Position numbers and translations under genes: made by a program | Shown here: piece after piece, positions 1 through 64,000 of the stretch | Layout of the letters: the number at the start of each line of letters is the position of its first letter | Numbering within the stretch: position 1 is the first letter of the stretch | From: Psilocybe cubensis | Taxonomy: Eukaryota | Reading direction: 5' to 3' | Assembly: GCA_017499595.2 (NCBI GenBank) | Contig: CM039005.1 | Span: forward strand, 1,736,001 to 1,800,000 | Length of the DNA: 64,000 nt | The notes under the pieces: generated by a model | Told to the model about the DNA's origin: nothing | Seen by the model: the letters and a program-made list of their open reading frames with translations, nothing else | Database searches by the model: none

Positions 1-2687
1 CAAACGCCATTGGTTTTCCTGTTATCACGATTCTAGTGCCTACGGAGTCCACGATGAGGCAAGTCCCGGTAGGCCTGGAAAAATTGGAGATACCTTGGGA
101 TGCCTTATGGGAAGAGAGCCTCAGACGGCACATTAACTCTGGGAATCCTAGATTATGAAAGATTGATAGGTAATTTCAAAGTAAAGCCCAACAACGCGAT
201 TTCCTGTATATGTACTTGATCAAACTTGAACTTGTATTTCCGATCCGCCATGTAATGAGTAGAAGAGGAGTTTGTTGATATTATCAAGTTATGTTTATCC
301 AACTGCACCGTGTTGCGGACGGCTTTGTGCCAAAGCATCCAGTTACAAAATAACTTCAGGTTGTTAACTCTCTATCGCTATGTTAAGTTTGAGTTCGGGA
401 AGGGAAAGGAGAACCTGCCAATCCCGTATCTTTCAATCCGTGCGGTATCTACACCCAAAGGGATATGTTCGTGCAACCAAAATCAGCTGCCATAAAATAA
501 CTTGATCCTCAGGCCACAAACCCACATTCCGGAGTTTAGGACAAGTTCCCCTTTACATTTCTTTGGCATGATGGTATTATCTGAGCACAGTTTTATCAAT
601 ACACTAGTTTACAAATCTTCAACTTGAATCGAGCCAACTTTCAAATTTAACCGTTTTGAATATAGTTGTTTGTTCCTTTTCCTCTTTTGGAGAATGTGTA
701 TGAGAGGTGGGTGAACCGTGTGAATTGGACTTCGTATAAATGAGCATGTGGTGACCACCTTGTGGCATACTGGCCATTAAACGGTAGCGTTCATTCAGTG
801 CACAAATCAATCTATATATCCAGGATTTTAGCCTTCTTTGACCGGCGTCAAAATTGGCAAAGAAGCAAAAGAACTGGTTAGTGTGTCGGTCAAGACAACT
901 ATGGCATCAATTTTGATACATTTTTGGTGCTCACTTTTGTCTTCAAGATGTGGATGAAAATAAGGCTTAAATAGTTGGACTGAATAGCTAGGCTTACTTT
1001 CTGTCGGAGCCAGAACGTGGAATTCCTTAATTACTACGGCGTTGCCCCTTGTGGTCAGGACAGCATAAGTGTCCTTGATGGGCAGTTGGAGCAAATGAAG
1101 ATGACGGATGTGAGTCTGACCCTCGATTCCAGCTCTAAGGTTTCGGAGAGATGCACTGGTATGTCTGCACATGAGTAACGACCAATCCTAATTGTGAAGT
1201 AAAGTTGCGTGATCCCACATAAGTACATTACCGAAGCTCATGGGTGTACATACAGGTTGAGTCGGTTTGAAGGCAGGATTTTAGCGAGCGATTAGAACCA
1301 GAGATACAAGTTCCATCGTTCCTACTATCGTTTTGTGTGAGCATGTCGGGGAAAGCGCCTAGAGGTTTGTAATTCAGAAACTAACAAGGCCGAGGTAAGT
1401 TTATTAATTTTTAGAACCGGAGTACAAAAATTTCAAAGGGAAGTGAAGAGGCTGACATGTCTGCTTTTCCTGTGACCGGATAAAGTTCGGGGAGCAACTA
1501 CCGTACCCCTTCTGGAGCAATGTATGCAGCGTTTTAAGCGATTTAAAGCGTGGACAATAGGCTCGGTAATTGTCGTTAATCTTTTCTTGATTACTTGGAG
1601 CGGTGTCGAACTGTGCGGAAATATTCGGTCTGCAGCGTTAGTAACACCAGTGAGTACCTTGGAAAAATCCAGTAGCAACAGTGGGACTCCAAGAGGTCCT
1701 TCTGTTGCGGTGAAGATATTATTTTGGATGCGCCTTTTTGTTTTAGTCAGAAGATTCTGACCACTCAATAGAAGGATGCATCCTGTCAAATTTTAGTGAG
1801 GAATAGGGACCGCAGAGCCGCGATGAAAATAGTACGTGGAGAAAATGATGCATCACGGAGCGGAGGATCGCTTTAGAGCTTGTTTTACAGATTGGGCCCC
1901 CTAGGACTTGGGATGAAAAGGTCAGTTCTCTAATGTCTGGATAAAGTTACCCACACGACCTTTGTGATGTGCGTTGACAATATCCTCCATGAAAGAGAAA
2001 AGCAAGAGCATATAATCAATTGAGAGAGAGAGAGGAGACGTAGATTGCAGGAGAGTTCACTGATTCGTCCAATCAAGCGACAAGTAACCTGTAGTAGGAG
2101 CCTGAAATCGAAGGAAGCTATGTACATACAATTTTCTGGGAAGTGATTGTTCTTATACAGAGATATGAGGCGCCAATCATTCAGATGGTTTGGACACGTT
2201 GATGATTGAAGCCCAACGAGTTGACAACGAGAATGCTTGAAAGATATCAAAATTATGTTAAGGCGGCCTTGAGAGCTCTGTTCGTAAAATGCACCTTACT
2301 AGAAATGAAGATAACAAGCTTGTAACTAACCATGTACCCTTGAATTACATATAACATAATTCCTCCCTACTTGTCTCAAGCCACAATTATCTGGATTGTG
2401 AGATCAAGTCGCCGCTTCAAGGTGGAAGCGGGTTGCTCAGGTAATTTCCTTATCGATAAAAGATTCATCGACCTTTTGCGCGAGGATGTCCCATGATATA
2501 GTCAGAACAATCGAGTATGGCGCTATTGGCGAGGCAAGTGGTTGCGAGCGAAAAATGGCGGCGCGAATTAACCAAGGAGGCGGGCCGGGCACTACGGCGG
2601 ACCGGGCACGGTGTTGGTTCTCTGCATAAACAACCACAGGGGCCAAAATGGCTCCCTTATCTCATCGATCCTCTCGAATCCATTGCG

Positions 2688-4343
2688 ATGTCAATAGAAG
2701 TGCCAAAAATCAAACTTAACAATGGTGTCGAAATTCCGGCAGTTGGATTAGGTGAGCTTGTCGTGCGCCAGTTTCTGATTGGCGGAGAAATGTCAACTTA
2801 CGAGGGGCTCCTCGCTTGTGTCTTTAGGAACGTGGCAATCCAAAGCAGGAGAGGTTGAGAAGGCTGTGGAATACGCCCTCAAGGAAGTGGGATACCGTCA
2901 CCTTGACTGTGCTTGGTGAGAAACTGGACCAATCATGCGCTGTATTCGTGATATTGCTGACCCTGCGACCCTTTTTCAATGTTAGGGCTTATGGGAATGA
3001 GAAAGAGGTCGGCGATGGGATTCGTGCCTCTGGTGTCCCTAGGTCCGAAGTATTTGTAGGTCCCCGTTTTATCTCGCGAATTAGCACAAGTGACTGATTA
3101 TAGCTCCTATAATTGTTTCTTCTCACATACAACAGATTACCAGCAAGCTGTGGGGCACTTGGCACAACCGCGTCGAAGAATGTCTTGACCAAACACTCAC
3201 CAATCTCGGCACAGATTACATTGACTGTATGTGTGTATCTCTTCATTTGGAGATACAAACTCTAAATATCGCCGTTAAATTTTGTCAGTGTATCTTATTC
3301 ATTGGCCAGTACCATTGAATCCCAAGGGGAATCACCCTGTGTTCCCCACGTTACCCAGCGGTAAGCGAGATGTCTACCACGAGTGGGACTTGAAGGATAC
3401 TTGGAAGCAAATGGAAGAGCTCGTAAAGAAGGGTAAGGATAGACGATCACTTTGATATCGTGTGTATTCGCCTCACAATCTAAAATCTTATCCAGGCAAA
3501 GTTAAATCTATCGGAGTGTCCAATTTCTCGGAAGCCAAGCTCGAACTAATCCTGCCTACGGCAACGATTATTCCTGCCGTTAACCAGGCAAGGGAAAAAA
3601 TGTCAAACTGAGACGCGGATGTTCTAATGACTCTGTTCTGCTCTGCTATTTTACAGCTCGAGATCCACGTGTACAACCCACAACATAAGCTCCTTAAGTA
3701 TCTCAAAGACAAAGGGATCGCGGTCGAGGCTTACTCACCATTGGGCTCCACCAATTCCCCATTGTTTACCGACGATGTCGTTGTAAGTATAGCATCGAAA
3801 CACTCTATTCAACCATCGGATGTATTACTGGGCTACCTACGTACGTTGTATTGACGCATTAACATCACTCCGTTGATTGACACTCATACATACACACATA
3901 TTCCCTCCGTGAACTCAGTCGCAAAGGACATAATCATCCTGCCGAAATCCGTCACTCCTGCGCGCATAGCCGCAAACTTTGGCCCTGCCGTTACAGCCGC
4001 CAAAAAGCTGGACACTGCCGACATCGAGCAGCTTGACGGGCTCGCGGCTGCCGGAAAACAGAAGAGGTCTGTGCACATCTTTTCCCGCGTTCTGTCCTGT
4101 GCTCTTTTAGCGAATAAGCAGCCTTCAATTTTTCTTTTTTTTCCTTTCTTTCTTGCCATTCGCTGCATGTTTGCTGACTATTTTTGTCCCCAGATTCATC
4201 ACTCCCCCTTGGCGTACGTTATTCCACTCAGACGTCGGGAATTATTTGGATTTTCTGACCGCTTTTTTTTTTTCTTGCTTTTCTTCTTTTTCGTTACAGC
4301 TGTCGATCTCGGCTTCGATAATTGGCCTCCTCTTCCAGCCTGA
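2688..4343 (+). CDS. Aldo-keto reductase, GAR1-like (putative NADPH-dependent D-glucuronate/D-galacturonate reductase), multi-exon
   Basis: Spliced reading [31 protein letters not shown]...DCAWAYGNE...TSKLW...[26 protein letters not shown]...IGVSNFS...AYSPLGS...[11 protein letters not shown]...[16 protein letters not shown]. The AKR catalytic tetrad D/Y/K/H is present. The AKR family call is secure; the GAR1 subfamily call is from memory. Confidence 0.95.
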
Positions 4344-6133
4344 TAGTCGGGGATGAAATTATGTTGGTCGGATCCTTTACCAACTCTGATAAATGTCGTC
4401 ACAGAACGGAGACGTTGAATACAGTTGAATTAGAAGAATTTGAAATGCAAAACCCATTCTGGACGAGTATGAACCCCTCTGAACCCCAAAAGATATCTCC
4501 GCTCTCAACTCATCAAGTTTACTTTTCATTTGTTGTGTGTAAAACTAACTAAACTCATTTGAGCACTGGCTTGATTATCTGCCACTCATCTATTCATTAA
4601 TGAACTATGAATACTTCATTTGACCAGAGATAAAGCTATAAAATGCTAATTTTAACCTGAGGCGTCATTGAAATCTGTTCGACAATCCTGTGCTTCAACT
4701 AGCTGATGCTCCGTATGTTTTGGATTCCCAAAAGTCTGGAATTTGTTCCTCAATCGCGCGAATATCACGGAGCCGCACAGAACACACACATCGACACGGA
4801 AGCGTCTAACCCTTGAGAAACTGAGGACGGAGCAACTAAGATGGGGGGTGAGAGAAAAAGAAAAAAACGCGTATGTAAGCGTTTACAGCATTAATCTACG
4901 TGCCAATTAGACAAGAAATTTGAAACTTTGAGATTACTGGATGGAGCTCCTATCAGTGGTATCATCAAGTTATATATGAACTTGGGAATTGTTTAGGCCA
5001 GACCTGCACATATTATGACGGTGTGGTAAGCAGTGCTCTGCAAAGCCGCGCCTAATAATACTCTGCCCACGCTCGGCCATCCACAAGCTTCCCAGAGGGT
5101 TCAAGCCCGATTGCCGAAAAGAGGCTGCGAGAGAGGCTCAATCTCACTTTGACGATCTTCGATCCTCAGGGACCTCGAAAATGAAGTGGTGCTTGGGACC
5201 GACCGACGCTCTAAATGTACCGACTATTACCTTCTTTGAGAGATGAGCTGAGAGGAGTTTGAATGGAGACATGTCAATGCGCTTGGAACCGTTAGATGGA
5301 GTTGGGTTTAGAGCTTGTCGAGTGTGACTGCTAGGAGGCTATATAGCGGAAGTTATTCGGGAAATGCAGAATACAGATTGTCGTGTTTTGTAATTGTTTC
5401 CAGCCAATTTTTCCAGGATCCAGGCTGCGATGGATGTCAAGTCGCTATGGAATAGCAGGTAGTTAATATGCTGGAGTTGGATGCGTTTAACCCATTGAGA
5501 ACGGGCAAAAAGATGAGCAGAGGAGTAGACCCACCCTGATCTGACGATGATGGTCAGACTTGAGGTGGATAAGATCCTGTATTATTCTTAACGTTACTGA
5601 ATGGCCGAGTCTCGAGGAACATTGTAGAAGTGGATCACCCTGAATGGTCAGGAGGAGAGTGTGGGACGGATGACTAGCGCTAGATTGTGAGGGCGGGGAA
5701 CTTGGAATTATAATATCCAAGAGGAGACTGTGATTATGGCAAAGGACGAGAGTGCCCTGACAACACGTGGCAACGGGCGCGTGGCGCTCCCCTGACTGTC
5801 TCTGCGAGATCTCGAGTCTATCTGGAGGTATGTACGAGCAAGTCCAATTGCAATCCCAACTCATATGATCCTACAGTTCATGAATATATCCGCAGAAACA
5901 AACTGAAACTTCAACTTGCCAACCTTATATTGCATCTTTAGCTGCGAGAGTATTGATTCCGTCTCAATCGCCGATTGGATCAGCCCTTTGAAATCTGTGC
6001 TCGCCCCTACTCGACATGATCGTCCGAGCGATCTCTCTGCCAACCAAGGGACCTCATAAAAGGCCGATAGTCTTTGACGATATCACCAGCAAACTACTCC
6101 TCCTCGTCTTCGACCTCTCTACTCCTCTCTAAA

Positions 6134-7443
6134 ATGCCCAGCGCTCCCAGCCAGAACCCCGGACGCGACCTCGACGCGACCTCGGACGCCATCGATGATG
6201 GTATGTTTGATTAGCTCTGCCGTGCATAATCGAGCATTGACGCATCTCGCTTTGCAGTGAACGTCATTAAAGGAAAAATGTGGAACGAACAATCAGAGTT
6301 CGACGAAGCGAAGGACAAGTCAAAATTCCGCGACTACGAAGCCGCTTGCGACCGCGTCAAAAACTTTTACAAGGAACAGCACGGTACGCGCTCATGCGCT
6401 CGCTGTTTCGCACGCGTCGCTAAATGACTCTACAGAAAAACAGACGGTTGCCTTTAACATCAAGGCGCGCGTCGACTTTAAGAGCCGAAAACGGGCTCGC
6501 ATGGGCGTATGGGAAGCGATAGAGTTGCTAAATACATTGATTGATGACTCCGACCCTGATGTAACTGGCTTTCTCCAAGCGACTCTTCCGTGTACTGATG
6601 ACGTCAATACTATCTGCAGACCAGCATGACCCAGATTGAGCACTTGCTGCAGACAGCTGAAGCTATTCGACGAGACGGAAAACCCGAGTGGATGCAGGTA
6701 ACAACTTTTATTATTATTATTCTCCATTCTCGCCCGGATCCTGACTGTCATCAAACAGTTGACTGGGCTGTTGCACGACCTTGGGAAATTGCTGCTACTC
6801 TTTGGATCCGAAGGACAATGGGACGTCGTTGGTGTAAGTCTCTCTTCCAAATTGATACGGGGGTCATATGGACTGACGGAGCTCCTATAGGACACTTTTG
6901 GTAAATTTCCTTCCAGACAACTACCCTGCAGACGGTGGTTCTAAATTCTTTCTTTGTGCAGTCGTTGGATGCAAGTTCTCTGACAAGATCATCTACCCTG
7001 AAACGTTCAAAAACAACCCCGACTACAACGATGCCGTATACTCTACTGAATACGGCATCTACAAGCCGCACTGTGGCCTTGACAATGTCATGCTTTCGTG
7101 GGGACACGATGAGGTACGCGACCCCACTTGAATCGCTTAGGCGCCTGAAAGTCTAACACCGGTATTTGACATTTAGTACCTTTACAACGTCGTCAAGGAT
7201 CAATCCACTCTCCCCGCCGAGGCCCTCGCCATGATCCGCTACCACAGTTTCTATCCATGGCACAGAGAGGGTGCCTATGCCCACCTTATGAACGAAAAGG
7301 ACCTTCAGGTTCTCGAGGCTGTCAAAGCTTTCAACCCATATGACCTCTACAGCAAAAGCGACGAACCTTGCGACGTCGAAAAGCTCCGCCCGTACTACCA
7401 AGGTCTCATCGCCAAATTCTTCCCCCCCGTCATCGACTGGTAA
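6134..7443 (+). CDS. MIOX: myo-inositol oxygenase, multi-exon (includes a 10-nt microexon at 6891-6900)
   Basis: Motifs [75 protein letters not shown] and [11 protein letters not shown] carry the di-iron ligands and substrate-binding residues of MIOX. Confidence 0.97.
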
Positions 7444-8060
7444 TCGCCAAAAAACCACCTCAACTCCTAGAAACTCGCGTGCATTCATAAATCTCACTAT
7501 TCATCATCATCATCTTGCTGTCGTCGCTTTTCCACTCTCATGATCTAGACTTTTTTTTGGTTATTTTTTTGCTGTCCTTGCTGTTTCTCCTGTCACATAA
7601 TTCTCTCTCTTTCACTCCTTCTTGATGACCTCCATACTACTACTATTAGATGTCGAAGCTTCCTCATCCTACCACTGTAGCGTCAGTCTCCTAGACCAGT
7701 ATTATTATATCTAATCGTTGTCGTACTTATTTAGACCCTATGTATCAAACACCCTTTGTCTTGCTATATACCTCGAATTTAAACTCGTGTTGACCGCTCA
7801 CATCATTGTCGATCCCCTACAAGTACACTGGCACCCACGTTCGCCGCTCGGAAGAGCAACGGCAAGTTGTCGGCAAAGACTAATGACGTTTTGATAAGAT
7901 AAAATCTGATATGCGGGTGCAATTTGTCATCGTCATCGATCCAAATTTCAATTGGCATCTTTGGCTTTAGCTTTTATCCCCAAAGTCCCTGAACGGACCC
8001 CCCCTTCTTCCCCTCTCATCTCCAGGAAATATAGATTTTCTCTCCTTAATCTCTACCACG

Positions 8061-9942
8061 ATGTCAGAGCAAGCTCCAGAAAGCACGCTCCCATACCCAC
8101 CTCTCCACCAAGACAAGAAGTTCATCGTTCTCTCCGATTGGTTGGTCTGCATGCAATCTTGGAATTCACATCACTTTCCAACACTCTGGGCTCATATATT
8201 GCTTTGCTTTTTTTTCTGTAACCTGGCAGGGATGGCACGATCACCACGCATGATTCAAATGATTGTACGTCACACCCCAACTGGCAACACTGCTGCTGCC
8301 TTCTCGACAAGAATCAATTAGTTAGCATTGCTAAAATAATCTGTTTGATTTTTTTTTCGTCGATCAATGGGTTTTTTTTGCAGATATGACCGATACCATT
8401 GGTTTTGGAAAGGAGAAACGGAGGGCAGGCAACCTCGAGATCCTGGCAGGGACCGATAATTTCAGGTAAGCTTTTGGCTTGCATAAACACACATATATAA
8501 GCGCCCGAGAAGCCTCTTGCCCTTCGGCAAGTTTACTCGGTGCATACATACATCCACACATCCATACTACATCATCCACATCGGCATCTTACGTTTTGAC
8601 AACAACAGAGATGGATTCCGGAAGATGCTGGCCAGTGTCGCAGCAAACGGACATACCTTTGAAGAATGCAAGGAGCTGCTCCGAAAAAGTACGTCAACAC
8701 ATATCATCCATGAGAGATCCACACCTTTCCTCCCGTCCCACCGGTTTTTTTATTCTGTCGGGTGATGATCCTGGGATAACTGATGAGGTTCTCTCCAGAC
8801 ATCAAACTAGATCCTGGCTTTAAGGAGTTCTACGCCTGGTGTAAAAATAACGATATCCCTGTCATTATCGTATCCAGGTGCGTTCTCGGAGCAATCAAAG
8901 GGGCTACCATATTTCGGGTGACTGATGCAAACGCGTTGCGGTTTTTCTTTTTTTTTTCAAACATCATGGCGCACAACCCACATTGTTTTTCCCAAAAATC
9001 CAAAATCCAAAAATAAATTCACACACGCACACACGTACCCATCCGTCCACACCACACAGCGGAATGGCACCCCTGATTCGAGCAGTTTTGTCTAATCTCG
9101 TAGGCCAGGAAGACGCCGATGAGATTGAGATCATTGCAAACGACGTGACCGTCTTCCCCGACGGCAAGTGGGAAATCAAATACAGACATCCATCCAGGTG
9201 AGTCCCGAAACTCCGTCTTCGGTCTGAGCAAAGGTGCAGCCAAAAGAGCAGGGAAGAAAGACCATGAGCAATAATGGGAGCACCGAGCAAGGGAAAAAAC
9301 ATACATATTCAAATGCATGGATACATGCTCACAAGCTGCAATCGCGTCCATTTCGAAATAACGGACGCACGCGCACGCAATAGCTAATTAACGCTAATCA
9401 CCTGCCATGGCCTATTTCACGATATTTTTTTTTTCACCTAATTTATGAGAATGAACCACTGACGCCAATAATTCCCCATATGCCACAGCGGATTCGGACA
9501 CGACAAGTCGCAGGCGATTCTCCCATACCGTAAATTGCCGGAACCGCCCACACTCTTTTTCTTTGGCGATGGTGTATCAGGTAAAGTTGATTTTCCTCTC
9601 CTTTCTCTTAATGATACATCGCAGTGGGGTGGATTGCTGATCTGGATTGTCACCTCGGTCCACTCTCATCTTTAAATTGAACACATACAAACCGCAATTT
9701 ACGCCTAAACCTCTTTCTGCGGACGAAAACGGGAAAATAAACACACGACTGCAGACATATCGGCAGCCAAATACGCCGACGTTCTGTTCGTCAAGACCAA
9801 GCTCGATGGGGAAAACGACCTTGCGGCGTATTGCCAAAGGGAAGGCATCAAGCACGTCCTGTTCTCGGATTTCTCAAAGGCGTTGCCTGTGGTGCAATCC
9901 GTTGTGGAGGGAAAGAAAACAATCAACGAGGTGGTGGTATAA
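8061..9942 (+). CDS. HAD-superfamily phosphatase, PYP1/YNL010W (MtnX-like) family, 8 exons
   Basis: HAD motif I LSDWDGTIT..DSNDYMTD, IKLDPGFKEF, motif II IIVSSGM, GFGHDKS, motif IV FFGDGVSDISAA. All seven introns are GT-AG and keep the frame. Confidence 0.92.
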
Positions 9943-10805
9943 CGGGCCTCACCCGCGCGCGCCCGCCGTCATTCTGGTTATAGCGTTGGTGTCTCGCCCA
10001 TTCATTCGCTTTAAAGATAGAATTTTGGACAGAAATGGTGCTGCAATCCCATAGTTAGTGGGAGACCAAGAACCCCGAAGTGCAGACAGCATCATCGTTA
10101 TCAAGAAAGTAGATTTATCATGATCAGTTGGATGCATATAACCACAAATACATACGTAGCTCAAGACAGAGTTCATAAAATAAGGTGGCGCCTGCGAGAG
10201 GAGTCGAATCAAGCTTGACTGCCCTGGTGCGCAATCGGTTGCCACCCAGAGCGCCGATCACGCGGAAACCAAGGGGAGAGGGACTCAGCACCGGGCAGAG
10301 GGATCTATAGTAAATTGAAATCGGCGATCAAGGCCACGCGAATGGACCCTCGAGGAACGATTCACGGCAAGAAAGTATATGTGCGTAATGCCACGTTTTC
10401 GCAATGTTTTGCAATATATCTGGTCTTTTCGTCCCCAGTGATGATCTCGAACTTGTACTGTTGTTTAAAAGGTCTCTCTGGTAATTCTGCAGTATGGACT
10501 GGCCCAGGAGCAAAAGGCCTAGGCGCCATCGCGATCAAAAGGACACGATTCTCCGGCCAGCAAGGCGCCATGCTGGAGGTTGTTTTAGGGTTGACATGAT
10601 AGGATACGAAAGTGGGGCGTGCATCCATGAACGAACAAAAATGGGGAAAAGATCATTGGATGCGGGATGTGAGATGATGATGACGAATAATGCTAAACAT
10701 GGATAAGAACGAGGCAGGTAACTTCGTGATGCATCTGGGAAATCGGGAGGGTAACTGTGCAAGCGATATGAGATACGGCAGGTCGAAATTGCGAGTATGA
10801 TCCCT

Positions 10806-12974
10806 TCATGAGCCCGAAGATAGACCGTTCATTATCTTTTCGCTCATTCCGGCCAATGCGCCTCCTACCCACCCGCTGACGCGCCTCCAGTCTTTATGCC
10901 CCCGACCTTCAGCGATCCCATATAATAACCCATGGCTCGGGTGCGCATTGCGCGCCTTGATGCCATACACCGCCATTGCCACGCCGAGCACCAGCACCGT
11001 CCCAGCCAACATTGTCTTCTTTTCCATCTGTCCGAAGGGAGATTTTCTGAGCTTGCGTCGTTTCCGACGCGACTTTTTGCCACCACCTGGCGATTTTTCG
11101 TCTTTATCATCAGAAGATCCTTCTTCCTTTTGATGCGGGTCTATCTCCACGTAGGGATATACGACCAGCTCAGGGTGCGATACCATAGCTTCGGCCGTAT
11201 TGTCTGAAGGTAGCTCCGAAAACGATTCTGACCACGTAAAGACGACACTCTGGGGACCCATGATTGACGACAGTGCGAGGCCTGGATGAGATGGCGGAAA
11301 CTCTTTGTATAGAGCATCAGCACGCCGCAGAAGGTCGGTCAGGTAAATCCTCTCAGGTTTATGGTGGATAGTAGAGACGATGTCGCAATCATGATTTTCC
11401 TCTTTTGTTGGCTCGTTAATAGGTGGGCTTAGTTCGACTGGCGGTATTGTCTCCGATAGCGGACGAGTGCTTTGATCAGCATCTTCTTCTTTCGGCTGAG
11501 TTTCGTCGCGTTTGTTGGATAGTGAATCATCATCGTGAACATGTTCAAGAGGGGTTGCGTTTCCGGTGTTATCCGAGATACCTTCGTGACTGTTTGTGGG
11601 CGAAGGGGAATGGCTGCGAGAATCGGGTAATCTGTTCCCATCGTTTTGGACATAATCCATTGGATTTTCTGATTCCACTTTCACTGTGGAGTCAACGTAT
11701 GGGCTTGAGTTATTCAACATAATTTGATCTGGATCATTCTCCTCTTTGAAAAATGTATTGCTGGTGTCAGCCTCGGGCGACTCGTCGGATTTCCACGGTG
11801 TTGGCCGTATATCTATGATATCTTCCTCGTCAATGTCGTCCGCGAGGTTCGGTAAACTGCTGAGTAGTGAATGAATCATGCCATCTTCGTCTTCCTCCTC
11901 CAATCGTATGACCTCCTTTTTACGCGAGAGAATAACCTATAAGATATTGTGATAAAAGACACTGTTGAAGTAACACCGAAAAAAGATACATACAGCTGTT
12001 GCTAGATACACGACCGCAATAGGGGGACGGCAAAATAGATAATCAAAAACGTGTTGGATGAGTGGCAAAGTTGGTATATCATGCGAGAATAGGGTCAATA
12101 AATTAGAAAGCGCGTAAAAAGGCAGCGGGGAATTTCTAAAAAATTAAGATTTTAGACAACTGTTGCCGAGCCTTTTGAAAGATGTTCTACCGCACCTTTC
12201 CAGAAGCTGGGCAAACTCAGGATCTGCAAGATGGAGAAGTTTGCTGGTTACCCTTTTGGAAAAAATAACATGTCAGGACTCAAATTTTGAATTTTCTGCA
12301 CGACCAAAGGTACCTTAGCAGTCCAAGCACAGGTTCCAGTCCGGACCCCATCGAATCTCTGAGTCTGTGTAGGCTCAACTTCTCGGCGCACACTAGCTGC
12401 ATTTCGGGCGGTAATGTCAAAAATAGGACAGTAACAATATCATGGTATCCCTAATGCAAAAATCAACAGAAGGTCAGCAGCATGAATCCCTGCATATGGA
12501 TAAGAGTGGACCTGAAAATAACTTAGGCGCGGTCGTTTGCGAAAGATAGACACAAGCAGCTTGTGCAGCTCTGCCTGTAATGTTTCTTTGTCGGTATTCG
12601 AATCTACATGGGTCAAATCAGTTTCCATTGACGAGAGAAGGATGCATCATTCCCACCCACTGGATAGAGAACGAAACTGCGGTCTGTGTCCAGCCCGATC
12701 TGTCGTTCATCTTGATGTACAACTTCGTCTTTAGATTCAGTCGGTCTGCGGGATTTTTCGTCTGCAAAATCTTTGGGTTTTGCTACATTCAATATCTTCG
12801 GCCTATGCATAGCTTAATGTTGAGCAATAAAGCAGGCGAAATTCCAACAGACCATAGGTCAACACGTTCGTCTCCAAATCCTCCCTTTTGAAGGCTTCTT
12901 GCACGTAAATCATTCCAATCTATCTTCTGGTGCTTGTGTTTTCTGTGAGTTGCGGAGACATTATCTACGGTCAT
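10806..12974 (-). CDS. TBC-domain Rab GTPase-activating protein, Gyp8/TBC1D20-like, with a C-terminal transmembrane segment
   Basis: Arg finger QIGLDTDRSF, Gln finger YFQGYHD, LRDSMG, YALSNLLTLFSHDI. An acidic linker and a polybasic patch precede the hydrophobic helix MLAGTVLVLGVAMAVYGI. Confidence 0.9.
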
Positions 12975-13121
12975 GTATGCTGTCGCCTAAACGTGGTTGG
13001 CTAAGATACCAGGTCGCTGAAGGACAATGAAGCGGAAGGACAAGATGGAAGGCTCGAGAAATGTGACGACGTCATGTCACGCATGCTTGACCGGTTTGAC
13101 GGGCCGTTATACAGCTTCACT

Positions 13122-13717
13122 TAAGATTGGGCTCATCAGGAACCAGCACCCCCTTAGGTAAGCAAAAGTTGGCTTACCTCCGAACCTTTTCAACCCTTCT
13201 GCACTCACACTATTCTACATTTTTGAACCACAGATATGTAGGTTATGCTTCTTTGAACACATCTGTGGTTTTTTTTTTCAAAAAAATTTTGATCTCAAGA
13301 AGTTATAAAGATTTTAATTTTTTTCCTTTTTTTTTAGTCTAACACGTCAGAAATGGTGTTTTCTCGAGTTTGGGAGATTTTCGAAAATTTGACAATGTTC
13401 TTTTGGCCGCTTATATAATGGTACACGTGACCACACGTGACAATAAGTCACGCCTAAGTAATACCTCTCAGACTCATTATGGACTTCCAGAGACTACAAT
13501 TTGACCTCTGAGGTGTAATTCTATTATTGTGGGCATAAAGGCTAGTAGTAAGGATTGTATATGCACATTTATGAATTTTTTTTTTTTAAACTTTTTGTCT
13601 GAAACCATTTTCCGTCAACATAACTTTTGATTTTTTTTTCGAGCTGGATTTTGGCCGCTCTTGGCGCCAAGCCCATTGATTACGTAAGGGTGCTGGTTTC
13701 TGATGAGCCCAATCTTA
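13122..13717. mobile_element. MITE-like non-autonomous DNA transposon (~0.6 kb)
   Basis: The left end taagattgggctcatcaggaaccagcaccc matches the reverse complement of the right end gggtgctggtttctgatgagcccaatctta at 29 of 30 positions. The outermost TA may be the target-site duplication. The interior is AT-rich and non-coding. Confidence 0.8.
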
Positions 13718-14288
13718 CCACCACTGCCATGCCTTCAAGGAATTCTTACAAGGTTTTGTCACACAACGAGTTTGAAAACTTCAAAAACGCGCCACAATGT
13801 CGAACATGTGTGGAATAACCAAAAGTTTGTCAAAGAATTGGCTTCGTATGCACCGTGACTAGACCTCGCCTTACCTTCGCTCCAACTTACAAACGTCAGC
13901 ATCATGCGCGGAGCCACCATCAAATTAATCATCGCTTGAGACGCAATGCGCCTCGTCTGGCGCATTGCCTGGCGGCGAACAGCCTGAGTAGGATATGATG
14001 TAACACGAGCCCGGACTCTGTTGCAAAAAACCAGCCCCCAGGCCGCAAGCATAAATAGCAATCACAACCACGGAGGCTGGGGACGTTTTTCGGAGTTCAT
14101 TGTCCGCAGTCATCGCCCCATTCCAGAGGGGATTCGACTCCTTAGTAGTCTCCCCTTTCTACTCGATATATGACTGTCTAGCTTACATTAGGAGGTTCAG
14201 GTTCGTGTTGTCTTGTTCGTTCAAGTTCTCCTATCGCTTCCAGGTCGCTTATAACCTTCGACAGATTAGATCACATTCCTACATCATC

Positions 14289-14543
14289 ATGAAGTTGCAC
14301 CTCACAACGATTCTCACGATGTCTTCACTGGCAATGGCCTCATCTGTATTGCCTAAAGACAGAGTCAACTCGAACTTCGTCGAGCCTGTCACGCCGTCAA
14401 GTGTACCAGAACAACCTTCGATATGGAGATGGCCAATTCTACTGTCAGCAGCTGGCAACCAAGTCGGCCGCGATGTTGAGAGCTCAAGACACGATACTAC
14501 TCCATCTCGACGCTTTATCCGACGACGCCGCGTGCACCCGTGA
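14289..14543 (+). CDS. Putative small secreted protein (84 aa)
   Basis: Signal-peptide-like start MKLHLTTILTMSSLAMASS and a basic C-terminus (RRFIRRRRVHP). TATAA lies about 40 nt upstream. No recognised family. Confidence 0.45.
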   Translation: MKLHLTTILTMSSLAMASSVLPKDRVNSNFVEPVTPSSVPEQPSIWRWPILLSAAGNQVGRDVESSRHDTTPSRRFIRRRRVHP

Positions 14544-15156
14544 TGTTTGTCTCCTTTGCTTCAATTTATACGTTCACATGCCACGGAGTGAGTGTCGGTA
14601 CATCTCTTTAACAGGGCGCGTTTGCCTGACCACGATTTTCAGCTCTTTCACTTTCCTTCTTTTAGGTTCTTTACATACCACCACATGCATTTATGGACTT
14701 TTGCAAACAAATTCACTCACTCAACGACACACCTATCCTTTAGACCGTCACATTATATAATGGACATTTATTTCGGATGATTAACCATTTCTGTATTTAG
14801 ACTTTGTAGAGTGAATGGAGGGTATTTACATGAAATTAAATTGCCCTAGCTCCAAGTTTAATGATATGTTCATGATTTGCTAGATTTTCAACATCTTGCA
14901 ATTTGAAGCGTTATTAAGACAAGTAGTCATTAAATTAATAGTAACGTATTCCTTCAATCTGTGTATCATATACGATGGCAAGAGTTATAACAAGGGTATA
15001 TACAACAATGAATAGCAGATATCTACAGGAAGCGATAGATAATAGAAGGAAGCAATAGACAGATGTGGGAGATAGGGTGTTAATAAATGAACACATAAGG
15101 GTATCAATATGTAGGGTATCAATGAACTGAAAGCGAAAAAAAGAATTATTCAAAAA

Positions 15157-18100
15157 TCATGACCTCAAAATCATACTACTGCCTGTATCCCGAAAGTAGG
15201 AGGTGGATGGCGATGGAGACGGCGGAAAGTTGGAGCCACTGCGGACGGATAGGTTGGGGCTTCCCTCCCTACTTGCAGGGTACACACCTTCCTTAGCGCT
15301 TTCCCCGATTCTTGCTTTGCGCCAGCGGTCCAGCCGTGTGAAGTCGAGTAAAATTTGTCTCCAGCGCTCAGTAATATCGATAGGAGTTTCGGGAAATTTC
15401 TGTGAACGCAAGGCTGGTAAATGAAAACTGCTGATCTATAGTTGAAAAAAGTGTTTTACGTTTAACCAATCGATAATGGCAATAATGGACCTCTTCTTTG
15501 CCCCCGAGTCACCCGTTGGAAGGCCTTCCGTCAGCCAAGGGCCGGGATGAATGGACCGCAACCTCGCAAAGATTGTTTCGCTCGGACTAGCCCTGACAAG
15601 ATGATACCGCCATTCTTTGTGTGATGGCCAAGTTCTCCAATCTTTCGAACTAAAAAGAAAGGAAAAAGGGAGAAAATCAGCTCAATGAAAATTGGATTGG
15701 GTATATTTTTGAAAGAAAAAAAACCCACATATCAGAGACGAAAGGGTCACAATGCTCTAAACAAATTTCAGCAGACTGGGTATGGTACTCCACCGGCGTG
15801 AAGCACCATTTTCCTGCTCTCTCGGGCTTGGTGAGGAATGCAAGCAGTGATGACCGGATCCCATGCATAGAGAGCAGAGTCTCCGAGATCATCAGCTGCT
15901 CCGGATACATGGGAGACGGAGGAGGCGATAGTGTTGACGGTGTTTTTGAGGCGAGATCACGGTTGATAGCAATACGGAACGGCTCATAGATCGTTATGAT
16001 TCTACCTCCGGTGACGGGTGTGTCAACTTGGAGAATTTGGGTATAGATATGAGTGCTTATGTCGGCGAGATCCTTCCGAATCCTATACTGTAAACCTCTC
16101 CGGTCGGAATGTCTTAAAGATTCATATTCCCGCTGTATCCAATCAAGAAGCCGTCGTGTAGCGGACCAAAGAAGATCGACGTTAAGAACAGGGGCTTCTT
16201 GAAGACACGTTTTGTCGTATGAGAGCATTTTCAAGCCCTGTATTAACTGGAACATAGGATGGTCACCGGAAGATACTGAATGAGATATGCTGATTGATTC
16301 CAGACATTTCCTCAAAATATTATCGAGGTATGTTAGAGGGTGACGCGACCTACCAATAGTGTCATCAGATTGCTGTTTTTCCAAAAAGAGTCGTGCTGTA
16401 CTGACCTTGAAACTTTGAGCCAATCATGGCGAAAGATCATACTGATGATCCGATAACAATCCAGTATGAGTCCACTGCTGCTGTCTTGAAAAAACGGTCC
16501 AGAGCGGCTTTTGTCGTGCAAAAAGTCCCTGAAGTGAGGGTTCAATAGCAGAACTACATCATCATTTCCAGATTTCTCCCCTCCAAGAGCAAAATGCTGA
16601 GCCCAAAAGGCGTTCTTCCATGTGTTAAAAAATTTACGGTTTTGAAAAAGTTGATTATCTTCGATGGAAAAGAGGTCACGTAGCCAATGAAACCTAATGG
16701 GCCCCATTCCTGTCGTAATTCCGGGAAGCTTTTCTAACAGCTGCTGAATATCATTGGAGGAAGAAAGGATGAACTTGTAGAAATCGTCGAGAGCAGCGCA
16801 AAATTTAATATATGTGGGTAGAACTGGAGAATCTGTGCGCTCCATGGCCTTTTGTGGGTTTAAGACACACTCTTGCGCCCAGTGAGAGTGTTCAGAATGA
16901 AAGTTAGTCGGGTTGAGAAGTTGTTGTCTGGTTTCTTCTTCTGTGGTTAGTATCTGTGGTAAACATAGTGTGAGCAGGCAGTAACAGGCAAGCACATATC
17001 AATTATTCGTACCGTGGCGAATGCCGTGACAATGCAATGTAGAGCATCAAATGCTATATCCCAGATAGGATCTCCAATAACTCTGGACGGAGGAAATACA
17101 ACATCGAACTTATTCAGGTCCTTCAGAACGTCTTCAACTATATCCACTTCGCAATTGTCGAGGTGAAGGCCCATATGATGTTTCAGATAACCCCAAGTTT
17201 CCTTCGTTGGGCAGTCTTCCTCGGCACCAGTTCTAAAAAAGATACCTCAGATCCTGAAACGAGAAAATTGCAAACGTACGCACCTCCAAGGACCTGATAT
17301 CCATTTCGTCATAAGATCAAACCCAGATTTTACAAGAGTGGCATGGGCAGTCGACAAGTCAACAAAAAACGTTTTGGATCGCTTTTCATCGAGGAGGAAA
17401 TCTTGGAATGAGGCGTGGTGAAAACGCAAACCACGAGTCTTGTCGTACTCTAGACGACGCTCGAAAACTCGTCTTTCCGTTTCGTCATCCGAAGGATTAG
17501 GAAACCTGATGACGGAGTGTAGACCATGGAGTATGTAGGCCACTCCTTCTGTCTCTGGGTCTAGGCCAAGTATATCATCGTATACTTCCGGTGGTTGCGG
17601 ACAATGGAGAGTAAGAAGAAGGCCAAAAATTCGTTTCAGAGTTTCGGGACTCGGGCACGTTTGCAAAATTTGAGTATAAAGTTCGTCCATGTTCGAGTAA
17701 ACATTTGTCGCATGTGTCGAAGCAAGCACTGTTTTCAACTGTGTGACGGGATGTGTGTTTTCCGCGCAAACAAATTTAAGTACAGTCGAAGCGTATAAAA
17801 ATTGTCCGCATGACTTTTTGACTAGATAATCAATGTCAGAAGGTGAGGGCCATTGACGTTTAACTTTTGACATTATCGTTGACTTCAGGGTCGTAATCGC
17901 GTTCAACCGTTCCTCGAGAAAGAGTCGAATGTCGCGTTCCGGATTGTATAACGAATCCAAGCCAATTTGATGCGTCCTAGGCGAGATCATGGGGTCCCCA
18001 AAGATATCCCGGATATGGGCCTCAGATCGACTTGTTATGATGAAACGTACTCGACGATCATAGGTGAGTAAGGTGTCGGTGATTGTCTTGATAATGCGCG

Positions 18101-18814
18101 TCTGAATTTCATGACTTTTACATTCGTCGAGTCCGTCGATGATAACGAAAGGAGTTGTAGAAGGTGGGGTTGACAGTTTGCTGAGGGGTTCAAAAATGAG
18201 GCTGCGAAGTTGCAATCCAGGGCGATTGGAAGAGAGATGGGGATTATTGGCCATAGCGCGATCAACATTTTTGCGCATTTCAGGATCGCAAAGACAGAGC
18301 TGATAGGCCAAGGTGGTAAAAAGGCGGCTGTCGTCATCTCGACCTGGCTTTCCTCTTGAAAAGAAGAATGTGCCCCCGAAATAACGATCCTTGGGTTCAC
18401 AACTCAAGTACAACTCTGCGATCTCCTGCATAATAGTCGACTTGCCAATCCCAGTTGCTCCGTAAATCCAGAGGACATCTTGTTGTGTTTTCTTGTCTTC
18501 AATCCATGATCTAATAGCAAGAATGATCTTTTCTCGCGTTCCTGGGTGACATCTTGCAGTCAAACCCGATGTATGAAGTGCGTCGGGGACTACGACTTTG
18601 CCCAGATTCTTGAATCCTAGAAAAAAATAAAATGTTATACACGCATCGTACAAAGATGATAATGCTCACCTTCTTCGTTCTCGTAGTTGTGAGCATGGTA
18701 GTCACCCGAAATCTCATAGCGAATGTAATCATGTCCAGCACTGACGAAATGGCTATTTTTGACTGTGACCCCTTGTGCATTCTTGAAGAAGTGGACGCCG
18801 CCATTGCCCTCCAT
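15157..18814 (-). CDS. NACHT-domain NLR-like protein, multi-exon and apparently intact
   Basis: RCHPGTRE, Walker A IYGATGIGKST, FFFSR, Walker B FVIIDGLDEC, TSRSE, GQFLYAST, HHASFQDFL. The downstream exons join in frame through GT-AG introns to ...IIDWLN/KFPETPIDITERW...stop at 15157. Confidence 0.9.
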
Positions 18815-19110
18815 AGACGACCAGAAGGTTAAGAGTAGATTTTTGTCGTCTGAAACCGCGTAGGTTTAAATGTGAACATGGTGGTGAAGCGAGGGGCGAT
18901 GCATTGTGCTGTGTCTGTCAGGCACTGTGAACTTCGAAGCTGATGGCCGTATCGTGACTGCTCACCACGGTCATCACCTCTACAAAGTTCAACCCCACAC
19001 CACCATATTTCCAACCGGGACTTTGTCACAGCCATCGTTGGATGCAGCTGCAAGCTCAATAGTGCTCATTGGTCAGGAAGACACGAGGGTTTCTTTGACG
19101 ACGTAGACAA

Positions 19111-21998
19111 ATGATGCGACCCCCCGTCTTTCCGCGTTCCAGTGTTCTCGTTCTCGGTCCCAATTCCATTCAGTCACTGGTACCATCCACTATAATATCT
19201 CAATTGGAATCGCTATTGGAAAGTCATAGGCTCGATGATTCGTATGCACTGGCAGACCAGAGAAGGAAGAAACTGGAGGAAAGTCTCGAACCTGATGAAG
19301 ATGAAGTACGTCCGGCGTTGATGGATCATAGTCACTCTTCTCGCCGTTTCTAACTATGTATTTAGGCAGAAGAACTCCGATACGTGTACCAGAGGATAGG
19401 TTTCCAATGTTTTACAGAAACTCTGTTTGAAGATGCAGGGAAACACTTGTTCAACGGGGAAATAGATCCACGATTGCTCATCAGCTATTATCCCGACCTT
19501 AGGGGCTCTTTATTCTCAGAAGACGACGCAATGGATGTTTTTGCAGGTGTAGCAGAGCATATGCCCATGGAAGGGTCGGTCGACCAGATCAGTAAGTTGT
19601 CTCTCGCCTTTACTCTTTCGATGTCTTTGCTTTTGTGTATGAAGTATTCCCTCTTATTGAATGGCTACTGTCCTTCATTGGCAAAACCAGCCCCCATTGA
19701 CATAATCCTTCTTCCCTTCGCACAATATGTTCCTGTGTTGGAACTGATATTCAGTTGTGTCGAACCTAGTCAGGAATTATTCCCCTCATCTAGCACCCGA
19801 TACCCTATCTGCACCTCCAACTGCAGAACTTAGGAAGATACTCGGCATGGCGGCAAGGGATATGTTACTCGTCTTCCTGAAGAAAAACCGCACAAGACGC
19901 AGTTTGTTGAAGGAAAATGGGGTTGGGAGCACAGGAGACCCAATCGATATTGTAAGCTCAGCATCCTCATTGTTTTTGTACTTCGAAATAATCTGACAGA
20001 GAGTCAGGCAATCGACACTGTTCTTGTCAAGCTCTACGCAGAGTTTGAAAAAACTCAAGAGTTATATGCTCTTTTGGAAGCACCTAATGATGTCGCGCTG
20101 ACTGAAGTCGAACCGGCATTACAAAGCAAGGGGCAGTACAACGCCTTATGCATCCTTTACAAGCAGCGTGGGGATGATCTGAAGGTCATTGAAGTTCTTT
20201 CGAAGTTTGTATTATTTACTTTCCATCGCTTCTCTGACTCACCAACTTTGTAACAGGCTTGTCGATGGAGAATGGTCAGACGATGATATCAAAGATCCCT
20301 TAGGGCAAATGGTCAATCTGCTGACAGAAAAGCGTGATAGAGCATTAACACAGCAATGGGGCCTATGGATAACCAAGCGCAACCCTGATATGGGATTAAA
20401 GGTTGGAAACAGCACCTTCTGCCAATTGACGTTTCTGACAACACTGGCGTAGCTTCTGATGCCACGAGACATTGGGAAGAGGCGTGAAAAACCAGAAGAA
20501 GATATTGCATTGCTGGAAGAGATCCAAAAAGCCGATCCAGCGGCTGGTGTTCAGTATCTAGAATATCTTGTGTTGCAGCGGTGGAGCACGGTCAGCTCTA
20601 TCTTATTCGAAATTGACAGCCTCCTAACCGGAACATATGCACTCCCTAGTCCCGAGAACTTCATCTGAAACTAGCATTGGCATGCGTGGATCAAGTACTT
20701 TCTTTCCTAAAAGACGATACAGTGGCAAAACTCTGGAGAGCCAAAGGTTTGGATTGAAACGTTCTGTATGTTTCTACTCTAACGTGCCACATTTATCCAC
20801 AGCGGCTTCTTATTCGTCATCACATAATCAATCTTCTTTCCTCTCTTACTTTGCATCAACAACACCAGAATCTGGACATAAACGAGCAAGGCTAAAAAAT
20901 CTTCTTTTTCTGGCGGGATCTTCTCTATATGACCCCGAGTTAGTACGTCAACGCCTGACAGAACAGGAGAAAATTCTGAAATTTGAGTTGGCTATCATCG
21001 ACGGGAAGGTAAAACTATAATTCTCCATTGACAAGTCGATTGACATCTATGACCAGCTTGGTCGACATCGATCAGCGCTCCAGATTCTTGTTCACGGACT
21101 CAATGATTCAACCTCTGCTGAAACATATTGCACGCTGGGTGGCGACATTGTTCCACCCAAGGTTGCCCAATCGATAGCGGATGATAACAATTTGCAAGAC
21201 TGGACTGCGGTCCTGTTTGGTTCACCGTCAACGAAAGCAGTTAACGGAAGAGGTGTGGGGGCAGTACCATTAACTCGTCTCAAAACTGTGAATGAAGACT
21301 TGAAGAAAGAGTTGCTTAAAATTCTTCTGGAGGTTTACATGGATGTTGGGTGAGCTTCTTCATCCGCGTTTTGGTATATTACAGTTCTAAATCAGTTTCT
21401 ATAGACAATCGGATCTTGCAGCACAGTTGCTTAATGCACAGGCGATGAATCTTGATGTCCTGGATGTGCGTGCGAAGCGTGTACATCTTTGTACAACATT
21501 TACACAGGCTTACTCCGAACACCCATCTCTGAACTTCTAGGTTATTTCAATGGTGCCTCCAAAATGGCCAGTCAATATGATGAATTCCTTCTTGTCTCGT
21601 TCTTTTCGGCGGACGTTGCACGTCCAACAAGAGGGCAAGATCATCAAAAATATCAGCGCTGGTCAGAACCTCGAGGTAAGTGCTCCACATATGAGTCCCG
21701 CATCCCCATTTCTTCCTCGTCGCCGCCACATCTTATTAATGATATGTTTATTGATACCTTCACCAAGGTGAAAGATCGTACCTGGGATATACTCCGAGAA
21801 GAAGGGGCAGTGATAGAAGAGGAAGCAGAGGACGAAGAGGGGAGTGATGAAGATGACGGACCCCAATCATTTGACGAGAAGAAAATGCTGGCAGAACAAG
21901 TTGCGATGCGCCTTGTTCCTGGCCTTGATCCTAATGTGGTCAAGAGTGCGGTCCAGAAATCCACAAGTCCAAAAATGGGCGTCGATGATCTCAGATAA
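19111..21998 (+). CDS. Vps3/TGFBRAP1 (Vam6/Vps39 family) tethering-complex subunit, C-terminal alpha-solenoid part only
   Basis: YQRIGFQCFTETLFEDAG..LFNGEIDPR, IDTVLVKLY, QYLEYLV, GRHRSALQILVH..DSTSAETYC, VPPKWPVNMMNSFL..KIIKNISAGQNLEV. No CNH domain is visible upstream, and the start codon is uncertain. Confidence 0.85.
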
Positions 21999-24587
21999 TA
22001 CATCATAGTTGTGCACACTTCTCACTGACGATGACGATGTGTTGTGTTGTATATTCAACCTATTACCCTACCACTATTTTTAATGTCTATATGATATAGA
22101 GGATACATTGCTTTCTCACCATTTTGCAAGTCAACTGCAAGCGCTTTGCAAAGCATCTTGATTTGTGGCAAATTTGTTGCATTGTGTCTTTTCTGTTTTC
22201 ATAAATTTGGGCTATAACATTAGGCTCTACATGAGGGATATGGCCCTACTTTGATAGAGAAGTCGACAAATTGAAGAAATGGTCTGGCACAGGGCCGTGA
22301 GATGTGCCAGTTTTGATGACGCATGTTTGTCAGACTTTGTTAGGGCGTCAACGTATCAGCATTCAATCTCTTTTTCACAACACCACCACCATGTCTATCC
22401 AGCTTTCTTCCCAGGCGGAATTGATGCGGTCCTAGGCTTTGCGTCTGTTGCGGTAACATCTGTTTCCTGATACATAATAAATCGGCGGCGGAAACGCACT
22501 GGTACATGCGACTTAGTTCCATAAAGCACATATATCAATCAAGTCGAATCATGTCGATTTCCAAGGTTGCATCATGTCCCTACCAACATCGCGTTACAAA
22601 GGATACGATACCTCTTTCGGGTCCATTGAAAAAGCCATTCTAACATTCCAACCCCAATATCGAATGCCGCTAATCTTCACCTTGGACTGGCTTCATCATC
22701 TGGAATCGAATCTACAACCAGGCCACGCCATGCGTAGGGTTTATGGTTCTTGCAGAGCCCACAATCTCCATGAATCTTGCTTAATCGTTCTTGGATTCTT
22801 TGCTTCGCGTTAGCGTAGTCCCTACCAGTTGCCGTTGAGGGCGAGATCCCGAAGATCATCCGGGAGCTATGACTATGATCACGACCTCGAGAATATATGC
22901 ATAGGAACGGATTAACCCAGGGAGCGACAAGATAGTTGGAAACTTGGCTTGATAAAATTCTTTGTATGCATTCCTCTGGCATTGACTACAATTGTGCGGG
23001 GTCATCTGTAATTCCTCTCTGTAGACTGTGTCCGGGGCTAGGTCGCTGGTCTATTTCATATGTACTATTCTGAAGCGCGTGGTAGTGTTGTCGGCTTCGT
23101 TTCTTTCTTTTTCCCTGACCGACCCTCACGGAATACTAATGATTGTCTTGGTGAATTTGAAGTTCGCATGGGATACATCTTAGGTGGTTTAACCCTGAGG
23201 AATTTGGACGCGAAAGTGCTGTTACAAAAATAGTGCGATAATCTTGACTTATCGTGCGTTTTCTAGCTTGAAAGGTTGAAATGCGACTGTATTGTTTTAT
23301 GCTAAAGACTCTATCAAGGACACCAATCTGATCTCAGATCCTTGAGCTTATTTGGATATACAAGCTTCTTCGCTTCAAGTTGACATCTATATGTTGGGAT
23401 ACACATTAAGCTCCCTCCCTGTCGATGCCGTTGTCAATCCCAGCCGTTTGCGGATCGTAGCCAGGTTCGCTACCAGTACCATTATCCAATTGTCGACAAT
23501 CTCTCACGGTAGAGCCTTGGAACAAAAGACTGATAGATCGCGGGAAGGACCGCGTAAACCTAGCGGAAAAACACCTCGCTTACACGGCTCAGATAACGAA
23601 ACTGTTCTTCTAAAAGCTGAATGAAAACACATCTATTCAGGCGTCAGATTTTGGTATTCAATGGGAATTTGAGATGGTGAATCATACAGGAGCTACTATT
23701 CGTTTCTTCCGAGTCTTTTCCTGTCTAACCTCGTACATTTTAGCTTCCTTTCACACGATTGACCCCACAAAGTGCTCGATGTATCCTGTCCTATTGCGGC
23801 GAGCTTCGCAAAGGAGGTCATATTGGGCAGACTGACAGAATTTCTGGGGGAATTTCTAAAACAAGGGCGTCTGATTTTGATGCTAGATCTTTGGTGCATT
23901 CTGCTGGTGGTGGGTATCAATCATGCTAGGCCGCTGTAGCTCACGGAATGCCATGTTTCTATCTCACGTCGACTACCTCTCCTGGCTACTAGTATGTCCA
24001 ATAGGTGATCACTACAATTTCCATGTTCTAACGATGTGCCTCACAACATTATGTTCCTGCGGTTGGCCCACCACCATGCCGCCTGGCTCACATTTTGTCG
24101 CATTATCTCTCTTCTTTGCAGCTTTCAATCGTTGCCGACATCCATCTGAGCTCACTGTGCGCTCCTTATTATTCCTATTGTCCCGCTTCTCACATTCAAT
24201 AATTTGAAGGATGCCTTCGTTATCTTTTCCTGAGGATTGATCACAGTCTCATCTCAGACAATCTTGCGTCAGGAGGCGCATCCGTATCTTATCAATTCAT
24301 CATCCTGTTGAATCAAGTATTTCCAATTCCACTAAACATTCTGACGTCATTTGTTATTTTTAGCTCATTGGATAAGCGCCATTGCACCTGGTACCCACCA
24401 CTCCGCTTGCCACTTCGACATTACCATTTCGCAGCGCCATGCTCCGATACTTGGATAAATACGCGTCATTTGTCTCCAACTGTGTACATACGTCGTAAGA
24501 TTCATATGGTATATAAGTGGAACAAAGCACTGATTCCCCTCCTAACATTTCAATTCAAACCACAATCAACATAATCACTACAACATC

Positions 24588-25430
24588 ATGCCTCTTTTTG
24601 GATCAAAGAACAAGCATAACGATGTTAGTACGGTTCTGCTTTTAGCTTTGACTACACTCTAACGCTCTACGTACTTAGAACACCGCCCTGAATGATACAA
24701 CTGGTGGAGGTCGTCATCACCAAGCCAACCATGGCTTCAACGACTACCCGTCTGGCGGAGCAGGCCCCAATGCAATGGGGCCAACCCATATGGGAGCCGG
24801 ACAGCCTGGATTTACTGGAGCCAACGATGTTCGTACACATCCTCTCCTCATATCCCAGACATGCCACTGACGACAATGCTGTTCAATCTCTTTAGTTCGT
24901 ACCTGCTCAACACCAACAGGCACCAGGCCACACCGGAGGATTTACTACTGGAAATCACTATGATCAAGACCCAGCCGCGTTTGGAGCGGGAGGTTTAGGC
25001 CCGACGCATGCTGCTGGAGCTCGAGGTGCTGGGATTCCCGCCACAGGCGCTGTTAACCATGGTAGCAACGCCACCGGCGGGGCGGGTCAGCGCCTGACTG
25101 GCAAAGTCGAGTCGGCGATTGGTTCTATGGTGGGTAGCAACGCGCTCAAAGCCAAGGGACTGCAGAAAGAACAGTAAGTTCAAATTCATGGCGTCCAATT
25201 CATGATATGGCAGTTAAAACTGATTCCCTTCGTGTGTTAGGGAGGCCAACTCGATTAAACTTCAAGGGCGTGAGCTCGCAGAAGCCGAGAGACTAGAACG
25301 GGAAGCGCTGATGCGCCGTGAGTGTGCTGTCGGGCACGGTGCACACCCAGCGAACTCCTCGCTAGGTGCGGGTCATGTAGGGACGGGAGGTGGCGTTGGT
25401 GGACACGCAGGAGGTGGTACGCAATTTTAA
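24588..25430 (+). CDS. Gly/His-rich hydrophilic protein with a CsbD-like segment (stress/hydrophilin-like)
   Basis: Four exons: MPLFGSKNKHND...GAGQRLTGKVESAIGSMVGSNALKAKGLQKEQEANSIKLQGRELAEAERLEREA...GGGTQF*. TATA box at about 24510. Confidence 0.8.
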
Positions 25431-25881
25431 TATCTACCCGCAATACTTTTGCGACGTGCAGGAAAGGTAGAGGATTCAAGGACCCATTTGAAGATGTATC
25501 AAATAATTTACCCCCATTTTGTATACTATATTTTTGAAATCGTGTAAATTCTACTAGTAATAGCGAACGTTAACAAACGTATTTATCGCTGCGATTGGCC
25601 TGTCTGTACATACGGCATTTTGATCTCCGAAAACACTTGGCGTTTGACTTCAAATTTTTGGACAATATGTTGAACACACAAAACTATAATGTATGTTGAT
25701 TGTGATGAAAAGTTACTTTGAAGCAAGCGACAGCAGAGAAAAGTCCATTAAGTGTAGAAATCAACTGATATGGCGACATTTACGTGTATAGGAGTGTCCA
25801 ATAACAGTTTAAACTAATGTTCGAGCTTTTCGCAACTACGGTACATATCACTTCAGCAAATAATGCCGCACACGATCTATC

Positions 25882-26481
25882 TTAGAGGTTAAGGTTGACG
25901 GGAACGCATTGCACGTTGACGAGACCGTTCTGCCAGTAAAAGTGAAAGAGTCAGTAACTAGACTTGAACTGTCTGATTGATGCATGGCGACTAGATACGT
26001 ACGACTTTGTTATCGGTGCAGCACGCGGGTTGGGCAGAGCTGGTTGAGATTCAGATATCAGTCTTATGTTCGCGCTTTAGAAGGGTTTTCCCTACCAAGA
26101 GTTGCTGGTGATGCTGACGGCACTGAGGGGAGAGCAGTCGACTATAGACGATATTGAAACCGCGTTAGTATGCACTCCTCCAAATTCGCGTTCCAGGCTA
26201 AGGACCCACCTCCAACGATTGCATCAATTGGAATTGTAGCAGTCAACAGGCTTACAAGAGATGGGTATTCTTGACTGAGTGTCTTGACCTATAGATTTAT
26301 TTTGAAAAATCTGGTCAATATTTAATGACTTTCAAAGCTTGACTTCACATACGTCGCCGACATGGTCACAGCACTTGAGAGAGCCTGTGTTGCACTGGTA
26401 TCCACCGCCACCTCCACCGCGGGGAAGCACATTGGCGGCAGCGAGGAGAGGGAGGGCAAGGAATGTGATAGCAGCGCGCAT
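25882..26481 (-). CDS. Class I hydrophobin
   Basis: Signal peptide MRAAITFLALPLLAAA and the eight-cysteine pattern QCNTGSLKCC...DCSP...SCSAQPACC...VQCVPVNLNL across five exons. TATAAA lies about 100 nt upstream. Confidence 0.95.
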
Positions 26482-27717
26482 GTTTGACTTGAATGTGGGT
26501 AGTTGTGATTGTCTGGTGAAAGTCAGAAAAACTGAGGCCGTGTGGTGAATTTTGTGGAACGACAGGGAGACAGGTTTTCCTTTATATTCTTGCTGTCTCC
26601 ACATTCCTTAAAGGCATGATGTCGAAAATGGTATGGACGAATAGGTTTTGATTCAGTGCCACACAGGCTGGTCTAGAAACCTCGGTTTTTCCTTCTTTAC
26701 AGAATTAGCCGATTAGAAACTTAGACGTCAACGGTAGCTTGTTGAACAAGTGTCAACAAATTTGAGTATGGTAGATTTATTAACCTTTGTCGATTAGGCT
26801 GGTAGCCCATGTACTTTCAAAAAAAGAATTAAATCAGCGGAGAACGTTCGTCCAAATAATGGAGCTTGGAGATGCCTACTTTTTCAAATACAATTGATAT
26901 TATATTATAACGACGGTGCTCAAGGGCAGATATATCTAAACGTCACCAGTGACAGCGAGTCGATAGGATCGTTCCATCACTCATATCTCTCTTCCGTGCT
27001 GAAATCAGAACATACAAATATCATTATAGCATGCTGTCACCAACGGGCTTCTTCATTTCCATGCCCTTTCTCTCGTGTCAAAATGACCCCTTCTCCGCTA
27101 ATGGTTGGTACTAGCCCCAGCTGGGAATAGAGAATGACACCCGCCCTCTCTCCCGCCAACTTTGTTTACGGCAGATGCCCAAGTATTCGCAAATGTGAGT
27201 GCTGACAATCTTTCCCAGAAATCAGGTATACAATACGCCAGACTCTGAGGCAGTCTATACTTCTTGAATTTGTGGCGCTATCTCGATTCTCAGATAGAAG
27301 GTTACATTGTTGAACTAATGCTGACTATGGGGTTATCGTTAAATTGAAGTTTGAGTGGCGAAAACGGAGTTCAATGTCAGCATGTAGCTTTGAATTAATC
27401 ACAGTGAACTTCGGTTCCTGCAAAATCGCAATGGTGCGTGAAGTGAGTGCAAATAATAAAAAGACGTCTTGAGGCTTGATCAAATCCTTTCGAAGCTTCG
27501 TCGTGCCCGCATGCTTCTGGCCATCAGACGGTCTCGATCCTGTACGTATCATGAATGGAATGACCTTAGATGGAAAGGATTCAAAAGCTGAATTGTCTTT
27601 GTATTTCCGAGTAACAAGGCAAGATTAAACGTGCCATATTCCACGAAGGCATCAGATCGAATGAAAAGAAAAATAGGCATTCAGTCGCCTACAATTCGAA
27701 ATACGTAAATACATGCC

Positions 27718-30700
27718 TCACGTCGACTTACACCTGTCGACACTTAATGTATCACTGTTTCCCCACCACGTCGGGAACGAGATAGCATTTCCGCTCGCAC
27801 CAAATACTGCAAAAGACAGTATGAAAAGGATCACTTGACTGCCACCATCGAGGGCTGCCGACATGAGGTAGTTGTACTAGATGAGACGAAGATAAATTGA
27901 CATTGATTCAGGAATACAGGTTTGGAAAAGCTGGCTCACCTTCACAAACCAGCGAGGGCGCCTTGTCCTGAGCCACCATTGAGAAAAGATGCCAATCACT
28001 ACACACGACCACCACTGTCCATTAACGGAGTAAGGGAGCCTAAAGGTATTCGTATGTGAGGTCGTCGAAACAACGAATAGACTTGATTAGACGATGCCTC
28101 ACCATCCCATATAAAGCGCAATAACCGGTATATTGATATATTTCATAACCCTCGCAAGCCTTGAGTTTGGCTTCGAAAGCTTCCATACCACATAGAATGG
28201 TAAAGGAAGAAATATCCCCAAAAACCTACAAACAATATTTTGTTCAATTTTTGTCACGGAAGCAAGAAGATCAGGAGGAAGGTACATTGCAAATGGAATA
28301 ATCCAATATCCAGCAGGTTTTCCGAACGAAAAGAGCTCCTTTCCCAGAGCGCCCATAGCTACTGATGCAGAATTGTATTGTTGAATCACCCATCCGCTCC
28401 ACTGTCATGCTATGTCAGAAGGAGATGGATTCTGACAAGCCCAGAACCTTACAATGCGAGTTCCTATAGGATCTTTCAAGACTTCTCTATTATTGGTAAC
28501 GATGATTTTCATCACTGATGATGCATATAAATAGAGCGATTTTTGGAGTACGAGGATACACTCACTGGTAAAGTTGAAAATTGAGCCAATGATCGACCCC
28601 GCCTACAGGAAAGAACTTCAAAACAGCGTTGGAGTTAATTTAGGTGAAAACCGACCATCTGAGCAAAAAAGGTCATTCTAGGCGGCACTTTGGTATATTG
28701 GCCCAATTTGAGATCTTTTTACGCTTGAAGTCAGAATCACGCATCATCATTCACAACACACGCACCTTGAAGTAGATACAAAGTTTGGAACGACGTGCTG
28801 TTACCAAATAGGTTCGCGTACATAACAGGACTACGTAAAGCAGGTTAGAATATAGGCGCTGGTTTTGTGAGACAATATCAAACTGACATCGGCTTCCCTG
28901 GGTGAAGGAATGCAGCAATAATCTGGATCGCGTACTTGATGGATATGCTAAACCCTGAGGACAATCAATTAAACTGAAAAAGTGGATACCATGGTTTACT
29001 CCACTTACCGGTGGTCGCCGTAACTGAGTTTTTCAATATCAACAGTTCTTGTTTATAGGCGATAACAACTTACTGAATCCTAACACTATCGCCACAAACC
29101 AACTCAGGACTGAGGAAAGAGAATATGATTGTCAGTCCCAACATATATAATTTCACATAGTCTGGGAAATACTTACTTGTGAAAAGAATTATGCTCCATG
29201 CCGGAATGAGCACTGTTCCATGAGGACCAGCATAGCTGCAGCCAATTCCTACAGCCAATGAAGCAAAGAATAGCAGACCATAAGCCCACTGAGGGACTTC
29301 AGCTGAAAGATGTACCAATGATTCAGAGGAGTGAGGAGGATCAATGAACGAAATATTCACGATATTTCTGCATCTCTAATGATTGAATTAGAGCATTTCT
29401 GCTGGGCTTGAGCTAGGCTCATACCTTTGTAATGAGGATCATCGACATCTGCGTGGCCCCTTCTTAAGAACTTTAGGCCTCCAAATGCTAAATGTGACGG
29501 ACATAAGAATGAGTAATATTAGAATGTTCTCGGACCAGCGAGGAATTGCAGGGCTCACCGGCCTTTAATTCTGCCCAATGCCATATTACAACATATGTAA
29601 ATGCCGAACCGAGCGAAAGATTGTAGAATAACTGAGATAGTGCGTATGTTGTCGTGTACCGTGGAAGGCCTATGGTGGCTAAAGCATCGGTATTGAGCTT
29701 GAAATCTGAGTCAATGACAGCCGATTGATTGTAGCTGGCGCCATCTTCGCCGAACAAGGAGGTGGACATGAACGGTATGCTCCGACCGTTAAAGACATTC
29801 AGGTAGTAGCCCCCAGTCAGGAAAAGATATCCTAGGCCCATTCCGACTGAACATATCAGAAATCAGTCGAGGGATTGCCATCAGGCGGTGCTTACTGAAT
29901 GAATTGATCTCTAACGGCGGGAATTTTTAAACGTGATGTATCAGAATATGCTATATATGTACCCACGGGTCTGAAGGGGCCATACGAGAGGGGTGCCTTG
30001 AGTGATTAGCGTCCAGGATGTACTGAAAGATAGGAGTCCAAGTCCTTCATTACTAGATCCTGCACCAAAGAGATTGCGGATGAAGTCGTGACGGCCATTA
30101 TCGACCATGCATACCACAGAGATGGCAGTAAGAAGAGGAAACGCGTACTGCGGGATCCATTCCCAGAAGAAAATTGCAGCAAACTGATAGAGAGGATGCG
30201 TTTTAGAGAGTTGTGATAATTTTGATAATAAATACTTACCACAATCCAAAAGAACCTTCTCCTTTTCATATTGAGCGCTCCTCCGAAGTGTAAGCTTTGG
30301 AGCAAGTTGACTACCGATATGTAGGACGGGTAGAAAGCGCTGATTGGCGAATTAAAGTGGTACAATTAGATGTAGAAATAGAGAAGAAAAGAAGCGCACT
30401 AGGTAGGGTAAACCAAAAATGTTCTCACTGCAATAGTGTCAATGAATTGAAAGGTTTTGGAGTTCGCCTTACGCACAGAGGCCGGCCATTCCATATCCTT
30501 AGTCTAGGTCAATCAGATTATTCTACAAACATGGGAGCTCCACTCACCTAGCATTTGGGTAGAAAAAATAGAAAACACGGCCACAGCAGAGTTAAGGCGT
30601 AGATCGTAGAAAAGATCTGGTGCAATGTAAATAAATGGTCAATAAACTGTTAGATCATCTTCACTCACCAAGTGCAGCTATAACTTCCATCGCCACTGCT

Positions 30701-31348
30701 ACACTAGATGCGGTCGAAGACATAATGACGATGACAGTATGCTCTCTGAATTATAACGATGAGGGTTTGTATCCTTCAGAGCGGCGGCTGCGTACTTGAT
30801 GTTGAAAGGCCCTGGGTTGATGTACCTCCATGCGCCGTGAGACGGAAGGGCTATAAATATGAGATAGAGTACAAAAAGGCCACCCAGGCTGCGTACCCGC
30901 CATGCCAATTCCCAGAACGTACGCAATTATCAGACAGAACAATTGCGAAACGGTAGCATTCTGGGGTTTGAAGGTGTATATGGTAGAGAGAACCTTTTCA
31001 AAGAGAAGTTTTAGGGTTCAGTACAGTCTGTCGACAACTAGTGAAACACTGACCGATGAGAAAACACTTAGGCCAAGGCCCAATAGAGCGACGCGAAATG
31101 TTAAGATAGGTAGGTCAGGATCATCGCGGGTAGAAATAACCTGCAAAATGTTTAATCTTTTGGAAGGACTAAGAAGTACAAGTTATGAAATCTTGAAAAC
31201 TTACCTGAAGAGCTACAGCCTCAGCTTTTTCAGCCAATGCCTTCTCGTCAATAAAATCCTGGGAAGAATCAACAGAGGTTCGATCTGAAATTTTTTCAGA
31301 GTCAAGAACATCCTTGGTATCTGCCTCGCCAATGCTCAATGTTGCCAT
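27718..31348 (-). CDS. OPT-family oligopeptide transporter, many exons
   Basis: DDPDLPILTFR, NPGPFNIKEH, WEWIPQYAFPLL, GAGSSNEGLG, EVPQWAY, HPGKP, DLKLGQYTKVPPR, YLMSAALDGGSQV, PTWWGN. Confidence 0.93.
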
Positions 31349-33940
31349 TGTGGTGATCGTCGAAGGTCAAGATTAGGGTCGGCTCGAAATCTGTCCACAT
31401 TGATAACGAGCATTCGCTCTATTCCGTGTTACCACCGATAACCATGCTGAGGGTCACAAAAGAAGTTAGGTCTTCCTACGCATATACCTGAAAAAAGTCG
31501 TTCGAGTGATCGAAAACGTCATCGCAGAGGATAAGAGATAACAAAATTGTACTCTTGAATACCTTCCTATGAATCAATGCTGCGACGGTTTCCTATCGAT
31601 GGTGCAGTGAACCAGGAGACAGATATTTCTCTGCAATGCCGGCGTATCCGATGCAAGAAAGGGGATGCGATTTGGACTTAATCATCGCTGTGGATTGGGC
31701 AGTGATGTATAGAGATATTTGTAGAACGGGTAAAATCGATCATCCAAAGCCGAACTGGGGTGTGAAAAGTTGCACTAAACATGTACCCCTCTTGGTGGAA
31801 GGTGTTAAAGACTCACTAGTACTGAGCACATTGATACAAAGTGACATTGGCATACAGATGCTCCGCGTAAGTCCCTCATCAAAGGTTATATCGTGGCGTT
31901 GGTCAAGTAATAGCCGTAATTCGCCTTTGAATTGAAATAATTGACAAAAATTTTGGCGTCAAGTAGTACGCATAACTTGCCGCAACCGTAAGATAGCGTA
32001 GGATTTACTGTAACCACCATTAGTAAAGAAAGAAATGTAGTGGGATCCGATATTCGTATATTTGACCCTTGAGCACTGAGCCATCAAAGTGAGTGATACA
32101 GGAACAATATCAGTGAGAACTGAAAGAATCGGGAAATCAATCAAGTCAAGGTCAGTATGAGACAATGGAAAAAAACAGGTAAAAAATATGCCTGGCACGA
32201 TTGTGCCACGACAGAGCGACAGGCCGTGCGAACGATGACTAATGCGTAGCAATGTTCAAGCTCCGCCGGCTATAAGCTCAATTATATTCACACGGTTTCA
32301 TTTTAGTTGTACACTGCAAACTAGATAAAAGACTCGCACCAGTACTAATAAAGATTCCTAATCGTAAAATCCTTTTAGTTTACTACAAATGTTGAAGTGT
32401 TGTTGTGTGCACAGATTTTTTCGCAAGGCACTAAGCGCGGGAACCCTCGACCTGTTGCAGGGTATACGAGAAAGTTTAAGGTTTGCTTGAGAAATGACAC
32501 TGGTCAGGGACGACGTTAAGTGACTTTGTCAGCTCTGAGTCCATCAACGTCTAAAACGCACTCAATAATGGAGCGGTAGAAAGGCTAGTAATGATGAAAG
32601 CTAAAATAAACCCACCCGCAAGATATCCCAGGTTTCAAAAGTGATTTGAAGGTGATGAATAAACAGAACTGAATGCAGCTTTTTTTGCTGATCAGCGATA
32701 GCCAACAAGAGTTTGTATAAGTGATGTGCTGATGTATTGTTATACCATAATGAATGTGTTTTATTGACACAGACGCAGCGATTGTTGCAATCACCGTGAT
32801 ATCCAATTGTGTCATCATTCAGGACAGGACACTCGCAAGTCTATGTTTATCCCGACATATTTGTGGAAAGACACGCGTACTATATGAGTTCATACTGAAG
32901 ATAGATAATCATCCACCACAATAGATATACTACAAGAATCAAACTAAGGCTGTAAATCCTTGACCACTATAGTGAATGACCCAGATGAGATCGATACCAT
33001 GACCATGGAGACCGAATCTGGCGGTTAGTGATAAACGATTGTTGTGCCGATGGAATATTGAATGAACACAACGTAAGTGTTTCTGTTTTTCCCAAGTGAA
33101 AAAATTTTGAGCTCATTTCTCCGTGTTTGATCTTACGAAAAAAGAAAACGGAACTTGCACGTTGCATCTGTGGAGAAGCCTGCCAGTGCGCATAGCAGAT
33201 TACTTGTAAATCATGGATCCATGAGGGTAAAGCATACCTTCACTGTCAAAAAATGTCAAGTGACATCCAGAAAAATTTAATCTCGGCTGATCCCAGCACA
33301 GCTCTCGGACTGCACTGGGAAATCAGCGAGAATTGAAGTATTTTCGGTCAAGATGCAGGGATCGACCGCCCAGGTAACTTTTGATTTATTTTTAGATATG
33401 TGGTATATATTTAGATCAGGATGTAGCTTTTACTTCACATGAAAACTGTGATCTTGGGGGAGACACTCATACTAACTGCTTTAGATGAATATCTACTAAA
33501 CAATATCTACTAAGTTTCTTCCATACCCAGAGCGAAATAAGTAGGTAGCATATGGCTCGAACCTTTGCTGCAGAGTTGACCAATACCGGAATGCCTTGTG
33601 GCAACTTCTTCGACGGACATACTTCGAAATTTCACATCCCAGAAGTCAATGAATGATCATAGGTCTCCGGATTCACATCAACCCCTGATCAAAAAATTGT
33701 CGCGCCCGTGATCAAATGGCGTTCTAGACGGCTGTTGTCCTCCAACATCTCAACTTTCATATTCAAGTCTGTCACCCATTGCAAGAATATAATCATAGCA
33801 AAAAAGAATGCGGAGATAACGCCGATGCGAGAAATTAGCGAGCAATATAAAGAGGCGTTGTTTTGAGACGGATAACCTTAAGACGTTCCTAGTCTTACGA
33901 GGTCCCTCACTTCATTTCTTTCAAGATCAAAGTTGTCAAC

Positions 33941-34858
33941 ATGCTTACATTCACCACACTCCTTTCTCTATCTGCCTTGGCCCCTCTGCTTAGCGTGTCT
34001 GGGCTTGCTGTGAAGCGCTCAGGATGTAGTTTGAGCAACTTGAAGCTTTCAAATCTCCCACCTCCGCTCGTGGCCCCGTCGTTCCCACCGTCGTTCGTCG
34101 GTATTGCCATTGGCACTCAAAATTACACCTGCAGTAGTGCAGGTACCTATACGTGAGTTGAGCACAAATTTTCTGTGTTATTCATGCTCACCAATTTGTT
34201 TCAGCAACGTGGGAGCTTTGGCCGAACTTTTTGATGCCTCTTGTGTCTACAACTCTCCTATATTTCCCACATTACCCAGCATCGCTAGTGCTGCTTGGGA
34301 AATTGCCCCTCCATCCTTGCCGATATCTGAGGTCATCTCAACTTTACACGGATTTTCATCGCCCTCTATCCTTGGTTAGTACTTGTAATGTGAATGATCA
34401 AATTTAATATCTCATCGTTTTTTGAAAGGTCAACACTATTATGTGACCAACCCTATCACCGGCTCAGGCATCACCCCTAAGTGGGATTTCACCTCCCAAG
34501 GTGCCGATGCCGGGAAGTCCGACGCTTTCGTTGTTGCTGCTAAAGTCAACGGCGCTGCTGCTCCAACTGGAAGCCAGGACATTGATTGGGTTCAGCTTGG
34601 CTCCTTAACTGGAGATCTTGCTAAGCAAGTCTACCGAGTTCAGACTCGTCTTGGACAGCCTCCTGCTTCTGTGAGAAGTGTTGCTATCTGACATAACAAA
34701 TAACATCTCTAATCGAATGTCCCAAGTGCACTGTTGGCTCCAAAGACATCCAGGTTAAATATGCTGCGTTGTACTGTAAGTCTTGCTATATTTTATCTTT
34801 AACCTAAAACTATCAACTAACAATTGCCTTCTCAGATGGCTTTGGAGGATCAGTATAA
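33941..34858 (+). CDS. Secreted DUF3455-family protein (often annotated 'malate dehydrogenase-like')
   Basis: Signal peptide, then GTQNYTC, GALAELFD, LGQHYY, PKWDF, DIDWVQL, VYRVQTRLGQPPASC, VKYAALY. Confidence 0.88.
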
Positions 34859-35501
34859 GTATAAGCTCAAGAACAACCTCTTGGTTTCCTGAAGGAACGT
34901 CAATTGTACTTGATTGTTATGCGTACTTGTATTCGTCCATCCTTAATATACTGGTCCCTCAGCATCTCCATTTATGAGGCAGCAATAAATTCCAAGCATT
35001 GAGTCAGCGCTTATGTGACCCACAGCATGTTATTTATGGAAGCTGGGTCCTTCTATCGAACAGGTGGTTCTGCCCAGTTTCCATATCCAAACAAGATCAC
35101 AATATTCTAATGAAAGGTGGAATCTGGAGGATATTTTGCAAACATGATTGATAATGCAAAATTGATGTTTGAGTTGGCTTTATCATCAGCATCGACTCTA
35201 AAATCATGGTAATTTATAAGGAATCATTCGGCAATGTCAAGATTGTTGGGTGAGGAAATCAGATTCATAATCATCACAGCACAATAATCTCCTTACTGGC
35301 GCTTTGCGATATTGATTATGCTGATCTACCGCTGCATCGTAATTCGTACCCGAGAGTATTGCAATCTTCGCAACCACAACGTACGAATTGCTTATTGAGA
35401 AACAAAATGGCGGTAGAGATCAATGGAGGAAATGTTACCTGTGTGCGCCAAATATACTATACGTGCCTTCTCAATAAATAGGGGACATCTTCGAAAATGT
35501 T

Positions 35502-36964
35502 TTGCATCGTCTATTCGTCATCAGTGTGGTCCTCAACATCCGTGCTCCCAATACATCCTTTTTCACGCCACTTCAGGTGCCCACTGCTGGCACAGCGGTC
35601 GTTCCTCAGAAAAGCGGAAAGCCCATTCCAACACTTTTTCAGCCTCTCAGAATCCGTGGAGTCGAATTTCAAAACAGAATCATTGTGAGGAAATAATGCC
35701 CCATTCATTTGACAGATACTAAGTAGCCTCTGCCCAGTTATCTCCCATGTGCCAATATTCTGCAAAGGACGGTTTTGTTACCCCTTGGCATCTCGCACAT
35801 CGTAATTTGCATTTCAAGTTTTGTAATCGATGGAGTACTGATGAATCTTCCTAGTGGGTGGAATAATAATACGAGGACCAGGCTTAAGCTTCGCCGAAGG
35901 AGTAGCCGTATTGCCAGAAGGTCGTATCACACCTGAAGACCTTGGTTTATGGACAGATGAACACGTTGAAGGATTATCAAAAATCGTCGAATTCGCGCAT
36001 TCGCAAGGCCAAAAAATGGCCATCCAGCTTTTCCATTCCGGCCGCAAGGGCTCTACCAGTGCGCCTTACCTTGTTAGCAAGGGCGACATCATGGCCTCAC
36101 CAGAGGAAGGAGGCTGGCCTGACAATGTCTGGGGACCATCTGCTATTAAATTCCATCCTTCTTATCCTCAACCTCGCGAGTTGACTTTGGAAGGTATTAA
36201 AAGGATAATTGACGCGTTTGTTGTCGCTGCGAAGCGGGCAGTTATAGCTGGTTTTGACGTCATCGAAATCCACATGGCCCATGGGTACCTGCTCTCATCG
36301 TTTGCAAGTCCGGCCAGCAACAAACGGACAGATGAATATGGCGGAAGCTTCGAAAATAGGATACGATTAACCATCGAGATCATTGACGCAATTAGAGAGG
36401 TCATTCCCAACGATATGCCGATTTTTGTGAGGTAAAGTTTCAATGTTCATCGTTTAAAGGAGGTTTTCTAATTGTTTACTTCTCAGAGTATCTGGAACAG
36501 ATTGGCTTGAAGAAGTTGCGCCTGATGAGCCGTCATGGAGGTTAGAGGACACCGTCAGGGTAGCCACAGTCTTTGCAGAGCACGGTGTCGACTTGATCGA
36601 CGTTTCGGCAGGAGGAATCGACTTCAGGCAAAAGATCCGATCAGGCCCACAATATCAAGTATTCCTTGCAGCCGCGGTCAAAAAAGCCTTGGGCGACAAA
36701 ATTCTTGTTGGGGCCGTCGGACAACTGCACGGCGGCAAAGATGCGCAGAGTGTTTTAGACTCCGGCAGCGCCGACGTGATTTTTGTAGGTCGAGAATTCT
36801 TGAAGAATCCCGGTCAGGTGTGGGCGATGGCTGAGGAGCTCGGGGTGGAAATTCAAACGGCCAAGCAAATAGGTTGGGGATTCTCAGGAATAGGCAGAAA
36901 AGGGCTGGGAACAAGCAAGCCAGAAAGAAAGGAGGATTTTGGATGGCTGAAGCGTCAAAGTTAG
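35502..36964 (+). CDS. Old Yellow Enzyme / NADH:flavin oxidoreductase (YqjM/NamA-like), copy 1; 5' end unresolved
   Basis: [65 protein letters not shown]. No in-frame ATG is present in the first recognisable exon. Confidence 0.9.
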
Positions 36965-37347
36965 CATGTCACAGATTTTAAAATAAACCACATACTTTGG
37001 GTAGACCTTAGTATAGATTAACCGGCTCCGAGTGAACCAACCATTAATGTTATGTTGCTTGAGATGTAGAAGAATACTAAACGACTTGTCGAAAATGATA
37101 ATCCATACGGGGCGGACCCCATTGACAATCTAGAACAGTCAGATGTGCCGATGAAGTTAACGAAAAGGCTGCAAGGGTCAGAAAACGTCAAATGAAGATT
37201 GTCTAATAAGCGCGAGATTGCAAGCTACGTTCAAAATTAGGAAGTGATTGAAATGAATGCTGTTGCTGAATGAGGCATAAACTCACATTGAAATAGTCAT
37301 GTTCCACGGGTGACAGCTCATGATACTGATCGAGACAGTATAGGTAA

Positions 37348-38896
<1,549 letters not shown>

Positions 38897-39227
38897 TGCG
38901 AATGGCTGTAAGTGGCACAAGAATGCATCAATGACGGATAATGACATGCGCGCACCTCACAACAGAAAAAGAAAAGGTTATTCGACAAAAAATGAAATGC
39001 ACAACGTCAGCATTGCAATAAAGTAATTTCAAGTTAGTAAGGTCATAGGGTCTCTGGATCAAAGCTGAATAGTTAAACTTTCAACTGAAATTTTGCAAGC
39101 AAGCGCGGAACAGAGGAAAGGTCATAGGGGTTCAGATTTCTAATATCACATGCCCACTTTTTGTATTGAGAGGTCGCTCAGTAAGAATAATTGTTCAAAC
39201 AAAAAATAGACGCTGCCTTGGTATCAA

Positions 39228-40199
39228 TCATGCCGACTTCCCATCCATGGCCTGTTCAACAAGTTCTCCCACCCATCGCTCAAATCCCTCTTGATCCATG
39301 TTTCCTTGGTCATCAAAAAATGAGCTATATGATTGTGCGCCTTTTGTTCGCCCTTTGGCGAGGAGGGATTTGCCCTTGTTCGTGGAGCGGACATACGTAA
39401 TGGCGAGTTGATAAGAAGGAGAGTTCGAAGGAGATAGTGATGATGATGATTTTGCTGGTGGTATTGTTGATGACGCGAGTTGAATGCGTTCACTTATAAT
39501 CTGCGCCACAGCATGAATGGTAGGCACAGTAAAAATGACGAGAAACTTACACGCTTTGACAAAGATTTTCTTTTCCCTACAAAAATGGTATTGCCTTCAA
39601 AGAAGTATGCGTAGAGTGTTTGCCCAACTGTCAAGATGATATATCTAAAAAATGTTTTAGAGCGTCCAAAGTACATGGGCAAGTAAGAACTTACAGGATA
39701 AGTCCCAAGGTAACGACAGGCTTTGACTTTTCGAAGTCAATCTTATATCCATAGAGAGCCGTACCCGCGGCCACGAATACACTCAACCAACCAAGCGCCA
39801 GGCGGACGTCTGTATGACGATGATCTTGTCTGAAGAGCTCCGGTCGTGATAGGTACTGTTATAGGGAAAAAAGGGTAAGAAATGAATGTATACAAATTAA
39901 CAGAGCGTAAAAAGGCGAAGAAGTTGGGTGGTTGGGGTAATACTCGGAATGATTGACAGGTTCCTTACACGTTTTACAGCATCATCACAAGCATTCTTGA
40001 GCTCTGTAGCACTCCCATTGTTGACTTTCACAACGTCTCTGGTTGAAGAGGGTAGAGCGGCAGATAAAGGTCCCATAGGTCGTTCTGATTCTGGTGACGG
40101 TGGTGATCGTGTGCGACTGGAGGTTGGGCTGAGAGTTTGGGCGTTGTTTGTATCGGTAGGGGTGGTGGTGAGTTCAGGAATTTTTTTGCTGCGAGCCAT
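39228..40199 (-). CDS. SPC2: Signal peptidase complex subunit 2 (SPC25 family)
   Basis: KVNNGSATELKNACDDAVK, HTDVRLALGW, two transmembrane helices, FEGNTIFVG, SFFDDQG. Confidence 0.92.

Positions 40200-64000: not shown

Follow-up and report, generated by a model that had tools for sequence, protein, structure and literature searches.

Positions 2688-9942 of the 64,000-nucleotide stretch of Psilocybe cubensis DNA analysed here (the window) carry an aldo-keto reductase gene (AKR), an inositol oxygenase gene (MIOX) and a HAD phosphatase gene (HAD). Our preferred reading, held with a little less than even confidence, is that the three genes are a neighbourhood conserved in Agaricomycetes and serve the catabolism of myo-inositol. 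The trio is probably a small inositol-use unit that was previously undescribed; the original prediction knew of no such basidiomycete cluster, and literature searches likewise found no paper describing one. In the proposed scheme, MIOX would open myo-inositol to D-glucuronate, and the AKR encoded directly upstream would turn D-glucuronate into L-gulonate in an NADPH-dependent step, the step of AKR1A1 in animals and of GaaA/Gar1-type AKRs in ascomycetes. Side by side, the two genes would couple production of the reactive uronate to its removal. The HAD phosphatase, encoded 0.6 kb downstream of MIOX, might be a selected third member whose substrate would be a small polyol, inositol or aldonate in phosphorylated form, although we infer this part weakly. 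It would act either by releasing free inositol or by clearing a mis-phosphorylated side product.

The region holds three co-oriented, intron-rich genes on the + strand, from the ATG of AKR (2688) to the final base of the HAD stop codon (9942). The AKR gene (2688-4343, + strand) encodes a candidate D-glucuronate reductase of 314 aa in 10 exons (2688-2751, 2828-2915, 2986-3055, 3136-3226, 3289-3432, 3496-3587, 3657-3840, 3919-4066, 4194-4213 and 4300-4343). Its intron 6 (3588-3656, + strand) is a GC-AG intron with the donor GCAAGG, and the corresponding joint (3584>3654, with 3 ambiguous letters) is present in runs X1 and X2. The MIOX gene (6134-7443, + strand) encodes a PF05153 protein of 299 aa in 8 exons (6134-6200, 6258-6383, 6436-6560, 6620-6697, 6759-6833, 6891-6900, 6962-7113 and 7177-7443), of which the 10-nt micro-exon at 6891-6900 (+ strand) supplies profile positions 107-110. 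The MtnX-like HAD-IB phosphatase gene (8061-9942, + strand) also has 8 exons (8061-8140, 8230-8264, 8384-8465, 8609-8688, 8799-8877, 9060-9197, 9489-9580 and 9755-9942) and encodes 257 aa. The spacers measure 1790 bp (AKR-MIOX, 4344-6133) and 617 bp (MIOX-HAD, 7444-8060), which bears out the predicted layout of three co-oriented genes with gaps of about 1.8 kb and 0.6 kb. The MIOX and HAD models match letter for letter the public proteins P0121 (Inositol oxygenase [Psilocybe cubensis]) and P0241 (Pdp3-interacting factor 1 [Psilocybe cubensis]), respectively. For AKR, exon 7 matches the public protein P0001 (D-galacturonate reductase [Psilocybe cubensis]) at 100% identity; relative to our model, P0001 is extended by 57 aa at the N-terminus and is missing 7 residues. 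The public accessions of the three proteins are consecutive.

The gene models agree with RNA contigs of X1 and X2, the splice evidence being the 15 joints listed out of 24. All nine AKR introns are skipped at the modelled boundaries, as are MIOX introns 3-7 and HAD intron 6 among the joints listed. For the MIOX micro-exon, both X1 and X2 show 8 letters between the joints at 6834 and 6961. The DNA-like runs X3 and X4 read straight through the introns that X1 and X2 skip. Among the differences listed between the runs and the window in the three coding sequences, 10 of 10 are synonymous (38 more lie beyond those listed). AKR, MIOX and HAD are all transcribed in both X1 and X2, under unspecified conditions and at contig depths unfit for ranking the genes.

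The expectation that the spacers hold no recognisable gene was supported by each search made. None of the 39 spacer ORFs of at least 35 aa reached the cutoff against Pfam, and a phmmer search with the longest one (5490-5870, 127 aa) found no match among 1.84 billion representatives. Rfam and tRNA searches of the AKR-MIOX spacer gave no matches. Low-level RNA contigs of X1, without X2, lie in this spacer at 5171-5470 and 5843-6098. In the MIOX-HAD spacer, the MIOX RNA contig extends to 7754 (contig records 4 and 8 span 7175-7754) and the HAD RNA contig begins at about 8041, leaving about 290 bp uncovered; a variant at 8072 lies 31 letters from a contig end.

By sequence, MIOX belongs over its full length to the inositol oxygenase family: it scored 434.4 bits against PF05153 (cutoff 25) over profile positions 1-249 of 249, and its exons tile the profile contiguously over positions 14-249. 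Residues H114, H138, D139, H209, H234 and D267, which we take to be the iron ligands on the basis of mammalian structures, are invariant in 20 of 20 aligned Agaricomycete MIOX sequences. AKR scored 145.8 bits against PF00248 (cutoff 24, E 1.9e-42), and D48, Y53, K78 and H109, the Asp-Tyr-Lys-His catalytic tetrad, all lie in the RNA-supported model. Among solved structures, AKR1B1 and AKR1A1 come closest to it (E about 1e-58 to 1e-57). The names given by the sources to its relatives vary and include D-galacturonate reductase, GCY1-like and glycerol 2-dehydrogenase. On the basis of family, source names and neighbourhood, AKR is quite likely an NADPH-dependent hexuronate reductase that converts D-glucuronate to L-gulonate. 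According to the available text of PMC6353982, D-glucuronate is also a substrate of fungal D-galacturonate reductases, which convert it to L-gulonate, and this reaction opens the A. niger pathway.

The AKR tree mirrors the species tree, and AKR is therefore an ordinary member of its Agaricales group rather than a specialised MIOX-only paralogue. Flammula alnicola has three AKR copies in one clade (97*), two of which share contigs with two MIOX copies, and a possible co-duplication of AKR and MIOX in this species speaks for the preferred reading. The ordinary orthology of AKR and its generic source names would also fit a trio with no functional coupling at all, kept as inherited microsynteny, in which AKR is a general NADPH aldehyde or glycerol reductase. 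The upstream regions of the three genes have no common k-mer of 8 or more, and the absence of such a shared promoter word points the same way. We regard this explanation as improbable because gene order is conserved over three Agaricales suborders and because of the metagenome contigs described below.

Linkage in other named genomes was judged by proxies (consecutive accessions, locus tags and fused gene models) rather than on the DNA of those genomes, and the species counted are whatever appeared among the top matches, not a systematic sample. By these proxies, 8 named Agaricales genomes have AKR, MIOX and HAD as consecutive or fused genes. Six of them are Psilocybe cubensis, Crucibulum laeve, Hypholoma sublateritium, Panaeolus papilionaceus, Pholiota conissans and Tephrocybe rancida. 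In Tricholomella constricta the AKR tag adjoins a fused MIOX+HAD model, and in Tricholoma furcatifolium a single 806-aa model comprises AKR (17-283), MIOX (329-575) and HAD (572-749). In another 4 genomes (Crassisporium funariophilum, Lyophyllum atratum, Psilocybe cyanescens and Volvariella volvacea) the three genes lie no more than 7 tags or accessions apart. At least one pair is kept in 13 further genomes. The AKR-MIOX pair is found in Amanita inopinata, Termitomyces Mi166, Termitomyces T159 (fused) and Amanita brunnescens, and the MIOX-HAD pair in Tephrocybe sp. NHM501043, Galerina marginata, Hohenbuehelia grisea, Asterophora parasitica and Hypsizygus marmoreus and, among Boletales, in Serpula lacrymans (consecutive) and Scleroderma yunnanense (fused). 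AKR and HAD are at most 3 tags apart in Blastosporella zonata and Panaeolus cyanescens. The linked genomes represent three Agaricales suborders and Boletales. The synteny check of MIOX neighbours was positive, the linkage is not confined to the Psilocybe cubensis genome, and by these proxies it is kept beyond close relatives, as is asked of a fungal catabolic gene cluster. It is not universal, however. The AKR and HAD tags of Agaricus bisporus are 371 apart, the AKR accession of Hypsizygus is 116 from MIOX, the MIOX-HAD pairs of Hohenbuehelia and Asterophora are on a different contig from the AKR match, and AKR and MIOX are on separate contigs in Sphagnurus and Gymnopilus dilepis.

A second comparison used 80 metagenome MIOX loci (28 eukaryote-like and 52 bacterial-like). 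AKR was found near MIOX in 11 of the 28 eukaryote-like loci (10 distinct contigs), and the 52 bacterial-like loci are all without it. In 10 of these 11 loci the two genes are on opposite strands, with AKR 0.9-1.9 kb upstream of MIOX; counted by distinct contig, 9 of 10 are head-to-head and in the remaining one AKR is 6.7 kb upstream on the same strand. Of the 21 eukaryote-like loci whose upstream sequence extends for 2 kb or more, 11 are without AKR, including the two intron-bearing ones, L031 and L068. On several of the AKR-MIOX contigs, MDR, SDR and GFO/IDH/MocA oxidoreductase genes join the pair in an order that varies, and the other flanks of the contigs differ (TOR, HECT, BET and CENP-S genes). 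The recurrence of AKR with MIOX in another orientation supports the two genes as a two-step module from inositol through glucuronate to gulonate, and the putative coupling of AKR with MIOX is well supported by comparison. This recurrence also argues against inherited microsynteny, as ten distinct non-Agaricomycete contigs have AKR near MIOX, nine of them head-to-head, despite their differing other flanks. Sugar-acid and polyol oxidoreductase genes alongside in shuffled order are the usual signature of a metabolic cluster.

The HAD gene was found in 0 of the 80 metagenome MIOX loci. The predicted compact pathway module thus stood for the linkage of AKR with MIOX, seen in named genomes and metagenomes, but did not extend to HAD in the metagenome loci; HAD is a conserved neighbour in Agaricomycetes only. 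AKR and MIOX alone may be the functional pair, with HAD a housekeeping gene of the Pyp1/Ptf1 type kept in place by the short spacer and rare rearrangement. The recurrence of AKR-MIOX outside Agaricomycetes, in a different orientation and with HAD absent from those loci, agrees with this, as does the distribution of the HAD family, which is a widespread, single, generic family in fungi. Nevertheless, MIOX-HAD adjacency is kept at least as well as AKR-MIOX adjacency. It persists where the AKR match is elsewhere (Hohenbuehelia, Asterophora and Hypsizygus) and in two Boletales suborders, and we consider a purely housekeeping HAD rather unlikely.

The HAD protein scored 82 bits against PF12710 and 139.4 bits against TIGR01489 (cutoff 81.55), which places it in the MtnX-like HAD-IB subfamily. 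HAD motifs I-IV are present as D26xD28 (motif I), Ser118/119, Lys171 and G191DGxxD196 (motif IV). The nearest solved structure is 2fea (E 5.8e-13). The HAD protein is not an equivalog of MtnX, the methionine-salvage phosphatase, as its scores fell far below both cutoffs (68.4 vs 303.2 for TIGR03333 and 67.1 vs 292 for NF007103). In the sources it takes its name from S. pombe Pdp3-interacting factor 1, and its Atlas neighbour is a cluster so named. Going by the source name only, the S. pombe relative is a partner of a chromatin complex. We know of no biochemical link between the HAD family and inositol.

The AKR-MIOX pair might also be biosynthetic rather than catabolic: as on the animal route from inositol to ascorbate, L-gulonate made from inositol would lead to a sugar-acid product, of ascorbate type or otherwise. 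According to the available part of PMC12337341, catabolism and ascorbate synthesis diverge at L-gulonate in animals, and fungi are said to have the ascorbate branch too. In addition, the downstream catabolic genes (MDR, SDR and GFO) were not found in the 64-kb window. However, no lactonase or gulonolactone oxidase-like gene was present among window ORFs of at least 85 aa, and the partners on the metagenome contigs are dehydrogenases typical of catabolic routes. Growth of C. neoformans on inositol requires its MIOX genes, according to the accessible text of PMC8561382. We think a biosynthetic role very improbable.

The preferred reading, inositol catabolism by the trio, can be compared with several known systems. 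The small HAD-type phosphatases include S. cerevisiae Pyp1 (YNL010W), S. pombe Pdp3-interacting factor 1 and the window HAD, for which the S. pombe-derived name alone points to Pyp1. To our knowledge, Pyp1 has no link to inositol or MIOX. The available section of PMC8466642 refers to PYP as a sugar alcohol phosphatase that had recently been identified in yeast. In the A. niger D-glucuronate pathway (gaaA, gluC, the gluD-gluE cluster and gluF), as far as the available text of PMC6353982 and PMC5306355 goes, the AKR GaaA first converts D-glucuronate to L-gulonate, and some of the pathway genes cluster and have a promoter in common. The cluster as described in those parts is without MIOX and without a phosphatase. 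The window AKR is likened to GaaA/Gar1 by the source name D-galacturonate reductase only. On the metagenome contigs, an MDR alcohol dehydrogenase lies divergent from a second reductase near MIOX-AKR; unlike the SDR of these contigs, GluD is a D-isomer 2-hydroxyacid dehydrogenase in the text seen of PMC5306355.

The animal glucuronate pathway, in which MIOX is followed by AKR1A1, has the same two-step chemistry (myo-inositol to D-glucuronate to L-gulonate) as that proposed here, and we know of no description of the two animal genes as neighbours. Alignments of the window AKR with AKR1A1 structures reach the C-terminus (E 2.5e-57 to 1.6e-55), but the aldose reductase AKR1B1 matches equally well (1.4e-58), so that sequence alone does not single out AKR1A. 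According to the available part of PMC12337341, AKR1A1 reduces D-glucuronate in animals, and the downstream enzymes of the animal pathway are typically missing from fungi. The accessible text on Cryptococcus neoformans MIO1-3 describes no neighbouring AKR or phosphatase, with no occurrence of "cluster", "adjacent" or "reductase" (PMC8561382). MIO1-3, being inositol-induced as well as required for growth on inositol in that same text, represent MIOX-based catabolism in a basidiomycete.

The DNA of the window is eukaryotic and rich in introns. We modelled from coordinates an aldo-keto reductase gene (AKR, 2688-4343, 10 exons, 314 aa), a myo-inositol oxygenase gene (MIOX, 6134-7443, 8 exons, 299 aa) and an MtnX-like HAD-type phosphatase gene (HAD, 8061-9942, 8 exons, 257 aa), all on the plus strand. 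The original prediction of three co-oriented genes was correct, and its interval runs exactly from the start codon of AKR to the stop codon of HAD; the gaps it had put at about 1.8 and 0.6 kb are an AKR-MIOX spacer of 1790 bp and a MIOX-HAD spacer of 617 bp. In single-exon homology searches, the exons of AKR, MIOX and HAD matched with 100% identity the public Psilocybe cubensis proteins P0001 (annotated as D-galacturonate reductase), P0121 (Inositol oxygenase) and P0241 (Pdp3-interacting factor 1), respectively, whose contigs have one and the same length; over their full length, MIOX and HAD as modelled equal the public proteins. P0001 has 57 additional N-terminal residues, encoded from an upstream ATG (2502-2687), and uses an alternative acceptor (region 3227-3288), so that seven residues including the catalytic His109 are absent. 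The joint 3226/3289, which retains His109, is backed by RNA contigs, and relatives of AKR begin at the 2688 ATG. A uORF of 23 codons (2648-2719) overlaps the AKR start codon out of frame and falls within the estimated 5' end of a transcript contig from sequencing run X2.

Runs X1 and X2, from one study, were read as RNA solely from their intron-skipping contigs, no run being recorded as RNA; contigs of X3 and X4, from another study, pass through the introns unspliced. Among the joints listed (15 of 24), RNA contigs splice all nine AKR introns, including a GC-AG intron (3588-3656), MIOX introns 3-7 and HAD intron 6. For MIOX introns 1-2 and the other six HAD introns, which are not among the RNA joints listed, the models equal the public ones. 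MIOX contains a 10-nt micro-exon (6891-6900), eight letters of which stand between joints 6834 and 6961 in RNA contigs. The corresponding residues are missing from P0122, the public MIOX of Psilocybe cyanescens, probably because the micro-exon was overlooked in that model. Of the differences between runs and window, those listed within coding sequences (10) are all synonymous; 38 more differences lie outside the listing. Contig depths (628/266 for AKR, 46/31 for MIOX and 48/15-39 for HAD) are unfit to rank the genes and were left unused. One X1 RNA contig (9486-11253) continues without a break from HAD exon 7 across intron 7, past the 3' end and on into the convergent gene downstream, and an X2 contig begins within intron 7 and runs on unspliced, which suggests retention of HAD intron 7 and overlapping 3' ends of the two genes. 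All four runs have an additional T after 9711.

Family assignments came from the full-length proteins, which scored 146 bits against PF00248 (AKR), 434 bits against PF05153 (MIOX) and 82 bits against PF12710 (HAD); exon-by-exon Pfam searches had given one weak match among eight AKR exons and none among seven HAD exons. The MIOX exons tile the PF05153 profile contiguously (14-54, 55-81, 82-106, 111-160 and 161-249), with the micro-exon supplying positions 107-110. The His/Asp positions of MIOX are invariant across 20 Agaricomycete sequences. AKR has residues D48, Y53, K78 and H109; among solved structures it comes nearest to AKR1B1 aldose reductase (1.4e-58) and to AKR1A1 aldehyde reductase (2.5e-57 to 1.6e-55). 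The HAD protein carries the motifs D26xD28 and G191DGxxD196 and, at 139 bits, passes the curated TIGR01489 threshold of 81.6 for the MtnX-like HAD-IB subfamily; the solved structure nearest to it is that of a Bacillus MtnX-type phosphatase (5.8e-13), followed by a weak match to phosphoserine phosphatase. As MtnX itself it was rejected, with a score of 68 against an equivalog cutoff of 303.

The claim that no recognisable gene lies between the three members also held. No spacer ORF of at least 35 aa (0 of 39) reached the Pfam cutoff, with sub-cutoff chance matches only; a phmmer search with the 127-aa ORF at 5490-5870 (minus strand) returned no relatives among 1.84 billion representatives; Rfam and tRNA searches of the spacers were empty; and the accessions of the three P. 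cubensis proteins are consecutive. X1, not X2, has RNA contigs in the AKR-MIOX spacer, at 5171-5470 and 5843-6098, and Crassisporium and Lyophyllum atratum have one additional accession between AKR and MIOX. A non-conserved element may thus be transcribed in this spacer. The three upstream regions share no word of 8 nt or longer, and two 7-mers, vs. a null mean of 1.4. No recognisable gene was found in the 2.7 kb upstream of AKR. Pfam searches of ORFs of at least 85 aa found no further sugar-acid pathway genes in the 64-kb window, and neither these nor tblastn detected oxidoreductases of the MDR, SDR or GFO families. The convergent neighbour (10806-13000, minus strand), the putative flanking TBC gene, matches RabGAP-TBC weakly, with one exon (E 0.0067); its long, low-complexity last exon (a 376-aa ORF) has no Pfam match, and RNA contigs splice away at 11936. 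Elsewhere the window holds two tandem Old Yellow Enzyme-type (Oxidored_FMN) genes on the plus strand (35845-36961 and 37832-38893), a NACHT/NPHP3_N gene on the minus strand (17250-18665), and genes for Vps39, an OPT transporter, SPC25, DUF6535, GH53, Nup96 and DUF6699.

Synteny of MIOX neighbours, which the original prediction had proposed as a check, was followed through proxies of adjacency (locus tags, accessions, fused models and shared contigs) taken from protein searches and cluster look-ups; the species are those of the top 120, 120 and 53 matches and do not form a designed sample. By these proxies the linkage recurs beyond P. cubensis, as trio or pairs, in Agaricales and Boletales. The full trio is consecutive in P. 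cubensis (KAH9478596-98), Crucibulum laeve (TFK38255-57), Hypholoma sublateritium (KJA17611-13), Panaeolus papilionaceus (KAF9051640-42), Pholiota conissans (KAF9479759-61), Tephrocybe rancida (DXG01_008190-92) and Tricholomella constricta (D9615_006924 and 006925), and is spread over at most seven positions in Crassisporium funariophilum, Lyophyllum atratum, Psilocybe cyanescens and Volvariella volvacea. Among the matches listed, 13 more genomes have pairs: AKR-MIOX in Amanita inopinata, Amanita brunnescens, Termitomyces Mi166 and Termitomyces T159; MIOX-HAD in Tephrocybe sp. NHM501043, Galerina marginata, Hohenbuehelia grisea, Asterophora parasitica, Hypsizygus marmoreus, Serpula lacrymans and Scleroderma yunnanense; and AKR-HAD in Blastosporella zonata and Panaeolus cyanescens. 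Fused gene models are direct witnesses of same-strand adjacency. They join AKR to the MIOX N-terminus in Termitomyces sp. T159 (P0104), MIOX to HAD in S. yunnanense (P0223) and T. constricta (P0265), and all three in the 806-aa P0298 of Tricholoma furcatifolium (AKR 17-283, MIOX 329-575, HAD 572-749). The linked genomes belong to three suborders of Agaricales and two of Boletales. Against linkage, the AKR and HAD tags of Agaricus bisporus are 371 apart, the AKR match of Hohenbuehelia and Asterophora is on a different contig, the MIOX and AKR accessions of Hypsizygus are 116 apart, and the genes of Sphagnurus and Gymnopilus dilepis are split over contigs. In Flammula alnicola, HAD shares a contig with one AKR copy, and the two MIOX copies lie on contigs that also carry the other two AKR copies; a duplication of the unit is possible there (the proteins concerned are P0007, P0013, P0030, P0133, P0143 and P0247). 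Judged from these sequence comparisons, the neighbourhood is real and conserved.

A FastTree phylogeny of 90 AKR rows, from which proteins shorter than 280 aa were left out, mirrors the species tree. Its starred 56-row Agaricales clade mixes AKR rows that are linked, on the same contig and elsewhere, and the three Flammula copies fall in one clade (97*). Because linked and elsewhere rows share one Agaricales clade, the AKR of the window is, on phylogenetic grounds, a normal orthologue, with duplicates being lineage-specific.

A single metagenome scan, queried with the 20-sequence MIOX alignment, gave 80 loci, on which tblastn was run locally. We called 28 of them eukaryote-like (MIOX identity of at least 59.8% and an alignment starting at residue 13 or before). 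AKR, at 39-54% identity to P0001, occurs in 11 of the 28 and in none of the 52 bacterial-like loci. It stands upstream of MIOX throughout: at a distance of 0.9-1.9 kb and head-to-head, on the other strand, in 10 of these 11 loci, and 6.7 kb away on the MIOX strand in L010. Two loci, L011 and L012, are the same (99.6%), and the remaining ones are 20-30% apart in MIOX DNA. Where the contig extends 2 kb or more upstream (21 eukaryote-like loci), AKR is present in 10 and absent from 11; both intron-bearing loci, L031 and L068, are among the AKR-free ones. Near the AKR-MIOX pair, Pfam and tblastn located an MDR zinc alcohol dehydrogenase, an SDR and a GFO/IDH/MocA protein in varying order and orientation. 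L012 reads GFO 2751-3953, MDR 4874-6049, SDR 6859-7524, AKR 8017-8881 and MIOX 10001-10891, and L008, L010, L018, L021 and L030 are variants of it. The outer flanks differ by locus and contain eukaryotic housekeeping genes (TOR kinase, HECT ligase, BET bromodomain, CENP-S and Utp12). We suspect that the eukaryote-like contigs come from ascomycetes. The group looks like a larger inositol/glucuronate cluster, in which GFO may be a candidate for the step from L-gulonate to 2-keto-L-gulonate, or an inositol dehydrogenase.

That the genes have no functional coupling whatever appears improbable to us. AKR and MIOX are arranged in two ways, as a tandem in Agaricomycetes and elsewhere head-to-head with sugar-acid/polyol dehydrogenases shuffled around them, and inherited gene order alone is therefore hard to credit. 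The association also fits known chemistry, MIOX making the glucuronate that an AKR removes. A biosynthetic instead of a catabolic role seems very improbable. Whether HAD belongs to the unit is less clear-cut. None of the 80 metagenome loci contained HAD, so it was not found outside Agaricomycetes, and we know of no biochemical link of the HAD phosphatase to the pathway. A functional unit limited to AKR and MIOX is nevertheless a doubtful account, since within Agaricomycetes HAD and MIOX very consistently remain neighbours, also in genomes where AKR has moved. We tentatively prefer to regard the trio as a selected module, at a little under an even chance. A bolder version, which we consider unlikely, makes the trio an old selected inositol-catabolic cluster, dating at least to the Agaricales-Boletales split and with a dedicated HAD, and places the enzyme converting L-gulonate to 2-keto-L-gulonate in the cluster of other fungi. 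HAD would then, for example, free inositol from its monophosphate or remove a toxic phosphorylated aldonate or polyol, and the counterpart cluster of GFO/IDH/MocA, MDR, SDR, AKR and MIOX would house the enzyme of the missing step.

Fungal primary-catabolism genes are clustered only occasionally, and conserved catabolic clusters offer a cheap route to function for generic enzymes. The chief value of this one would lie in testable enzyme assignments. It nominates one specific AKR as the candidate glucuronate reductase of mushroom-forming fungi, would tie to inositol use a fungal HAD phosphatase family whose physiological role is poorly known, and, by way of the related cluster of other fungi, supplies candidates for the missing fungal D-glucuronate step. 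According to a review, D-glucuronate is a further substrate of fungal D-galacturonate reductases, which convert it to L-gulonate; the glucuronate pathway of A. niger starts with GaaA, and the conversion of gulonate to 2-keto-gulonate is unassigned and called a hypothetical reaction (PMC6353982). In animals glucuronate is reduced by AKR1A1, and the animal downstream genes are described as typically missing from fungi (PMC12337341). A yeast sugar alcohol phosphatase is mentioned in PMC8466642.

The original prediction knew of no described basidiomycete cluster of this kind, and our literature search, whose scope stopped short of subscription journals and supplements, likewise yielded no account of a MIOX-AKR or MIOX-AKR-HAD cluster in fungi. 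As far as that search reaches, the neighbourhood is undescribed, and it is a candidate member of the class of fungal catabolic gene clusters. Among known systems, gluD and gluE form a pair with a common promoter, their products being a D-isomer 2-hydroxyacid dehydrogenase (GluD) and an alcohol dehydrogenase (GluE) (PMC5306355). In the study of the Cryptococcus neoformans MIOX genes the words "cluster", "adjacent" and "reductase" do not occur; it reports that these genes are induced by inositol and needed for growth on it, and that inositol catabolism is relevant to ecology and virulence in at least one basidiomycete (PMC8561382).
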